This document shows, in pieces, positions 1 through 64,000 of a DNA stretch of 64,000 nucleotides. The notes beneath the pieces were generated by a model, which saw nothing but the letters and a program-made list of their open reading frames with translations, made no database searches and had not been told where the DNA came from. Location of the stretch: NCBI GenBank assembly GCA_963783375.1, contig CAWANH010000028.1, forward strand, positions 672,001 through 736,000. Direction: 5' to 3'. This DNA is from Candidatus Eiseniibacteriota bacterium. Its GTDB lineage: Bacteria > Eisenbacteria > RBG-16-71-46 > JABDJR01. The translations under genes and the position numbers were made by a program. Each line of letters opens with the position of its first letter. Position 1 is the first letter of the stretch.

Positions 1-54
1 CGCAAAAGCCGGTACCGAATCAGCGGACCGCTTCCACTCCGGTGAAGCGCGGGG

Positions 55-1815
55 ATGTCCAACTCTACCGCCATCTACGAATTCGGTCCCTTCCGGGCGG
101 ATCTCGGACGGCAGGTTCTGCTGTTCGAGGGAGAGCCGGTTCATCTCCCCCCGAAGACCTTCGCCCTGCTGGCCGCCCTCCTCGAGCAGCACGGTGGGTT
201 GGTTCGGAAGGAAGACCTGATCGCCGCGCTGTGGCCGGACACGGTGGGAACCGAGGCCAATCTCAGCGTGAATGTAGCCGCCCTTCGGAAAGTCCTGGGG
301 GAAAAGCCCAAGGAGCACCGATACATCGTCACCATTCCCCAGCGCGGATACTCCTTCGTGGCGAAGGTGAAGAAGGTCGGGACCGCCACGGACGCCGGCG
401 CTCCAATCGGCACGGACGCCGACGGCGGTTCGGTGCGACACCTGGCGGTGCTTCCCTTCCGGGTGTTGGACTCGAGCGACGGCAAGGCGGTGTTCGGGCT
501 GGGGTTCGCCGACGGTCTCATCACCCATCTGGGCAAGGTGCCGGCCTTGAGCATCCGCTCCACCGGAGCGGTCCGCCGGTTCACGAACAACCCGGAACCA
601 CCGGCGGTGGCGGGGGCCGAGCTCCAGGTCGATAACGTAATCGAGGGGACGTTGACCCGGTCCGGCGACCGGCTGAGGACGACGGTCCAGCTCGTCAATT
701 GCAGCAATGGATCGCTCAGCTGGGCGGAGACCTACGAAGGCCCCCTTCACAACATCCCGCACCTGCAGGTCAGCATCGTTGAGGCTCTCATACAGGCGCT
801 GAAGATCCATCGCGGCCCCAACTTCATCCCGATGAATCTTCAGCCCCTGTCCCGGGATATCAATGCCTTCAGCCTCTACCTCCAGGCGCGGGCCCACTCG
901 AGCAGCCTGGAGTCCACGTCGCTCTTCAAGAGTCTGGAACTCTTCGAAGCCGCCCTGGCCCTGGATCCGGACTTCGCGATGGCGTACACCGGCCTCGCCG
1001 ACGTGTACCACACGTTGTGGGTCCTCGGGAGAATCCCCACCCAGCAAGCGGTAACCGAGATCGAAAGGGTGGCGGCTACAGCCTTGGACCTCGATCCCAC
1101 CATGGCCGAAGCCCATGTCTGCTTGGGCAACGTGGCCCTTGTGTACCGCCATGATCTGAGGGGCGCGGAGCGGCACTTCCTGAAAAGTCTGGAGCTGTCC
1201 CCCAACGCCACCGGCGCCCTCCGCTACTATTCGGCCCACCTCATCGTGACCGGGGATCCGCAAGAGGCGCTGAGAATCGCTCGGCGGGGTCAGATCCTCG
1301 ATCCCACGTCGATGCCCATCAACCTCGCGGTGGCCAGCGCCCTCTACTACCTCCACGAGTACGAGCGGGCCGCCGGGCTCTTCCGGGCCATGGCCGAGCT
1401 CGAGCCCCAGTTCATCTGGGCCCGGTTCATGGTCGGCCAGTGCCTCTTCCGGCTGCGTCGTGTGGACGAAGCCCTCCGCTACGTCCAAGAGACCGACGAT
1501 TTCTTTGGCAGCAAGGAACCCTGGACGCTGGCCCTTCTGGGCTATCTGCAGGGCCGCCATGGAAAACGGGAGGATGCCCTTCGGTGCCTCGACACGGTTG
1601 CCTCCACGGAGTCGCCATCCCCGCCTCCCGCGATCGTCAGCGCCATCCTGTACCAGGGGCTGGGCGATCTGGAGCGGACCCTGGATGCGCTCGAACAGGC
1701 CTACGCCGATCGACATCCGTTCGTCTGCTACCTGCACGTGGATCCGTTCTGGGATCCCCTGCGGGACGAGCCGCGGTTCCGGAGCCTCATTCAGCGCATC
1801 GGCTTCGCTGAATAG
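55..1815 (+). CDS. Winged-helix (OmpR/CadC-type) transcriptional regulator with TolB-N-like and TPR domains
   Basis: N-terminal YEFGPF...LWPDT...NLSVNVAALRKVLGE...YIVTIPQRGYSF wHTH; LAVLPF...GFADGLIT domain; TPRs; C-terminal LHVDPFWDPLRDEPRF. Confidence 0.9.
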   Translation: MSNSTAIYEFGPFRADLGRQVLLFEGEPVHLPPKTFALLAALLEQHGGLVRKEDLIAALWPDTVGTEANLSVNVAALRKVLGEKPKEHRYIVTIPQRGYSFVAKVKKVGTATDAGAPIGTDADGGSVRHLAVLPFRVLDSSDGKAVFGLGFADGLITHLGKVPALSIRSTGAVRRFTNNPEPPAVAGAELQVDNVIEGTLTRSGDRLRTTVQLVNCSNGSLSWAETYEGPLHNIPHLQVSIVEALIQALKIHRGPNFIPMNLQPLSRDINAFSLYLQARAHSSSLESTSLFKSLELFEAALALDPDFAMAYTGLADVYHTLWVLGRIPTQQAVTEIERVAATALDLDPTMAEAHVCLGNVALVYRHDLRGAERHFLKSLELSPNATGALRYYSAHLIVTGDPQEALRIARRGQILDPTSMPINLAVASALYYLHEYERAAGLFRAMAELEPQFIWARFMVGQCLFRLRRVDEALRYVQETDDFFGSKEPWTLALLGYLQGRHGKREDALRCLDTVASTESPSPPPAIVSAILYQGLGDLERTLDALEQAYADRHPFVCYLHVDPFWDPLRDEPRFRSLIQRIGFAE

Positions 1816-1911
1816 CGATCCCCCGCAGGAACGGGCGCCCGGTCCGGGTCGTCCAAACAAGACTTATTTGATAATATTTAGAATTCCTTGTAAGTCCTTG
1901 GAACCATTATC

Positions 1912-1940
1912 TTGCCCTGTTTTTCGGATCCGCATAGCCT
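1912..1940 (+). promoter_or_regulatory. Putative sigma70 promoter TTGCCC-N17-TAGCCT
   Basis: Exact 17-nt spacing, AT-rich upstream tract 1857-1911; points into a non-coding structured region. Confidence 0.5.
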
Positions 1941-1945
1941 ACAGT

Positions 1946-2184
1946 GGAATTACGTTCCTCAGCGCTCGGCGGGTTCGCCGTCACCCCCTTGGTCGGGGGT
2001 TCTGGTTCGAGAGGCCGAGTCGGGGTTGGAAGCGGCGCGACCGGGCCGACGGAGAGCCCTCGACGCCAAGCGGGTCTAGCCATGGATGCTCTGTGGCTTG
2101 GGGGAAAGCCTGTTTGGCAACCTCGAGATTTGCTTCTGTCGGTTCCGGTCGTTGCCGCGATTATCGGAAATCCTCAAACCCGAT
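1946..2184 (+). ncRNA. Putative stand-alone structured ncRNA (5' hairpins plus long imperfect rod)
   Basis: Nested helices 2032-2045/2144-2158, 2046-2057/2132-2142, 2059-2063/2123-2127, 2065-2074/2109-2118, 2078-2086/2090-2098 with many G-U pairs valid only on the + strand; lies between convergent genes. Confidence 0.55.
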
Positions 2185-2228
2185 CGATCCCGCGCCGGCG
2201 GCGCCGGGTCCCGCCCCCGGTCCCCGTT

Positions 2229-4040
2229 TCAGCCCGCTTCCTCCTCGTCCAGCTCCGGCACCGCGCGCTCCATGAGAGCCCGACGGTAGGAATTCAACAC
2301 GTCCCGCCGGTATAGCAGGCCGGTAAGCACCCGGCTCTCCTCGGACTCCACCACCGGGAGCATGCTCAGGTCGCGCATGCCGAATAGACGCATGGCGTCG
2401 TTCAGGGACTGATCCGCGGTCACCACCACCGGATCCTGGGTGGCGATGTCCCCCGCCACCACCAGCATGTCCATCTCGGGACTTCGCTCCTGGGCGATCA
2501 CGTTCCGGATGTCCTGGTAGGAAAGGATCCCCGCGAGCTTGCCGTTCTCGTCGACCACCGGAAACGTGTTCTCGGTGGCATCCTCCACCACGTGCATGAG
2601 TTCGGCGTAGTGCATATGGTACGGGATGGTGCGTTTCACCTCGCGCATGACGTTCCCGACCCGGAGCGAGCCCATCACGTTCACCTCCACCCCACGTTTG
2701 AGCTGGATCCCCGCCCGCACCAGGGCCAGGGTGTAGATGGACTCCCGCTTCAGGCGGCCGGCCAGGACCACCGCGGTGGCGCAGGCAAGCATGGTGGGCA
2801 GGATGATCGCGTAGTCGTTGGTGAGCTCGAAGATGAGAAGCACCGCGGTGATGGTGGCGTGGGTGGTGCCGGCGATCACCGCGGCCATCCCCACCAGGGC
2901 GTACACGGTGATGATCCCGGGCTCTCCGGGACGCAGGAAGTGTTCGGTGACGGCGCCGAAGGACCCGCCGAGCATGGCCCCGATGACCAGGGAGGGGGCG
3001 AAGAGTCCACCCACGTTCCCCGACCCCACGGTGAAGCAGGTGGCCAGGAGCTTGGCCAGAACCAGGGCCACCATGAGCCACAGGGCAAGGTGTCCGTTCA
3101 GGGCGGCGGTGATGGTGTCGTAACCGTCTCCGAGCACCTGGGGAAACGCGAAAGCCAGGACCCCCACCAGGGTCATGCCCAGGGCCGGCTTGAACGCGGC
3201 GGGAAACCGCCAGCGCCGGAAGCGATCCTCGGTGAAGTAGAGAAGGCGGATGAAAAGCCAGGAGACCAGAGCGGCCAGGACTCCCAACAGCAGCATCGAG
3301 GGCACTTCGCGGATGTGGATGAAGCCGTGGTGGGGGACGGAGAATCGCGGGGTCCAGCTCACGAAGATCTGATGGGTGACCGCGGCCAGCACCGAGGAGA
3401 GAACGATCGGGGTCAGGGTCTGCACCCCGAAGTCCCCCAGGATCACTTCCACCGCGAAGAAGACCCCGGCCAGCGGGGCGCCGAAGATGGCGCTGATCCC
3501 CCCCGCCGCTCCGCACGCGGCCAGGACCCGCAACCGCTCGGTGGACATGCCCACGATCCGGCCCACCGTGGAACCGATCGAGCTCCCGATCTGGACGATC
3601 GGCCCCTCGGGTCCGGCCGATCCACCGGCCCCGATGCAGATGCCCGCGGTGATCGCGGTGTCGGCGGCGACCCGCGGCGGGATCCGCCCTCCGCGAATGG
3701 CCACGCTGGCCATCACATCGGGTACCCCGTGGCCTCGGGAGGACTTGAGCAGGGTGGCGAGCAGCACGCCCCCCACCAATCCCCCCAGGATGAGGGCGCC
3801 CACGTTCCCGATGGGAAGGGAGAGCGGCCCGAAGGGGAGATCGAGCGCCATGTGCTCGAACTCCCGCTGAAAGGTGTCGATGATCCACTCGAAGCCGCGG
3901 GCGCCGAGCCCGGAGCCGATCCCCACCACGAAGGAGAGCATGAGGAGAAGCGCGTTCTCGTCGTGGACGTACCGGTGGAGGAACCGGTTCACCCGCTTGT
4001 GGGTGAATCGCACGTAGCGCGGGACGAATGGGCCTTTCAC
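2229..4040 (-). CDS. ClC chloride channel / Cl-:H+ antiporter with C-terminal CBS pair
   Basis: GHGVP, GPEGP and GLFAP ClC signatures; CBS domains; GTG start overlaps the upstream stop (GTGA). Confidence 0.93.
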   Translation of the reverse strand: MKGPFVPRYVRFTHKRVNRFLHRYVHDENALLLMLSFVVGIGSGLGARGFEWIIDTFQREFEHMALDLPFGPLSLPIGNVGALILGGLVGGVLLATLLKSSRGHGVPDVMASVAIRGGRIPPRVAADTAITAGICIGAGGSAGPEGPIVQIGSSIGSTVGRIVGMSTERLRVLAACGAAGGISAIFGAPLAGVFFAVEVILGDFGVQTLTPIVLSSVLAAVTHQIFVSWTPRFSVPHHGFIHIREVPSMLLLGVLAALVSWLFIRLLYFTEDRFRRWRFPAAFKPALGMTLVGVLAFAFPQVLGDGYDTITAALNGHLALWLMVALVLAKLLATCFTVGSGNVGGLFAPSLVIGAMLGGSFGAVTEHFLRPGEPGIITVYALVGMAAVIAGTTHATITAVLLIFELTNDYAIILPTMLACATAVVLAGRLKRESIYTLALVRAGIQLKRGVEVNVMGSLRVGNVMREVKRTIPYHMHYAELMHVVEDATENTFPVVDENGKLAGILSYQDIRNVIAQERSPEMDMLVVAGDIATQDPVVVTADQSLNDAMRLFGMRDLSMLPVVESEESRVLTGLLYRRDVLNSYRRALMERAVPELDEEEAG

Positions 4041-4711
4041 GCTGGGGCGCCTCCCCCCAGGATCCACACGCCGTCCTCCCCGCCGCCGCACCATCGTGTC
4101 ACCTGGCCGGACAACCGGCCCAGACCCTCTTCCATCTCCAGCCGGGAAAAGTCGCCGGGGGCGAAGACCACCGCCACCACGCGCTCGGTGCCCGGGTGGA
4201 CCGCGGTGCGCGCGGAATCCGAGGTCGGCGAGCCCATGACCCCGGCGGCGTCCGCCACGGCGAGCCGTCCCTCGAGATGGACCTGGTCCTTGCGGATCCC
4301 CGGATAGGACTCGCCGGGGCGCCCCACGCGGATCTCGAGATCTCCCTCCACCCGGTCCAGATCGTAGAGCCCGATCGGAAGCAGGAGGGCCAGGGACGCC
4401 CAGTTGCAGGCGTCCACCAATCGATTGATGCGGTAGAGCGCCTGCCCCTTGAGCACCCGTCGAAGCAGGGCCTCCGAGGAGGGGCGGGTGCGGGTGGGAT
4501 CCACCCCGAAGGCCCGGTAGAGCCGGCGAGCGGGCTCCAGGCCGGGGATCTCCGAGGGGGCCCGGCCGGCGTGGGTGCGGGACAGGGTGGCGGCCAGGGC
4601 CTCCATCTCCGGCCAGAACGGGTTGTCCTCCGAAGCCGAGACCCCGGTGAACCAGACCACCCCGGCCATCGTCTGCCCCTCGATCCCCGGATCCATGCGA
4701 ACGTGTCTCAA
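4037..4711 (-). CDS. B3/B4 domain protein (PheRS beta-related tRNA-editing domain)
   Basis: DPTRTRPSSEALLRRVLKG...INRLVDACN...PIGLYDLD; start may be ATG 4696. Confidence 0.85.
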   Translation of the reverse strand: MRHVRMDPGIEGQTMAGVVWFTGVSASEDNPFWPEMEALAATLSRTHAGRAPSEIPGLEPARRLYRAFGVDPTRTRPSSEALLRRVLKGQALYRINRLVDACNWASLALLLPIGLYDLDRVEGDLEIRVGRPGESYPGIRKDQVHLEGRLAVADAAGVMGSPTSDSARTAVHPGTERVVAVVFAPGDFSRLEMEEGLGRLSGQVTRWCGGGEDGVWILGGGAPA

Positions 4712-4958
4712 TTGCTTTCTCCGGGCTTCCGGCCTCCGGCCTCCGAAACAGGGGAGAGTGAGCTCAAAACCATTCAGCCTAGCGCGCCGGGGGCCGGATT
4801 GCCAGACCCGCGGGCCGGCGCCGCCCGGGAATTCCCCGGTGAAATCCCCTGGCCGAACGGGTACCCTGGGCCGATTCGAGTCGAGAGGCTCCGAAGGTTC
4901 CCTCCGGCCGGAACCTCACCCGAACCCCGACGCTCACGGCCCCGGGAACGAGCACGCC

Positions 4959-6305
4959 ATGCCTCCTACACCTCCCCCCGATACCTCCAGCGGTCCCGGT
5001 TTCCGGCCCCCGTCCCCCCCTCCCGCCGCCCCGCGCCGGATTGACGGTCTCCGATTTTCGACCGCGGCCGCGCTGGCCATCCTCCCGATCGTGGCCTACC
5101 TCCTGGCCATGAACGGTCTCCATCCCGGCCCGGCCGGCGACGAGAAGATCCACCTCGCCGCCATCCGCCAGTTCGCCTCCGGGGACTGGAGCAACCCCGA
5201 CCTGGCCATGTTTCCGGCCTATCATGCCGTCCTCGCCTTCCCGGCCCGGATCCTGGGGGCGCGCCCCGGCTGGATCCGCGCTACCGGCATTCTGGAGGCG
5301 CTGGTGATCCTGGCTTCGGTGGCCTGGGCGGCCCAACGAACCCGCCGACCCGGACGGGGCCACGCCCTCTTCCAGGTGCTCTGGCTCCCGATGTTCTTTC
5401 CTTTCATCCCGCTGGTCTACACCGATCCCGCCTCGGCCACCTGGGTCCTCCTGGCCCTGGCCCTGCAGCTCTCCCGGCGCTACAAGCCGGCGGCCGCCTC
5501 ACTCCTGGTGTCCTGCCTCATCCGGCAGTCGAACGCGCTCTGGGTGGTTTTCTTCGTCCTGTGGGCGTTTCACGACGCGTTCCGGCAACCCCAGGGATTT
5601 CGATTCGGCCCCCGGCCTCCGCGTCCGCCCTTCCGAGGCTTCGGCCTCCTCCTCCGCGGGGCCTGGGTCCGCGGCTGGGCGCACATGGCCGTGCTCGCCG
5701 CCTTCGCGGCGATCGTGCTGGCCGTCGGGGAGGTGGTGCCCCGATCCCAGTCCATCGTGGGTCCGCGGTTCAACCCGGCCCAGATCTTCGCCTTCGGGAT
5801 CGGAGCGGGGGTGGTGTGGCTCCCGATCTGGGCGGACGAGTGGCGGGGGGGATTCGGCGAGCTCCGGGCATGGCCGCGGGGACGGCTTGCCATCGTTCTG
5901 GCGGCGGCGGCGAGCCTGGTGGTGGTCCTGGCCCTGTGCTACCGGAATCCCAATCCTCGAAACCAGTCCTTGTACTATCTTCGGAACCGGCCGCTGGTCA
6001 TGCTTCAGGCGCATGCAGCCGCGCGCTACGCGGCGTCGGCCTTCATGATCCTCACCGCCGCCGCCGCCATCCGGCTCACCCGGCGCCATCCCGATCCCTG
6101 GCTCCTGGCCGCGCTCTGGCTCTGGGGGCTGGCTTTCATGTCCATCCACAGCACCGTCGACCCGCGCTACGCCATCATCCCGTTCAGCCTCCTGGCCTTC
6201 TTCGTGGTGCCGCCCCGGGGGAAGGAGCCGCTCCACGCGGTGTGGCTCCTGGGCTGGGCACTCATCATGGCCGCGGGGACGGCGGCGGGGCTTTGGATCC
6301 CGTGA
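4959..6305 (+). CDS. GT-C membrane glycosyltransferase, ALG10/DIE2-like
   Basis: Multi-TM; motifs DEKIH, LVYTDPAS, RQSNALW, DPRYAIIPF in ALG10 order. Confidence 0.7.
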   Translation: MPPTPPPDTSSGPGFRPPSPPPAAPRRIDGLRFSTAAALAILPIVAYLLAMNGLHPGPAGDEKIHLAAIRQFASGDWSNPDLAMFPAYHAVLAFPARILGARPGWIRATGILEALVILASVAWAAQRTRRPGRGHALFQVLWLPMFFPFIPLVYTDPASATWVLLALALQLSRRYKPAAASLLVSCLIRQSNALWVVFFVLWAFHDAFRQPQGFRFGPRPPRPPFRGFGLLLRGAWVRGWAHMAVLAAFAAIVLAVGEVVPRSQSIVGPRFNPAQIFAFGIGAGVVWLPIWADEWRGGFGELRAWPRGRLAIVLAAAASLVVVLALCYRNPNPRNQSLYYLRNRPLVMLQAHAAARYAASAFMILTAAAAIRLTRRHPDPWLLAALWLWGLAFMSIHSTVDPRYAIIPFSLLAFFVVPPRGKEPLHAVWLLGWALIMAAGTAAGLWIP

Positions 6306-8315
6306 GGCGATAGACCCGGTCCCCTCCGGCCGTGTACACCGGCTCGAAGGCCTCGGGGCGGCGGGCCATGACGCTCGCGGCGGCGGCGACCCCGGGGTGG
6401 TCCGCCCCGCGCCAGATCACGAAAACCGGCCCGACACCGCTTTCGGCGAAGGCGCGGAGGTCCTTCAGCGCCGCCTCCTCACGCTCGGCGCCGCCGGGAG
6501 CGGGAAGCGCGGTTCCCCCCGGGCCGGGGACGCCGACCAGCACGTCCCGCACCTGCCGGCGCCTCGCCATATCCGCCGCATCGTACCCCCACTGGACGGC
6601 GTAGGTGTCGCGGCCGTAGTAGAGCCGCCGGCGGACCAGGACCAACAGCTCCACCCGCTCGGGGGTGTCGATCAGGACCGCGTCGGGGGGCGTGTGGTCG
6701 CGGAGCCACCCGGTGAGCTCCCGATCGTCTCCCCGAGAATCCGATGCCTCGGGCCCGGCCAGCTGCACCGCCAGGTAGAGACCGTTCACCGGCAGAAGGA
6801 CCGCCAGCGTCAGGGTCCAGGCCGCCACCCGCCGGCCCCGGGCGACGAGCCGGGCCCAGATTCCGGCCAGGGTCCACCCCGCGGCGACGGCGAGACCGAG
6901 GTAGAACGTGAAGCTCAGCTTGTCCGCGCTGTTCACCGCGGGAAGCACGATCACCACCGAGGCGATCATGAGCGCGAAGGTCAGGACCCGAAGCGCCCGC
7001 GCCCCCGGTTCGACGACGATGTGGAGGAGCGCCGGAAGCCCGAAGAGCAATGCGGCGGTGGAGGCGATCAGGATGGGGATCATCTCGGAGGAAATCCCCA
7101 GGGGGAAACCGCCTTCGGCCCGCCCCACCGTGGTCATGAGGAGAGGAGCGGCGGCCGCCGTCCCCGCGGCAACGGCGAGCGCGGTCCGGCCGAGCGCCCC
7201 CCGCGACACCGTCCCCGGCCGGGCCAGGAGCCAGAGCCCGGCCAGCTCCCCACCCAGCACCAGAGCCAGGCCCGCTCCGGGTTGCCATACCCAGACCCCG
7301 AACGCGGCCACGGCGGTCAGCCCCCCCGGCGCGCGCCGGAGCCTCGCCGGGCGGACACCATTCCCACCGCCCCCTCCAGCACCCAGGCCAACGCCGCCGC
7401 CGCCCCCCCGAACGCGGTCATGACCAGGAACTTGCTGAAGAACGCCGGCGGCGTCCCATAGGTCGAGGTGAAGTGCCACACCTGGCTGAAGGTGAAGGGG
7501 GAGAGGCTCAGGGCGCGCGCGACCTCGGCCCATCCCGCGGTGAGCCCCACCATGGCGAGGATCATCTTCAGGGGAATCCAGAGGTAGAACAGCGCGTCCA
7601 GCCCCAGGGGGACGAACACCGCGGCGAAGAACGCCTCGCGCCCGCTCCGTCCCGCCCGGCGGGACAGAGCGTGGGCCGCGCCGGCCAGGGAGACGATCCA
7701 GAGCGCGTCGAGCGTCCCCGCCAGCTCCCAGGGCGCGATCCGGGCCGCGCGGCTCCACACCGCGACCAGGGCCTGGAAGAGCCAGACGTAGTGAAGGGGA
7801 AAACCCGCGAAGTAGGGATCGCCGGGAGGAGCCCCACGGGCGAAGATCTCGAACACCACCGCGGAGTGGAACCAGGCGTCGCTCCTCAGCCCCCCACCCG
7901 GGCGAAGGATGGGCGCGGCCACCACCACGAGGGCCAGGAATCCCAACCACATCCCCAGCCGCCGCTCCCAGGGATCGGGCGGACGCGCCTCGGTTTGTTC
8001 CCGGGCCAGGGCGAGAACCGCCGCGGGGTATGCGACGGCGAGGATGAGCGTACCCGCCGGACCCGGGGCGAGCCCCGCCCAGAGGAGCGCGGTGGCCGCT
8101 GCCCCCGAGGCCACGGTGGAGAGGAATATCGCCCGGGCCGCCCGGACCACGCCCCGCTCCGCTGGAGCCAGGAACCGGGAGAGAACGATCCCCGGGGCGA
8201 GGCCGAACCCCACCAGCGCGCCGTACCACCCGGCCACCGGGACGCCGGTCGCGGCGAGCACGGCGGCGACCGCGCCGGCCAGCACCACGCCGAGAAGGGC
8301 CCGGCGCTCGTTCAT
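6265..8315 (-). CDS. Multi-pass membrane protein, probable GT-C glycosyltransferase, split by a frameshift at a G7 run (7321-7327)
   Basis: ORF 7317-8315 (SDAWFH...PPGDPYFAGFPLHY) continues in another frame into 6265-7320 (WLRDHTPPDAVL...RRRLYYG); adding one G restores a single ORF. Confidence 0.65.
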
Positions 8316-8444
8316 GGCGTCATCTCGAGACCGCCCGAAGCGGGATTAAGCCGTTGACCTGCATAAGTGCCCGAAATACTATCGGGTTACTCTTCGGTCT
8401 CCCAGGGTTTCTTGCGCTGGGAATCCTCGCCAAAGGTGGTTTTC

Positions 8445-8891
8445 ATGACACGCGCAATCAGCGTCCTGATCGGGGTGGTGCTTCTGCTGGGGGTGGGCTG
8501 GTACGTGGGCCACCGGCCCGGCGCGGGGCTCTCCGAGCAGCTTGCCACCCTTCAAGAGGAATGCGCCCAGCGGAGCGCCCAATTGGAGCAGCGGGCACAG
8601 ACCGCCGAAGCCCGGGGCTATCTCTGGCAGGCCCGGGCCGAACTGCTCCTGGCCTCCCACGACGTGGAGGAACGGAACTTCGGCACGGCCGGCGAGCGGG
8701 CGTCCCGGGCGCACGACCTCATCACCGAGGCGGCCGGGATCCCGAGCATCACCATGGATTTGAAACAGGTTCAGGATATGGTCAACTCCGCGGCGGGGAA
8801 GGTTGCGGCACTCGATCCCGAGGCCGGCGACATCCTGATTCGCGCCGCCTCCGAGCTGGGCCGACTCCTGGAGAAGACCGGCCAAGCCTGA
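8445..8891 (+). CDS. Small membrane-anchored helical protein, hypothetical
   Basis: ATG after AAGGTGG; N-terminal TM then amphipathic helices. Confidence 0.75.
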   Translation: MTRAISVLIGVVLLLGVGWYVGHRPGAGLSEQLATLQEECAQRSAQLEQRAQTAEARGYLWQARAELLLASHDVEERNFGTAGERASRAHDLITEAAGIPSITMDLKQVQDMVNSAAGKVAALDPEAGDILIRAASELGRLLEKTGQA

Positions 8892-8935
8892 TTCCTGCCG
8901 TTCACGAGGCGCCGCCCGCGGCGCCGGGAGCCCTT

Positions 8936-9397
8936 GTGCGACTACTGGACTACCTGGACCCCGAATGCGTTCGCGTGGACCCGTCCAAGCTGGACAAGGA
9001 GTCCACCCTCCGTTTTCTGGTGGACCTCGTGGTGGAGCAGGGCGTGGTTCGGGACGCGGACCGGCTCCTGGAGGCGCTTCGCCGCCGGGAGGAGGTGGTC
9101 TCGACCGGGGTGGGGAACGGGGTGGCCATCCCCCACGCCGATCTCCCGGAGATCGAGGCCCCGCGGCTCGCCCTCGGTATCTTTCCCAACGGAGTGGACT
9201 TCGACGCGCTGGACGAGGAGCCGGTCTACTCGGTGTTCCTCCTCCTCGGCACCCCGCGCACCCCGGGGCTCCACATGAAGATCCTGGCCCGGATCGCCCG
9301 CCTCAGCAAGGACACGGAATTCTCCGACGGCCTTCGTAGCGCCAAGGACGCCCGGGCGGCGCTGGAAACCCTCGAACGGGTGGAATCCCGGCATTAG
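8936..9397 (+). CDS. PTS EIIA (PtsN/fructose-type) domain protein
   Basis: RREEVVSTGVGNGVAIPHA with phospho-His; GVDFDALD; HMKILARIARL. Confidence 0.9.
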   Translation: MRLLDYLDPECVRVDPSKLDKESTLRFLVDLVVEQGVVRDADRLLEALRRREEVVSTGVGNGVAIPHADLPEIEAPRLALGIFPNGVDFDALDEEPVYSVFLLLGTPRTPGLHMKILARIARLSKDTEFSDGLRSAKDARAALETLERVESRH

Positions 9398-9406
9398 GAG
9401 ACCGGC

Positions 9407-9748
9407 GTGAAACTCTTCGTCTACATCCTCAACCGGCCGGAGAAGCTCGAGGAGATCATGGCCGGTTTCGTGGAGATCGGCATCACCGGGGCCACGATCG
9501 TGGACAGCGTCGGCATGGGGCGCATCCTGTCCCGCGACGTGCCGATCTTCGCCGGGTTCCAATCGCTCCTGAGCGGAAGCCGTCCCTACAACAAGACCAT
9601 CCTCTCGGTGGTGGACGACGACGACAAAGTGGAACGCGCTCTGCGTCTGATCGAGGAGCTGTGCGGCTCCTTCGATGACGCGGGGGCGGGAATCGCCTTC
9701 ACCCTGCCGCTGGATCGTGTCCACGGGTTGAAGCCCGAGATTCGCTGA
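9407..9748 (+). CDS. PII-like signalling protein
   Basis: 113 aa; GITGATIVDSVGMG and GIAFTLPL, PII-fold pattern; RBS AGGAG. Confidence 0.8.
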   Translation: MKLFVYILNRPEKLEEIMAGFVEIGITGATIVDSVGMGRILSRDVPIFAGFQSLLSGSRPYNKTILSVVDDDDKVERALRLIEELCGSFDDAGAGIAFTLPLDRVHGLKPEIR

Positions 9749-9773
9749 GAACGACCCCCGGAATCCGGAGGCC

Positions 9774-10988
9774 ATGAACGCTCTCGTCGCCCTCATCCTC
9801 ATCGGCGCCCTCGGCTTGCTCTTCGGCCGGTTCCTCTTTCTGCGCCCGCGTCCGGGCTCCTGGCTCGACCGCTTCTTCCTGTCCGGCGCCGAATTCCTGG
9901 TGTTGGGGGCCCTGATCGGTCCCCACGGCTTCGGCGTGCTGGATCTGACCGCGCTCCTGAAGCTCGAGCCGTTCGTGGTCCTGGCCCTCTCCTGGGTGGG
10001 GCTTCTCTTGGGGGTCCAGCTCCGGTTCCGCTACCTCGCCCGGTTCCCGTTCCGCTACTTCCAGGTGGCCTTCCTGGAGAGCACGGTGGCCCTGCTCGCG
10101 GCCTTCGCCCTCATGGGGTTGGTGTTCTCGATCTGGACCCCGGTGGGCGCGGGGATGCTCGACCGGTGGCGGGCGGCCCTGTGCCTGGGGGCGGTGGCGG
10201 CGTTGAGTTCGCCCACCGAGGCCGCGCTGCACAATCCCGGCGTCTCCCACGCGGGACACGCGGCCGGGCTCCTGCGCTTCGTCCCCGCCGTCGATCCCCT
10301 GGTGGCGTTGGCCGGCCTCGCCGCCCTCTTCGGTTTCTGGCACGTCTCGCTGCAGTCTCCGGGGGCGCTTCTGGGAGCCTGGGGCTGGATTGCGGCCTCG
10401 GTGGGGGGAGGGGCGGTGCTGGGGGCGGCCTTCCTTCTCCTGCTCCGGCCGGCCCGGGATCCGGACGAGGTGGTGCTGGTGGTGCTGGGGATGGCGCTCT
10501 TCTCCGGGGGTCTGGCCTCGGTCTTCCATCTCTCCCCCCTGGTGGTGTGCCTGGTCGAGGGGTTGGTGATCGGGAACTGGCGCCAGGAGGAGGGGCGGCT
10601 GATCCACATGTTCCTCCGCCTGGAGCGGCCGCTCTACATCGCGCTCCTGGTCCTGGCCGGGGCGGCGTGGCGCTTCGACGAACCCTGGGGGTACGTCCTG
10701 GCCGGGATGTTTCTTGCCGTGCGGGTGGCGGCCAAATTCCTGGGAACCCGCATCGCGTTGACCCTGACCCCGCTCCCCTTCCGGCCCCCGGAACGCTGGT
10801 GGCTGGGGCTGCTTCCCCAGGGGGCGATGGCGGTGGCGCTGGCGGTGAGCTACTTCGTGGTGTACCGGGATCCTCTGGCCGAGCGTGTGTTCTCCGCGGT
10901 GCTGGTGAGCACGGTGCTGTTGACCCTGGTGTCGGGGCGCCTGGTGCAACGGGCGCTGGAAACCGACTCCGAGGGACCGGCGCAGTGA
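9774..10988 (+). CDS. Cation:proton antiporter-like membrane protein (divergent CPA2)
   Basis: About 12 TM; GALIGPHGFGVL; GLLPQGAMAVALA. Confidence 0.75.
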   Translation: MNALVALILIGALGLLFGRFLFLRPRPGSWLDRFFLSGAEFLVLGALIGPHGFGVLDLTALLKLEPFVVLALSWVGLLLGVQLRFRYLARFPFRYFQVAFLESTVALLAAFALMGLVFSIWTPVGAGMLDRWRAALCLGAVAALSSPTEAALHNPGVSHAGHAAGLLRFVPAVDPLVALAGLAALFGFWHVSLQSPGALLGAWGWIAASVGGGAVLGAAFLLLLRPARDPDEVVLVVLGMALFSGGLASVFHLSPLVVCLVEGLVIGNWRQEEGRLIHMFLRLERPLYIALLVLAGAAWRFDEPWGYVLAGMFLAVRVAAKFLGTRIALTLTPLPFRPPERWWLGLLPQGAMAVALAVSYFVVYRDPLAERVFSAVLVSTVLLTLVSGRLVQRALETDSEGPAQ

Positions 10989-11013
10989 GGCGGGCCGGCG
11001 GGGGGACCCGGGG

Positions 11014-12366
11014 TTGAGCCGGGTATCGAGATGGGCGACCGGGGCCTCGGTGAGCCGGCTCTACGCCGCACTCCTCCTGGTGGGGCTCATGGCCCTGGCC
11101 CGCTGGAACCCCCTCCGGGACCTGGGCGACCTCGGCCACCAGGCCACGGTGAGCCTCGGATTCGTGCTCATCTTCGGCTACCTGGCCGGACACCTCGCGC
11201 GCATGGTCCGCCTCCCCCGGATCACCGGCTACATCCTGGCCGGGATCCTGTGCGGCCCGTACCTGGGCGGCTTTCTGACCCAGCCGGTGGTGAAGGGACT
11301 ACAGCTCATCGACGACCTCGCCCTGGCGTTGATCGCCTTCACCGCGGGAGGCGAGCTTCGGTTGGAGAGCATCCGCCCCCGGCTGAAGAGCATCCTCACC
11401 ATCACCGTCATGCAGACCGGGGTGGTTTTCGTGGGCATGATCGCGGCGGTCGTGGCCCTGGCCGGCGCCCTTCCGTTCCTGGACGGAAAGCCCTTCGTCT
11501 CCGTGCTCGCCGTCGCGTTCCTGTTCGGTCTCTTCGGGGTTGCGAACTCCCCGGCCACCGCGGTGGCCATCATCAACGAGTACCGCTCCCGGGGCCCCTT
11601 CACCGACACCGTCCTCGGGGTCACCGTGCTCAAGGACGTGGTGGTGCTGATCCTCATCACCCTCATCCTCCCCCTGATCCGGGTGATGGTGGTCCCCGCC
11701 GCGAGTTTCGACGTCCACTTCATCCTCGACCTGGCGTGGGAGATCGGGGGGTCTCTGGTGGGAGGGGTGATCCTGGGCCTCCTGGTCACCCAGTACATGC
11801 GGGGGGTGGGGGCGGTCCTCCCGCTCTTCATCGTGGGGGTGTCGATCCTGGTCTCCCAGGTGGCCCGTCAGTTCCATCTCGAGGCGCTTCTCCTCTGCAT
11901 GGTGGCGGGGTTCGTGATCGAGAACACCACCAGCTACGGCGATCGCTTCATCCAGGCCATCGAGCGGAGCGCGCTCCCGGTCTACGTGGTGTTCTTCGCC
12001 ATCGGCGGCGCGTCGCTCGACCTGGGCGCGGTGCGGATCACCTGGATGGTCACCCTGATCCTGGTGGTGTGGCGGGCGGTCCTGATCCTGGGGGCCACCG
12101 CCTGGGGAGAGCGCCTCTCCGGAGGGAAGAACGCGCCGGTGATGCGGCTGGGCTGGCTCGGGTTCCTGGCCCAGGCCGGGGTCACTCTCGGGCTGGCCTC
12201 CATCGTGGCCCGGAAGTTTCCGGACTGGGGTCCCGACGTGAAGATGATCGCCCTGGCGCTGATCGCGGTGAACCAGATCGTGGGACCGGTGGGATTCCGG
12301 TTCGCCATCCTCCGGAGCGGGGAATCGCGGGCGGAGGAAAACCGGGAGGCCGCGGGCGAGGTTTGA
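11014..12366 (+). CDS. Cation:proton antiporter (CPA2 family)
   Basis: LPRITGYILAGILCGP; NSPATAVAII; VLKDV; FLAQAGVTLGLA. Confidence 0.85.
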   Translation: MSRVSRWATGASVSRLYAALLLVGLMALARWNPLRDLGDLGHQATVSLGFVLIFGYLAGHLARMVRLPRITGYILAGILCGPYLGGFLTQPVVKGLQLIDDLALALIAFTAGGELRLESIRPRLKSILTITVMQTGVVFVGMIAAVVALAGALPFLDGKPFVSVLAVAFLFGLFGVANSPATAVAIINEYRSRGPFTDTVLGVTVLKDVVVLILITLILPLIRVMVVPAASFDVHFILDLAWEIGGSLVGGVILGLLVTQYMRGVGAVLPLFIVGVSILVSQVARQFHLEALLLCMVAGFVIENTTSYGDRFIQAIERSALPVYVVFFAIGGASLDLGAVRITWMVTLILVVWRAVLILGATAWGERLSGGKNAPVMRLGWLGFLAQAGVTLGLASIVARKFPDWGPDVKMIALALIAVNQIVGPVGFRFAILRSGESRAEENREAAGEV

Positions 12367-12429
12367 CACGCCCCTCCCCAGGGGCTAATCTGTTCGCGTT
12401 TCACCGAATAGACGCAAACCGCTCGCCGG

Positions 12430-13080
12430 GTGAGGACCCTCCCCATGATGGATCGAAACGCAGGATCGCCCTCCCACGGGGACGGGCCGGGGACCGAAGA
12501 CGCCCAGTCCGGGCGCCTGAGCCGTTTCCTGGCTCTGGTCCTCCGGCACCGGGCCCACCAGTTCCAGCTTACGGTCGACGACGAGGGGTTCGTGGCCATC
12601 GAGCCGCTCCTGGAACTCGCCCACACGCGCCAGGGTCTGGAAGAGGTGAGCCGGGCGGATCTCGAGGCCCTGGCCGACAAGCCGGGTCGCAAGCGTTTCG
12701 AGATCACCGGGGAGTCCATCCGCGCCACCTACGGCCATTCGTTTCATCGCCCCATCCGCTATCCGGACGCGTCGCCCCCCGAGCGGCTGTACCTGGCCGT
12801 GCCCCGCTCCCAGCTCCCGGACATCCGGCTTCAGGGGCTCCGGCCCGAGGGGCGCCAGTACGTCCACCTCTCCGAAGAGCGGGAAGAGGCCGAGGAGGTG
12901 GGGCGGCACAAGTCCACCGAGGTCACGGTGGTGGAGGTGCTGGCCCGCGAGGCGTCGGAGAACGGCATCCCGTTCCATCGGCCCACCGACGGGCTCTACC
13001 TGGCCGCGCAGGTTCCCGCCCGCTTCCTCGACGTCGAAGTGCGCTTCGGTCGGAAGCCGCGGAAGGGTCGCCGGCGCTAG
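12430..13080 (+). CDS. kptA: RNA 2'-phosphotransferase (Tpt1/KptA)
   Basis: LSRFLALVLRH, DDEGFV, KRFE, IRATYGHS, RQYVHLS; start may be ATG 12445. Confidence 0.88.
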   Translation: MRTLPMMDRNAGSPSHGDGPGTEDAQSGRLSRFLALVLRHRAHQFQLTVDDEGFVAIEPLLELAHTRQGLEEVSRADLEALADKPGRKRFEITGESIRATYGHSFHRPIRYPDASPPERLYLAVPRSQLPDIRLQGLRPEGRQYVHLSEEREEAEEVGRHKSTEVTVVEVLAREASENGIPFHRPTDGLYLAAQVPARFLDVEVRFGRKPRKGRRR

Positions 13081-13292
13081 CGTCCCGCCCCGGCCGGTCG
13101 TGATCCAGACAGACGATCCGGTCGGTCATATATGGGGCCGGCCTCCGGAGTCTCCCCCGATTCCGCCGACGTTTCCCGCGTCGCATCCTTTCCGTGGATT
13201 TGCCGATGCCAAATATTGAATTAGGCTCACCCCGGGCGGATCCCGATAATGGGGGTGTATCAAGGGAAGACGGGAAGGGTGGTTGGAAAAGC

Positions 13293-13467
13293 CCGGGGAG
13301 AGAAAACCCCGGTCCCGGGCCCTGAACGGAGCGGGCAAGGGTGGTGCGGGGGATGTGAGGTTTCGTTCGGGCTCTCGACTCCCGAACTCTGGGTGGTAGA
13401 GGTGCGGTGGGGTGGTGACGGGTGGTGCGGTGCGGGGTGGTGATGGGATGCCTCCTCGGGGCCCGGG
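13293..13467 (+). ncRNA. Putative structured RNA module 1 (GGGTGGT-repeat-containing)
   Basis: Hairpin CCGGGG-AGAGAAAA-CCCCGG; 12-bp helix 13314-13325/13456-13467 (one G-U); inner GTTCGGG/CCCGAAC hairpin. Confidence 0.5.
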
Positions 13468-13472
13468 TAGAT

Positions 13473-13577
13473 AGAAAGGGACGCTGACCCAGCCTTTCAG
13501 GATTCGTTCGGGGGTTCAAACCCCTGACGAGCCGAAGCCGGGCAAAGGGCAAGAAAGGCAGGCGTCCCTTTCTCTTT
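13473..13577 (+). ncRNA. Putative structured RNA module 2
   Basis: 12-bp helix AGAAAGGGACGC/GCGTCCCTTTCT (13473-13484/13562-13573); GCCTTTC/GAAAGGC; inner hairpin; U-rich tail. Confidence 0.5.
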
Positions 13578-13714
13578 GCCGTTACAGACGACAAGAATTG
13601 TATGGTTGCATTCATATTCAGACTTCGCGATCTAAATAGTGTTCATAATCCTGTATTTCGCATAGCGGGATTCTGAATTGGCCATCCGACCGATTTGCCG
13701 TCACCATACTGTCA

Positions 13715-13901
13715 AGTCGGGGTGAGACAACCTCGACTGCGGGCCCTGATAAACCGGGACTGGAAGAGCGGACGCAGGAGTTCGGGACGTTCAGGAGGTT
13801 CGCCTCCTGAAAACGGGATGCATGGGGGTACCGTCCCGAACGGGATGCCGAGGAGACCTCGACACCCGGTTTGCCGCAAGGCAGGGGCCCGCAAATTTTT
13901 T
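13715..13901 (+). ncRNA. Putative structured RNA module 3 (multi-branch, about 185 nt)
   Basis: Seven helices including UUCG- and GCAA-capped hairpins; closing helix TGCGGGCCC/GGGCCCGCA followed by T6. Confidence 0.62.
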
Positions 13902-14029
13902 GCCCAAAATCATGGTTTTTACTTTTATAGCATGAAATCGCAATCGGGGCGGCGGTCCTCGAATCTCCCTTGGCCCGTCCAGCGCGCCGCCCGTGACGCG
14001 CCGCTCCGACCGGAGATGCCGGCCGCCGG

Positions 14030-15241
14030 CTACTCCGCGTAGCTGATGCGGTAGATCGCCCCCGCGCGATCGTCGGAGACCAGGAGCGCCCCGTCCGGCA
14101 TGACCTGGACGTCCACCGGCCGCCCCCAGGCCTGGGCTCCCTGGAGCCACCCCCGGGCGAAAACGTCGTAGCTCACCGCCTCGCCGTTCTCCACCCGGAC
14201 CGCGGTCACCCGGTAGCCGATGGGCCGGGAACGGTTCCAGGAGCCGTGCTCGGCGATGAAGACCGCGTTCCGGTACGCCTCGGGAAACATGCGCCCGGTG
14301 TAGAAGCGCATGCCCAGGGACGCCACGTGGGGCCCGAGTTCCCGGGCCGCCGGGGTGAACTCCGAGCAACGGTGTCCGGAGCCGTACTGGGGATCGGGGA
14401 TCTCCCGGCCGTAGCAGTGGGGAAACCCGAAGTTCATGCCCGGCTTGGGGGCATGGTTGAGCTCGTCGGGGGGGACGTCGTCGCCCATCCAGTCACGCCC
14501 GTTGTCGGTGAACCAGAGGTCCCCGGTCCGGGGATCCCAGTCGAAGCCCACCGAGTTCCGGATCCCCCGGGCGTAGACCTCCCAGTCGCTCCCGTCGGGG
14601 TTCATCCGGGTGATCGACGCGTAGGGGTCTCCCCGGTCGCACACGTTGCAGGGCGCGCCGACCGGCACGTAGAGCTTCCCGTCGGGACCGAACCGTATGA
14701 ACTTCCAGCCGTGGGAGCGGTCGGCGGGAAAGACGTCGCTCACGGTGACCGGAGCGGGGGGGGCCTCCAGGCGGGCCTCGATGTCGTCGTAGCGAATGAC
14801 CCGGCCGATCTCCGCGACGTAGAGCGCGCCGTCGTGAACCGCCACCCCGTTGGGGGTGTCCAGCCCCTCGGCGATCACCCACGTCCGGTCCGCCCGGCCG
14901 TCCCGGTTGGTATCCCGGACCGCGTAGACCCGGTCCTCGCCCCGGGTGCCCACGAAGAGGGTCCCGCCCGGCCCGAGAGCCATCGAGCGGGCTCCGGGAA
15001 GACCGGCGGCGTAAACCGCGATCCGAAACCCCGGGGGAAGCTGGACCCGGTCGAGGGGCAGGTCGCCCCGGGCAGCCGACGCGGCGTCGCCTCGGGAATC
15101 GGCTTGGGAACAGGCCAGGGCGGACAGGGTGAGGACCGCGATCAGGAGCGCCGCGTGCCGCAGTGATCCGCCCGGGGTCCTGGACCACGCCGTGCGCCGT
15201 CCCGGACCGGCAGTCGCTCCGAACGGCGCCGCCCGTCGCAT
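14030..15241 (-). CDS. PQQ-dependent sugar/sorbosone dehydrogenase family lipoprotein
   Basis: HGWKFIRFGPDGKLYVPVGAPCNVC, GIRNSVG, HGSWNR, GRPVDV; lipobox-like ALAC. Confidence 0.92.
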   Translation of the reverse strand: MRRAAPFGATAGPGRRTAWSRTPGGSLRHAALLIAVLTLSALACSQADSRGDAASAARGDLPLDRVQLPPGFRIAVYAAGLPGARSMALGPGGTLFVGTRGEDRVYAVRDTNRDGRADRTWVIAEGLDTPNGVAVHDGALYVAEIGRVIRYDDIEARLEAPPAPVTVSDVFPADRSHGWKFIRFGPDGKLYVPVGAPCNVCDRGDPYASITRMNPDGSDWEVYARGIRNSVGFDWDPRTGDLWFTDNGRDWMGDDVPPDELNHAPKPGMNFGFPHCYGREIPDPQYGSGHRCSEFTPAARELGPHVASLGMRFYTGRMFPEAYRNAVFIAEHGSWNRSRPIGYRVTAVRVENGEAVSYDVFARGWLQGAQAWGRPVDVQVMPDGALLVSDDRAGAIYRISYAE

Positions 15242-16032
15242 CAGTCCTCCGATCCGCGGAAGAGGGTGAGGAAGGCGTTCACCAGGGACTCGTGGCCGGC
15301 CACCAGGTGGGAGCTTTCCCGGGTGATATCCCGGGCCTCGTGATCCACCATGATCCCGCCCGCCTCCTCGATGAGCATCCAGCCGCCGGCGATGTCCCAC
15401 CAGGCCTGGGGGGTCGCCTTCCCCGCGAAGAGCAGGTCGAACCGGCCGGCGGCCACGTAGGCCAGCTCCAGGGCGATGGTGCCGAGCTTCCGGGTCTTGG
15501 AGAACCGGCGGTGGAGCTGGTGGACGAAGCCGATCTTCCGGAGGAACTGCCCCTCCGCCGAGGTCTGCATGCTGAGGGCGGCCTGGTCGATGTCCCGGAC
15601 GTCGCTCAAGGTGATGGGCTTCGATCCGAGCCAGGCGCCGGCGCCTCGGAAGGCGTGGAAGTGCTCCTCACGCAGCGGGTCCATGACGTGCCCCACGACC
15701 GGCTTCCCGCGCTGGACCGCCCCGATCGAGATCGAGAAGATCGGGATCCCCCGGGTGAAGTTCAGGGTGCCGTCGATGGGATCGATGAACCAGATCGTCT
15801 CGGCGTCGCCCTCGGTGTGGCCGGTCTCCTCGCCGATGATGGCGTGATCGGGCCAGGCGCCGAGGATCGCCTCCACCGCCGCCTTCTCGATGGCCCGATC
15901 GGTCGCGGTCACCGGCTGGCCCGGCGACTTGTACATCACCGGGCCGGGGTTCTCGAATCCTTCCCGAGCCATGGCGGCGAGCCGGGGCATGAGCCGGGTC
16001 AGGAAGGCGTCCATCTCGCGGGGATCGGTCAC
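15241..16032 (-). CDS. Inositol monophosphatase family protein
   Basis: GEE, WFIDPIDGTLNF, WDIAGG. Confidence 0.92.
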   Translation of the reverse strand: MTDPREMDAFLTRLMPRLAAMAREGFENPGPVMYKSPGQPVTATDRAIEKAAVEAILGAWPDHAIIGEETGHTEGDAETIWFIDPIDGTLNFTRGIPIFSISIGAVQRGKPVVGHVMDPLREEHFHAFRGAGAWLGSKPITLSDVRDIDQAALSMQTSAEGQFLRKIGFVHQLHRRFSKTRKLGTIALELAYVAAGRFDLLFAGKATPQAWWDIAGGWMLIEEAGGIMVDHEARDITRESSHLVAGHESLVNAFLTLFRGSED

Positions 16033-16293
16033 GCAATGCTCCTCTCGGGGGTTCCTGGGCCCGGGTCGGGTCGTCGGCGCCCGGGTCGTCGACGGGCCGC
16101 GCCGTCGACGCGCCGGGCGGATCGGGGCCCGGCTCGGCCCCGGATCGGCCGGCCGGCTCCGGACCGGGGTTAATCCTATACGAAATCGCGGGGAGCGGCT
16201 CGGGGGTCGCCGACCGGGCGCCTCGGCTCCGGGCGGCGGCGCCGCCCGCCTGACCGAGGCCTTGGAGGGGCGCGCAGCGGGGCCGGTGCGGGC

Positions 16294-17904
16294 TCAGTCC
16301 GTCGGCGGAGCGGTGACGTAGCCCTCGCGAAGGTCGCGTTCGGTGAGCGTCGGATCGCGTTCGTCGGGGGGACCGTAGCCCCCGCCGCCGGGAAGCTCCA
16401 GGGTGACCCGCCGGCCGTCGCGGAGGAGGTATTTCCGCTTGGGGTGGGGATCGGCGCCGTCTTCCAGGCGAACCCGGCCCGGGGCGCCGCTTTCGCCGCC
16501 TCCGCGACCCGCGGCGGGATGACGGGTGCGTTCGTAGATGCAGGAATGGACGGCGTCTCCGCCGCGCACGCTCAGGGTGAGCCGCTGGCCAAGGCCGCCG
16601 CGGTATCGGCCCGCGCCGCCGGAGTCTTCGCGGAGGGCGCGCTCGTGGACGAAGAGCGGGGTGGTGGACTCGATGATCTCGGCGGGGATGTTCTGCACCC
16701 CGCTCGGGAACGAGGTCACCGAGAGGCCGTCCTTCTGCGGGCGGGCGCCGGTGCCGCCGTTCGAGAACAGGGTGAAGACGAAGTGCGCACCGTCCCGGCG
16801 GCGCCCCTCGAACTGGCTCGCCCAGAGGCCGTAGGCCCCGTCCGCGGGGACGCGATCGGGGACGAAGGGGTGGAGCGCGGCGAAGACCGCCCCGGGGAGG
16901 AAGTGGCCCACGATGTGGCGGGCGGCCACCGGGGCCGGGGGGATCGCGTTCAGCACGCACCCTTCGGGCGCGATCACGGTGATGGGGCGGAACGAGCCGG
17001 CGTTGTGCGGGATGTCCGGGCTCAAGACGCAGGCCAGGGGGTAGGTCGTGTAGGCGTGGGTGTAGGTCATCACCACGTTGATGCCCTCGCGGACCTGGGG
17101 GCTCGTGCCGGCGTAGTCCACGGTGAGCCGGTCGCCTTCGACGCGGATGGTGGCGCGAAGGGTCACCGGTTCGCCGAAGCCGTCGAGGATCACCTCGCCG
17201 GTGGATTCGCCGTCGGGAAGCGCGGCGATCCGCTCGCGGAGGGCGCGTTCGCTCCGGTCCAGCACCTCGTCGGCGATGGCCTCGAGGTCTTGCGTGCCGG
17301 TGTCGGAGAAGAGCGACCGCAGCCTGTCCTCGGCGCGATGGTTGGCCGCGGCCATGGCCTGGAGGTCGCCCAGGACCATCTCCGGGGTGCGGACATTGGC
17401 GGCGATGAGTTCGGCCAGGAGCGGGTCGAGCCTGCCCTTCCTGATGAGCTTGACGATGGGGAGGCGGAGGCCCTCTTCGTAGACATCCAGCGCCTCCGCG
17501 CCGAGGGTCCGCCCGCCGATGTCCGCCATGTGGCAGGTGTTGGCGCCCCAGCCCACCGCGCGATCCCCGTGGAAGAGCGGGGTCACGACGGTCACGTCGT
17601 GGAGGTGGCCGCTGGCCAGCCACGGGTCGTTGGTGGCCAGGCTGTCGCCGGGTTGCAGCGAATCGAGGGGAAAGCGCTCGGCGAAATGGCGGACCGCGGT
17701 GGCCATGGTGTTGATGTGGCCCGGGGTGCCGGTCACCGCCTGGGCGATCATCCGGCCGCGGCGATCGAAGATCCCCGCGCTCAGGTCCCCCGCCTCGCGC
17801 ACCACCGGGGTGAACGAGGTGTTGAGGAGAACGGTCGCCACCTCCTCCACGATGCTGGTGAGCCGGGTCCAGAGGATCCCGACCTGGACGGGGTCGAGGG
17901 TCAT
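16294..17904 (-). CDS. Hydantoinase B / oxoprolinase family subunit
   Basis: NDPWLASGHLHD, HMADIGG, DSGGAGRYRGGLG, PGGGGYG. Confidence 0.93.
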   Translation of the reverse strand: MTLDPVQVGILWTRLTSIVEEVATVLLNTSFTPVVREAGDLSAGIFDRRGRMIAQAVTGTPGHINTMATAVRHFAERFPLDSLQPGDSLATNDPWLASGHLHDVTVVTPLFHGDRAVGWGANTCHMADIGGRTLGAEALDVYEEGLRLPIVKLIRKGRLDPLLAELIAANVRTPEMVLGDLQAMAAANHRAEDRLRSLFSDTGTQDLEAIADEVLDRSERALRERIAALPDGESTGEVILDGFGEPVTLRATIRVEGDRLTVDYAGTSPQVREGINVVMTYTHAYTTYPLACVLSPDIPHNAGSFRPITVIAPEGCVLNAIPPAPVAARHIVGHFLPGAVFAALHPFVPDRVPADGAYGLWASQFEGRRRDGAHFVFTLFSNGGTGARPQKDGLSVTSFPSGVQNIPAEIIESTTPLFVHERALREDSGGAGRYRGGLGQRLTLSVRGGDAVHSCIYERTRHPAAGRGGGESGAPGRVRLEDGADPHPKRKYLLRDGRRVTLELPGGGGYGPPDERDPTLTERDLREGYVTAPPTD

Positions 17905-18029
17905 GGGTGGGGGTCCTTGGGGCGAACGGCGTTCTCATGGGCTCGCTCACTTCGAGCCGGCATGCGCCTTACAACCAATTTCAGCTGTATTCTGTTCACC
18001 CGGGTGAATCGGATCGACGCCGGCATTCG

Positions 18030-18141
18030 CCGAGCGCGCAACCTCCGGCCGGAAACCGGCCGTCCGGCGCCGCCCCGAGCGCGCGACCTCCGGCCGGAAA
18101 CCGGCCGTCCGGCGCCGCCCCGAGCGCGCGACCTCCGGCCG
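18030..18141. repeat. 45-bp tandem repeat, 2.5 copies, with internal palindrome
   Basis: Unit CCGAGCGCGC(A/G)ACCTCCGGCCGGAAACCGGCCGTCCGGCGCCGCC at 18030, 18075, 18120; flanked by IR GGCATTCG/CGAATGCC. Confidence 0.9.
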
Positions 18142-18277
18142 AATGCCCTTCGACTCGTCGGGTCCGCTCCCTCGGACCGTCCACCGGACGCTCCTACGGT
18201 CGCTCCTTCACCGCGAAGGGGCCCCCGCTTCGCGGCCCTTCGCGCTTCAGAACGCCTCCTCGCCCGAAGGGCAATTC
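18141..18277. repeat. MITE/REP-like element with terminal inverted repeats
   Basis: GAATGCCCTTCG...CGAAGGGCAATTC ends; core 18171-18209 is 34/39 identical to the reverse complement of 41506-41544. Confidence 0.6.
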
Positions 18278-18325
18278 GCCCCTCGGCGCGCGCGGTCTGC
18301 CGTTCGCGGCTCGCGCCCTGGATCA

Positions 18326-20539
18326 TCACGCCGACACCTCCGCCAGCACCGTGCCGCCGGGGAGCACGCGCGCCGCGCCGCGGCCGAGGACCAGGGTGGA
18401 CTGCGACTCCTCGATGAGGGCGGGGCCGGTGAGGGTCATCCCCGGTTCCAGGGCGCCCCGCCGGTAGACCGGGACTTCCGCCGGCCGCTCCATGTCCGGG
18501 ATCCAGGCGCGGCGGCGGCCGAAGACCGGCGCCTCGCCGCCGGGGCCGACCGGCTCGCCCGCGCGGTCGAACACGTCCACCGGCGGACCCTCGCGGCGGC
18601 AGCGCACCCGCCAGGTCACGACCTCGACCGGGACGCCCTCCACCTCGCGGCCGTAGAGGCGGACGTAGGCGGCGGCGAAAGCCTCGGCGAGCGCGCTCCG
18701 GGTGACGGAGAGGCCGGTGAGCGGCACGCGGACCTCCGCGCCCTGGCCCCGATAGCGCATGTCCACCGCCGCTTCCACCTCGATCGGACCGCTTCCCGCG
18801 CCCTCGACCGGGCCGTGGGCGATCCGCGCCAGCTCCTCCAGGATCTCCCGGGCGTCGGCTTCGTTCAGGGCACTCAGGGCCACCGTCCGCGAACGCGCGG
18901 TCTCGAAGGCCGGCGGCGCGGCCAGAAACCCGAGGGCCGATTCCACCCCGGCGTGGGCGGGAAAGAGCACCCGGGGCATGCGGAGCTGGCGGGCCACGCT
19001 CCAGGCGTGGACCGGGCCGGCCCCGCCGAAGGCCACCAGGACGTGCGCGCCCAGGTCCAGCCCGCGCTCGGCGGCGTGAACCCGGGCGGCCTCGGCCATG
19101 TTGCTCCCGACCAGGAGGTGCACGCCGTGGGCCGCTTCCGCCGGATCCATGTTCAACGGGTCGGCCACGTCGCGGCGGATCGCCTCGCGGGCGGCGTCGA
19201 CGTCCAGCGCCATGGCTCCGCCCAGGAAGTACGCAGGGTTCAATAGGCCCAGGACCAGGTCCGCGTCGGTCACCGTGGCGCGCCCGCCGCCGCGCCCGTA
19301 GCAAGCCGGACCGGGGTCGGCCCCGGCGCTTTCCGGACCGACGGTGAGCGTCCCCAGCGGACCGCGCCCGGCGGTGCTCCCTCCTCCGGCGCCGATCTCG
19401 ACCAGGTCCAGCGCGGGAACCAACAGCGGGAGCCCGCTCCCCCGCTTGTAGAACCGGCGGCGATCCACCTCGAAGGTGGAGCGGGTGCGAGGACCGTGCT
19501 CGTCCAGGAAGGCGATCTTGGCCGTGGTCCCGCCCATGTCGAGGGAGAGAAGCCGCGTCTCGCTCAAACCCGCGCCGATCCGCGCCGCGGCCATCACCCC
19601 CCCTGCCGGACCCGACTCGACAATGCGGATGGGGAGCGCGGCTGCGGTCTCCGGGGTGGTGATGCCGCCGTCGCTCAGCATGATGTGGAGGACGGGGGCG
19701 GCGCCCGGCTCCGCGTCCCGCGCCTCCGGTCCCTGCGCTTCCGCCCGCCCGCCCGAGGCTCCGCCGCCCGCGTTCCCCGCCACCTTCCCCAACCCGGCTT
19801 CGAGCCGCGTGAGGTATCCCTCGGCCACCGGACGCACGTAGGCGTTGGCCACGGTGGTGGAGGTGCGCTCGTACTCGCGGATCTCCGGAGCCACCGCGCT
19901 CGAGAGCGACACCGGCGCATCCGGGAAGTGCTTCCGGAGGATCGCTTCCGCCCGGCGCTCGTGGTCGCCGTTCGCGTAGGCGTGGAGGAAGACGATCGCC
20001 CAGGATTCGATGCGCCCGCCGGGAGCGCTCCCGCCGGCCGGCGTCGTTGTCGTTCCCGCCGGGTTTCCGCCGTCGGCGCCGGACACCCCCCCACCGGCCG
20101 GCCCCGCCAGCAGCCGCTCCAGCCCCGCCTCGTCGAGCGGCGTCACCACCGCGCCGGTCTCGTCCACCCGCTCGATGCCCTCGAACCGGCGGCGCCTCGG
20201 CACCAGGGGTTCGGGGAACTCCAGGTCCAGGTCGTAGAGGTCGTATCGCCCCTCGCGCCGGATCTCCAGCACGTCGCGGAACCCCCGGGTGGTGAGGAGC
20301 GCGGTGACCGCGCCCTTCCGCTCCACCACCGCATTGGTGACCAGGGTGGTTCCGTGGACGATTCGGGCCGGGGGCGCGCCGCCGACCGCGCCCAGGAGCG
20401 CCCGCGTACCCTCCAATACCGCGCGGACAGGGTCGTCGGGGGTGGTCAGGAGCTTGTGGGTGTGAAGCTCGCCGGTGGCCGGGTCGAAGAGCGCGAGGTC
20501 GGTGAAGGTCCCGCCGATGTCGATGCCGAGTGCCCTCAT
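18326..20539 (-). CDS. Hydantoinase A / oxoprolinase family subunit
   Basis: GIDIGGTFTD, HGTTLVTNA, ESGPAGG, DMGGTT, AGADPGPACYG. Confidence 0.93.
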   Translation of the reverse strand: MRALGIDIGGTFTDLALFDPATGELHTHKLLTTPDDPVRAVLEGTRALLGAVGGAPPARIVHGTTLVTNAVVERKGAVTALLTTRGFRDVLEIRREGRYDLYDLDLEFPEPLVPRRRRFEGIERVDETGAVVTPLDEAGLERLLAGPAGGGVSGADGGNPAGTTTTPAGGSAPGGRIESWAIVFLHAYANGDHERRAEAILRKHFPDAPVSLSSAVAPEIREYERTSTTVANAYVRPVAEGYLTRLEAGLGKVAGNAGGGASGGRAEAQGPEARDAEPGAAPVLHIMLSDGGITTPETAAALPIRIVESGPAGGVMAAARIGAGLSETRLLSLDMGGTTAKIAFLDEHGPRTRSTFEVDRRRFYKRGSGLPLLVPALDLVEIGAGGGSTAGRGPLGTLTVGPESAGADPGPACYGRGGGRATVTDADLVLGLLNPAYFLGGAMALDVDAAREAIRRDVADPLNMDPAEAAHGVHLLVGSNMAEAARVHAAERGLDLGAHVLVAFGGAGPVHAWSVARQLRMPRVLFPAHAGVESALGFLAAPPAFETARSRTVALSALNEADAREILEELARIAHGPVEGAGSGPIEVEAAVDMRYRGQGAEVRVPLTGLSVTRSALAEAFAAAYVRLYGREVEGVPVEVVTWRVRCRREGPPVDVFDRAGEPVGPGGEAPVFGRRRAWIPDMERPAEVPVYRRGALEPGMTLTGPALIEESQSTLVLGRGAARVLPGGTVLAEVSA

Positions 20540-20593
20540 GCCGTCGGATCATGAATCACGGGGCCGGGCGGGACAAGCCTTTGTGCCGGCGAA

Positions 20594-21598
20594 CTACGGC
20601 CTCACGCGCCCGTGGCGGTCCCAGTCGTCGCCGTCCCCCGCCTCGGGGCGTTCGAACCCGCCGACCCGGGAGGGCTCCTGCCCCCGTCGCGCACCGGCGA
20701 GCGCGTCCAGCTCCAGCGGCGAGAACCCGGCCTTCTGGATGGTGCGGAGCGCGTTCTTGTAGCCGTTCAGGATGGCGTCCACCTGGAGCACGCCCTCGTG
20801 AGGGAGGTGCGCGGCGGCCTGGGCGATGCTCGCCACGCCGCTTTCGTAGTACCGCCACGCAACCAGGGTGAGGTCGTTCATCATTTCGAAGAAATCGCGC
20901 GGGGCCTGGGCCAGGGAACGGATCGCGCGGAGTTTCTCCACGTCCAGCCCGTGCCGCTTCAGCATGTCCGCGGGGAGGCTGGAGCGCGGCGTCTCCCACC
21001 AGTCCAGCTCGGAGAACACGTCCATCATCTTCCGCACGATGTAGGCGAAGACGCCGGGATCGTTGGCCAGCTCCTCCACGTCCACCGGCGCCGGCACCCG
21101 GAACCGGTGGACGCCGCGCCGAGCGATCAGGATCCGCAGGAACACCCAGGCCTGGGCTCCGCCCAGCCGCCGGCCGCGGTCCACCATGGACGCCAGGTCG
21201 GGCACCGGGTGGTTCTCGGCCAGGTCGATGAGTCCTTGCTCGAGCACGATCCACGGGGTCATGGGGATCCCGAAGCGGGCCATGGTATCGGCGAGGGCGA
21301 TCTGCTCGGGGATCTTGGGGTCGGGGTGGCCGTTGTTGCAGAGACGGGCATTGTCCCGCCACGCGCGGAGCGCGAGTCGCGAGGCCTCGACGGTCGGTGC
21401 GCGACCCACGGGACGGGGAAGGTTCTGGGGGCCGTTCACCCGGAGCGACACGTACGCCGCGAAGAACGCGTCACGGCGCACCGGGTCGTCGAGCCGCCGC
21501 GCGGCATCCAAGAACGGCGTGTGGAAGTTCTCGAGCCTCCGCTCGCAGTCCCGGTACGCCTCCAGGACCTCGGGAGTGAACTCGCGGGATACCTGCAC
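20594..21598 (-). CDS. Divergent squalene/phytoene synthase-fold protein
   Basis: RBS TAAGGAG then GTG; EAYRDC...FLDAARRL...AAY, WRD, ALADTMARFGIP, LPADMLKRHGL; Asp-rich motifs degenerate. Confidence 0.65.
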   Translation of the reverse strand: MQVSREFTPEVLEAYRDCERRLENFHTPFLDAARRLDDPVRRDAFFAAYVSLRVNGPQNLPRPVGRAPTVEASRLALRAWRDNARLCNNGHPDPKIPEQIALADTMARFGIPMTPWIVLEQGLIDLAENHPVPDLASMVDRGRRLGGAQAWVFLRILIARRGVHRFRVPAPVDVEELANDPGVFAYIVRKMMDVFSELDWWETPRSSLPADMLKRHGLDVEKLRAIRSLAQAPRDFFEMMNDLTLVAWRYYESGVASIAQAAAHLPHEGVLQVDAILNGYKNALRTIQKAGFSPLELDALAGARRGQEPSRVGGFERPEAGDGDDWDRHGRVRP

Positions 21599-21848
21599 AA
21601 ATGCTCCTTACCGTCCGCGTATCGGTCTTGGACCGGTCCAAAATCATTATGGAGTAGAACCGCGCCGACGGCAATGATGTGGCTCAACAATGTGTTACGC
21701 GATCGTTTGGGTCGGGTGGGGGTCGCCGGGCGGGGATAGGGTGGAGGCGGAGCGCTGTGGTGGCTGGCCGGGCCGAAGCCCGATCACGTGCTCGTCGCGC
21801 CCCGCCTCCGGGGAACTTCCGTGGCGCCGCGAAGGAACGCGGCGGCTA

Positions 21849-22811
21849 TCAGGAGCCGCCGTGCGGGCGGCTGAAACCGATCAGGACGGTGCGGTCCACC
21901 ACGAGGAGCGTGTCCCCCGGGCTCGGCAACCCGGGTCCGGTGAGCTCGATCAGACCGCCGATCTCGCGGGACACCAGGCCCTGGGCCGACACCCAATCCG
22001 ACCAGGTGAGGTTCGGGTCGATCCCCACGTCGGTCACGATCCGGGCCGAGCCGAAGGTGCCGGCGGGGACCCGGGCCGGCTCGTGGCCGGCCACCTCGCG
22101 GGTCTGGGTCCAGGGATCGGTGAAGCTCACCCAGTTCGAGCCGGGGCGAAGCGGGTACGCGAGGGCCACGCGCGGGTCGTCGCGGAAGGTGATCGGGCCG
22201 TCGAGAGCGGGGCTCGATGCGGCGCGGCCGATGCCGGTGGCGTCGGCAACCCACCCGCCCGAGGGCCCCGCGGCGGTCAACGCCCGCTTCAGCTCCAGAA
22301 CCGATCCAAAGGTGCGGGAGCCCACGTGGTACGTCACCCGGTCCTCGGTCCGGATGCCCGGGGCCGGGGTAGCGAGGGAGCCATAGCCTCGATAGGCGAT
22401 CTCCGTGAGGGCGGAGCGGTCCTGGTGGTAATAGGTCTCGGTCGTGTACTCGCTGGTCACCCCGCCTTCCTGGATTTCCAGGCCGTAGGTGACGAGCCCG
22501 TAGGCGGTGGTGGAGCCGAGGTCCACCTCCCCCAGCGCCTCGACCCGGATGGAGTCGGTCACGGATTGCTGGACCGAGCCGTCGGCGGGGTCGATCACCT
22601 CGAAGGTGCGGAGGTAGGACCAGGTCCAGCCGGCTTCGAGCGGGTAGTGCCCCTTCCCGACTCGGTCGGCGCCGGATTCGCCGGGGGTGAGCACGATGTC
22701 GGTCCCGAAGACGGGCGTGGTGGGTTCGTCTCCCCCGCAGCCGCCCAGGGCGATAGCCGCCATGGCGACGAGGGGCGCGAGCGGGGTGGACGTGGACAAC
22801 CAGCGTCTCAT
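21849..22811 (-). CDS. Hypothetical lipoprotein
   Basis: Lipobox LGGC; YPLEAGWTWSY and VPAGTF beta-rich motifs. Confidence 0.75.
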   Translation of the reverse strand: MRRWLSTSTPLAPLVAMAAIALGGCGGDEPTTPVFGTDIVLTPGESGADRVGKGHYPLEAGWTWSYLRTFEVIDPADGSVQQSVTDSIRVEALGEVDLGSTTAYGLVTYGLEIQEGGVTSEYTTETYYHQDRSALTEIAYRGYGSLATPAPGIRTEDRVTYHVGSRTFGSVLELKRALTAAGPSGGWVADATGIGRAASSPALDGPITFRDDPRVALAYPLRPGSNWVSFTDPWTQTREVAGHEPARVPAGTFGSARIVTDVGIDPNLTWSDWVSAQGLVSREIGGLIELTGPGLPSPGDTLLVVDRTVLIGFSRPHGGS

Positions 22812-23111
22812 GCTGCTGTTCCTCCCTGGCGCGCGCGTGGCCGAGGCAGGCGCCGGCCGGCCCGTGGGGGACGGGCATACACGCACAGTATATGTTTTTG
22901 GCCCCGCATTTCATACCCCTATGTGTGGGGAGAGTTCCCTCGCCGGTCCAAGGTCTCTCCCAGCCGCCCCGGCCGCCCGGCCAAAGCGGTGTAGGTGGCG
23001 AGGAGCGCAAGGGCTACAATCCACCCCGCGCCGATTCGAACGCCCGGCGCCGCCCGGAGCCGGCTCCGGAGCGCCGCCACCCACGACCTGACGCTCAGCG
23101 CGGGATACGGG

Positions 23112-23909
23112 ATGAAGAAGAGAGCGAACAGAACCACTGCGGCGGCCGGGCCCGGCCCGGCCGGGCCCTTCTGCGCCGCGAACCCGGCGAAGGCGGGGGA
23201 GGCCGGCCCAGGCGCGGCCACGGCGAGCGCCACCGTCGCCAGCGCACGCGCCAACGCCCGCTCCCGCCGGTGGTTCGGGTTCTTCCTGGATCATCCCTGG
23301 GTGGAGCCGGTGATCTTCGTGGTCCTGGCCCTCATCTTCGAGTGGGTGGTGGACCCGGTGGCCCCGCACTGGGTCGAGGCGGTATACCTGGCCATCGTGG
23401 TCCTGATCCCGCTGGCCTCGAACATCCTCCACCGCGACCGCCCGCGCGCCCTGGGCTTCCGCTTCGACAACTTCCTCCGCTCGGCCCGGTCGGTGGGCCC
23501 GGCCAGCCTGGCCGCCCTGGCGGTGATCGTGGCGGTGAGCTATTGGAGCGGCCACGGCGTGAACCTGGGCGCGCGCTTCCGCGAGTCGGTCTGGACCTAC
23601 CCCCTCTGGGGGATGGCCCAGCAGTGGGCGCTCCAGGGCTTCGTCCACCGGCGGCTCTGCGACACCTGGCACCGCCCGCAGCTCTCGGCGATCACCTCGG
23701 CGTTGCTGTTCGGCGCCCTCCACTATCCCAACCCCGTTCTGGTCGTCTTCACCGTGGTCGGAGGCTACATCTGGTGCCTCCTCTACCAGCGCGAGCAGAA
23801 CCTCTTCACCCTGGCGCTGTCGCACGGGTGGCTGGCCGCGGTGGCGCTGGTGGGGCTCCCCCCGGCATGGATCCACGGGCTTCGGGTGGGGCCGGAGTTC
23901 TGGGGGTAG
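23112..23909 (+). CDS. CPBP/CAAX intramembrane protease family protein (QQ variant)
   Basis: AQQWALQGF, FGALHYPN, LSHG; start uncertain. Confidence 0.75.
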   Translation: MKKRANRTTAAAGPGPAGPFCAANPAKAGEAGPGAATASATVASARANARSRRWFGFFLDHPWVEPVIFVVLALIFEWVVDPVAPHWVEAVYLAIVVLIPLASNILHRDRPRALGFRFDNFLRSARSVGPASLAALAVIVAVSYWSGHGVNLGARFRESVWTYPLWGMAQQWALQGFVHRRLCDTWHRPQLSAITSALLFGALHYPNPVLVVFTVVGGYIWCLLYQREQNLFTLALSHGWLAAVALVGLPPAWIHGLRVGPEFWG

Positions 23910-23912
23910 GAA

Positions 23913-24875
23913 GTGGATCGCGCGGAGGTGGGGTTCGGGGGGCCGGGGGGCGAAGGCGCGTTGTCCGGCGCCCCGGTGCCCGCCGTCCGAGGCCATGGCC
24001 TCCGCTACATGCTCCTGACCGCGTTCTTCTTCAGCCTCATGAGCCTCACCGTGAAGCTCGCCGGGCGCACCCTTCCGACCGGTGAGATCGTCTTCGCCCG
24101 CTGCCTGTTCAGCCTGATCGTGACCTGGGGCATGCTCCGGAGAGTGCGGGTTTCGGTCTGGGGCCGGCGGAAGGGGCTGCTGCTCCTGCGCGGGCTGACG
24201 GGGTTCGGCGGGCTGATGTGCTTCTTCTACGCGATCAGCCGGCTCCCGCTCGCGGATACCACGGTGATCCAGTACACGAACCCGGTCTTCACGGCGGTCC
24301 TGGCGGGGCTGTTCCTGGCCGAGCGCACGGAGCGCAAGGACCTGCTGGGCCTGGTGCTGAGCATGGCGGGGGTGGTCCTGGTGGCCCGGCCGTCGTTCCT
24401 GTTCGGAGGGTTCACCGCGGGCTTGAACCTGGCCGCGGTGGGGGTGGCGCTCCTGGGCGCGATCTTCGCCGCGTCGGCCTACACCGTGGTCCGGAAGCTC
24501 GGCGAGACCGAGCACGAGCTGGTGATCGTCATGTCGTTCCCGCTCGTGGCCACCCCAATGGCGGTCCCGTTCATGATGGCTGATGTCCGAATGCCATCCC
24601 CGGTCGGCTGGCTATTGTTACTGGCTGTCGGAATCTTTGCCCAACTCGGACAGATCTTTCTCACCAAGGGACTTCGCGCCGAGCGCGCCGGCCGCGCCAT
24701 GACCATGAGCTACGTCCAGATCGTCTTCGCCGCGCTCTGGGGCGTGTTCTTTTTCGGGGAAATTCCGGGACCGTTGAGTATTCTTGGAGCGCTTCTGGTG
24801 GTGGCGGGGACGCTGGCGGTGTCGGGCGGCCGAAGGGCTGTGCAGAGACCCTCTGTCGTACCAGGCGGGAGGTGA
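23913..24875 (+). CDS. DMT/EamA family transporter
   Basis: 10 TM; LRGLTG, LPLADTTVIQYTNPVF, FFGEIP. Confidence 0.9.
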   Translation: MDRAEVGFGGPGGEGALSGAPVPAVRGHGLRYMLLTAFFFSLMSLTVKLAGRTLPTGEIVFARCLFSLIVTWGMLRRVRVSVWGRRKGLLLLRGLTGFGGLMCFFYAISRLPLADTTVIQYTNPVFTAVLAGLFLAERTERKDLLGLVLSMAGVVLVARPSFLFGGFTAGLNLAAVGVALLGAIFAASAYTVVRKLGETEHELVIVMSFPLVATPMAVPFMMADVRMPSPVGWLLLLAVGIFAQLGQIFLTKGLRAERAGRAMTMSYVQIVFAALWGVFFFGEIPGPLSILGALLVVAGTLAVSGGRRAVQRPSVVPGGR

Positions 24876-24878
24876 CGC

Positions 24879-25496
24879 TTGAAAGAACACGATGACCCGA
24901 TACTCGTTGGAATGCGTGAACGGCCGACTGAAGAACTGCAGGGGATTTGCCGAGTCGCTGATACCGGGACTTGGTCGACGCTTGCTTTAGCTGCGGCCAG
25001 AAGGGTTCTAGAGGAACGCGGAGAACATCCGTCTATGCCTGAGAAAGCGGAAGCAGACCGACAGGTCGAAGAGGGATCCGAGCAGGACGTCGAGGAGATC
25101 CTCCCCGGTTATCCCGGACTGGCCCGTCGTTACCTTGCCACCGCGATCGACGGTCTACTCCTGATCGCCGCCTTCTTCGCAGTTTCCGCCCTCATCCAAA
25201 CCGAGACGCTTACCGCCCTACGCGTTGGTATGGTGGTCAGCCTGTTCCTGATTTACGAACCCCTCTGCACCAGCAGGTTGTGTACCTGCGGCCAGCTGAT
25301 AGCCGGGGTCCGGATTCGCACGGATGACCAACTCGCCCGCATAACAGTCTTGCGTGCTTACGTCCGCATCATTGCCAAAGCTCTACTCGGGTGGCTCTCG
25401 TTCGTTACGATCGGGTTCAGCGATCGCCGAAGGGCAATCCACGACATCACCGCTGGATCGGTGGTAGTGAACGCCTCCGGTGTCCGCAACGCCTAG
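24879..25496 (+). CDS. RDD family protein
   Basis: RRYLATAID, TCGQLIAGVRI, RRAIHDITAGSVVV. Confidence 0.8.
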   Translation: MKEHDDPILVGMRERPTEELQGICRVADTGTWSTLALAAARRVLEERGEHPSMPEKAEADRQVEEGSEQDVEEILPGYPGLARRYLATAIDGLLLIAAFFAVSALIQTETLTALRVGMVVSLFLIYEPLCTSRLCTCGQLIAGVRIRTDDQLARITVLRAYVRIIAKALLGWLSFVTIGFSDRRRAIHDITAGSVVVNASGVRNA

Positions 25497-25798
25497 CTTG
25501 CCTCGCGATACCGCCCGACCTGCCGCTCGATCTTATCCTGCAGGCGGTCGCTCTCGACGTCGAGATCGTAGTCCATCTGGAGACCGAGCCAAAACTCCGG
25601 AGACATCTGAAAGTAGTGAGCCAAGCGGAGCGCCGTGTCCGCCGTCAATCGGCGCTTTCCGAGTACGATCTCGTTGATACGACGGGGGGGAACGCCGAGG
25701 TTCCGCGCCAGCTCGTTCTGGCTGAGATTCATCGGTCGGAGAAAGTCCTCCATGAGGATCTCCCCGGGGTGGACAGGTTCCATCTTCTTCTTGGCCAT
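25493..25798 (-). CDS. higA: HigA family antitoxin
   Basis: PVHPGEILMEDFL...INEIVLGKRRLTADTALRL...FWLGLQMDYDL. Confidence 0.95.
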   Translation of the reverse strand: MAKKKMEPVHPGEILMEDFLRPMNLSQNELARNLGVPPRRINEIVLGKRRLTADTALRLAHYFQMSPEFWLGLQMDYDLDVESDRLQDKIERQVGRYREAS

Positions 25799-25806
25799 GC
25801 TCTCAC

Positions 25807-26088
25807 CTAGTGGTAATCGACGATCTCCACGTCAAAGGCGTCCTCATCACGCCAGACGAAGCAGATACGGTACCGGTCGTTGATCCGGATGCTGTACTGA
25901 CCTTCGCGGTCCCCTTTCAGTCGCTCCAGCCGGTTGGCGGGAGGAACCCGCAGATCCTGCAATGTCCGGACGCGGTTCAGCATCCTGAGCTTCCGCAGGG
26001 CTACACGCTGCAGGGACGCCGGGAGGCTCTTGGCTCTCTCGCGATGAAACAGCCGCTCGGTCTCCTTGGTCTTGAAGCTCCGAATCAC
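25807..26088 (-). CDS. higB: HigB (RelE-family) toxin
   Basis: IRSFK...RKLRML...DLRVPPANRLERLKGDREGQYSIRINDRYRICF...VDYH. Confidence 0.95.
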   Translation of the reverse strand: MIRSFKTKETERLFHRERAKSLPASLQRVALRKLRMLNRVRTLQDLRVPPANRLERLKGDREGQYSIRINDRYRICFVWRDEDAFDVEIVDYH

Positions 26089-26094
26089 AGTCAG

Positions 26095-26123
26095 AGTCTA
26101 TAACGCGTAACGTTATGCGTCAA
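26095..26123 (-). promoter_or_regulatory. higBA promoter with operator palindrome
   Basis: Minus strand TTGACG-N17-TAGACT; inverted repeat ATAACG-N5-CGTTAT (26100-26116) over the spacer. Confidence 0.75.
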
Positions 26124-26283
26124 GCGCCAAGCCCGCCAAGCCGTGGAAGCGTCGGGCAGTTCCCCCAATCTGCTATCCTCACCTCCCCCGGGGGGCGGGG
26201 CGCTGCCGAAGGGCGCCTGGGCTTGTACGCCCCTCCGGGGATCTTAACTCGCGCATTCACCTCGACTTGACGCACCGGTAAAG

Positions 26284-29172
26284 GTGGTCCCCGTGTCCCT
26301 GAAGCACCATCCCTACGCCCCCTTCCTCCACCGGGTGGCCAAGCCCGCCCGCTACACCGGGGGCGAGACCAACCAGATCGTGAAGGACCCGGCCCAGGTC
26401 CGGGTGCGGATGGCCCTGGCTTTCCCCGACGTCTACGACATCGGCATGAGCCACCTGGGGACCAAGATCCTCTACTCGCTCCTGAACCGCCGCCCCGACA
26501 TCGCCGCCGAGCGCGTGTTCTGCCCCTGGATCGACATGGAGCGGGAACTCCGCGAGCGGAACCTCCCGCTTCTGAGCCTCGAGACGGCGAGCCCCCTGAC
26601 CGACTTCGACGTGGTCGGGTTCTCGCTCCAGTACGAACTCACGTTCACCAACGTCCTCACCATGCTGGACCTGGCCTCGATCCCCTTTCGATCCGCCGAC
26701 CGTAGCGAACGCCACCCGCTGGTGATCGCCGGCGGCCCCGTCGCCACCCAGCCCGAGCCCATGGCGCCCTTCATCGACGCCTTCCTGATCGGCGACGCCG
26801 AGGAGAAGCTCCCCGAGATGCTCCTCCTGGTGGCGGACATGAAGGCCAACAACGTCCCCAGGCGCGAGCAGCTCATACGGATCGCGCGCCTCGGCGGGTT
26901 CTACGTCCCCGCGCTCTACCCCACCGAACTCGATCCCCGCACCGGGTTCGTGGTGGTCGGCGCGCCCAATACCGAAGACATCCCCGCCAAGCCCCAACGG
27001 CAAGTCGTCCAGGACATCGACCGCTACCCCTTCCCCGATGACGCGCCGGTGGCCGCGGCCGAAGCCATCTTCGACCGCATGGCCATCGAGATCGCCCGCG
27101 GCTGCACCGAGGGCTGCCGGTTCTGCCAGGCCGGGATGATTTACCGTCCGGTCCGCGAGCGCGATCCCGAGGGGATCGTGAACACCATCGTCAGCGCGGT
27201 GAAGAAGGGCGGCTACGACGAGGTCGGGCTCACCACGCTCTCCACCGCCGACTACTCGTGCATCTCGCCCCTCATCAAGAAGGTCATGGGGAAGCTCCGC
27301 GAGGAGAAGGTCTCGCTCTCGGTGGCGTCGCTCCGGGCCTACGGGCTGGACGAGGACCTCTTCGACGAGATCAAGACCGTCCGCGCCACCGGCCTCACCT
27401 TCGCCCCCGAAGCCGGAACCCAGCGGATGCGGGACGTGGTCAACAAGAACATCTCCGAGGAGGACCTCGACCGGACCGCCCACCGGGTGTTCAGCCGCGG
27501 CTGGCGGCGGATGAAGCTCTACTTCATGATCGGCCTCCCCACCGAAGCCGACGAGGACGTGGCGGGGATCATGGAACTCGGCCGGCGCATGAAGCGGATC
27601 GGCGCGCAGTACCACAAACCGGCCGCGGTGGGGATCACGGTGGCGGTGTCGTCCCATGTGCCCAAGCCCCACACGCCGTTCCAGTGGTGCGCCATGGACT
27701 CGCTGGAGGAGATCGAGCGGAAGCAGGACATCCTCCGCGACCTCGCGCGCCGCTACCGGCTGGAGTTCCGCCGCCACGACCCGCGCACCACCTACCTCGA
27801 GTGCGTCCTGGGCCGCGGCGACCGCCGGATGGCCGACGTGATCGAGGCCGTCTGGCGGGCGGGCGGGCGGTTCGACTCCTGGGACGACCAGCTTCGCTGG
27901 GACGCCTGGGTCGACGCGATGGCCGCCCACCCCGGGATCCCCTACGACCTGTTCCTCGGCACCCTGCCGGTGGACGGGCGGCTCCCCTGGGACCACCTGG
28001 ACATGGGGCTGGAGGATCGCTTCCTGGCCACCGAGTACCGGCGGTCCATGCGCTCCAAGCTCTCGCCCCCCTGCGGGAAGCCGGCCGGCGCCCTGGTGCA
28101 CCACACGAACCTGGCCGACCACGACGCCGACCAGCGGATCCTGGTCTGCTACCACTGCGGCGTGGAGTGCGACATGACGCAGATGCGTGAGGACCGCGGC
28201 GAGTTCCTGCGGAAGCTCGGGGCGTACCGGCCGCCGTCGGAGGCGGACGTGTTCGTCCCCACCGAGGAGCTGGGCCGGCCCGCGAATGGCGAGTCGGCCG
28301 ATGAAGAGAGTACCCAGGTACACCAGGCCTCCCGCGACGCCAACGACCCGCAACGAAACGGCAGGCGTCCGCACGATTTCCAGCAGGGCGAACCCCAGCG
28401 CTACCGGGTGCGGTTCGCCAAGTTCTCGGTGGCCGCGCTCACCGGCCATCTCGACCTGGTGCGCGCCCTTCCCCGGGTGCTCCGCCGCGCCGGCGTGAAC
28501 CCCTACTACAGCGAGGGCTTCCACCCCAAGCCGGTGATGGAGTTCTCGCCGCCGCTTCCGCTGGGACTGGTGAGCCTGGATGAGGTGGTGGACCTGTCGC
28601 TCGCCGAACAGCTCCCCGCGGGCGAGCTCCTGGCCCGGCTCCGCGCCCACGCCCCCGAGGGGCTCGAGTTCCTCGCCGTGGAGCGGCTCCCCCAGGGCGC
28701 TCGGAAGCTTTCCCGCGAGCTGGCCGCGGCGGAGTACATGGTGCGGGTGGACGCGGACCAGATCGCCAAGGCGGATCCGGCCGCCGGCCCGCTCGACGAT
28801 GCCCCGGCGCGATTCCTCGCGTGGACCGAAGCCCCGTGGCGCGTCACCCGCAAACGCCGCGAGAAGACCGTGGACCTCCGCCCCGAAGTGGACGCGGTGG
28901 GGTGGATTCCCGCCGGAGCCGTTCCCCGGGAACTCGGCGAGCAGGCCGGCTTCATCCGGCCCGGCGCGAGGTATCTCTCGGTCCGGGTCCGGCTCGACAC
29001 CGAGGGACACGCCCGCCCCGAGGAGGTCGCCGCCGCGATCCTGGGCTTCGACCCCGGCTTCGAGGCCCCCCACCTCGCCCGCACCCGGCTCCTCAAGGGC
29101 GCGCCCGACGGCTGGTCGCCGGTCGTCCCGGATGCCGCCGGCTCCCCCCACGAGCCCGTCACCTCGGTCTGA
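26284..29172 (+). CDS. TIGR03960-type B12-binding radical SAM protein fused to TIGR03936/DUF2344 domain
   Basis: KPARYTGGE, FPDVYDIGMSHLG, CTEGCRFC, PKPHTPFQW; C-terminal HLDLVR...YSEGFHPKP. Confidence 0.92.
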   Translation: MVPVSLKHHPYAPFLHRVAKPARYTGGETNQIVKDPAQVRVRMALAFPDVYDIGMSHLGTKILYSLLNRRPDIAAERVFCPWIDMERELRERNLPLLSLETASPLTDFDVVGFSLQYELTFTNVLTMLDLASIPFRSADRSERHPLVIAGGPVATQPEPMAPFIDAFLIGDAEEKLPEMLLLVADMKANNVPRREQLIRIARLGGFYVPALYPTELDPRTGFVVVGAPNTEDIPAKPQRQVVQDIDRYPFPDDAPVAAAEAIFDRMAIEIARGCTEGCRFCQAGMIYRPVRERDPEGIVNTIVSAVKKGGYDEVGLTTLSTADYSCISPLIKKVMGKLREEKVSLSVASLRAYGLDEDLFDEIKTVRATGLTFAPEAGTQRMRDVVNKNISEEDLDRTAHRVFSRGWRRMKLYFMIGLPTEADEDVAGIMELGRRMKRIGAQYHKPAAVGITVAVSSHVPKPHTPFQWCAMDSLEEIERKQDILRDLARRYRLEFRRHDPRTTYLECVLGRGDRRMADVIEAVWRAGGRFDSWDDQLRWDAWVDAMAAHPGIPYDLFLGTLPVDGRLPWDHLDMGLEDRFLATEYRRSMRSKLSPPCGKPAGALVHHTNLADHDADQRILVCYHCGVECDMTQMREDRGEFLRKLGAYRPPSEADVFVPTEELGRPANGESADEESTQVHQASRDANDPQRNGRRPHDFQQGEPQRYRVRFAKFSVAALTGHLDLVRALPRVLRRAGVNPYYSEGFHPKPVMEFSPPLPLGLVSLDEVVDLSLAEQLPAGELLARLRAHAPEGLEFLAVERLPQGARKLSRELAAAEYMVRVDADQIAKADPAAGPLDDAPARFLAWTEAPWRVTRKRREKTVDLRPEVDAVGWIPAGAVPRELGEQAGFIRPGARYLSVRVRLDTEGHARPEEVAAAILGFDPGFEAPHLARTRLLKGAPDGWSPVVPDAAGSPHEPVTSV

Positions 29173-29485
29173 CGCGCGCCCGCGCGGGACGAACCGAGGT
29201 CAATTCATTGCCGGATAACGAGATACCCGGGTAAAAAATTACAACCCCTGGGTTTGTAAGTCGACTCGATCGGATCCGTCCCACTGGCGATCCGGTCCGG
29301 CGACGAAACCGCCCCGGGGCCGGACCCCAAAAACACCCGGGGCGGGCCTTCTCAGACCCGCCCCAACATCGCTTCAGCGAAGCGAATCGCTCCCCGATTT
29401 CCGCGATTTGTGCCCCCCGCATTCCTTCCGGGGGCCCCAGCCCCCGGAGTCCCAAGCTCCGGCCGTCGCCGGAACCCGTTGAAGC

Positions 29486-30481
29486 CTATACCACCTCCAT
29501 CAACCGCACCCGGTTCATGCCGCCGTTCTTGGCCGACTCCAGGGCCTGCTGGGCGGCGGCGAGGATGGCCTCGACGTCGAATTCGTTCCCGCCGGCCACC
29601 GAAACCAGGCCCACCGAGATCGTCACCCCGAACTCCTCCTCGCCGTCCTCCGAGCGGAAGGACAGCTCGGACACCCGGCGGCGGAGCCGCTCGGCCAGGA
29701 ACTGCGCGTTGGCGCGATCGGTGTGGGGACAGAGCACCAGGAATTCCTCGCCGCCGAAGCGCGAGGCGATGTCGGTGCCTCGGATCTGCTCGCGCACCGC
29801 GTCGGCGACCGCGCTGATGACCTCGTCGCCCTTTTCGTTCCCGAATTCCTCATTCACGCCGTTCACGTGGTCGATGTCGAAGAGCACCAGGGTCATGGCC
29901 TGGTTGTAGCGGATGGCGCGGGCGACCTCTTCCTCCAGGCGCTCCAGAACGAACCGGCGGTTGATGAGCCCGGTCATCTCGTCCCTGGCGGTCTGGCTTT
30001 CGAGGTCCCGGCGGAGCCGGACGATCTCGCTGCTCCGGCGTTCCAGGTCGCGGCGAGTGGTCTCGAGTTCCGAACGCATGCGTTCCACTTCCTCGCCGCT
30101 TTCCACGCGGGCGGCGGGCTCCCGGCCGATCCCCACGAAGGCCCGGCAGGAGCCGGTTTCATCCATGCAGGCGACCCAGGAATAGGCCACGGTGACCGGC
30201 TCGGCGTCCGTGCGGCGGTGAAAGACCTCGAGCTGCCGGTGCTCACCCTCGCCGTGACGGAGCGCCTCGAAAACCTCGCGGGTCTTGGAGAGCGAAAACC
30301 GCTCGATGGTGTCGAGGAACGAAACCTTGCGTCCCGCCTCCAGACCGATCACCCGCCGGAAGGTCTCGCCGGCGGCGCTCACCCTCAGATCGGGATCGAG
30401 GACCACAAAGAACTCGGGGGAGTCCCGGAAGATGCTCTCCAGGATCTCGCCAAAGGGGGGCAGCGGGGCGTTGTCGGACAT
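29486..30481 (-). CDS. PAS-coiled coil-GGDEF diguanylate cyclase
   Basis: DEMTGLINRR, FDIDH, RGTD I-site, SRFGGEEF. Confidence 0.88.
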   Translation of the reverse strand: MSDNAPLPPFGEILESIFRDSPEFFVVLDPDLRVSAAGETFRRVIGLEAGRKVSFLDTIERFSLSKTREVFEALRHGEGEHRQLEVFHRRTDAEPVTVAYSWVACMDETGSCRAFVGIGREPAARVESGEEVERMRSELETTRRDLERRSSEIVRLRRDLESQTARDEMTGLINRRFVLERLEEEVARAIRYNQAMTLVLFDIDHVNGVNEEFGNEKGDEVISAVADAVREQIRGTDIASRFGGEEFLVLCPHTDRANAQFLAERLRRRVSELSFRSEDGEEEFGVTISVGLVSVAGGNEFDVEAILAAAQQALESAKNGGMNRVRLMEVV

Positions 30482-30668
30482 GTCGGGTCTCCCTGGGCAG
30501 ACTGACCTGGGGGTCGGTGGGTGCTCAGGGAAGTTATCGGCCGGGAGGTGAAGGGCTTGACTCAAGAAGGCCCAGGCCCGGGCGGTCCCCCCGTCCCGCG
30601 GGGTGGGCCGCCCGGCGAGGTCAGGCGGGCGCCGGAGCGCCGGACCCGATCCCGGCCTCCGTTGCCCC

Positions 30669-31109
30669 CTACGAGCCCTTCCTGGGCTCGGCCTGGGCGA
30701 TGTCCTGGGCGGTCTGGTTCACGTCCCTTTCGAGAACGGTCATGGTGCTGTCCACATCGGTTTTCATGTCGTCCCAGACGGCGTCCGGAGCCGCCTGCAG
30801 CGTGTCCACCGTCGCGCTCATGTCGTCGGTCCGGGTGCCCAGCTCGTCCAGCCGGACGACGATCACCGCCCGAACACTGTCGGGGAGGCTCTGTGCGTCC
30901 TGCCGCAGGGCGGCCATCCGGTCCTCCAGGGCCCCCATCCTGCCGTCCACCCGCTCCATGAACTCGGCCCGGCGCTCGGCCGGAGTAAGCTCCGCCGCCG
31001 CTCCCGCCCCCTGCTCGATCTCCTGTTCCTGCTGCTTCCCGCACGCGGTGAGAACCACCGGAATGCTCAAACACATGGCGCCCACGAGGACCCAACGAAT
31101 CCCTCTCAT
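30669..31109 (-). CDS. Small helical lipoprotein
   Basis: RBS GGAGG; lipobox LTAC; coiled-coil body. Confidence 0.75.
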   Translation of the reverse strand: MRGIRWVLVGAMCLSIPVVLTACGKQQEQEIEQGAGAAAELTPAERRAEFMERVDGRMGALEDRMAALRQDAQSLPDSVRAVIVVRLDELGTRTDDMSATVDTLQAAPDAVWDDMKTDVDSTMTVLERDVNQTAQDIAQAEPRKGS

Positions 31110-31363
31110 GGCGACCTCCTCCCTATTGTTCGTGATCCGATCGTCGCGACCGGGCGGCGGAGCCCGCAACCCGGAGACGATCCCCGGGGGCCGTCCGGGA
31201 CGCGCGCTTCGGCGCCGGAACCGCGGCTGGTTGATTCCTTGTCGATTTCCCACATCCCCGCATCCCCGCATCCAGTAATACCCCGAAAACCCCGCGCGAA
31301 TCCCTGCCGGGGTAGCCGTCTGAACCCATGCGGCACGGTTCCGGCGCATGTGGCCCCATAGCC

Positions 31364-31390
31364 AAGCGGGCCCCCCTGGGAGGCCCGCTT
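31364..31390. terminator. Hairpin between the two lipoprotein genes
   Basis: AAGCGGGCC-N9-GGCCCGCTT. Confidence 0.4.
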
Positions 31391-31447
31391 CGCGCCGTGA
31401 CATCGGTTATCGGGCCGGGGCGTTCGCCGCCTCCGGACCCCGAGGGG

Positions 31448-31960
31448 TTACTTGCCCGAAGGCTCACCCTCGGTCTGCTTGGGCATCAGCTCCATCTTGG
31501 CGGAATCGATCCCCTGGTTCAGCTTCTCCATCCCCTGGTTCATCTGGGTGCGCATCTCGTCCCAGACCTGCTTGGACGCGTCCTGCTGGTTCATCATGTT
31601 GCCGCCCTGGCCCATCATCCCCTGAACCTTGCCCATCATGGCGTCGTGCATGCCGTTCACGCTGCTCACCAGGTTCTGGTACTCGGTGTCGAGCTCATTC
31701 AGCTTCTGATCGGCCGCGGTCTGGGCGTCGCCGGTCAGGGTCTGGGCCTGGGCGTGCAGGGTCTCGAGTTCCTTCTGCATGGAATCGAGACGGGTCTGCG
31801 TGTCCTGCTTGAACTGATCCAGCTCCTGGGTGGTCTCCTGGGAAAGCTGGGTCGCGGTGCCGCTCTGCTCGGCCTGCTCCCCGCTCTTGGTGCAGCCGAC
31901 GAAGGCCATGCCGAGACCGAGGGCGGGTATTAGGAACCAACGGAGGATACGCGTGTTCAT
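31448..31960 (-). CDS. Small Gln/Met-rich helical lipoprotein
   Basis: RBS AAGGAG; lipobox FVGC; coiled-coil body. Confidence 0.75.
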   Translation of the reverse strand: MNTRILRWFLIPALGLGMAFVGCTKSGEQAEQSGTATQLSQETTQELDQFKQDTQTRLDSMQKELETLHAQAQTLTGDAQTAADQKLNELDTEYQNLVSSVNGMHDAMMGKVQGMMGQGGNMMNQQDASKQVWDEMRTQMNQGMEKLNQGIDSAKMELMPKQTEGEPSGK

Positions 31961-32189
31961 GATCGATTCTCCTTGTTGTGGATCGGGCGCGGTCCGCGGA
32001 CTCGAGCACATTCCAGGGCGACCGCCGGAAGTCGAACCGCGAGGCAAAACCGTGGACGGCCGCCTACCAAAAAATCCAAGTCCTACTATCATTTGACCAA
32101 ACCACGGCACCCGCGGGGTGTCAAGTCGCCGCGACGGTCGGGTTTCGGCCGCGGCTTTGCCCGTACCGCCCGTCATCGCCCGAACCGGG

Positions 32190-33194
32190 TCACCCCACGG
32201 TCAGAATGATCTTTCCCTGGTTCCGATTCTCCGCCATGTATCGATGGGCGGCGGCGGCCTCGGCCAGCGGGAAGACCTTGTCCACCAGCGGCTTCAGGCG
32301 CCCGTCCGCGAAGCAGGGCAGGGCGAACCCGGCGAAATCCCCGGCCACCCGGGCCTTGGTGCCGAACGGGGTGCCTCGGATGGTGGTCCCGGTCACCCGG
32401 AGGTTCTTCCGCATCACCGGTCCCAGGTCCACTTCCCCCCGGGATCCCCCCAGGAAGCCGATCAGGGCAAGCCGGCCGCCGCGGCGAAGCGCCTTCAGGT
32501 TCCAGTCCCAGTAGGGCACCCCCACGAAGTCCAGGATCAGGTCCACCCCCCGGCCCCCGGTGTGGGCGAGGGCGGCTTCGGCAAAGTCCTCGTGGTGGCG
32601 ATGAATGGCGGCCTCCGCCCCGAGGCCCCGGCAGAAGGCCAGCTTCTCGTCGCTCCCGGCGGTGGCCAGGACCCGCGCCCCCAGCTCGCGGGCGAGCTGG
32701 ATGGCCGCCGAGCCCACCCCGCTCGCCCCGGCGTGGATCAGGACGGTCTCGCCCTCGGCCAGGTCTCCCAGCTCCACCAGGTTCATCCACGCGGTGAGGA
32801 AGGCTTCGGGGATGGCGGCGGCGGCGGTGAAGCTCATCCCCCGCGGCACCTCCATGGCCGCCGCAACCGGCACCGAGGCCAATTCGGCGTAGGCCCCGCC
32901 GGTGACCAGGGCCATGATGCCGGCTCCGATCCCGGGGAGACCGGGGGCGCCGGAGGCATCGTCGTGGACCGGCGGGCCGTGGCCCACCACCTCGCCCGCC
33001 AGCTCCAGGCCGAGGATCGGCGAGGCGCCGGGAGGCGGCGGGTAGCGCCCCATGCGCTGTAGGAGGTCGGCGCGGTTCACCCCCGCCGCGTGGACCCGGA
33101 CCAGGATTTCTCCGGGACCGGGGACCGGATCGGGGGCCTCGCCGAGCTGCAATACTTCGGGTCCGCCGGGCTTCTCCACCAGGATCGCTTTCAT
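32190..33194 (-). CDS. NAD(P)H-quinone oxidoreductase, PIG3 family
   Basis: GVNRADLLQRMGRYPPPPGASPILGLE; IHAGASGVGSAAIQ. Confidence 0.93.
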   Translation of the reverse strand: MKAILVEKPGGPEVLQLGEAPDPVPGPGEILVRVHAAGVNRADLLQRMGRYPPPPGASPILGLELAGEVVGHGPPVHDDASGAPGLPGIGAGIMALVTGGAYAELASVPVAAAMEVPRGMSFTAAAAIPEAFLTAWMNLVELGDLAEGETVLIHAGASGVGSAAIQLARELGARVLATAGSDEKLAFCRGLGAEAAIHRHHEDFAEAALAHTGGRGVDLILDFVGVPYWDWNLKALRRGGRLALIGFLGGSRGEVDLGPVMRKNLRVTGTTIRGTPFGTKARVAGDFAGFALPCFADGRLKPLVDKVFPLAEAAAAHRYMAENRNQGKIILTVG

Positions 33195-33481
33195 GGTCGG
33201 GCCTCTACTTTCCGGGATCCGGACTGCGGGTATTCACCGATCGCCTTCACCCCCAGTGTACCCGCACCGGCCTCCGTTCCGTCCAGGCCGTCCGATCCCG
33301 GTTTCCCATATGAAACTCAGCGTGGGGGACGGGCCATAAACGGACGCGATCGGTCGTTTGTGAAAACCGGTACAAGCCAAGAAATACCCTGGATGATCGG
33401 GAAAAACCGGCGTAGGTTGGGTGTGGGTCCGTCGATGCCGCCCCCCCTGCACGACCGGACCATCCGAAAGGAGCCTCCGCC

Positions 33482-36056
33482 ATGAAGTCCACCCTCGTGG
33501 CTCTCTCAGTCCTCGTTTTTCTCGCGGTCCTCCTCCCCCCGCCCGCATCCGCCCAGCCGGGCGGCCAGTCGGCCTCGGTGGTCGCACTCCACGTCCAGGC
33601 CCACAACACGAAGGGGCTCGGCTGCGCCAACTTGAGCTCGGCCCTTCCCTGCAGCGATTACACCACCGAGTGGCCGTTGCACTCGGCGGCGGACGTCTAC
33701 CTGGTAGTGGCGAAGGCGCAGCCCAACCTGGGCATCAGCGCGGTGAGCTGCGGCATCAAGTACGACGCCCTCGGAACTCTGACCGACGGCGTCGGATGCG
33801 ATGTCTTCGGTTACACCTTTTGCTCCGACCTGGAATACACCAACAGCGCCGACGGGAACCCGCAGCACGAATGGCCCTATTCGGGGGGTGGGGACCGCCT
33901 GATCTGGGTCCGCACCTCGAACTGCCAACGGGACGAGATCGCACCGGACGGGGTGCATGCGGTGGCCTGCGCGTTCTACGTCTACGCCTATAGCGCCGAC
34001 CGGTTCGAGGTGACCCGAAACATAAACCTGATCTACCGGGCCCGAGTTTCGAGGTCGTGGACTGCATCGGCCCCGCGCTCTGGGACCTGTTCTATCCCGA
34101 CGCCGCGGGAGTAATCGGCTTCGGCCAGACAGGGTACAACCCCTGTACGCGCGCCGGAGGGGGCTGGAGCGATCTGTACCTGGTCGGGGCCACCGGCGTG
34201 GGGGGATCGAACCTCGTGACGGTGCACTTCAGCCTCGATGTGGCCGGGGGAGCCATCGATCCCTCCAACTATCGCGTTTACCGGACGTACAATCCGACGG
34301 ATGAACTGGGAGTCACCGGGGCTTCGGTCACCGGTTCCACCGTGGTCCTTACCCTGGACGGGGCGCTGCTCGGAACCGGCGACTACACGGTGGAGGTCTC
34401 GAACGTCGAGGACACGAACGGGAATGCGATCTTCCCGGGCTCGACCGCGAATTTCATCGCCAGCGGCGGGGATACCGCGCCGCCCACCCTGGTCAGCGCC
34501 GACGGCACCGGAGGCACCGACCAGGTGACGGTGACCTTCAGTGAAAACGTGATCTACGGCGCGAGCGTCGCGTCCAACTACACGGTGTACCCGACCTCCG
34601 ATCCGTCCTCGCCCCTCGTCGTGTCCGGAGCGACCCGGCTCAACAACGTGGTCACGCTCTATCTCGGGTCGAGCCTGGCCGGCTCCACGTCGTACACCGT
34701 TTCCGTCTCCAACGTTCAGGACGCGGCCGGAAACTCCATCGCTTCCAACTCGACCGCGAGCTTCACCACCGGGGGGGACAACACGCCGCCGACTCTATCG
34801 AGCGCCGCCGGCACAGTCGGCCAGAGCACCGTCGCCCTCACGTTCAGCGAGACTCTGGGGGCCGGGGCCAACACCGCCGCGAACTACGGCGTCTTCCCGA
34901 ACGCCGACCCGTCCTCGCCGCTCACGGTGACCGCGGCGTCCAATTCCGGGAACCAGGTCTCCCTGACCCTGGGCTCGGCCCTCGCGGGGGCTCGACCGCC
35001 TACACGGTGACCGTCTCCAACGTCCAGGACGTTGCCGGAAACACCATCGCTCCCAACTCGACCGCGAGCTTCACCACCGGAGGGAACGACACAACACCTC
35101 CCGCCCTCACCAGCGCCGTGGGTACGCCCGGTTCCAACAACGTGACCGTGCGGTTCAGCGAGCCGGTAGTGGCAGGCACGGCCGAAGTGTCGAACTACAG
35201 CGTGTACCCCACCGCCAACCCTTCGGGAACGCTCGTGGTGAACGCGGCGGTGCCGACGGGATCCCAGGTGAGCCTCGCCCTGGCCTCGAATCTGGTTGCT
35301 GGCACTTCGTACACGGTAGCGGTTTCGAACGTTGCCGATGCGGCGGGGAACGTGATCGCGCTGAACTCGACCGTGAGCTTCACCACCGAGGTGATCGGAG
35401 CGCCCGGCGATCAGTCCGGAGCGGTGGTGGCACTCCACGTCCAGGCCCATGACACAAAGGGCCTGAACTGCACCGACCTGGATCCGAATCTCCCGTGTGA
35501 CCGGTTCATCCACACCTGGCCGACGGGTTCGGGGGCCGACGTCTTCATGGTGATCTGCATGGGAGACCCGGTGGTCGGCGTGAGTGGCGTGAGCCTGGGC
35601 GTCCAGTACGCCAATACCGCCACCTTGGCCGACGGGGTGGGCTGCGACGTATTCAGCTACACTGCCTGTTCGGATCTCGAGTACCCCAACAGCCCGGACG
35701 GCAACGTCGCCCACGAGTTCCCGTACTCCGGCGGGGGCAACCGGCTGATCTGGGTGCGGACCTCCAACTGCCAGCGCCACGAAGTGGATTCGTGGGGGGT
35801 GCAGGCGGTGGTGTGCGCGTTCTACGTCTACGCGTACGGTCCCGACCAGTTCCAGGTGGACATGAACCGGAACCTCGAGACCGGTCCCGAGTTCCAGATC
35901 GTGGACTGTCCCGGGCCGTACCTGTCGGATATACCGTGGCCCGAACACGCCGGCGTCGTCGGGTTCGGCCAGGACCGCTCCGGCTACAGTCCCTGCACCG
36001 CGATGGTGCCCACGGTGAGGACGACCTGGGGGAAGCTCAAGAACCAGTACCGGTGA
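33482..36056 (+). CDS. Secreted protein: Cys-rich domain, four Ig-like repeats, second Cys-rich domain, TWGKLK tail (frameshifted into 3 ORFs)
   Basis: Signal peptide; ORFs 33482-34114, 34057-35010 and 35007-36056 join at about 34034-34050 and 34986-34991; duplicated VVALHVQAH...GYxPC domain. Confidence 0.8.
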
Positions 36057-36223
36057 AACGCGTTCGCCCCGGCACAAGGCCGGGTCCACGCCGGCCCGAG
36101 GCTGCTGGCGCAGCGGTTTTTCCAAAATCGGTCTTGTGATATGGTCGAGCGGCATTCCGCCCGGTTCCGGAACCGTTGACCGTCGCCCGACCCCCGGCGG
36201 CACCGGCAATGATCGGCGACACC

Positions 36224-37714
36224 ATGCACGTGCTGTTCGTCTTCCCCGACCTGTCGTCGGACGTCACCCATTACACCGGGGTGCCCTCCTACGGGGTGGC
36301 GCTGCTCTCCGCGGTGCTGAAGCGCCACGGCCACACCACATCCCTCTACCACCTCACCCACACGCCCACCGAGGCGGAGTTCCGGGATCGCGTCCGGTCC
36401 GTTCGGCCCGACCTGGTGGCGTTCTCCTCCAACAGCCATTACGCCCGGCGGCTCGGCGCATGGACGGCGTGGGCGCGCGATGCCTCCGGCGCGCCGGTGG
36501 CGGTGGGGGGGATCCACGCCACCCTTGCTCCCGAGGAGGTGGCCGCGCTCCCCGCGGTGGATTTCATTTGCGTGGGAGAGGGCGAGAACGCGCTTCCCGC
36601 CCTCTGCCGGGCCCTGGAGACCGGCGGGGATGCCTCGGGTATCGCGAACCTGTGGGTCCGGAATGGATCCGGTATGCGGAGGAACGACCCGGGGCCGCTC
36701 TGGCGCGACCTGGACCTGCTCCCCGAACCCGACCTCTCCGTCTTCGACTTCGCCAATCTCTACCCGGTCCGGCGGGGGACATTCTCCTATCTCATGTCCC
36801 GGGGTTGCGCCTTCGGCTGCTCCTATTGTTGCGTGCACAAACTCCGGAACCTCGCGCCGGCCGGGGGCGGGTTTTGGCGATTCCTCTCCCCCGAATACGC
36901 AGTCGCCCAGCTCCGAGCCCTCATCGATCGCTACATGCCTGGCGCGGCCCGGGTGAACTTCCTCGACGCCATCCTCTTTCCCAATCGAAAGTGGCTGGAG
37001 GCCTTCGCGCCCCTTTACCGCGATCGGATCGGTCTTCCGTTCACCTGCAACATGCGGGCGGATCTACTGAACCCGGAAGTGGCGAAGATCCTGGCCGACA
37101 TGGGATGCCGGGTGGTCCGGATGGGGGTGGAATCGGGGGACCAGGCCCTGACCACCGAGGTCCTGGCGCGGCGGCTCGACCTCGACGATATCCGCCGCGC
37201 GTTCGCGGTGCTTCGCGAGCACGGGATCCGGCGTTGGTCCTACAACATGGTCGGCCTCCCCTCCGAGAGCCTGGGGAAGGCGCTCAAGACCGTGCGGCTG
37301 AACGCGGAGATCCGGCCGGATCTTGCCCTGGCCTTCATCTTCTACCCCTATCCCGGCACCCGGCTCCACGATCTCGGCCGCGCGGAGGGCTGGCTCACCG
37401 CCCGGGAGTTCGACCACTACCAGGTGAACGTCGCCACCCGAATCCCCGGCTTCCCCCCCGACGACATCCTCTTCGTCCACCGCTTCTTCAACCGGCTGAT
37501 CTCCGTATACGGGATCGGTCACCGTCTTCCCGGAGGGCTTCGCGCCGCCTGGCCCGACAGTCTGGACGCCCTTCTCACGAGCCGGTTGTTCCCCCGGACC
37601 GGGTTCGTCCGGTGGCGGGAGACCTACAAACGGCTCCGGCACCGGACGGGCGAATTCCTGGTGCGCCGCTCACCCGCCGTCTACCGGCTTCTCGGCGGGA
37701 CGGACCCCGCTTGA
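36224..37714 (+). CDS. B12-binding radical SAM protein (class B methyltransferase-like)
   Basis: VGGIHAT, GEGE, SRGCAFGCSYC, MGVESG, PYPGT. Confidence 0.9.
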   Translation: MHVLFVFPDLSSDVTHYTGVPSYGVALLSAVLKRHGHTTSLYHLTHTPTEAEFRDRVRSVRPDLVAFSSNSHYARRLGAWTAWARDASGAPVAVGGIHATLAPEEVAALPAVDFICVGEGENALPALCRALETGGDASGIANLWVRNGSGMRRNDPGPLWRDLDLLPEPDLSVFDFANLYPVRRGTFSYLMSRGCAFGCSYCCVHKLRNLAPAGGGFWRFLSPEYAVAQLRALIDRYMPGAARVNFLDAILFPNRKWLEAFAPLYRDRIGLPFTCNMRADLLNPEVAKILADMGCRVVRMGVESGDQALTTEVLARRLDLDDIRRAFAVLREHGIRRWSYNMVGLPSESLGKALKTVRLNAEIRPDLALAFIFYPYPGTRLHDLGRAEGWLTAREFDHYQVNVATRIPGFPPDDILFVHRFFNRLISVYGIGHRLPGGLRAAWPDSLDALLTSRLFPRTGFVRWRETYKRLRHRTGEFLVRRSPAVYRLLGGTDPA

Positions 37715-38676
37715 TGCGCGCATGGAACGCGGTGCCCGCCCCGCTCGAGGTGTCGGTGACCCACCATCTCATGGCCGGCGCGGTCTCCGCGGCGGTGGAC
37801 GACCTGGTCGGCGACGCCTTCTTCGCTTCGCCGGGGTTCGCCGGGTTGTGGCGATGGATGGGTGGGCTGCCGGTGGCCTGGACCGCGGAGGCCGATGGGC
37901 GCATCGTCGCCGCGCTTCCCGGGGTGGAGTTCGGCCGGGGCCCCCTGGCCCGCTTTCACTCCATGCCTGACGGATGCTACGGCGGGGTCTTCGTGGCTCC
38001 GGCACACGAAACCGAGCGGGCCGGCCTCGTCCGCGCGCTGCTGGACGCGGTGGTCGAGCGCGGGTACCTGAAGACCTTCATCTTCGATTTCCACCGCACC
38101 ATAGCCGGACATCCGGCCTTCATTGCGGAGCCCTGCCGCGCCTCGGTGGTGGACATCGGCGGCCCCGGGTGGGTTCCCCCCGACGCCAAACTTCGCTCCC
38201 AGATCCGAAAGGGCCGGCGGGAAGGGGTGACCTACGAGCGCTTCCGGTGGGATCCTCACCACCGGGGCTTTCTCCGCATCATGCGGGAGACGGAGGCCAG
38301 GCACGGTCAATCTCCCCGCTACCCCGACGCGCTCTATCGATCCCTGGCCGACCTCGCCGAGCGGGATTCGAGGGTGCGTTGGGTGTGGTGCGAGCACGGG
38401 GGCGAGCCGGCCTGCTCCCATATCTACTTTCTGGAGAGAGGGACGCTCCAGGCCTGGCAGTCCTATTTCAACAAGGCGTTCTCCCATCTCAAGCCCAACC
38501 AGACCCTTCGCTTCGATCTCTGCCGGAGCGTGGCCCGGGACGGTGTGGAGCGGATGAACCTGGGGGCGACCCCCCCGATCGCGGCCGGCCTCGCCCACTA
38601 CAAGTCCCGCTGGGGGGGCCGGCGGGTGAGCTATCCCTGTCTCGTCCGCCGGACCGGGCTTGGACGCTGGATCTGA
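37714..38676 (+). CDS. FemAB/CelD-like GNAT family protein
   Basis: GCYGGV, LRSQIRKG, PNQTL, NLGAT...GLAHYKSRWG; start overlaps upstream stop (TGATG). Confidence 0.8.
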   Translation: MRAWNAVPAPLEVSVTHHLMAGAVSAAVDDLVGDAFFASPGFAGLWRWMGGLPVAWTAEADGRIVAALPGVEFGRGPLARFHSMPDGCYGGVFVAPAHETERAGLVRALLDAVVERGYLKTFIFDFHRTIAGHPAFIAEPCRASVVDIGGPGWVPPDAKLRSQIRKGRREGVTYERFRWDPHHRGFLRIMRETEARHGQSPRYPDALYRSLADLAERDSRVRWVWCEHGGEPACSHIYFLERGTLQAWQSYFNKAFSHLKPNQTLRFDLCRSVARDGVERMNLGATPPIAAGLAHYKSRWGGRRVSYPCLVRRTGLGRWI

Positions 38677-38842
38677 CCCGCTATCGGCACGGAGGTCACC
38701 CAACACCGTTAGGGGAGGCTTCCCGTCCCCCCATCGAGCCGCCGACCGAAACCGTGTATTCTCAGGGCGGCGGCGCCCCACGCGCCCACCCGGCCGAACG
38801 CCCAGCGCGAGATCCGACCGAACGCCAACCACGGAGGCCCCC

Positions 38843-39325
38843 ATGCCCGACGAGGAACGCTACACCCTGGCCGAAGCCGGGGCGACGTTCGCCCGGCGCC
38901 TGCACGGCGAGGTCTGGACCCTGATGGAGCAGACCGACCGCACCCCCGCCGAAGCCGAACGAATGCTCTACGCCGCCTTCGCCTCGACCTACCACTGGCT
39001 GGATGCGGGGACCGGGGTCAACCACCAGCGCGGGGAGTGGTTGATCGCCCGGGTGTGCGCGGTGCTGGGAGACGGACCGGCGGCGCTCAGGCACGCCGAG
39101 CGTTGCGACGCCCTGACCCGGGAGCACGCCGATCTCATGGAGGACTTCGACCGCGCCTTCAACCTGGAGATGCTGGCCCGGGCCCACGCGGTGAGCGGCG
39201 AGCGCGCGAAGGCCGAGGAGTACCTCGATCAGGCCAAGAAGGCGGGAGCGGAGATCGTGGACGAGGAGGATCGGAGGATCTTCTTCGACCAGCTCGCCTG
39301 GGGGGATTGGCGGGAAAGCCGGTAG
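38843..39325 (+). CDS. Conserved hypothetical helical protein
   Basis: RBS GGAGG; YHW...NHQRGEWLIARV...ARAHA. Confidence 0.75.
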   Translation: MPDEERYTLAEAGATFARRLHGEVWTLMEQTDRTPAEAERMLYAAFASTYHWLDAGTGVNHQRGEWLIARVCAVLGDGPAALRHAERCDALTREHADLMEDFDRAFNLEMLARAHAVSGERAKAEEYLDQAKKAGAEIVDEEDRRIFFDQLAWGDWRESR

Positions 39326-39333
39326 GGGGGCGG

Positions 39334-40248
39334 ATGGGGCTGTTCGGGCTCTTCGGGGACAATCTTCTTCCCGTGCTGTTGGCCGCCGGGGTGGGCTACG
39401 TGCTCCGCGCCCGGGTCCAGGTCGGCGCGCGCTCGATGTCCCGGGTGGCGTTTCTGGTTTTCTCCCCCTGCCTGGTCTTCGAGATCATCGTGGAGAACCA
39501 CCTCTCCGGCGGGGACATGCTGCAGATGGCGGCGTTCACCCTGATCGGGCTTCTGGGGCTGGGAGCGGTGGCCGGGATCCTGGCCCGGCGCTTCGGATGG
39601 AGCCGCTCGCTGACCGCGGGGGTGGTGCTGACCGTGCTACTCCCCAACGCGGGAAACTTCGGCCTTTCCGCCAACCTCTTCGCCTTCGGGAAGCCCGGGC
39701 TCGCCCAGGCCAGCCTCTACTTCGTGACCTCGGCGGTGGTCTCCTACACCGTCGGGGTGTTCGTGGCCTCCCTGGGGCGGATGAGCGTGCGGCGGGCGCT
39801 CCTCGGCCTCCCCAGGATCCCCACGGTGTGGGCGGTCCTGTTGGCCTTCGTGATGGTCCGCTACGGGTGGTCGCTCCCCTTTCCGGCGGCCCGGGCGGTC
39901 AAGCTCCTCGCCGACGCAACCATCCCGGTCATGCTGGTCATCCTCGGCATGCAGCTCCACGGTGCGCGGCTGGCCGGGCGGGTGGCGCCCCTGAGCCTGG
40001 CCGTATCGCTGCGCCTGGTGGGGGGCGCGCTATTCGGGCTCCTCCTGGCGCGGCTGATCGGGCTCGAGGGCGCGGCCCGACAGGCCGGCGTGCTCGAGGC
40101 GGCCATGCCCTCGGCGGTGATCAGCATCATCCTGGCCACCGAGTACGACGTGGAGCCCGAGTTCGTCACCAGCGTGGTCTTCGCCACCACCATCCTCTGT
40201 CCCCTCACCCTGACCCCGCTCCTGTCCATTCTGGGGGCCGGGCGGTGA
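39334..40248 (+). CDS. AEC family transporter
   Basis: FSPCLVF, PNAGNFGL, AAMPSAV, EYDVEPE. Confidence 0.9.
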   Translation: MGLFGLFGDNLLPVLLAAGVGYVLRARVQVGARSMSRVAFLVFSPCLVFEIIVENHLSGGDMLQMAAFTLIGLLGLGAVAGILARRFGWSRSLTAGVVLTVLLPNAGNFGLSANLFAFGKPGLAQASLYFVTSAVVSYTVGVFVASLGRMSVRRALLGLPRIPTVWAVLLAFVMVRYGWSLPFPAARAVKLLADATIPVMLVILGMQLHGARLAGRVAPLSLAVSLRLVGGALFGLLLARLIGLEGAARQAGVLEAAMPSAVISIILATEYDVEPEFVTSVVFATTILCPLTLTPLLSILGAGR

Positions 40249-41228
40249 GCCGTCCCGTCGGCGTGTACGTGGGGAGGGGGATGGCCGCCTACGGCTTCAC
40301 CCGAGGCTCCGCCCCCGGCGGAAAGCACTACTACGGCCCCGACCGCTTCGACGCGTTCTTCGACCGGCTCCGCGAATGCGGCCTGGACGCACGGGTGGAT
40401 CTGTTGGACGCGGGGCCCGCCGAAGACGACGAGCTGCTCCTCTTCCACCGCCTCGACTACCTGGAGCGGGTGCGCCGGCTTTGCGCGGCGGACCAGGGCA
40501 CCCTGGATCACGGGCCCACCCCCGCTGAGCGCGACATGGACCGGGCCGCCGCCTGCGTGGTGGGAGCGGTTCTGGACGGAGCGCGGAGGGTCCTGGACGG
40601 CCGGAACCGGCGGGTGTTCGTTCCCGTCTCGGGGTTCCACCACGGCCGGCCGGATCGTACCGCCGACTACTGCATCTTCAACGACTGCGCGGTGCTGCTC
40701 CGTTTCCTGGTGGAGCGGGAGGGCTTCGTCCGGGTGGCCTACGTGGACATCGACGTCCATCTGGGGGACGGGGTCTACGAGGCGTTCCTTGACGATCCCA
40801 GGGTGGCGATCGCCGACCTCCACCAGGACGCCCGCACCTTCTGGTACGCATCACCCGAAGACACCGAGGTTCCGCCGCCGGAGCGACCGGAAAAGCTCTG
40901 CGTGGCCCTTCCGGCGGGAGCCGGCGACCGTGAGTTCCTGACCGCCTGGGAACGGGTGGAGACGCTGCTGGGGGAGTTCCGCCCGGAGTTCATCGTCTTC
41001 GTGGCCGGGGCCGACGCCATGGCCGGGGACCGGCTGGGGGGCCTGGCGCTCACCCCCGTGGTGTACCGCCATGCGGCCACGCGCCTCTCCGCGCTGGCCG
41101 AGCGGTACTCGGGGGGGCGCCTGTTGGTCCTCGGGGGAGGCGGGTACCACCTCGCCAACCTCGCCGACGCCTGGACGGCCACGGTCGAAGCGCTCGTCGA
41201 CGCACCGCTCGGTATGGTCGGGGCGTGA
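40245..41228 (+). CDS. Zn-dependent deacetylase (HDAC/AcuC family)
   Basis: GFHHG, YCIFND, DIDVHLGDG, AGAD...D, GGGGY. Confidence 0.9.
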   Translation: MSRPVGVYVGRGMAAYGFTRGSAPGGKHYYGPDRFDAFFDRLRECGLDARVDLLDAGPAEDDELLLFHRLDYLERVRRLCAADQGTLDHGPTPAERDMDRAAACVVGAVLDGARRVLDGRNRRVFVPVSGFHHGRPDRTADYCIFNDCAVLLRFLVEREGFVRVAYVDIDVHLGDGVYEAFLDDPRVAIADLHQDARTFWYASPEDTEVPPPERPEKLCVALPAGAGDREFLTAWERVETLLGEFRPEFIVFVAGADAMAGDRLGGLALTPVVYRHAATRLSALAERYSGGRLLVLGGGGYHLANLADAWTATVEALVDAPLGMVGA

Positions 41229-41717
41229 CCGCGACGACCTGAACCGTGCTACTCACGACCTATGCGCTTGTATCCTGGTGTACCCGGGTACTCCTTGTTC
41301 GCAAATTGAGGTTTCGTTGAGGCGTGGCCGTGTTCCCCCGGGGAAGCAATGTTCGCAATGAAGGCACTGATCCGACCCGGCCCGGGAGGAGCGGGCACTT
41401 GCCCCGCTCCGACGCCGTGGCCTCTTCGACGGAACGGGTGTGAACGGGCATTGCGGGCAATGATGTGAGGGTCGGCCGGGCCGAGTGAACGGGTCCCGTT
41501 TCGTCGAAGGAGAGCGCGAAGGAGCGTCCGGCGGACGGTCCGAGCGCTCGCGCCCAAGGCGGATCGGGGCATGACCGCGACGACCCGGGCCGGGGCCAAC
41601 CAAGCGGCGAGCACGCACCTTCCTCCCCGGACCGCGACGACCCGGGCCGGGGCGAACCAGGCACCACGCATGGGGGTCCCAGACCGCGACGACCCGGGCC
41701 GGGGCGAACCAGGCACC
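41218..41717. repeat. Repeat cluster: three 33-36 bp direct repeats with variable spacers, one partial copy and a REP-like hairpin element
   Basis: GACCGCGACGACCCGGGCCGGGGC(C/G)AACCA(A/G)GC at 41573, 41630, 41682; 22-bp near-repeat 41218-41239 vs 41564-41585; IR CTTCGACGGAACGGG/CCCGTTTCGTCGAAG. Confidence 0.85.
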
Positions 41718-41835
41718 GAGCGTCAGGCGAAGAGACACCGCGGGCCGGAGCGACAGGCGCCCCGGCCCGGGATGGGTCCCGTATGCGCAAATCGTCGCCG
41801 GGCGCCGGCGGGACACCGAACGCCCGGCGATGTCG

Positions 41836-44142
41836 CTACCCGACCGGCACCGGCTCCTTCTTCGCCGGGGCCTCGGGGCCGCGCGCACCCTGGCGCCGGG
41901 CCGCCTCCGCCGCGGCGATCGCCGACATGTTCACCACCTCGGACGCCCCGAACCCGGGGTACTGCACGATCAGGACCGGCTTGTTCATGCCGACCAGGAT
42001 CGGGCCCAGGGCCTCGGCGTTGCCGAGCCGGTTCACCAGCTTGTAGGCGATGTTCCCCGCCTCCAGGTTCGGGAAGATGAGCACGTTGGCCCCGCCCTTG
42101 AGCGGCGAGAACGGGAAGTTCTGGGCCAACAGCTCCGGCACCACCGCGGCGTCGGCCTGGATCTCGCCGTCCACCACGATGTCCGGGTGGCGCTCGGCCA
42201 GGAGCTTCGCCGCCTGGGCCATCTTCACCGTGCGGGGGTCGCGGACGCTCCCGAAGTTGGAGAACGACAGCATCGCCACCCGAGGCGTCATCTCGAACAT
42301 CCGGGCCTCTTCCGCCACCAGGTAGGCGATCTCGGCCAGCTCCTCGGCGTTCGGGTCGATGTTCACGGTGGTGTCCGCGAACACGTAGGCGCTGTCCCGG
42401 GTCAACAGCACGAACATCCCGGCGATCGACTTCACGCCGGGGCGGGTGCCGATGATCTGGAGCGAGGGCCGGAGCGCCTCGGGGTAGCTCAGGGTGATGC
42501 CGTTCACCAGGGCGTCGCCGTCTCCCTGCCGCACCATCATCGGACCGTAGTACTGCGGTCGCACCATGAGCCGGCGGGCGTTGAACGGGGTCGCCCCCTT
42601 CCGCTGGCGTAACTCGTAGAAGGCCTGAACGTACTCGTCGAGCTTGGGCGAGCGCGCGGGCTCGAGGATCTCGACCCCGTCCAGCGGGACCTCCTCGGCC
42701 CGGGCCACCGCCTCGATGACCTCGCGGCGGCCGAGCAGGATCGGCACCGCGATCTCCTGATCCACCACCATGTGGGCGGCGCGAATGATGGTCGGGTGCT
42801 CGCCCTCGGGGTAAACCAGCCGTTCCTTGGCGGTCCGCGCCTTGGTGATCATGACCCGCACCACCGCCTTGGTCCGGCCGAGCCGGGCCTCGAGCTTCTC
42901 CTTGTACTCGTCGAGATCCACCGGCGCCCGGGCCACCCCGTCCTTCATGGCCTGGCCGGCCACCGCCGAGGCCTCCCAGATGAGCACCCGGTGGTCGAAG
43001 GGCTTGGGGATGATGTAGTCGGGGCCGAAGTGGATGCGGTCCCCGCCGTAGGCCCGCGCCACCTCGTCGGGCACGTCCTCCCGGGCCAGGTCGGCCAGGG
43101 CGTGGCTGGCCGCCACCTTCATGTTCTCGGTGATGCTCCGGGCCCGCACGTCCAGGGCGCCCCGGAAGATGAACGGGAAGCCCAGCACGTTGTTCACCTG
43201 GTTCGGATAGTCGGAGCGCCCGGTGGCCACCAGGACGTCGTCCCGGGCCGCCTTGGCGTCCTCGTAGGTGATCTCGGGATCCGGGTTGGCCAGGGCGAAG
43301 ATGACCGGCCGCTCGTTCATGGACCGGACCATATCCTGGCTGAGCGCCCCCTTCACCGAGCAGCCCAGGAACACGTCGGCGCCCTTGATGGCTTCGGCCA
43401 GGGTGCGAAGCTCCCGCTGGGTGGCCCAGCGTTCCTTGTAGGGATTCATCCCCTCCTTACGCCCGGCGTAGACCACCCCCTTGGTGTCGCAGAGGACCAC
43501 GTTCTCCTTGCGGGCCCCCAGGTTCACGTAGTGGGCGGCGCAGGCGATCCCGCTGGCCCCGGCGCCGTTCACCACGATCCGCACGTCCTCGATCCGCTTC
43601 TTGAGGATCTTGAGCGCGTTCAACAGTGCCGCCCCGGAGATGATCGCGGTCCCGTGCTGGTCGTCGTGGAAGACCGGAATGTCCATCCGCTCGCGGAGGG
43701 TCTCCTCGATATAGAAACACTCGGGGGCCTTGATGTCCTCGAGGTTGATCCCCCCGAAGGTGGGCTCCATGAGGGCGACCGCCTCGATGATCTTGTCCGA
43801 GTCCAGCGTGTCCATCTCGATATCGAAGGTGTCGATGTCGGCGAACCGCTTGAAGAGGACTCCCTTTCCCTCCATCACCGGCTTTCCGGCCAGGGCCCCG
43901 ATATTCCCGAGCCCCAGGACCGCGGTGCCGTTGGAGACCACCGCCACCAGGTTCCCCTTGGCCGTGTACTCGAAGGCCAGGGACGGGTCCTTCTCGATTT
44001 CCAGGCAGGGGACGGCCACCCCGGGCGTGTAGGCCAGCGACAGCTCGTGCTGGGTGCTGCACGGCTTGGTGGGAACCACCTCGATCTTTCCCTTCCGTCC
44101 CCGGCGGTGGTAGTCGAGGGCTTCCTGCTTCGTAACGCTCAT
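41836..44142 (-). CDS. maeB: NADP-dependent malic enzyme with PTA-like domain
   Basis: [43 protein letters not shown]; C-terminal PTA domain. Confidence 0.96.
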
Positions 44143-44460
44143 TTCAAGGCTCCTTGGTCGGAATGCACAGTGGGTTCAACTGAGCATAGGTCCGCGCGGG
44201 GCCCGGGTGGCCTCCGTTTTCTGGATTCGGCACTTACACGCGACCGCTCTCCCGGGGGGGCCTCGACGATCGTTCCGGTCGGGTTGGGGGGGCCGGCGGG
44301 CCCCCGGAGGGCCTACGGGCCTCCGGGCCCGCCCGCTCACCGTCCCCGAGGCCTCGGCGGGCGCGCGCCGGCGCCGGGGGGGCGCCCGGGATGGGGTTAC
44401 AGGAACCGTCCCCGGCCTCTATGATGCCTTTACCCCGGACACGCCCCCGGAAAGGAGTCG

Positions 44461-45459
44461 ATGCCCATGTCCAACGGCGGCTTCAGCGGCCAACCCAACC
44501 TCCAGGTCCCCAAGATCCCGGCCTCCGTCCTGCGCGGCCTGGTGATCGGGATCCTGGCCGTCATTCTCTTCGTGTCGAGCTTCTACACCGTGGATCCCGA
44601 GCAGGTCGGCCTGGTGCTCCGGTTCGGGAAGTTCGTGCGATCCACCGACCCCGGCCTCCACATGAAGCTCCCCTTCGGGGTCGAATCGGTCACCAAGGTT
44701 CCGGTCCAGCGCCAGCTCAAGGAGGAGTTCGGCTTCCGAACCACCCGGGCCGACGTCCGGAGCCAGTACTCCACCGGCGACTACCGCCAGGAGTCCGGGA
44801 TGCTCACCGGCGACCTCAACTCCGCCCAGGTGGAGTGGGTGGTCCAGTACCGGGTGGTCGATCCCTACAAGTACCTCTTCCGGGTGCGAAACGTCACCGA
44901 GACCTTCCGGGCCATGAGCGAGGCGGTGATGCGGAAGGTGGTGGGCGACCGCACCGTGAACGAGATCCTGACCGTGGGCCGCCAGGAGGCGGCGGACCTC
45001 GCCAAGCAGCACCTCCAGGACCTCTGCGAGCAGTACGAGACGGGGATCAAGGTGGAGCAGGTGGTGCTCCAGGACGTGAACCCGCCCGATGCGGTGAAGC
45101 CCTCCTTCAACGAGGTCAACCAGGCCCAGCAGGAGAAGGAGAAGCTCATCAACGAGGCTCAGTCCCTGTACAACCAGGTGATTCCCAAGGCCAAGGGCCA
45201 GGCGCTCCAGACCATTCAGGAAGCCGAGGGATACGCCCTGGACCGGGTGAACCGCGCCAGCGGCGACTCCGCGCGGTTCGTGAGCGTCTACGACGCGTAC
45301 CTCAAGGCCCCCGAGGTCACCCGGAAGCGGATCTACCTGGAGACCATGAACGACGTTCTGCCCAAGGTCGAACGGAAGATCATCGTGGACGAGAAGGTGA
45401 GGGGGCTCCTCCCGCTCCTGAATCTCAACGACACTCCGGCGTCGAAGGGAGGCAACTGA
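44461..45459 (+). CDS. hflK: FtsH modulator HflK
   Basis: MLTGDLN...VEWVVQY; APEVTRKRIYLETM. Confidence 0.93.
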   Translation: MPMSNGGFSGQPNLQVPKIPASVLRGLVIGILAVILFVSSFYTVDPEQVGLVLRFGKFVRSTDPGLHMKLPFGVESVTKVPVQRQLKEEFGFRTTRADVRSQYSTGDYRQESGMLTGDLNSAQVEWVVQYRVVDPYKYLFRVRNVTETFRAMSEAVMRKVVGDRTVNEILTVGRQEAADLAKQHLQDLCEQYETGIKVEQVVLQDVNPPDAVKPSFNEVNQAQQEKEKLINEAQSLYNQVIPKAKGQALQTIQEAEGYALDRVNRASGDSARFVSVYDAYLKAPEVTRKRIYLETMNDVLPKVERKIIVDEKVRGLLPLLNLNDTPASKGGN

Positions 45460-46391
45460 TGAAGCCGCTCGTGATCATCGTCGGCATCGTGGCGCTCATC
45501 GCGTTGGCCAATACCTTCTACGTGGTGAACGAGTACGACCAGGTCATCATCACCCAGTTCGGAAAGCCGGTGGGAGGGACCATCGACAAGCCCGGGCTCA
45601 AGGTGAAGGCCCCCTTCATCCAGAAGGTGAACCGCTTCGACAAGCGTTTCCTGGAGTGGGACGGAAATTCCAACCAGCTTCCCACCAAGGACAAAAGATT
45701 CATCTACGTGGACACCTATGCGCGCTGGAAGATCACCGACCCGCTCCTCTTCTTCCAGCGGCTCAAGAACGAGCGCGGGGCCCAGACCCGGCTCGACGAC
45801 ATCCTGGACGGCGAGACCCGGAACGCCATCGCCAAGCACGACCTGGTGGAGCTCATCCGGAGCACCAACCGCGTGCCCGAGCAGAGCGAGCTGATCCCCG
45901 AGGACTCCTCGGTGCTGGACACCATCCAGTACGGCCGGGAGAAGATCCGCCAGGAGGTTCTCACCGCCGCCCAGGCCCGCACCACGGACCTGGGGATCGA
46001 GGTGCTGGACCTCCAGTTCAAGCGGATCAATTACGTGGAGGAGGTGCGGAAGAAGGTCTACGAGCGGATGATCGCCGAGCGCCAGCGGATCGCCGAGCGG
46101 TTCCGTTCCGAGGGGGCGGGCGAGGCGTCGCGGATCCAGGGCGAGCGGGACCGGGAGCTGAAGCGCATCCAGTCCGAGGCCTACCGGCAGGCCGAGGAGA
46201 TCAAGGGCGACGCCGACGCCAAGGCCACCCGGATCTACGCCCAGGCCTACAACCGCTCCGCCGATTCCCGGGAGTTCTACTCGTTCATGCGCACCATGGA
46301 GAGCTACGAGAACACCCTGGACGCCCAGAGCTGGCTCATCCTCTCCACCGACGGGGAGTTCTACCGGCTTCTGAAGAGGTCCCAGCGCTGA
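45459..46391 (+). CDS. hflC: FtsH modulator HflC
   Basis: TQFGKP, PTKDKRFIYVD, RMIAERQRIAERFRSEG, EFYSFMR. Confidence 0.93.
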   Translation: MKPLVIIVGIVALIALANTFYVVNEYDQVIITQFGKPVGGTIDKPGLKVKAPFIQKVNRFDKRFLEWDGNSNQLPTKDKRFIYVDTYARWKITDPLLFFQRLKNERGAQTRLDDILDGETRNAIAKHDLVELIRSTNRVPEQSELIPEDSSVLDTIQYGREKIRQEVLTAAQARTTDLGIEVLDLQFKRINYVEEVRKKVYERMIAERQRIAERFRSEGAGEASRIQGERDRELKRIQSEAYRQAEEIKGDADAKATRIYAQAYNRSADSREFYSFMRTMESYENTLDAQSWLILSTDGEFYRLLKRSQR

Positions 46392-46417
46392 ACGGGGGCG
46401 GACATCCGGGCCGCCGG

Positions 46418-48766
46418 TCAGCCGCCCGCCGTAGGGGGCGGTTCCTGAACCGTCCGGGGTGATTCGGGGAGATAGGCCCGGAGCACGGCCAGGGACAGGC
46501 GGGCCAGGCGGCTGTTGCTCTCGTAGACGAAGTAGGACCCCTCCCAGTCCGGGCGGAACTTGTTCTTGTACTCGAACAGCGTCCGAAAGTTGTAGACCGC
46601 GTCGCCGTGCTCGTAGACCAGGCGGAGGGCGCGGGCGAGGAGGGACTCGTCGCCGGCGCCGTCCTGGCCCAGGTCCGCCAGGGGGGCCACGGCCAGGCTG
46701 GCCGCGCCATACCCCCGCTCCTTGAAGGCCAGGAACGAGGCGGCGATCAGGAATTCCATGACCCCCTTCATGGCGTCCTCGCGCCGGCGCATGAGGTCGA
46801 TGACCCAGCCTCGGGAGGCATAGCAGGGGAGCCAGTCGGTGAACGCCTGCACCCTCCCCCCCCCATCCACCGCCACCGTGACGGTGACGTTCGGGTCGTT
46901 CAGGCCCTCCACCCCGCCCAGGGTGAACCCCATGGGGGGGAGTTTCCGGCCACGAAGCCACTCCTCCGAGATCTCGTGGAGCTGGGCCAGGATCGGCCGG
47001 GGGACACCCCCCCCTTCGTAGAGCTCGAATCGCACCCCCGCCCGCGCCGCCTTGTTGAGCGCGGTCCGCGTGTCCTGCCAGGCCTTCCCCTTGAACTCCA
47101 GATCGGCCAGGGGGACGATCGCCTCCTCGCCGACCTTGAGCACCCGGTAGCCCGCCTCGCGGTAAACGGGAAGGAGGTCGGGGCCGGCGGCGTAGAACGC
47201 GTGGTCCCACCCCTGGGACCGGGCGAACCGGCCGAAGGCCAGCGCGGTCTCCGGCCGGACCGCGTCGGGGCCGATCGGGTCCCCCAGGGCCAGCGCCACC
47301 TCCGCGGCGTGCCGGTAGCCCACGTAGGCGGTCCTCCGTTCGTTGAAGAAGAGGCTGTTCCCCTCCCACAGGGTCATGTAGGACGTGCCGGAGCGGCCGT
47401 ACCGGGTGAGGATCGCCCCCGCGTCCTCCATGTCGGTGTGCGTCCGCCGAGGCGCCACCATCCCGCGGAGCAGCATGACCAGGGCGTAGAGGATCCCCGT
47501 CCAACCCACGATGGGAATGGAGTTCAGGAACCAGATCCCCTTCCGGGTCACCGGCTCCACCGTGGTGAGCCCGGAGAAGAGAAGCCGCGCGCCGGACTCC
47601 CTGAGGGCGATGTAGACCGTGTGACCTCCGGCGAGGTGGTAGCGGAAGAGGTGGAACCCCACCAGCGAATACAGGGGAAGAAGGATCATCACCAGCAGGA
47701 GCGCCCGGTAGCCCTGACGGAGGCTCGGGGGGTCGGTCGGCGCGGCGAAGGAGCCTCGCCAGGCGATCAGCAGGGCCAGGAGCGCCGCCCCCAGAAGGGA
47801 CTCCGGCCAGTCGGGGCCCTTGATCAGATGGAGAACTGCCGACGCGGACAGGGCCGCCGCGGTGAACATCCAGGCCTGGCGTTTCCCGCGGGAGAGACCG
47901 TCGGCCAGGATGAGAAGCGCGAACCCGAGGACCAGGGTCAGGTGCCGGCTTCCGTGGCGGACGGCCAGGGGGACGGCGTCGGCCATCCAGTGGACGAGCG
48001 GATAGCGGGGAGCGATGACCGAGGACAGGACGGTGACCAGCCCCGCTCCCGCCACCAGCCACGCCGCCACCACCGGCCGCTCCCGCCCGCCGATCCGGAG
48101 CCGGGGCATGCTCAGGGGCCAGCGCTCGCCCCGCCGGCGGAGGAAGAACCAACCCCAACCCAGCCCGGCGCTGTAGGCGAACACGTGGTTCACGTCCCAG
48201 ACCCTTCGATCGAAGGCCAGGAAGAGGACGAGATAGATCCAGATGGTCCAGAAGGCGGCCCGGCTGAAGCGCCGGGTGAGAAACGGCACCGCCGCCCCCA
48301 TGGCTCCGAACATCATGGCCGAGGCTCCCACGTCGGGGCCGTGGGTCATGCGGAGCGCCCAGGCCACCCGGGCGTCGGCGAGGGGCCAGAGGAGGAGGTA
48401 GGTCCCGGTGTAGCCCGCCAGCAGGGTGGTCCAGGAGACCAGCGCCGTCCTCCAGGTGCCGAGCACGTATTCGCAGGTCCCCACCCCGAGGAGCACGAAC
48501 AGGGTGATGGAGAGGACCATGTAGGGGCGATAGACCTGGAAGGGAACCAGGAAGAGCGTGTGGAACGCTCCGGTTCTGAGGTCATCCAGACCGAAACCCC
48601 ACTCACCGAGGAGCCTGGGCGTGATGGGGTGCATCATGGTCCGGGTGACCCCGGTCACGGCGAGGATGCCGGCCAGCATGAACAGGGTGAAGGGGACCCG
48701 GCTGACCAGGATCCGCAGGTCGGCCGGCGCGGATCGTCGGGGGACCAGGAGTTGGGAGAGCGCCAC
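46418..48766 (-). CDS. Aminoacyl-phosphatidylglycerol synthase-like protein (MprF/DUF2156) with N-terminal rhomboid-like membrane domain
   Basis: DVGAS in N-terminal TM region; LGDPIG, VGEEA, DLMRR, YNFRTLFEYKNKFRPDW. Confidence 0.85.
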   Translation of the reverse strand: MALSQLLVPRRSAPADLRILVSRVPFTLFMLAGILAVTGVTRTMMHPITPRLLGEWGFGLDDLRTGAFHTLFLVPFQVYRPYMVLSITLFVLLGVGTCEYVLGTWRTALVSWTTLLAGYTGTYLLLWPLADARVAWALRMTHGPDVGASAMMFGAMGAAVPFLTRRFSRAAFWTIWIYLVLFLAFDRRVWDVNHVFAYSAGLGWGWFFLRRRGERWPLSMPRLRIGGRERPVVAAWLVAGAGLVTVLSSVIAPRYPLVHWMADAVPLAVRHGSRHLTLVLGFALLILADGLSRGKRQAWMFTAAALSASAVLHLIKGPDWPESLLGAALLALLIAWRGSFAAPTDPPSLRQGYRALLLVMILLPLYSLVGFHLFRYHLAGGHTVYIALRESGARLLFSGLTTVEPVTRKGIWFLNSIPIVGWTGILYALVMLLRGMVAPRRTHTDMEDAGAILTRYGRSGTSYMTLWEGNSLFFNERRTAYVGYRHAAEVALALGDPIGPDAVRPETALAFGRFARSQGWDHAFYAAGPDLLPVYREAGYRVLKVGEEAIVPLADLEFKGKAWQDTRTALNKAARAGVRFELYEGGGVPRPILAQLHEISEEWLRGRKLPPMGFTLGGVEGLNDPNVTVTVAVDGGGRVQAFTDWLPCYASRGWVIDLMRRREDAMKGVMEFLIAASFLAFKERGYGAASLAVAPLADLGQDGAGDESLLARALRLVYEHGDAVYNFRTLFEYKNKFRPDWEGSYFVYESNSRLARLSLAVLRAYLPESPRTVQEPPPTAGG

Positions 48767-48877
48767 GACGAGGCCTCCGGCGGTTCAACCCGGGCGGAGC
48801 TCCCCCCGGGCTGCCAGGCCCGGGCCCTCCACGCGGCGGCGGCGAGCGTTCGAATCACCCGGGCGCCATGAGCATAC

Positions 48878-48910
48878 AGAAAGGCGGGCCCCGTAGATAC
48901 GGGGCCCGCC
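48878..48910 (-). terminator. Intrinsic terminator
   Basis: GGCGGGCCCCGT-N4-ACGGGGCCCGCC hairpin followed by TTTCT on the minus strand. Confidence 0.7.
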
Positions 48911-48962
48911 GAATCACGTTTCGATCGGCGCCCGGCCGGGCCGGGGGCCTGGAAACCGCAGC

Positions 48963-49639
48963 CTAGTTGTACTGCTGCTTGATGGCGCTCCAGGTCGAGG
49001 GCTCGACCGGGGTGCTCTGGGCGCAAGGCAGGGTGATCGAGGCGTGGGTCGGCGCGGTGGCCGAGACGTCGTCGATCCAGTACTGGGTGGAGCAGCTGTC
49101 GCAGGTGGACGGGCTGCTGTAGAGGCGGGCACTCGACCACCAGGGCCGTCCCGGTGGTCACGTTGGCGTCCAGAGTCCAGGTGTAGCTGATCTCTTCCCA
49201 CCCGATGCCGGCAGCTGTAGGTGCCTCGGACCGCTGGCGCTTCCCGCGTAGCTGTTCACGTCGCCGGTGATTGGCCCAGTGTCCCCAGATCCGGAGGGAG
49301 GGGGAGCCGCCGGGGTGGTCATCGAAGGCCCAGAAGCTCGCGGTCACCGAGTCGCCGTCCGGGAGCCCTTCGATGTAGGCGATGTAGGCCTGGGGGGTCC
49401 CGCTATGGGGATCCTCGGTCAGGGTCAAGGAATGGGTTCCGGTGTGAACCGGGTTCGCCGGGCTGGTCACGTTGGCCACGCCGACCAGGTTGAGCCGTAG
49501 GCTGCCCAGAAGTGGTGCTGGTCCCGTCTTCCCAGCTGCAGCTCTCGGTGTGGGTCGTCTGGGCAGCGGCCAGCATGGGCACTCCGATGATGAGCGCGGC
49601 CGCGGCCAGGGTCACTGCGGCGATTCGTAGCAAACGCAT
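48963..49639 (-). pseudogene. Secreted protein with TWSAIK tail, broken by several indels (pseudogene or assembly error)
   Basis: Signal peptide MRLLRIAAVTLAAAA; coherent segments in three frames; ends VEPSTWSAIKQQYN-stop. Confidence 0.7.
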
Positions 49640-49856
49640 GATGTCAGAACCTCCTTGGGAAAGCTCGCGGTCCCACCCCACACACTCGAATCACGGTTGC
49701 TTTCCGCCGAGGCGGAGCAGGATGGTCCCACCGGTTGCAAGTGGCTTGATTTTAGCAGACTTGGAGGCTTTTTGCCAGCCTCGAATGGGTGATAAAATCG
49801 GTCGGATTGGGCCCGGAGAGCCCGCCATCGAGCCACTCCGGCGGGGGGCCGGATCC

Positions 49857-50664
49857 TCAAACCCACGAATTATTCATCACTTCGCCGAGTCCCCCCGCTC
49901 CCGGGGACGATGTATCCCCGCTCGTTCAGGCCCTTCTCGCGCTCCCAGAACGTCCCCGGGACGGTCCGGAGCACCGCCTCGTCGGAGAGCCCCCGGTCCA
50001 GCCGGAGGGCGTAAACCGTCAACCCGGGGTGCTCGGCGGTCATCCGCCTCAGGTACTCGGGGGTGATGATGAGGTGGATGGCGATCAGCCGCTCGGGGGT
50101 TCCCTCCACCTCCTCCCTGTAGGTCCGGACCGCGGCGGCCATGGAGGACCCGGTCGCCCCCATGGGGTCGGGGAAGAGGACGAACCTGCCGTCCACCGCC
50201 CCCCCGATCTTGGACGCCCCGATCGAGGCCCCGGTCACCCGGTCGTCCGCGTCGGTGGTCCGGGCCACCGCGAAATGGTCCTGGCGCACCCCCTCCGGGT
50301 CGAGGATCTCGTTCAGGGCGTCGAAGCAGACCTGGCTGGGGAGGGTCCCGGCCCGGGCGATGTTCACGGTCACCGCGGTGGACCGGGGATCGATAACCTC
50401 CCCTTCGTACACGCCTTGGGGCGTGCCGGGGAACATCCGGGTCTCGACCCGGGTGGCCAGCCGCGGGAACTCCACGTTCACCACCGCCTGGATGAGCTCC
50501 TGGTAGAGGATGGTCACCAGTCGGTTCACCGCGGGCTGGGTGGTGGACCGGTTGCTCAGGGTGACCAGGTGCGAGAGCAGGAAAGGGTTGGCCAGGATGT
50601 GGACCCGGTCGCCGTACCGGTGCGCCGCTTCGCTGAGCTGGAACCTGAGGGATTCGAACTGCAT
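49857..50664 (-). CDS. upp: Uracil phosphoribosyltransferase-like protein (one extra base near 3' end)
   Basis: IARAG, PDPMGATGSS, LNERGYIVPG; removing one base gives PGAGGLGEVMNNSWV-stop at 49857. Confidence 0.8.
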
Positions 50665-50887
50665 GTCCGGCAAAGCGGCCCTCCCCTGGCCCGACCTGTT
50701 CACGAACCCGCGGCGGCGGCGAGGTCCGGATCCCGACCCGCGGCAGCCCGAGGCTCACAGCCTGACATCACGGGCCCGGGGAGCGCAAGCGCCCGGCATC
50801 TACAATTTGTTGACGGGAGATTCAATGTGCTAACTTAGGGCGGTTTTTTGTGGGATCCGAACGTCGTTTCGAAACGGGAGGCCTCGC

Positions 50888-52339
50888 ATGTATCGTCGCG
50901 CGTTCTACATCTTTCTCCTGACGGCCCTGGCTGCGGTGGCGGCGAACTGCGGGGACGACAACGGCTCCGCTCCGAAGGTCGACGAGTACCAGGCCCTGAT
51001 CCAGCAGTTCGACCTCTCCCCGGTGCCCTCGATCCCGTACCCCCAGAACAACCGGTTCAACGCCGAGCGGGTGGCCCTGGGCCGGCTGCTCTTCTTCGAC
51101 CCCATCCTCGGGGGGGAGTCGGCCCCGTGGATCAAGCGGGCGGCCGGAAAGGACCCGTACCGCTACCGGGCCAACGACGTGGCCTGCGCCACCTGCCACC
51201 TCCCGGCCTTCGGGTTCGCGGACGGCCGGCGATTGGGGGCGGGGGTCGGCGGAGCGCACCTCCGGGACCTCGATCTGGGCCCCGACCGCGTGGTGCCGGG
51301 GACGTCGCTGGTGACCGGGTTCCCGGTGGGAACCGAACCCCGCAACTCCATGAGCGTGCTCGACGCCGCCTGCAACGGCAAGGACTCCAACGTCCCGGTG
51401 GTCGAGAGCTTCCAGTTCATGGACGGGCGGGTGACCAAGGGGCTCGAGCAGCAGGCGGGGCTCCCCATCACCTCGCGGGATGAGATGCGCGGCGACGCCT
51501 ACGGGGCTCCCGAGCTGGGAGACGCCCTCACCCAGACCGACATCCAGGACAGCGTGGCCGCCCGGGTGAGCCAAATCCCCGAGTACGTGGCCCGGTTCGA
51601 GCAGGCGTTCGCTGGGGAGGTGACCAGGCCCTCGGACATCACCATCGACCACGTCACCCGGGCCATCGCCGCCTACGAACGCGAGCTGGTCACCCCCAAC
51701 TCGCGCTACGACCAGTTCCTGCTCGGAAATCGCGACGCCCTGAACGATGTCGAACAGGAGGGGTTCAAGCTCTTCTTCACCAAGGGCAAGTGCGGCGCCT
51801 GTCACAACGGACCCATGCTCGCCGACTACAGCTTCCGGGTCCAGGGAGTGGGCGACGACTACGACTCCATCATCCCCGGCTTCGGGGGAAAGAACGGCCA
51901 GGGGCAGGACTGGGGCCGCTTCCACGCCCCCGGTTTCGATCAGGACCAGTACAAGTACCAGTTCCGGGTGGCCACCATCCGGAACGTGGAGCTCACCGCG
52001 CCCTATTTCCACAGCGGGAGCGCGGGCACGTTGCGGGAGGTGGTCGAGTTCTACAACCGGGGGGCGCGGGGAACCCAGGACGTTTCCCAGACCGCCCTGG
52101 ACGCGGTGGGGGCGGTCCGCGATCCCGCCATCACCCCGCTCGGGCTCACCGGCGCGGAGATGGACGCCATCACCGCCTTCATGAAGAGCACCACCGCCCC
52201 GGTCCAGATGGGGCCCCTGGGGCTGGATCTCACCCGGGTGCCGGAGCGGGTTCCCAGCGGGCTGCTGCCGCCGGGCATTCCCACCCCTCCGGGGCCGGGA
52301 CCCTTCTACCCTCCCTCGCGCAGGATCGACCTGGAGTAG
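50888..52339 (+). CDS. Di-heme cytochrome c peroxidase family (bCcP/MauG superfamily) exported protein
   Basis: LGRLLFFDP, CATCH, CGACH, IRNVELTAPYFHSG; signal with possible lipidated Cys. Confidence 0.88.
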   Translation: MYRRAFYIFLLTALAAVAANCGDDNGSAPKVDEYQALIQQFDLSPVPSIPYPQNNRFNAERVALGRLLFFDPILGGESAPWIKRAAGKDPYRYRANDVACATCHLPAFGFADGRRLGAGVGGAHLRDLDLGPDRVVPGTSLVTGFPVGTEPRNSMSVLDAACNGKDSNVPVVESFQFMDGRVTKGLEQQAGLPITSRDEMRGDAYGAPELGDALTQTDIQDSVAARVSQIPEYVARFEQAFAGEVTRPSDITIDHVTRAIAAYERELVTPNSRYDQFLLGNRDALNDVEQEGFKLFFTKGKCGACHNGPMLADYSFRVQGVGDDYDSIIPGFGGKNGQGQDWGRFHAPGFDQDQYKYQFRVATIRNVELTAPYFHSGSAGTLREVVEFYNRGARGTQDVSQTALDAVGAVRDPAITPLGLTGAEMDAITAFMKSTTAPVQMGPLGLDLTRVPERVPSGLLPPGIPTPPGPGPFYPPSRRIDLE

Positions 52340-52367
52340 CCGGCCGCCGTCGGGTCTCCCCCGGGAG

Positions 52368-52961
52368 CTACTCTCCGGAGATCCCCATCTCCTCCTGCCC
52401 GATGACCTCGCGCCGGAAGCAGGCCCGGCAGCGGGGCTCGTAGGCGTCCCCCGCCCCCACCTGGATCGTGTCGCGGCTCCCGCGCAAGCGCTGGGAGCGG
52501 TTGGCGGGGTTTCCGCATCGGACGCAGATGGCGAGGTTCTTGGTCACGTACTCCGCCACGCAGAGGAGGCTCGGGATGACCCCGAAGGGGTTCCCCAGGT
52601 AATCCTGATCCAGGGCGGCGACGATCACCCGGTGGTTCCGGTCGGCAAGGTCCTCGCAGACCGGGACCAGCTTCTCGTCGAAGAACTGGGCCTCGTCGAT
52701 CCCCACTATCTGGGTGTCCGATTCGAGATGGCGGTAGATGTCCCCGATCTTCTCCAGGGGCACCGCCTCCAGGGTACGCCGGTCGTGGGAGGCGATGCGT
52801 CGCTCGGAGTACCGGTTGTCCAGCCGCGGCTTGAAGAGCTGGACCTTCTGGCGGGCGTACTGGGCGCGGCGGGCGCGACGGATGAGTTCCTCGGTCTTCC
52901 CCGAGAACATGCTCCCGCAGATGACCTCGATCCAGCCGATATCCTTGGGCACGTGGTGCAC
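52368..52961 (-). CDS. tdk: Thymidine kinase
   Basis: CGSMFSGKTEELIRR, IDEAQF, YEPRCRAC. Confidence 0.96.
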   Translation of the reverse strand: MHHVPKDIGWIEVICGSMFSGKTEELIRRARRAQYARQKVQLFKPRLDNRYSERRIASHDRRTLEAVPLEKIGDIYRHLESDTQIVGIDEAQFFDEKLVPVCEDLADRNHRVIVAALDQDYLGNPFGVIPSLLCVAEYVTKNLAICVRCGNPANRSQRLRGSRDTIQVGAGDAYEPRCRACFRREVIGQEEMGISGE

Positions 52962-53099
52962 GACGCAATCTCCGGGCGAGCTCGTGGCCCGTCCGCCCGG
53001 AGCCGGGGGCGGGCGGGGTGAACGAATTACCCGGAGAAGGTATCATTGTAGGCGGCCGGTCGGCACGCATCGAATGCAATCATCGCGTCGGGGTGGAAT

Positions 53100-54926
53100 A
53101 TGAGCGACAAACCGATGAAGACCAAGAAGATCGGGGAACACGGGGTGGTGGGCGATCTCCATACCGTGGCCCTGATCGGGGCGGACGGGAGCATCGACTG
53201 GTGCTGCTTTCCCCATTTCGACTCCCCCAGCATCTTCGCCGCGATCCTGGACGGTGAGAAGGGGGGGTACTTCCGCATCCAACCCACGGAGGAGGTGAGG
53301 GGGACGCAGATGTACCTCCCCGACTCCAACATCCTCCTCACCCGCTTCCTCCACTCCGACGGGGTGGGGGAGCTCCTGGATTTCATGCCGGTGGTGAGCG
53401 ACGAGCCGGGAGAGCATCCGGGAAGCCACACCATCGTCCGCCGGGTCACCGTGGTCCGCGGCCACCTCACCTTCATCCTGGATTGCCAGCCGCGCTTCGA
53501 CTACGCCCGGACCGATCACCGTACCCGGATCATCCGGGGGGACGCCCTGTTCGAGACCGATCACATCGTGGTGGGGCTCCAGAGCCCGGTGGAACTGGTG
53601 ATGCACGGCGGGGGGGCGCGGGCCGAGTTCACCCTGAATGCGGGGGAGACGGTTCACTTTCTGCTTCGCCAGGTGACGAGCCAGGACGTGGATGAGGCCC
53701 TCGAACACCCCCCCGATCCCGAGGTCCTCTTCCGGGAGACCTCGGATTTCTGGCGGGGCTGGATCGCCAAGAGCAGCTACCGCGGCCACTGGCGGGAGAT
53801 GGTGCACCGCTCGGCCCTGGTGCTGAAGCTCCTCGCCTACAGCCCGACCGGAGCCACGGTGGCCGCCCCCACCACCAGCCTCCCCGAGGAGATCGGGGGA
53901 TCGCGGAACTGGGACTACCGGTTCTCCTGGATCCGGGACTCCGCCTTCACCCTCTACGGCCTGCTCCGGATCGGATTCACCGAAGAAGCCGGCCGCTACA
54001 TGAACTTCCTGAACGACCGGATCCTCGAACTCGACCAGGACGGTTCGCTCCAGCCGGTCTACCGGATCGACGGCCGGAAGGATATGGCCGAGGAGGAACT
54101 CCCCCACCTCTCCGGCTACTGCGATTCGCGGCCGGTGCGGATCGGCAACGCCGCCGCCGGCCAGCTCCAGCTCGACATCTACGGCGAGCTGATGGACTCG
54201 GTCTACCTCTACAACAAGTACGGGCGCCCGATCGGCTACGACACCTGGAGCCACCTGGTTCGCATGCTGAACTGGGTGTGCGATCACTGGCGGGAACCCG
54301 ACGACGGCATCTGGGAGGTCCGCGGAGGCCGGCGGCACTTCGTCTTCTCGAAGATGCTCTGCTGGGTGGCCCTGGACCGGGGGGTCCGCCTCGCGGCCAA
54401 GCGTAGCTTCCCCGCGCCCCACGAACGCTGGACCGAGGAGCGGGACAAGATCTATCTCGAGGTGATGGAGAAGGGCTGGAACGAGGAGATCGGGGCCTTC
54501 ACCCAGTACTACGGCTCCGACGCCCTCGACGCCTCGCTCCTGCTCATGCCGCTGGTGTTCTTCATGTCCCCCCACGATCCGCGCATGCTCTCCACCCTGG
54601 ATCGGATCATGGAAAGCCTGGTCTCGGACAGCTTGGTCTACCGGTACTCCACGAAGGACGCGGCCGCGGACGGGGTGGACGGGGCCGAGGGCACGTTTTG
54701 CCTCTGCAGCTTCTGGCTGGTGGAGGCGTTGACCCGGGCCGGTCGCATCACCGAGGCCCGCCTCATCTTCGAGAAGATGCTGTCCTACGCCAACCCGGTC
54801 GGGCTCTACTCGGAGCAGATCGCCCCCACCGGGGACCAGTTGGGAAATTTTCCCCAGGCCTTCACCCACATGGCCCTGATCAGCGCCGCCTACAACCTGG
54901 ACCGCGCGCTGGGAGAAACACCATAG
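53100..54926 (+). CDS. Glycoside hydrolase family 15 (glucoamylase/trehalase-like)
   Basis: RNWDYRFSWIRD, QLDIYGE, GIWEVRG, GNFPQAFTH. Confidence 0.95.
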   Translation: MSDKPMKTKKIGEHGVVGDLHTVALIGADGSIDWCCFPHFDSPSIFAAILDGEKGGYFRIQPTEEVRGTQMYLPDSNILLTRFLHSDGVGELLDFMPVVSDEPGEHPGSHTIVRRVTVVRGHLTFILDCQPRFDYARTDHRTRIIRGDALFETDHIVVGLQSPVELVMHGGGARAEFTLNAGETVHFLLRQVTSQDVDEALEHPPDPEVLFRETSDFWRGWIAKSSYRGHWREMVHRSALVLKLLAYSPTGATVAAPTTSLPEEIGGSRNWDYRFSWIRDSAFTLYGLLRIGFTEEAGRYMNFLNDRILELDQDGSLQPVYRIDGRKDMAEEELPHLSGYCDSRPVRIGNAAAGQLQLDIYGELMDSVYLYNKYGRPIGYDTWSHLVRMLNWVCDHWREPDDGIWEVRGGRRHFVFSKMLCWVALDRGVRLAAKRSFPAPHERWTEERDKIYLEVMEKGWNEEIGAFTQYYGSDALDASLLLMPLVFFMSPHDPRMLSTLDRIMESLVSDSLVYRYSTKDAAADGVDGAEGTFCLCSFWLVEALTRAGRITEARLIFEKMLSYANPVGLYSEQIAPTGDQLGNFPQAFTHMALISAAYNLDRALGETP

Positions 54927-54975
54927 ACCCGTCCGGCCCGGGGCCCGCCCGGCGCCGGGCACGGATCCCAAACGA

Positions 54976-55003
54976 AAGCCCCCGGCGGTGAGACCGGGGG
55001 CTT
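54976..55003 (+). terminator. Terminator-like hairpin after GH15
   Basis: AAGCCCCCGG-N8-CCGGGGGCTT. Confidence 0.6.
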
Positions 55004-55152
55004 CGTCGTGACTACCGTGCCAAGGAGGCTCAGCTCCATCGAAGCGGTTGCGTCGCTTCGTGCGCTGGTTTCTTTATCGGCGGGGGACGCCGAACCTTTA
55101 GCGCATTCTTGCGGATCCGCCGGCCGTCCCGGGCCTCGGTGTCCGCAACCCG

Positions 55153-56637
55153 TTAACGCGCCGCGGCTTTCGCCAACGTTCCCGCCCGTTCCGATGCCTC
55201 GACGCGGATCCGGTTCCCCAGATCGGCCCCGGCCAAGGTAACGAGCGCCCGCTCGTAGTGGGATTCGGCCTGCCCGCGTATCCCCAACGCGTCGAGCGCC
55301 TTGGCCGTCCAGTAGTTGGCGCCGGCACCGTGGGGGTTCCGGGCCAGGAGTTCCTCTCCCACCGTTACCGCCTCCTGGGGGCGCTGGGCCCGGACCAGGG
55401 CAGCGACTTCTTTTTCCCGGACGCGCCGGTCCAGCCACCAGGTCCAGCGTTCCTTGCCCTCCGCTCGCCGGTAGAACTCGACGGCATCCGGCCATCGCCC
55501 GGAGGCCCCGGCGATGTCGCCCTTGAGCTCCAGGACGCGGAAGGTCTCGCCCGCTCCCGCGGGATCGTCCCCGCTTTCCCGCAATCGTTCCTCCACCTGC
55601 GCGGTGAGGATCTTGAGCTCCGCCTCGGCCGCTCCGAGGCGTCCGGCAGCGGCGTAGATCCGTCCGAGAAGCTGGTGCAGATCCGGATCCTTGAGGTGTG
55701 ATGATCCCAGTGCCCGGGCCATGGAGAGCGCGCGGTCATGGTCTCCGCTCGCATGGACCAGCTCGACGTCGTAGAGACGCCAGGCGTAGTCGTCCACGGT
55801 GCCGGTCAGGGCCGTCTCGATGCGTTGGGTCTCCTCCAGGGCTTCGCGATATCGTCCGAGGTCGGCGTAGACCATGGCCAGGTGGTCGCGGGCCCAGATG
55901 AAGTCCGGCTTGATCTGAAGGGCTCTCAGGAATTCCTTTCGGGCATCCGCGTACTGGCCGGTCCTGAGGTAGAGTTCGCCCAGGCTGTCGTGGGGATTGG
56001 GTTCTTCGGGATAGAGGAACGCGTATTTCTGGAACGCCTCCACCGCTTCGGTCCATCGCTCCTGCTGGGCCAGGACGTAGCCCATGCGGTTGTAGGCCTC
56101 CCCCTGCCGGGGATCCAGTTCGAGGACCCGGCGATAGTCCGCCACCGCCTCATCGAGGTTTCCGCGCTTCGCGGCCCGGTTCGCCGAGCGGAAGAGCGCT
56201 TCGGGATCGTCGGGATAGGCGGCGATGAGCCGGGTCTCCAGGGATTCCCGCTCGGCCGCGTTTCCCCGGATTCTCGCGCCGATGAGGCGAATGAGCAACG
56301 CCTCACGGTCCGTGACCCGGTCGAGCCGGCTCTCCGCCCGGCGGTAGTAGTCCCGCGCTTCGTCCCCGTCCTCCAGCCCCGCCGAGTAGGAGGCCAGCCT
56401 GGCCCAGGCCATGGCGAAAGTGCTGTCGATCTCGGTCGCCCGCTGCCATCCCCGAACCGCGTCGGTGAAGTAGTGCTTGCTGCGGGCCTCCATCCCCTGC
56501 TGGTAGTACGTGTAGGCCTCGGCCGAGGTCGTGGTGACGTCGCGGGGAGAGCGCGAGGCCACCAGGGAGGCGCCCACGAAACACGCCAACCCCACCGCCA
56601 GCAAGGCACCGGTCACAAGTTTCCCCCGCATCGTCAT
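55153..56637 (-). CDS. Exported TPR repeat protein
   Basis: Signal/TM; DSTFAMAWARL; NPHDSLGELY; multiple TPRs. Confidence 0.85.
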   Translation of the reverse strand: MTMRGKLVTGALLAVGLACFVGASLVASRSPRDVTTTSAEAYTYYQQGMEARSKHYFTDAVRGWQRATEIDSTFAMAWARLASYSAGLEDGDEARDYYRRAESRLDRVTDREALLIRLIGARIRGNAAERESLETRLIAAYPDDPEALFRSANRAAKRGNLDEAVADYRRVLELDPRQGEAYNRMGYVLAQQERWTEAVEAFQKYAFLYPEEPNPHDSLGELYLRTGQYADARKEFLRALQIKPDFIWARDHLAMVYADLGRYREALEETQRIETALTGTVDDYAWRLYDVELVHASGDHDRALSMARALGSSHLKDPDLHQLLGRIYAAAGRLGAAEAELKILTAQVEERLRESGDDPAGAGETFRVLELKGDIAGASGRWPDAVEFYRRAEGKERWTWWLDRRVREKEVAALVRAQRPQEAVTVGEELLARNPHGAGANYWTAKALDALGIRGQAESHYERALVTLAGADLGNRIRVEASERAGTLAKAAAR

Positions 56638-56665
56638 GGCATCGATCCTCCCCGTTCCGGGTTCC

Positions 56666-59203
56666 TCATGCCGCCTTCCGCAGGTGCTGAAGCTCGGCCA
56701 GAAGGGACGAGACCTTCTGCACGGTGAACGGCTTGGCCAGCACCCGGGTCACCCCGCGGTCTTCCGCCTCACGCGTTCCGATCTGGTTCCCCCAGCCGGT
56801 CACCAGGATGATGGGGATCGTCCGGTCGCGAAGCCGGATATCGTGGGCCACTTCCCAGCCGCTCATGTCCGGCATGCCGAGATCGGTGAACACCACGTCG
56901 AACCGGCCGGGTTCGAACCGATCCAGGATCTCGCGGCCGCTCCCCACCTCCTCGACTTCATTCCCCAGGGCGATGAGGAGCTCCACCAGGGTCTGGCGCA
57001 CGTTGGCTTCGTCGTCCCCCACCAGAACGCGGCACGATTCCGCGGCCAGCATGGGTTCCTCGATCCCCTCGGGGAGGTTGGCCTGAGCGGTGGGCAGAAC
57101 GATCTCGAAGCGCGTTCCGCCCCCCTCGTTCTCCTCCACCCGAATGCGGCCGCCGTGGCGCTCGATGATGCCGAACACGATGGAAAGACCCAGGCCGCTT
57201 CCCTTCACCCCTTTGGTGGTGAAGAAGGGTTCGAAGATCCGCTCCCGGATCTCGGGGGAGATGCCGACTCCGGTGTCGGCGATGGACAGGCACACCCCGT
57301 CGTCGTCGGAGCGGGTGGCCAGGGTGATGGTGCCCCCCTGGGGCATCGCGTCCACGGCGTTGAAGATGAAGTTGGTGAGAACCTCGCGGATCTCCGAGGG
57401 CACGCAAGGGACCTGTGGCACGCTGTCGAGGTGGAGCTCGACCTCCACGCGGACCCCGTTCTGCTCGGCCTGGGTCTTCCACCGGGGCCGGGTGATCTCC
57501 GCGGCCTCGCGGACCAGGTTGTTGAGATCCGCCCGCACCAGTTCCGGGTGCCCCCCGCGATCCCGGCTGAACTCCTGGATGCGGCGGACGGTCTCCGCGC
57601 CGTCGAGGGCGGCGCGCTCGATGATGGCCAGGGACGCCCCGAGGTCCTTCGGATCCAGGGCCGCGCGCTCCTGCTTCATGCGAAGGAGCTGCACCCGGCC
57701 GATGATGGCGGCGAGCACGTTGTTGAAGTCGTGGGCCACGCCGCTGGCCATCTGCCCCACGCTCCGCAGCTTTTCCGCGTTCCGGGTGTTCTCGGAATGA
57801 GTGAGCTGCTCCTGAGTCTCCTTCAGCTCCACGAAGGACCGCTGGAGCCGCTGATAGAGGTCGGCGTTCTTGAGCACCAGCCCCATGTTGTCGGCGATGG
57901 CCACCGTGGTGGAGATTTCCGCGCGGGAGAACCCGTCGCGACGCCGCGACGCGATGCCGAGCACCCCCAGGAACTCGCCCCGCGCCATGATCGGAACCAG
58001 GAACCCCGACTTGAACCCGTTCCGGCAGAGCCAGCCGTCGGCCAGGAGCGGATCGTCCTGGAAGCTGGGAACCGAGCGGGGGACCTCGGTCTGACGGATG
58101 TGGTCCAGGAGCGGGAGTTCGCCGGACACGACGTTCCGGACATGAACCTCCAGATCCTGGCGGTCCAGCCACACGAAATCCCGCCGGAAGCTATTGGTCG
58201 AGCCGAGGAGGCGCAGCACGGTGAGATACTCGTACTGCATGAGCCGGGGAAGCTGGCGATGAAGCTGGGCATAGATCTCTTCCGGCTCCAGGCTCACCGC
58301 CATGGCCCGGGACAGCTCGTTCAGCACCCGGAGACGGGTGGCGCGGAGCTTGGCCTCCTCGTACAGGCTCTCCTGCTCCAGCGCGGCGGCCTCCATCTCC
58401 TGATGCCGCCCGGCCAGCGTTTCCCGGGTGGCGGCCAGGCTCTCCGTCATCTCGTTGAACGCCTCGCCCAGGCTCCCGATCTCGTCTCTGGACTTCACCT
58501 CCACCCGGCGCGACAGGTCCCCTTGGGTCACCGCCTTGGCCACCGCGGCCATCTCGCGGAGGGGTTTTAGGGTCCAGCGGGTGATGAGCATGATCGCGGC
58601 CAGGCCGAGGAGGCTCACCGCCAGTCCGAACCCCAGGCTGGCCAGGAAGGCGTGTTCGATGCGGCCCAGGGTGGGGGCGGTGCACAGGCCCAACCGCACC
58701 GTGCCGAGACGCCGGCAAACCCCGTTCTGGGGAACGATCGGGTGGATCTCCCCGTGAGCGTCGGTATCCCATACCGGCGTGTTGAAGGTGTAGAGCAGCT
58801 TCCCCTTCTCGGTCCGGATCTTCACCAGCTTCGAAACGGACGGCGCCCAGGCCTCGGCCACCAGCCGGGGCCGGAGCCGGGAGAGATCGATGTCCCCGCA
58901 GGTTCCCTCGGCCACGAGCTGACCGCGATCGTCCTGGATCATCACGTAGCGGACGTCCTCGTCGCCGCAGAGCGAGGCCACCATCTGCTGGAATTCGGTC
59001 GAGTCCCCTTCCTCGAAGGCATGGATGGCCTGATAGGAGAGGTTCTGGGACATGGCGTAGCCGCGCTTCTCCAGCTCGTGGAGGAGCGTGGTCCGGGATT
59101 GGTAGAAGTGGAGGGTGGCCAGCACCAGGGTGCTGAGAACGAAGAGGGTTCCGGTCACCAGGATGAACCGGCCTCGAAGCCCGAAGAGCGACATGCGCAT
59201 CAT
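56666..59203 (-). CDS. Hybrid sensor histidine kinase (HAMP-GAF-HisKA-HATPase-REC)
   Basis: DEIGSLGEAFNEM; GVAHDFNN; FEPFFTTK, GLGL; TDLGMP. Confidence 0.93.
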   Translation of the reverse strand: MMRMSLFGLRGRFILVTGTLFVLSTLVLATLHFYQSRTTLLHELEKRGYAMSQNLSYQAIHAFEEGDSTEFQQMVASLCGDEDVRYVMIQDDRGQLVAEGTCGDIDLSRLRPRLVAEAWAPSVSKLVKIRTEKGKLLYTFNTPVWDTDAHGEIHPIVPQNGVCRRLGTVRLGLCTAPTLGRIEHAFLASLGFGLAVSLLGLAAIMLITRWTLKPLREMAAVAKAVTQGDLSRRVEVKSRDEIGSLGEAFNEMTESLAATRETLAGRHQEMEAAALEQESLYEEAKLRATRLRVLNELSRAMAVSLEPEEIYAQLHRQLPRLMQYEYLTVLRLLGSTNSFRRDFVWLDRQDLEVHVRNVVSGELPLLDHIRQTEVPRSVPSFQDDPLLADGWLCRNGFKSGFLVPIMARGEFLGVLGIASRRRDGFSRAEISTTVAIADNMGLVLKNADLYQRLQRSFVELKETQEQLTHSENTRNAEKLRSVGQMASGVAHDFNNVLAAIIGRVQLLRMKQERAALDPKDLGASLAIIERAALDGAETVRRIQEFSRDRGGHPELVRADLNNLVREAAEITRPRWKTQAEQNGVRVEVELHLDSVPQVPCVPSEIREVLTNFIFNAVDAMPQGGTITLATRSDDDGVCLSIADTGVGISPEIRERIFEPFFTTKGVKGSGLGLSIVFGIIERHGGRIRVEENEGGGTRFEIVLPTAQANLPEGIEEPMLAAESCRVLVGDDEANVRQTLVELLIALGNEVEEVGSGREILDRFEPGRFDVVFTDLGMPDMSGWEVAHDIRLRDRTIPIILVTGWGNQIGTREAEDRGVTRVLAKPFTVQKVSSLLAELQHLRKAA

Positions 59204-59416
59204 GATTCGATCGGTGACCTTTCCGGTCCGTGTTCCGGTGGAGTGGGGGAACGCCAACTCCGTAGGGTATCGGCACTTGGTGGGAAGAAGTTGAGGGGTG
59301 GAGGCTCCGGAATCCGGCGGTGACGGATGTCGGAAAGGGTCTTCGCGGCGCGGCGGCTAGCCCGACCCGTTCATGAAGCCGAGTCGCGAGCGGGAGCCGG
59401 TGGCCGTCAGATCGGG

Positions 59417-60703
59417 CTAGAAGCCGAAGCTCAGGCGGGCGAGAAGCCGGTCATTGGGCCCGAAAATGTGGAACGGATCGGTCCGCTCGGCGGGGCCCAG
59501 GATCACGTCCCCCCCCACCTCGGCGGTCCAGGCTCGGCGGATCCTCCGCCGGACCCGCAGGGTTCCCACCGCCTCGTCCCGCTCCAGGTCCTGGACCCAG
59601 GCTGCCTCGACCACCGTCCCCGCCAGATCGTTGGCGCTCCAGGTCAGGGCCAGGGCCAGATCCCGCTGGAAAGGTCGGTAGATGGCCAGGGTGGCGCCGT
59701 CCACCGCTTCGTCGTAGAGGAACTCGGTCACCACGTCCAGGTCTCCGGCCCCACCCAGGGCACCGAGCCACAGGTAGTCGATCCCCACCACCGCCTGGAC
59801 CGAATGGGGGTCGAGGCCGGCGATTTGGCGGGCGAAGGCGGGGTCGGCAACGCTCTGGTCCCGCCAGGTGGCCTCGGCCTTGAGGAGCACGTCCCCCAGG
59901 GCGGACTGGACCTCGCACCCCAGCATCCGAAGCGGAGGGTAGGCGGGCTGGAGACGGGGAGCCGCGCCTCCACCGCCCGCAACGGGCCCGAGGGTCAGGA
60001 CCGGTTCGCGGTCGATCCCGGAGAAGCCGGTGAGATAGAGATCGGTCCGACCGACGGTGAAGCGGGATCGCATAGCTAGTGAATATTCACTCACCCCCCT
60101 GGGCAACACCGGTTTCTCGTCCAGGGGGAGCCCGCCGAACCCCAGGCGGGCCTCGGCGCTGGCCACCGACCAGGGGGAGCGGTCCGACGGGAACGTCACG
60201 CCTTCAACGAACGGCAAATAAACAAGTTCCAACCCGAACGGGGCCGTCCCGTAGAGGCTGGTGAATGCCCAATCACCCTGCTTTTCCGGGTCCAGGAAAT
60301 CGCGTCCCCAGTCCCGGGTGGACAGCACGTCGCCCGGGCGGTACGTGTCCGCGGAGCCCCAGGTGAAGGTCTGCCGGCCGGCCCGGAAGCTCCACCGAGG
60401 CCCCGGCCGGGCCTCGACCCACGCCTCGCGGGGAACCCAGCGAAAGCGTCCGGCGTCGAGAGGGTCCACCCACAGGCGGGGGCGGGCAAAGACCCGGAGG
60501 GCGGGATGAGGATCCCAGCGCGCCTCGAGCTCCCCCCCCAGGAGCCACTCCACGTCCCGGCCCACCGAGAGGGCCTCGGGGTAGAGCCGCCCTCCCGCGG
60601 TGACCTCGCCGTGAAGCGAGAGGCCGGCCGCCGCCGGAGCCGCGAGGAGAAGAACCGCCAGGAAGGCCGCTGCAGGAAGGGCGCGGACCCCGGGGCCTAC
60701 CAC
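59417..60703 (-). CDS. Outer-membrane beta-barrel protein (DUF1302-like)
   Basis: Signal peptide; REAWVE, GRQTFTWG; ends in aromatic F; overlaps the RND gene stop. Confidence 0.75.
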   Translation of the reverse strand: MVGPGVRALPAAAFLAVLLLAAPAAAGLSLHGEVTAGGRLYPEALSVGRDVEWLLGGELEARWDPHPALRVFARPRLWVDPLDAGRFRWVPREAWVEARPGPRWSFRAGRQTFTWGSADTYRPGDVLSTRDWGRDFLDPEKQGDWAFTSLYGTAPFGLELVYLPFVEGVTFPSDRSPWSVASAEARLGFGGLPLDEKPVLPRGVSEYSLAMRSRFTVGRTDLYLTGFSGIDREPVLTLGPVAGGGGAAPRLQPAYPPLRMLGCEVQSALGDVLLKAEATWRDQSVADPAFARQIAGLDPHSVQAVVGIDYLWLGALGGAGDLDVVTEFLYDEAVDGATLAIYRPFQRDLALALTWSANDLAGTVVEAAWVQDLERDEAVGTLRVRRRIRRAWTAEVGGDVILGPAERTDPFHIFGPNDRLLARLSFGF

Positions 60704-63700
60704 TCCCGACCCAGCGCCTCCACGGTGAAGAACCCAGGATCGAGATCCGCCCCGATCGTCCAGGTATCCACCCGGATCTCGGTGGACTTCCCGTTCTGGA
60801 CGTTCTCCATGACCGCGGTCCGGAACCGCCAGTGGACCCCGTCCGGCCGGTAGAAGTCGCGGGACCGGCTCACCTTGTGAAGCGCGCCCTTCCGGTCCCG
60901 GTACTCGGCCCGGAGGATCACGTGCCGGTCGCGGGACACCCAGGTGGTGATCTTCGAGTAGCCGCTTCGCTCGTCGCGCGGCACCGCCTCCACCACGTCC
61001 ACCGAATCCCCGGCCAGGGTGTCGGCGCGAACGTAGCGGTGACGGTACTCGTCCAGCTCGCGCCCCCCCAGATCCTCGTAGGTGAACTCGGTTCCGGCGA
61101 AGTTCCCGGTCTTCCGTGATGCCGCGATCCGCTTCACCCGCCCCAGGGCGGGGAGGTAGAGCCACTGGTCGTCGTCCCCGGGCCGCTCGGCGGTGAGGAA
61201 CGCGGTGCCGCGAAGATCGGGCGGGTCGGTGAAACGGATGAGCGCGCGGTCGCCGTCGTCGCGGGTGAGGAAGGCCATCATGGCCTTTCGGACCGCGGTG
61301 TTCCCGGCGCGGTCGCGGAGCGTCATCGTCACCCGGGCGGTTTCGGAGCGGACGTCTCCGTTCGCGTCCTCCACCGCCTGCATGACCGCGCGCCCCCGGT
61401 CGTCGTCCTCCGGGCGGGCCGGGGCTTCCACGCCGGCGGGCGGCGCCGCGGTCGCCGCCGGGCCTCCCGCATCGCCCGCCGAGGCCTCGGCGCGGCGGGC
61501 CGAAGCCCCCAAGGCGAGCAGGACGACCGCCCCCAGGAGCACCGCCGCCCGCACCGCCGCCTTCTTCCGGTTCCGGCGCCGCCGCTCCTCGAACACCGGG
61601 CGGTAGCGGATGAAGATGGCGGGAAGGATGAAGAGATCGGCGAGGAGCGCCATCACGATGGTGATGGCGGCCAGAAGCGCGAACCACACGCTGGGGAGGA
61701 AGTTGGATCGCAGGATCACCGCGAAGCCGGCGAAGAGAATGGCGGAGGTGAACACGATGGCTCTCCCGGAGACGTGGAAGGCGTAGGCGACGGCCTGGAA
61801 GAGGCTCTTGTCGTCGTCGATGGCCTCGATGTACTTGGCGATGAAATGAATCGTGTCGTCCACCGCGATCCCGATGGCCACCGCCGCCACCATCGCGTTC
61901 ACCATGTCCAGGCGAAGCCCGATCCAGCCCATGAACCCCAGGGTGAAGGCGATGGGCCAGACGTTGGGGATCATGCTCAAGAGTCCCACGCGCCAGGAGC
62001 GGAAGGCCAGGGCCATGGTGAGGGTGATGACCACGAGGGCGACCAGGAACGAGCGGATCTGGCTGGTGATGATGTAGTCGCCCATGTTCTTGTAGAGCAT
62101 CATGAGGCCGGTGAGCTCCACGTCGGCCTGACCGGGGAAGTTCGCGGCCAGCCAACCCTGAAGGTCGCGCACCTGGCGCCGGTAGACGGTGGAGGAGGCG
62201 AAGTTCACCCGCGCGCTCACCCGGGCGGTGGTCTGGGTGAGGTCCACCAGGTTCGAGAGGTCCTCGCGGGGCGAGCTGGCGCCGTAGAGGAGAAGGTACT
62301 GGGCGACCAGGTCCGGGCTATCCGGGACGGTGTGCCAGGCGGGGTCGCCCCCGTGCATGGCCTGGTTGATCTCCTTCAGGTAGTCCACCACCGAGAAGGC
62401 GTCGGTCACGATGCCGATCGAGCGGAGGTGGGTTTCCAGCGCGTCCATGGCCCGGAGCACCTCGGGATCGCGGATCCCCCCCGGCTCCTTCGCCTTCACC
62501 ACGACCTCGAGGTTGCCCACCCCGCCCACCTTGTCCTGGATGTACTCGGTGATCTGGCGCATCGGGTCGCTCTTACGGAAGAACTCGATGGCGTTGGATT
62601 CGACCTTGAGCCGCGCGATGCCGACCCCCGCCACCGCCGTGACCACGCCGGCCACCACCAGGATGGCCACCCCGCGGCGGCGCACGAACCCGGGGAGTCC
62701 CTCCACCACCGCCATCGCCCGGCCCGTCCGGCGGCGAACGGCGTAGGCGGCGTAATCCCCCTTGAGGAAGCTCAGGGCGGCGGGGAGCGCGAACACGCTC
62801 AGGAGAAACGCGATGCTCACCCCGATGGCGGTGAGGGCGCCCATCTCCTGGAGGGGGGCCAGGGGGGCGGCGAGGAGCGCGAGAAACCCCACCGCGGTGG
62901 TGAGGCTGGTGAGGAGGCAGGGCTTGAACAGCCGGCGAACGGTCTCCCGGGCGGCGTTCGGCCCGTCCAGGCCCCCTCCCCGCAGGTTGAAGTACTGCAC
63001 CACGATGTGAACCGAGTCGGCCACCCCGACCGCGGTCAGCACCAGGGGGATGATGGTGGCGAGGCTGTTCTCCTTCCATCCCAGGGCGGGAATGAGCGCC
63101 CGGTCCAGGATCACCGCGGAGAGGATGACCCCCATGGGAAACACGACCCCGGGAAGGCTTCGGATGGTGATGATGAGGAACAGGGTGATGAAGAGGTAGA
63201 GGAGGGGGACGTTCCAGCGCAGGTCGTGGCGGGTGTCGGCGTAGATGTCGTGATCGAGGACCGAGGAGCCGGTGAAGGCGTAGGTGATCCCGTGATCGCG
63301 CTCCTCGCGGGCGAGGAAGGCGTTCACCCGCTTCACCAGGTCGGACTTGTACTGGAACTCGCCGGGGCGGTGCTCGATCTCGGCCACCACCATCGCCACC
63401 TTGCCGTCGACGCTCACCACCCGGCCCCGGGCCAGGCTGTCGGCGAGTACCCGGGCCCGCGCGCTTTCGAGCTCCCCGGCGGTCATGGGGAGATGGGGGA
63501 CCGCCGTCTCCAGCCCGATGTCGTCGCCCTCGCCCCGGATGGTCTCGTAGTTGGCCAGGCTCATGACCCGCCCCACGTAGGCGGTGGTGTCGAGCAGGGC
63601 GGTGACCCGGTCGAGGGAGGCCAGAATCCGGTTGTTGAAGACCGTGCCTTCGGGCCCCGGGTGGGGGCGGCCGGCCCGGCGGGCCCGCGCGTGTCCGGCG

Positions 63701-63948
63701 ATGTCCGGATCGCCGTCGGCGTTGGTGGCCAGGACCACGAACTCGTCGTTTCCGAACACCTCGTGGAAGCGGGAGTAGGACTTCAGGGCAGGGTCGTTCT
63801 CGAGGAACCAGATCTCCGCCGAGGCGTCGAAGGGAACGTGGAAGGCCGGCCAGGTGCAGACGGCCACCGCCAGGAGGGTGACGGCGAGGATCGGAACCCG
63901 GTAGCGGACGGCGACCCGGGCCACCCACTCGGCCACGCGGGCGCTCAC
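60697..63948 (-). CDS. MMPL/RND transporter fused to a LolA-like lipoprotein-sorting domain
   Basis: GVADSVH, TSLTTAVGF, GIAVDDTIHF; C-terminal DDDQWLYLPALGRVKRI...FAGTEFTYEDL. Confidence 0.9.
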   Translation of the reverse strand: MSARVAEWVARVAVRYRVPILAVTLLAVAVCTWPAFHVPFDASAEIWFLENDPALKSYSRFHEVFGNDEFVVLATNADGDPDIAGHARARRAGRPHPGPEGTVFNNRILASLDRVTALLDTTAYVGRVMSLANYETIRGEGDDIGLETAVPHLPMTAGELESARARVLADSLARGRVVSVDGKVAMVVAEIEHRPGEFQYKSDLVKRVNAFLAREERDHGITYAFTGSSVLDHDIYADTRHDLRWNVPLLYLFITLFLIITIRSLPGVVFPMGVILSAVILDRALIPALGWKENSLATIIPLVLTAVGVADSVHIVVQYFNLRGGGLDGPNAARETVRRLFKPCLLTSLTTAVGFLALLAAPLAPLQEMGALTAIGVSIAFLLSVFALPAALSFLKGDYAAYAVRRRTGRAMAVVEGLPGFVRRRGVAILVVAGVVTAVAGVGIARLKVESNAIEFFRKSDPMRQITEYIQDKVGGVGNLEVVVKAKEPGGIRDPEVLRAMDALETHLRSIGIVTDAFSVVDYLKEINQAMHGGDPAWHTVPDSPDLVAQYLLLYGASSPREDLSNLVDLTQTTARVSARVNFASSTVYRRQVRDLQGWLAANFPGQADVELTGLMMLYKNMGDYIITSQIRSFLVALVVITLTMALAFRSWRVGLLSMIPNVWPIAFTLGFMGWIGLRLDMVNAMVAAVAIGIAVDDTIHFIAKYIEAIDDDKSLFQAVAYAFHVSGRAIVFTSAILFAGFAVILRSNFLPSVWFALLAAITIVMALLADLFILPAIFIRYRPVFEERRRRNRKKAAVRAAVLLGAVVLLALGASARRAEASAGDAGGPAATAAPPAGVEAPARPEDDDRGRAVMQAVEDANGDVRSETARVTMTLRDRAGNTAVRKAMMAFLTRDDGDRALIRFTDPPDLRGTAFLTAERPGDDDQWLYLPALGRVKRIAASRKTGNFAGTEFTYEDLGGRELDEYRHRYVRADTLAGDSVDVVEAVPRDERSGYSKITTWVSRDRHVILRAEYRDRKGALHKVSRSRDFYRPDGVHWRFRTAVMENVQNGKSTEIRVDTWTIGADLDPGFFTVEALGREW

Positions 63949-64000
63949 CGGGTCGGGGCCCCCGGGAGGCGGTTCGAGAGATGCTGATGGGCGGCGCGCT

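What the first reader, a model, noticed from the sequence alone, without database searches (positions are those of the whole stretch)
13256..13901. Three related, highly structured RNA modules downstream of kptA: candidate new ncRNA family
Seen: about 950 bp with no credible CDS between convergent genes (kptA ends 13080, dehydrogenase ends 14030), so these are unlikely to be riboswitch leaders. Modules 1 and 3 share an architecture: a GGGG hairpin with an 8-nt loop (AGAGAAAA / TGAGACAA), then a closing helix beginning GGGCCCTGA, an internal GTTCGGG/CCCGAAC helix and a GGGATGCC motif. Module 2 shares CTGA after its closing strand, GTTCGGG, and the AAGGCAGG 3' junction with module 3. G-U pairs, UUCG and GCAA tetraloops and U-rich tails all point to the + strand. 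Stems differ between copies but still pair. Inference: paralogous stand-alone ncRNAs, or one RNA of about 650 nt, that I cannot assign to a known family. The position next to an RNA 2'-phosphotransferase raises a possible RNA-processing link (speculative).
Basis: partly seen in the sequence, partly recalled or inferred. Interest (0 to 1): 0.85.

Follow-up and report, generated by a model that had tools for sequence, protein, structure and literature searches.

The report
Twin noncoding RNAs, likely protein decoys
Behind kptA, one branch of the uncultured Eisenbacteria keeps two conserved non-coding RNA genes that match no Rfam family and share one promoter-like element, and they likely act as decoys that soak up G/U-binding RRM proteins in a bacterium where no Hfq or CsrA gene was found.

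Summary
The RNA call holds, but the units are two, not three.

RNA-A (about 13256-13578; modules 1+2) and RNA-B (about 13714-13901; module 3) each follow the same 41-bp upstream element plus a -10 box. No other site in the genome scores near it.

The locus is conserved in 6 of 8 genomes of one Ca. Eisenbacteria family. The closing helices covary, and RNA-B has a 90-nt core as conserved as 6S RNA. There is no Rfam hit, and 6S, SRP, RNase P and tmRNA lie elsewhere. RNA-B appears in deep metatranscriptome contigs from two studies.

Module 1 is not highly structured. It is a helix-closed, G-rich loop with repeated (G/U)G(A/G)UG motifs of variable number, the anatomy expected of a sponge RNA. CsrA, Hfq and Ro60 were not found, but five RRM proteins were, and one RRM clade carries similar tracts in its leader.

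Best reading (0.35): decoys for RRM proteins. Main rivals: a sponge for a C-rich sRNA, or a raiA-like folded RNA. The kptA link is not supported. This is a new family with a narrow range and an untested mechanism.

The parts
12445..13080 (+). kptA/Tpt1-like RNA 2'-phosphotransferase gene: upstream neighbour, not part of the RNA system
   Evidence: PF01885, E 1e-26; below the NCBIfam equivalog cut-offs; synteny not obligatory
13184..13224 (+). Upstream element of RNA-A: TG(G/T)AWTT-like and TG(A/G)ATT-like repeats 22 bp apart; inferred activator site
   Evidence: PWM score 55 here, 51 at RNA-B, next best 16 in the genome; 13 sites in 6 of 206 genomes, all in front of A or B. Both motifs were derived from these sites.
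13221..13250 (+). Predicted weak -35 (13221-13226) and -10 (13245-13250) of RNA-A, 18-bp spacer; start predicted near 13256
   Evidence: Sequence; conserved in 7 orthologues; not found by the strict sigma-70 scan
13256..13292 (+). RNA-A 5' leader, G/U-rich, with invariant GGGUGG
   Evidence: Alignment A5
13293..13467 (+). RNA-A module 1: hairpin 13293-13312, closing helix 13314-13325/13456-13467, inner helix 13365-13371/13381-13387, about 130-nt G-rich interior with repeated (G/U)G(A/G)UG
   Evidence: Closing helix kept without mismatch in 7 of 7 orthologues, with two-sided changes at 4 positions; interior 99-130 nt; motif counts
13474..13578 (+). RNA-A module 2: stable three-way-junction domain (12-bp closing helix, variable long hairpin, small hairpin with GGGCAAAG loop) and pyrimidine tail
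   Evidence: z -6.4; 7 of 27 consensus pairs with two-sided changes; replaced by other sequence in G052
13641..13707 (+). Second copy of the upstream element (13641-13681) with predicted -35 (13678-13683) and -10 (13702-13707) for RNA-B
13714..13901 (+). RNA-B (module 3): 5' hairpin 13716-13737, closing helix 13739-13746/13884-13892, near-invariant 90-nt core 13765-13854, GNRA hairpin, U tail
   Evidence: z -4.4 to -5.5; core 92% identical to G048 and G051, against 91/87% for 6S and 68% for kptA in G051; in RNA-library contigs
14030..15400 (-). Convergent glucose/sorbosone dehydrogenase-like gene (downstream neighbour; start uncertain)
   Evidence: PF07995/PF23500

Best explanation
The region holds two tandem, conserved non-coding RNA genes with a shared promoter-like element, and they likely work as decoys: one activator would switch both on, and their exposed G/U-rich repeats would titrate single-domain RRM (Rbp) RNA-binding proteins away from mRNA leaders. 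Shown: conservation, covarying helices, the shared upstream element, the repeats, presence in RNA libraries, RRM genes present, CsrA/Hfq/Ro60 not found. Inferred: exact transcript ends, co-regulation, high abundance, sponge action, and the RRM proteins as partner. In this model RNA-A is the flexible multi-site sponge, capped by a stable 3' domain. RNA-B is a diverged, compactly folded paralogue presenting four GGA(C/U)G sites; its near-invariant core is the part the model explains least.
For: (1) Two stand-alone genes behind one element found nowhere else. This is the layout of CsrB/CsrC or RsmY/Z pairs (recalled).
(2) The module 1 interior changes in length and sequence while its helices covary. 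It keeps 5-13 (G/U)G(A/G)UG motifs per RNA-A, against about 2-3 expected in module 1 from mononucleotide shuffles. The motifs are predicted more unpaired than the rest in 5 of 5 orthologues folded. Of 4 genome windows with 11 or more such motifs in 200 nt, the other 3 are antisense to predicted coding genes.
(3) CsrA 0 of 8 in the family against 101 of 121 in the class sample; Hfq and Ro60 not found in G000; RRM genes in 8 of 8 family genomes (5 in G000) and 0 of 2 in the sister family.
(4) In one RRM clade, 5 of 6 members have a module-1-like G/U tract in the leader; in four of them (G000, G050, G049, one G051 copy) it sits just behind a promoter-like -10. Under a Markov model trained on module 1 only, they rank above all, top 0.35%, 6%, 9% and 10% of 2299 G000 upstream regions, against 3 of 19 other RRM leaders within 10%.
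(5) Bacteroides RbpB binds ssRNA, prefers a G/U/A motif, rejects a C/U-rich one, and binds multicopy sRNAs (passages of 10.1101/2021.04.27.441718, PMC12119571, PMC11697453).
(6) RNA-B is in contigs of depth 48-430 (X2) and 334 (X3).
Against: (1) No binding data. The motif was chosen after looking, and GUGG and GGA are not enriched over dinucleotide shuffles.
(2) The genome's own RRM leader ranks only 235 of 2299, and antisense strands score as high as sense strands. The leader tracts are predicted mostly paired (unpaired 0.26-0.40).
(3) G048 has both RNAs but no member of that RRM clade, and G047/G053 have RRM genes without the RNAs.
(4) RNA-B has only 2-3 of the G/U motifs and a near-invariant core, unlike the variable sequence expected of a sponge. 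It is the RNA seen deepest in the libraries; RNA-A was seen only at depth 2 in 1 of 4 runs laid.
(5) Other G-rich binders (the one cold-shock protein; KH proteins, not searched) are not excluded.
(6) Only six genomes and two metagenome contigs, all close kin.
Confidence: 0.35

Rival explanations
1. RNA-A (and perhaps B) is an RNA sponge that base-pairs with C-rich small RNAs, notably the conserved sRNA downstream of lexA in the same genome, by mimicking their G-rich targets.
For: That sRNA has two invariant C-rich bulges in 6 of 6 orthologues aligned. RNA-A pairs with the first at a net -9.2 to -12.5 kcal/mol in 5 of 5 genomes. In G000 only 4 of 100 dinucleotide shuffles and 1 of 150 random upstream regions do as well. 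The module-2 loop is complementary over 6 nt to the second bulge in 4 of 5 genomes, and RNA-B holds two invariant hexamers complementary to the first bulge.
Against: The pairing site in RNA-A moves between orthologues. There is no compensatory change: G048 alters the seed without a matching change, and G051 alters the module-2 loop while its sRNA is unchanged. Second-bulge and RNA-B pairings are mostly at shuffle level (5-8 of 12; 1 of 12 for G051 RNA-B with seed 1). G047 keeps the sRNA but lacks the RNAs. The partner was picked from an earlier AI note, and any G-rich RNA pairs with C-rich ones.
Confidence: 0.2
2. RNA-B is an abundant, compactly folded RNA in the manner of raiA/OLE/ROOL (protein scaffold, ligand binder or homo-oligomer), and RNA-A is a relaxed paralogue; neither is a simple sponge.
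For: The 90-nt core is 92% identical across genera, like 6S. Helices 4-7 hardly vary, a GNRA loop is conserved, and the invariant loop has two self-complementary hexamers (sequence). One heptamer has three possible partners within about 1-5 kcal/mol. Deep RNA contigs.
Against: Very narrow range: 5 of 151 class genomes, and none in phage, plasmid or viral collections. Invariant pairs give no covariation support. It does not explain the repeats of module 1.
Confidence: 0.2
3. They are trans-acting base-pairing regulators of mRNAs under a dedicated activator, as RNAIII, VR-RNA or csRNAs are (recalled).
For: Shared direct-repeat element just upstream of -35; invariant single-stranded stretches in RNA-B could be seeds.
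Against: The longest near-perfect antisense match of RNA-B in G000 (22 nt, E 0.01) covers the variable loop; other matches are at chance level. No conserved target was tested.
Confidence: 0.1
4. RNA-B is a second RNA-polymerase-binding RNA (6S-2 or Ms1-like).
For: About 185 nt, a closing stem, a central open region with a 3'-side hairpin, apparent abundance.
Against: No RF00013 match at E<=10. A canonical 6S (80 bits) lies after zapA in G000, and G048 and G051 have one too. The helical arms are short and branched.
Confidence: 0.06
5. The conservation reflects a small protein (an ATG-started frame of 25 or more codons inside the RNA-B core) or a KptA-linked RNA-repair role.
For: A frame starting MHGGTVPNGMP is open at the same place in the orthologues (40 aa in G049 and G051; 25 codons in G048, read). 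kptA is upstream in 5 of 6 genomes.
Against: Changes in that frame are mostly non-synonymous, the stop varies, there is no accessible ribosome-binding site, and the 50 nt upstream are equally invariant. No other frame is kept: anchor spacings shift by non-multiples of 3. kptA and the RNAs occur apart.
Confidence: 0.06

Closest known systems
CsrB/CsrC and RsmY/RsmZ protein-sponge sRNAs (mechanism seen in a passage of PMC12119571; details recalled)
   Same: Stand-alone paralogous RNAs with a shared upstream element and repeated short purine-rich motifs; RNA-B has four GGA(C/U)G (p 0.008-0.05 vs shuffles).
   Different: No CsrA in 8 of 8 family genomes; GGA not enriched and not in hairpin loops; no Rfam match; the repeats in RNA-A are G/U-rich.
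FopS/GibS sRNAs with RRM protein RbpB of Bacteroides thetaiotaomicron (PMC11697453, passages)
   Same: Paralogous sRNAs in a lineage without Hfq/CsrA that encodes several single-RRM proteins.
   Different: FopS are 14 short (about 65-70 nt) seed-plus-terminator RNAs that repress mRNAs by pairing. Here there are two long, multi-helix RNAs with no Rfam match.
raiA motif RNA; OLE, ROOL, GOLLD (PMC12968392, PMC12286853: search listing and abstract start only)
   Same: Abundant, stand-alone, sequence-conserved structured RNAs of unknown function; RNA-B is about the size of raiA (size recalled).
   Different: No Rfam match at E<=10; much narrower distribution; no pseudoknot demonstrated.
6S RNA (RF00013)
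   Same: Size and conservation level of RNA-B.
   Different: A canonical 6S is present elsewhere; no model match; branched rather than rod-shaped.

Membership tests
Any Rfam 15 family | Covariance-model score above the gathering threshold | tested here: not met
   0 hits in the window; best E 2.4 in 13000-14100; best E 0.06 in three relatives' loci
CsrB/RsmZ | Cognate CsrA/RsmA protein in the genome | tested here: not met
   0 of 8 family genomes, 101 of 121 class genomes
CsrB/RsmZ | Many GGA motifs, mostly in hairpin loops | tested here: not met
   GGA 9 observed vs 8.1 expected in RNA-B, 7 vs 8.7 in module 1; only GGA(C/U)G x4 in RNA-B is above shuffles
CsrB/RsmZ (works-like) | Paralogous stand-alone genes sharing an upstream activating element | tested here: met
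   the activator itself is not identified
CsrB/RsmZ (works-like) | Titration of an RNA-binding protein | not testable with these tools
   needs binding assays
6S RNA | RF00013 match, rod with central bubble; the genome's ssrS | tested here: not met
   No match; the true 6S is after zapA, 80 bits
6S/Ms1 | Binds RNA polymerase, templates pRNA | not testable with these tools
   only assembled contigs were available
Bacterial Y RNA | Ro60 (TROVE) protein in the genome, usually adjacent (recalled) | tested here: not met
   PF05731 not found in G000, 97% complete; no tRNA-like domain by ARAGORN
SRP RNA, RNase P RNA, tmRNA | Is the genome's copy of that housekeeping RNA | tested here: not met
   All three found elsewhere
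Riboswitch / T-box leader | Sits 5' of a same-strand gene | tested here: not met
   The downstream gene is convergent in G000, G050, G049, G048; G051 was not resolved
FopS | About 65-70 nt, 5' seed plus terminator, multicopy | tested here: not met
   About 320 and 185 nt, two copies per genome
RRM-sponge RNA (proposed) | Same motif in RRM-regulated leaders and in the RNA | tested here: inconclusive
   5 of 6 leaders of one clade in about the top 10%, but the own genome's only 235 of 2299 and tracts predicted paired

The most novel reading that the evidence does not exclude
A dedicated, signal-controlled pair of decoy RNAs for bacterial RRM proteins: a Csr-like circuit rebuilt from different parts (RRM proteins, G/U-repeat RNAs, their own activator) in a lineage where CsrA and Hfq are missing, with RNA-B an abundant folded RNP core.
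Probability: 0.3. Interest if true: 0.8.

Novelty: new variant of a known kind. Interest (0 to 1): 0.57.

Why it matters
How single-domain bacterial RRM proteins are controlled is an open question in lineages without Hfq or CsrA. These two RNAs, five small RRM proteins, a defined motif and a C-rich sRNA give a set that can be tested entirely in vitro. Even if the sponge model fails, RNA-B is an uncatalogued, apparently abundant RNA with a core conserved like 6S, suited to probing or cryo-EM. The limit is its range: two genera of one uncultured family.

Tried and rejected
- Missing-6S idea. One search found no 6S in G000, but that was a false negative of the genome search; the gene is after zapA. 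The same kind of search underlies the Hfq and Ro60 negatives, which were run on G000 only.
- CsrA sponge and Y RNA: partner proteins not found.
- Shine-Dalgarno mimic binding the 16S tail: sites no more frequent than in dinucleotide shuffles (p 0.2-0.85).
- G-quadruplex: a canonical three-tier pattern in 1 of 6 module-1 sequences (the G000 row was truncated there).
- Antisense to rRNA, tmRNA, RNase P, 6S or SRP: longest perfect duplex 11 nt, at chance level.
- The T-arm-like hairpin and the SRP-like stretch in module 2 are not conserved.
- Wider homologues: none in phages or plasmids or in two exact-pattern viral scans. 5 of 7 metagenome pattern hits were chance matches outside this locus. 11 of the 16 genomes matched had only short weak hits; five such loci were scanned with model R1 and none gave a convincing hit.
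- The pattern was mis-designed (it missed the own genome) and is not used.
- No cover of kptA or most flanking genes in the four runs laid is not counted as evidence.
- The PWM scan for a wider regulon found none.

Full report
OBSERVATION. Rfam gives no hit at gathering level in the window and nothing better than E 2.4 in the region. Modules 2 and 3 fold well beyond shuffles; module 1 does not (z about +2), because half of it is G. The lineage is Candidatus Eisenbacteria, from the source name of the kptA protein of a same-family genome.

HOMOLOGUES. A DNA search of 206 phylum genomes gave strong matches in G050, G049 and G048 (same genus) and G051 (same family); 11 other genomes had only short weak matches. 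G049's two copies are 99.7% identical over 8.6 kb and are probably an assembly duplicate. G052 (75% complete) has module 1 behind kptA, followed by a different 3' sequence and a contig end. Two of 7 metagenome pattern hits (L045, L048) are true copies. A covariance model of module 3 hits 5 of 151 class genomes, all in the family. Models of modules 2 and 3 find nothing convincing in G047, G052, G053 or the two sister-family genomes. So 6 of 8 family genomes carry at least part of the locus.

TWO GENES. The same motif precedes module 1 and module 3 in every genome that has them: a TG(A/G)ATT(A/G)G box, 20 bases, then a -10-like hexamer. Upstream it extends into a 41-bp element with a repeat 22 bp away. 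A weight matrix scores 55 and 51 at the two sites and at most 16 elsewhere in G000. An extended pattern with one mismatch allowed matches 13 sites in 6 of 206 genomes, all at these two places; the reversed control gives 0. Matrix and pattern were derived from these sites, so they show specificity, not independent discovery. The strict sigma-70 scan did not report them. The spacer between the genes varies from 170 to 263 nt. I infer two co-regulated genes: RNA-A (about 320 nt) and RNA-B (about 185 nt). A direct repeat just upstream of a weak -35 resembles response-regulator sites (recalled); the regulator is unknown.

STRUCTURE. In RNA-A the 5' hairpin and the closing helix of module 1 are kept without mismatch in 7 of 7 orthologues, with two-sided changes, around an interior of 99-130 nt that barely aligns. 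Module 2 shows two-sided changes in 7 of 27 consensus pairs. In RNA-B, 4 of 41 pairs change on both sides (5 of 500 shuffles reach this), all in the outer helices; the inner helices are invariant and so say nothing about pairing. With five related sequences this is modest support. The 90-nt core is 92% identical to G048 and G051, against 91% and 87% for 6S and 68% for kptA in G051. Modules 1 and 3 share the hairpin-plus-closing-helix frame, and the module-3 model hits module 1 weakly, so they are probably paralogous. Module 2 shows no such link. No reading frame is conserved across RNA-A. One short frame inside the RNA-B core is open in the orthologues but varies non-synonymously.

EXPRESSION. 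Eight metatranscriptome runs from seven studies hold words of the region; four were laid. RNA-B is covered by near-identical contigs of depth 48-430 in X2 (13732-13852), 334 in X3 (13725-13828) and 2-4 in X4. One contig of depth 2.2 in X1 spans 13301-13557 and bridges modules 1 and 2. Contigs give no strand, ends or level, the runs were found with this stretch, and the invariant core pools reads from related species. This shows presence in RNA libraries and only suggests abundance.

WHAT IT IS NOT. RNase P RNA, SRP RNA, tmRNA and 6S are all elsewhere in G000 (one search missed the 6S). Ro60 and Hfq were not found in G000. CsrA was found in 0 of 8 family genomes against 101 of 121 class genomes. 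kptA lies upstream in 5 of the 6 genomes, but G048 has the RNAs after OmpA-like and small genes, and G047 and G053 have kptA without them. A KptA link is therefore unsupported.

MECHANISM. A helix-closed, loosely folded loop with a variable number of short repeats, in co-regulated stand-alone paralogues, is what titrating RNAs look like. RNA-A has 5-13 (G/U)G(A/G)UG motifs, predicted more exposed than the rest. The family encodes 1-5 single-RRM proteins per genome (8 of 8; sister family 0 of 2). In a tree of 25 of the 26 RRM rows (one G050 row was not fetched), one weakly supported clade of 6 has similar tracts in the leaders of 5 members. A model trained only on module 1 ranks these 5 within about the top 10% of 2299 G000 upstream regions, against 3 of 19 other RRM leaders. 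Against this: the own genome's leader is only 235th, antisense strands score as high, the tracts are predicted largely paired, G048 lacks that clade, and RNA-B has few such motifs. Published bacterial RRM proteins bind single-stranded G/U/A motifs and multicopy sRNAs (passages of 10.1101/2021.04.27.441718, PMC12119571, PMC11697453, PMC12232666). One passage of PMC13370968 describes RbpB itself as sponging an sRNA. I put the RRM-decoy model at 0.35.

RIVALS. An earlier scan note (e1-756560) pointed to a C-rich sRNA behind lexA. I confirmed its conservation and two invariant C-rich bulges. RNA-A pairs with the first bulge better than 96 of 100 shuffles and 149 of 150 random upstream regions in G000, but the site moves between genomes and two natural changes are uncompensated: 0.2. 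A raiA-like folded RNA of other function explains RNA-B's invariant core best: 0.2. mRNA-pairing regulator 0.1, polymerase binder 0.06, small protein or KptA substrate 0.06. These are not exclusive, and A and B may differ. That both are real ncRNA genes I put near 0.9.

NOVELTY. No Rfam family matches. Four 17-nt core strings occur in no paper of the library. Searches for Eisenbacteria with noncoding RNA (1 paper listed) and for kptA/Tpt1 with structured RNA (9 listed) gave nothing relevant by title and abstract start. The scan's own index had no look-alike. I read no supplements, and supplementary lists from large candidate-RNA screens could hold this motif. raiA and the ornate RNAs were seen only as listings and abstract starts. 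Verdict: a real, uncatalogued pair of RNA genes, probably a new variant of the sponge-RNA kind, narrow in range and with an untested mechanism; interest 0.57.

Noticed in passing
G000:C28:424491 (- strand) leader; L149, L150, L152, L153: One RRM gene clade has a G/U-rich tract in its leader, in four of five cases just behind a promoter-like -10. Most RRM leaders also carry a YUCCGAR-like box that could pair with the ribosome-binding site (seen by eye; a similar box in cyanobacterial rbp genes is recalled).
   Followed up: partly
family f1 versus the class: CsrA is missing from 8 of 8 family genomes but present in 101 of 121 class genomes, while RRM genes are in 8 of 8 family and 0 of 2 sister-family genomes.
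   Followed up: partly
L116 (G000:C29, downstream of lexA, - strand): Conserved roughly 205-nt sRNA with two invariant C-rich bulges and a terminator, in 6 genomes aligned.
   Followed up: partly
L058 (G052), after module 1: Module 2 is replaced by an unrelated stem-loop; the contig ends there.
   Followed up: partly
window 13815-13845: The invariant loop of RNA-B holds two self-complementary hexamers (possible dimer contacts), and one heptamer can pair with three alternative partners.
   Followed up: partly
window 13819 onward, + strand: An ATG-started frame of 25 or more codons is open in the RNA-B orthologues but varies non-synonymously and has no fixed stop.
   Followed up: partly
window 8936-13080: kptA closes a same-strand run with a PTS-EIIA-like gene (recalled from sequence, not searched), a P-II-like gene and two Na+/H+-exchanger-like genes. 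The KptA scores below the NCBIfam cut-offs and has a basic C-terminal tail.
   Followed up: no
G000:C29:533224-533404 (L044): Canonical 6S RNA downstream of zapA, missed by the whole-genome family search.
   Followed up: yes
window 12963-12975 and 13838-13850: A 13-nt perfect complement between the kptA coding strand and RNA-B; not kept in L048, likely chance.
   Followed up: partly
G049 C1 and C6 (L065, L066): 8.6 kb including the locus is present twice at 99.7% identity, at contig ends; probably an assembly duplicate.
   Followed up: yes

Follow-up and report, generated by a model that had tools for sequence, protein, structure and literature searches.

Two unrelated exported proteins encoded in the window (the whole stretch of 64,000 nucleotides of Candidatus Eiseniibacteriota DNA that was analysed) end in the same short tail, and this tail is very probably a genuine and so far uncatalogued address tag carried by exported proteins. 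Its consensus is [VT]-P-[VT]-E-x-T-[TS]-W-[GS]-x-[ILV]-K-x-x-Y, mostly with TTWGx[IL]K in the centre and usually followed by 0-2 residues and the stop. After removal of duplicates the genome holds 67 distinct tails, the two of the window included, and 62 of these have a gene model. Our leading reading, to which we give a probability of about 0.45, is that the tail is an uncleaved docking tag read by a complex of a candidate outer-membrane barrel and two lipoproteins, termed A and B, whose operon is thereby the candidate reader.

The tailed genes of the window

Gene 1 (33482..36056, + strand) encodes an exported protein of about 856 aa. A predicted Sec signal peptide (33482..33553, +), judged by eye and ending in PPPASA, is followed by a Cys-rich domain, four Big_5 Ig-like domains, a second copy of the Cys-rich domain and the TWG tail; the Cys-rich domain flanking the Big_5 domains on both sides is an unnamed family. 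The tail region spans 36003-36056 on the + strand (MVPTVRTTWGKLKNQYR-stop), with the TWG tail proper at 36006..36056 (VPTVRTTWGKLKNQYR-stop). The exported product of gene 2 (48963..49639, - strand) is about 225 aa long and matches no family in Pfam or NCBIfam. Its predicted Sec signal peptide, also judged by eye, lies at 49562..49639 (-) and ends in MLAAA, its tail region occupies 48963-49031 (-; LPCAQSTPVEPSTWSAIKQQYN-stop), and the TWG tail itself is found at 48963..49013 (-; TPVEPSTWSAIKQQYN-stop).

The first-pass annotation had described a tail shared by these two proteins, each with an N-terminal signal peptide. Both tails are indeed present in the sequence at the places it gave, and signal-peptide-like starts were found at 33482 (+) and 49639 (-). 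It had further treated each gene as a single protein, reading across frame breaks: in the assembly, neither of the two genes forms one continuous reading frame. Gene 1 is spread over three frames (33482-34114, 34057-35010 and 35007-36056), probably through assembly insertions. Two single-base insertions at 34031..34051 (+) are absent from the short-read contigs of runs X2 and X4, and two extra bases at 34986..34994 (+) are absent from those of runs X1 and X2; the contigs derive from three soil runs of one soil study and are of low depth, with two runs concordant for each gene 1 break. Without the four bases the reading frame is 857 codons long, stop included, which makes one gene of 856 aa, and unbroken paralogs of 860 aa (G000:C29:1344187) and 853 aa (C28:1099546) occur in the same genome. 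Gene 2 is split by several probable assembly indels, which in comparison with the short-read contigs lie between 49267 and 49513, the 3' part being barely covered. The frame breaks in both genes are most likely assembly errors.

Position and composition of the tail

The position of the tail was analysed in a set of 3,727 genes predicted with a simple dicodon model. The regular expression [TS]W[GS]x[LIVM]K matched at 67 of 63,359 near-terminal positions, as compared with 2 of 1,262,865 internal ones, which corresponds to a C-terminal enrichment of about 670-fold per position. The tail profile matched 66 of the 3,727 real C-termini and none of 74,540 shuffled C-termini; as this profile was trained on the same tails, a fair test is given by the comparisons by position and with shuffled sequence. 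These contrasts and the short-read contigs exclude chance and assembly artefact as the origin of the tail. A six-frame scan of the 4.73-Mb genome with the regular expression gave 71 matches at most 10 residues from a stop and 21 farther away. The distance from the Tyr to the stop is usually 0-2 residues (57 of 71 copies). The iterated profile gave 66 matches at most 6 residues from a stop and six others at 18 bits or more, of which four lie 8-13 residues before the stop, one is N-terminal and one is in a short frame.

The invariance of W and K among the tails is built in by the construction of the seed. The KxQY ending given in the first-pass annotation holds for its K, but the Q is not conserved (12 of 63, as compared with 24 for L and 13 for R). 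Pro occupies a +1-like slot in 55 of the 63 tail copies. The net charge of the tail is about +1.7, and Trp, Ile/Leu and Tyr are placed at helical spacing. The test for an amphipathic helix was negative, the mean helical moment of the 10-residue core being 0.27 compared with 0.30 in shuffles, and since the core is no more amphipathic than shuffles, direct membrane binding is weakened as an explanation. No transmembrane segment was detected in the tails (top 19-residue Kyte-Doolittle mean of 1.56 in the last 40 aa of 62 carriers), in line with the earlier view that the tail holds no transmembrane helix.

Searches with the tail gave no match in Pfam, NCBIfam or PDB sequences, and none of 53 tails matched the sorting-signal models of Pfam and NCBIfam at E values up to 1, so that the tail stands apart from the sorting domains characterised in these libraries, as had been supposed. 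No description of it was found in searches of an open-access library of the literature.

Carrier proteins

A crude signal-peptide test based on the hydrophobic core was passed by 48 of the 62 carriers. Among the remaining proteins that lack later transmembrane segments the figure was 687 of 2,712, and among proteins with a type IX C-terminal domain (CTD) it was 57 of 88. Most of the 14 failures were, by eye, wrong starts, frameshifts or contig ends. The enrichment of the tail at the C-termini of signal-peptide proteins, for which the first-pass annotation had proposed a genome-wide count, is strong, and the carriers make up about 1.8% of the predicted proteins of the genome.

With the tail removed beforehand, 65 tailed gene models (a few duplicates on small contigs included) fell into 41 BLAST groups, choice-of-anchor families among them, which extends to the whole genome the earlier observation that the tail sits on unrelated proteins. 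The largest cargo group is that of the Cys-rich domain of gene 1 (10/65). Carriers are small, with a median of 223 aa against 719 aa for CTD proteins, and contain 2.0% Cys against 0.8%. Five of the 63 scanned carriers scored above NCBIfam cut-offs, as choice-of-anchor X (two proteins), E, V and W, and matches to choice-of-anchor F and PepA were below cut-off; cupredoxin, lamin-tail, beta-helix, X25 and phosphoesterase domains were also seen. For six of the 65 carriers there are paralogs with a type IX CTD in place of the tail, at identities of up to 54%. These paralogs and the choice-of-anchor domains indicate that the tail fills the slot of other sorting signals. Tail genes are not enriched near CTD genes (6/62 compared with 47/687).

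Copies at other positions and on anchored proteins

C-terminal placement is dominant but not obligatory, as is evident from one family in which the motif directly follows the signal peptide in all seven members examined, namely the protein of this genome and six homologous loci, all in family f1. The tail is furthermore carried by lipid-anchored proteins (lipoproteins) and by a protein for which a single transmembrane helix is predicted around residue 71 and whose gene lies behind that of an ECF sigma factor. The protein with this helix is predicted to be an inner-membrane protein, and its position and topology suggest that it is anti-sigma-like. Among the 20 loci that were read out of 36 genomes with a match to it, the tail was present in all five f1 homologs and in none of the 15 from other families.

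Cleavage followed by C-terminal transpeptidation is difficult to square with a tag that is used at either end and on proteins that have an anchor already. Such use rather suggests a binding epitope reachable from the periplasm, and it speaks for a docking tag that stays uncleaved rather than for a signal of the sortase type. The tail had been put forward as an export or anchoring signal that is processed; it does behave as a tag, but the either-end and anchored copies make cleavage doubtful, and docking fits better.

Distribution across the phylum

The tail profile matches 118 of 121 sampled genomes of the phylum, and counts per genome reach at least 72. The description of the tail as lineage-specific agrees with this within a sampling confined to the phylum, but the lineage in question is the phylum as a whole rather than a narrow one. 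Family f5 has only 0-5 tails per genome, and the f5 tails that were read (18 loci in 5 genomes) are on ordinary signal-peptide cargo. A scan of viral contigs with a narrow pattern yielded two matches, one of which is a real tailed ORF.

The barrel-lipoprotein operon

The candidate reader was found in an operon at G000:C28:943351-948916, the gene order of which was read as rsmA, a protein of 593 aa or more (the barrel), five related lipoproteins, a divergent polysaccharide deacetylase, secD and secF. Three of the lipoproteins are B paralogs with full tails. The barrel copy of this genome has no Pfam match, and its matches to PDB sequences include none below E 0.18; among the 26 members of the barrel family, one has a weak PorP/SprF match (21.6 bits against a cut-off of 90.55). 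In the AlphaFold model, which left out some N-terminal residues upstream of the 593, the protein is predicted to form a barrel of 28 long strands (pLDDT 90), plugless within the 593 modelled residues. Among solved structures MtrB comes closest (Z 18.0, rmsd 8.5 Å over 472 residues, TMq 0.47), and many barrels score similarly. The barrel is neither the LptD nor the SprA of this genome, both of which are encoded elsewhere.

With a broadened profile, used instead of a narrower first one that had reached 67 of the 121 genomes, the barrel was found at one locus in 114/121 genomes, a few of these loci being split over contigs. Lipoprotein A is present in 113/121 genomes, and in all but one of these, 112 of 113, its gene comes immediately after that of the barrel at a distance of 30-278 bp; secD is downstream in 8 of 13 loci read. 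The seven genomes without barrel and A are fragmented drafts, 85-94% complete, and six of them belong to the low-tail family f5, which retains the barrel in 20 of 26 genomes despite its 0-5 tails in each. A scan of a genome collection gave five loci with barrel relatives, three labelled Ca. Eisenbacteria and two "uncultured bacterium". A-like clusters are commonest in Bacteroidota (Atlas), and lipoprotein A had no match in plasmids. Of the processing enzyme or outer-membrane channel that the first-pass annotation had proposed to look for, a candidate for the channel was found and no processing enzyme; within the phylum, the barrel operon and type IX secretion are both near-universal and are not separable by profiling.

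The model of lipoprotein A (copy from G075) has an NTF2/SnoaL-like fold with ketosteroid-isomerase-like matches (TMt up to 0.78). Lipoprotein B has weak DUF4440 matches, and the B profile gave nothing significant in family or structure libraries; A and B are homologous (probability 99.5). Shortly past its last strand, A ends in a TWGxLR consensus, strictly in 12 of 23 copies and loosely in 21 of 23, and AlphaFold models this terminal motif as a helix (residues 164-170, pLDDT about 97). The A-end profile aligned with the cargo tail at E 3e-4, over only 14 columns and with an hhalign probability of 41%. In the loci examined, which had been picked for adjacent barrel and lipoprotein matches, 20 of 26 operon B copies are without the motif and the other six bear it on a long linker. 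The A and B of this genome have degenerate motifs only. Tails were present in 97 of 139 B-like matches, a number biased upward by a search profile that contained the tail.

Proposed mechanism

If the operon reads the tag, tagged proteins would first leave the cytoplasm via Sec and the tail would be read afterwards. The Pro/Thr-rich first half of the tail would act as a spacer, and W-G-x-[IL]-K-x-x-Y would form a short helix that docks on the complex; the simplest site for it would be on B, which mostly lacks a tail, at the place where A seats its own helix. In the simplest reading, the A/B fold would have a TWG-helix site that A itself occupies in cis and that is vacant in B. The two lipoproteins may plug or gate the pore, and the complex might either pass the tagged proteins to the cell surface or tether and retain them beneath the pore.

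It is tempting to speculate further that the 28-strand plugless barrel and the two NTF2-like lipoproteins are the export pore of a new secretion system, a step that we consider rather doubtful. The cargo of such a system would be lipoproteins and small disulfide-rich proteins, recognised by a 10-residue helix mimicking or displacing the terminal helix of A. The system would accept the tag at either end, would run beside type IX secretion and would often be encoded next to secDF. Against the operon as the reader stand the shortness of the match between the end of A and the tail, the degenerate motifs of A and B in this genome and the predominance of A-like clusters in Bacteroidota; the NTF2-like lipoproteins may also simply be cargo.

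Alternative explanations

A serious rival, which we nevertheless regard as unlikely, would make the tail a minimal type IX secretion signal of small cargo proteins. PorV, SprA or some other shuttle would then recognise it, and a PorU-like C25 enzyme might cleave it at the T-P/A-V-E linker. The genome encodes SprA, a PorU-like gene (401.6 bits in the PorU model against a cut-off of 420) beside a PorV-family gene above cut-off, and six C25 genes; a search for the GldLM/PorLM motor with model TIGR03517 was uninformative, with no match here and none in 14 controls either. Type IX CTDs are present in 121/121 genomes, and in this genome 96 of the 103 FlgD_ig matches lie near C-termini. Identical cargo domains are found with either ending, tail or CTD, and the CTD linkers often read T-[GA]-V, resembling the first half of the tail (49/96 fit a loose pattern); W[GS]x[ILVM][KR], on the other hand, precedes none of the 103 CTD matches, and the 70 tail ORFs and 96 CTD ORFs do not overlap. 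A short signal would not be without precedent, CTDs of only 43-55 aa being described from Prevotella in the available text of PMC11969387, and type B CTDs use PorP/SprF shuttles according to the available text of PMC12618676. Known CTDs, however, fold as beta-sheets that contain motifs B, D and E and are cleaved preferentially at PT/GI, where +1 is a small residue (PMC11969387), whereas the tail has Pro in the +1 slot in 55/63 copies. The N-terminal copies and the membrane-anchored copy are likewise at odds with C-terminal transpeptidation, and genomes of family f5 have at least 28 CTDs each, yet 0-5 tails. The barrel operon gains no support from this f5 pattern either, as the barrel is retained in 20 of 26 f5 genomes.

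It is improbable that the tail, as a short basic aromatic helix, binds phospholipid, LPS or peptidoglycan directly without a dedicated receptor: its charge of about +1.7 with aromatics at helical spacing, its position-independent use and the fact that no machinery tracks tail number would suit such a role, but the core moment (0.27 compared with 0.30 in shuffles) would not, the strict conservation of W-G-x-x-K and of Y would rather suit a protein pocket, and lipid-anchored proteins already carry the tail. We find it very improbable that the tail is a dockerin-like ligand by which cargo is assembled as a surface layer on scaffolds such as the Cys-rich domain of gene 1. That protein looks scaffold-like, with two Cys-rich domains joined by four Ig-like domains, it belongs to the largest cargo group, and in another carrier cohesin is matched weakly (E 4e-4, short of the cut-off); the Cys-rich domain itself matched cohesin in one of 11 aligned copies (E 0.016), has no PDB sequence match and no profile match to the cohesin-like carrier, and the motif on lipoprotein A would be left unexplained. 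A pro-peptide or quality-control tag, cut by a periplasmic tail-specific protease and with no role in localisation, is hardly credible. The flexible spacer and the aromatic residue near the terminus (Y 0-2 residues before the stop in 57/71) are compatible with it, but the N-terminal copies and the tails with 8-13 extra residues speak against it, as does the cargo, which is of types displayed on surfaces by other systems.

Significance

The tag occurs in dozens of copies per genome over most of the phylum and is undescribed in the libraries searched. The N-terminal copies, the lineage-restricted tail on a membrane protein, the phylum-wide synteny of barrel, A and B with secDF, and the motif of A as opposed to the tail-less B are new here. 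If the operon reads the tag as proposed, it would represent a new outer-membrane route with, to our knowledge, the shortest signal of its kind. The proposal can be tested outside the uncultured host, as the candidate reader consists of three adjacent genes and the signal is of the size of a synthetic peptide. A tag of 16 residues accepted at either end could also serve surface display, and even under the rival explanations the tail profile could annotate many hypothetical proteins as envelope-targeted.

Comparison with known systems

A dedicated outer-membrane barrel for lipoproteins is a feature that the candidate reader would have in common with Slam/type XI systems and the Borrelia pore. 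The Slam barrel moves lipoproteins and also soluble proteins, and it recognises its cargo by a folded barrel domain. The LptD-like surface-lipoprotein pore of Borrelia has been described as a wide barrel without the LptE plug, and surface lipoproteins of Bacteroidota use an expanded LPS translocon; NTF2 and SnoaL are unmentioned in the available text of the same source (10.64898/2026.10.03.756453). Unlike these, the candidate barrel has no family match and lies in a genome with a separate LptD, and its signal would be a short peptide. The barrel shape and the lack of a built-in plug in the modelled part are also found in MtrB (PDB 6r2q chain B) and LptD/LptE, which are wide barrels filled by partners. 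The neighbours of the candidate are NTF2-like lipoproteins and not cytochromes or LptE. The MtrB barrel has 26 strands, the candidate has 28 predicted strands, and the identity between them is 8%. The wide-barrel shape of the model, common to it and to MtrB and LptD, shows no function.

With the tripartite signals (PEP-CTERM/exosortase, TIGR02595 and PF09721; GlyGly-CTERM, MYXO-CTERM and LPXTG), the tail shares a short terminal tag, small cargo and choice-of-anchor domains, and its VP[VT]E start is reminiscent of VPEP. It differs in having neither a hydrophobic segment nor a terminal Arg cluster, whereas a hydrophobic helix and an Arg cluster define CTERM signals in the main text of 10.1101/2023.06.07.544157, from which the terms "TWG" and "Eisenbacteria" are absent. 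The genome has one exosortase and four PEP-CTERM proteins (TIGR02595), separate from the tailed proteins.

Another comparison is with the type A CTD of type IX secretion (TIGR04183, PF18962; FlgD_ig PF13860), which is read by PorV/SprA and cut by PorU. In both cases the carriers are Sec-exported, the signal has no transmembrane helix and is present in many copies per genome, it is interchangeable on cargo domains and the linker has a similar T-x-V start; the two coexist throughout the sampled genomes. The tail is, however, only about 16 residues long and predicted to be helical, as compared with 43-82 residues of beta-sheet in CTDs (available text of PMC11969387). It lacks motifs B, D and E, has Pro at +1 and can stand at the mature N-terminus, and its cargo is smaller (223 compared with 719 aa) and richer in Cys. 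Overall, the tail works like a sorting signal, yet it stands outside both the tripartite CTERM and the type IX CTD families.

Terminal tags and tail carriers

Three distinct terminal tags occur in the one genome (G000), namely the TWG tail, PEP-CTERM and the type IX CTD, and the first two adjoin on contig C28, where a PEP-CTERM gene lies immediately upstream of a TWG-tail gene on the same strand (the pair at 2014727-2015512 and 2013779-2014438). Two ORFs ending in ...SWGALKAGGY (C9:2417-3382 and C28:1788802-1789773), each immediately preceded by a CTD-bearing gene, were matched by the loose regular expression and not by the profile of the tails; these ends may be degenerate TWG tails. The largest tail-bearing family of the genome, with ten paralogous carriers, is that of an unnamed Cys-rich domain of about 190 residues, which is present in two copies in gene 1 (window positions 33563-34027 and 35403-35987) and has conserved cysteines and a GVDVFGYTxCSDLEY-like motif. 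Its resemblance to cohesin is only a weak hint.

Among the NTF2-like proteins, several with two or three tandem domains end in a TWG tail (P0045, P0051, P0055, P0059, P0080 and others), and in P0063, P0085 and P0122, which have a single domain, one tail follows another. One ORF that begins like a signal peptide and ends in a complete TWG tail lies on a 39 kb IMG/VR contig classed as viral (L150), which may be host DNA.

Envelope loci in the genome

A type IX-like locus (C29:136743-153237, read as L011 and L012) opens with genes for a PorU-like protein, a PorV-family protein and an M6 peptidase. Behind these come two small ORFs that resemble barrels, then a lipoprotein-like ORF, an unannotated protein of 1,125 residues with a weak match to SprA, and an Omp85-domain piece. 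Our search of the open-access literature found no report of type IX secretion in Eisenbacteria. SprA is split across two frames in the assembly (C29:765039-771268), and frameshift-type breaks affect several genes, both there and throughout the window; claims of gene loss from this genome require short-read checks.

Outside the window, an operon on C28 (943351-948916; L013:3352-8917) encodes an unannotated protein, predicted to form a plugless barrel of 28 strands, beside NTF2-like lipoproteins. The barrel is found as a single locus in 114 of 121 sampled genomes of the phylum, often with secDF downstream. Even if it should prove not to be the reader of the tail, this set deserves attention as a core envelope machine.

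Between a cluster of TonB/ExbBD type and genes resembling motAB lie an ECF sigma factor and its partner, an unannotated single-pass protein (C28:1952951-1954739, L014). This partner, which among the loci read bears a tail in family f1 only, might sense occupancy of the putative receptor of the tail.

In a secreted protein of 223 residues (C28:1279421-1280092; L015:4422-5093, minus strand) the TWG motif lies near the N-terminus, immediately after the signal peptide, and the C-terminal region is hydrophobic and contains cysteine. A search with this one query found homologues in family f1 only. The protein may resemble bacteriocin precursors.
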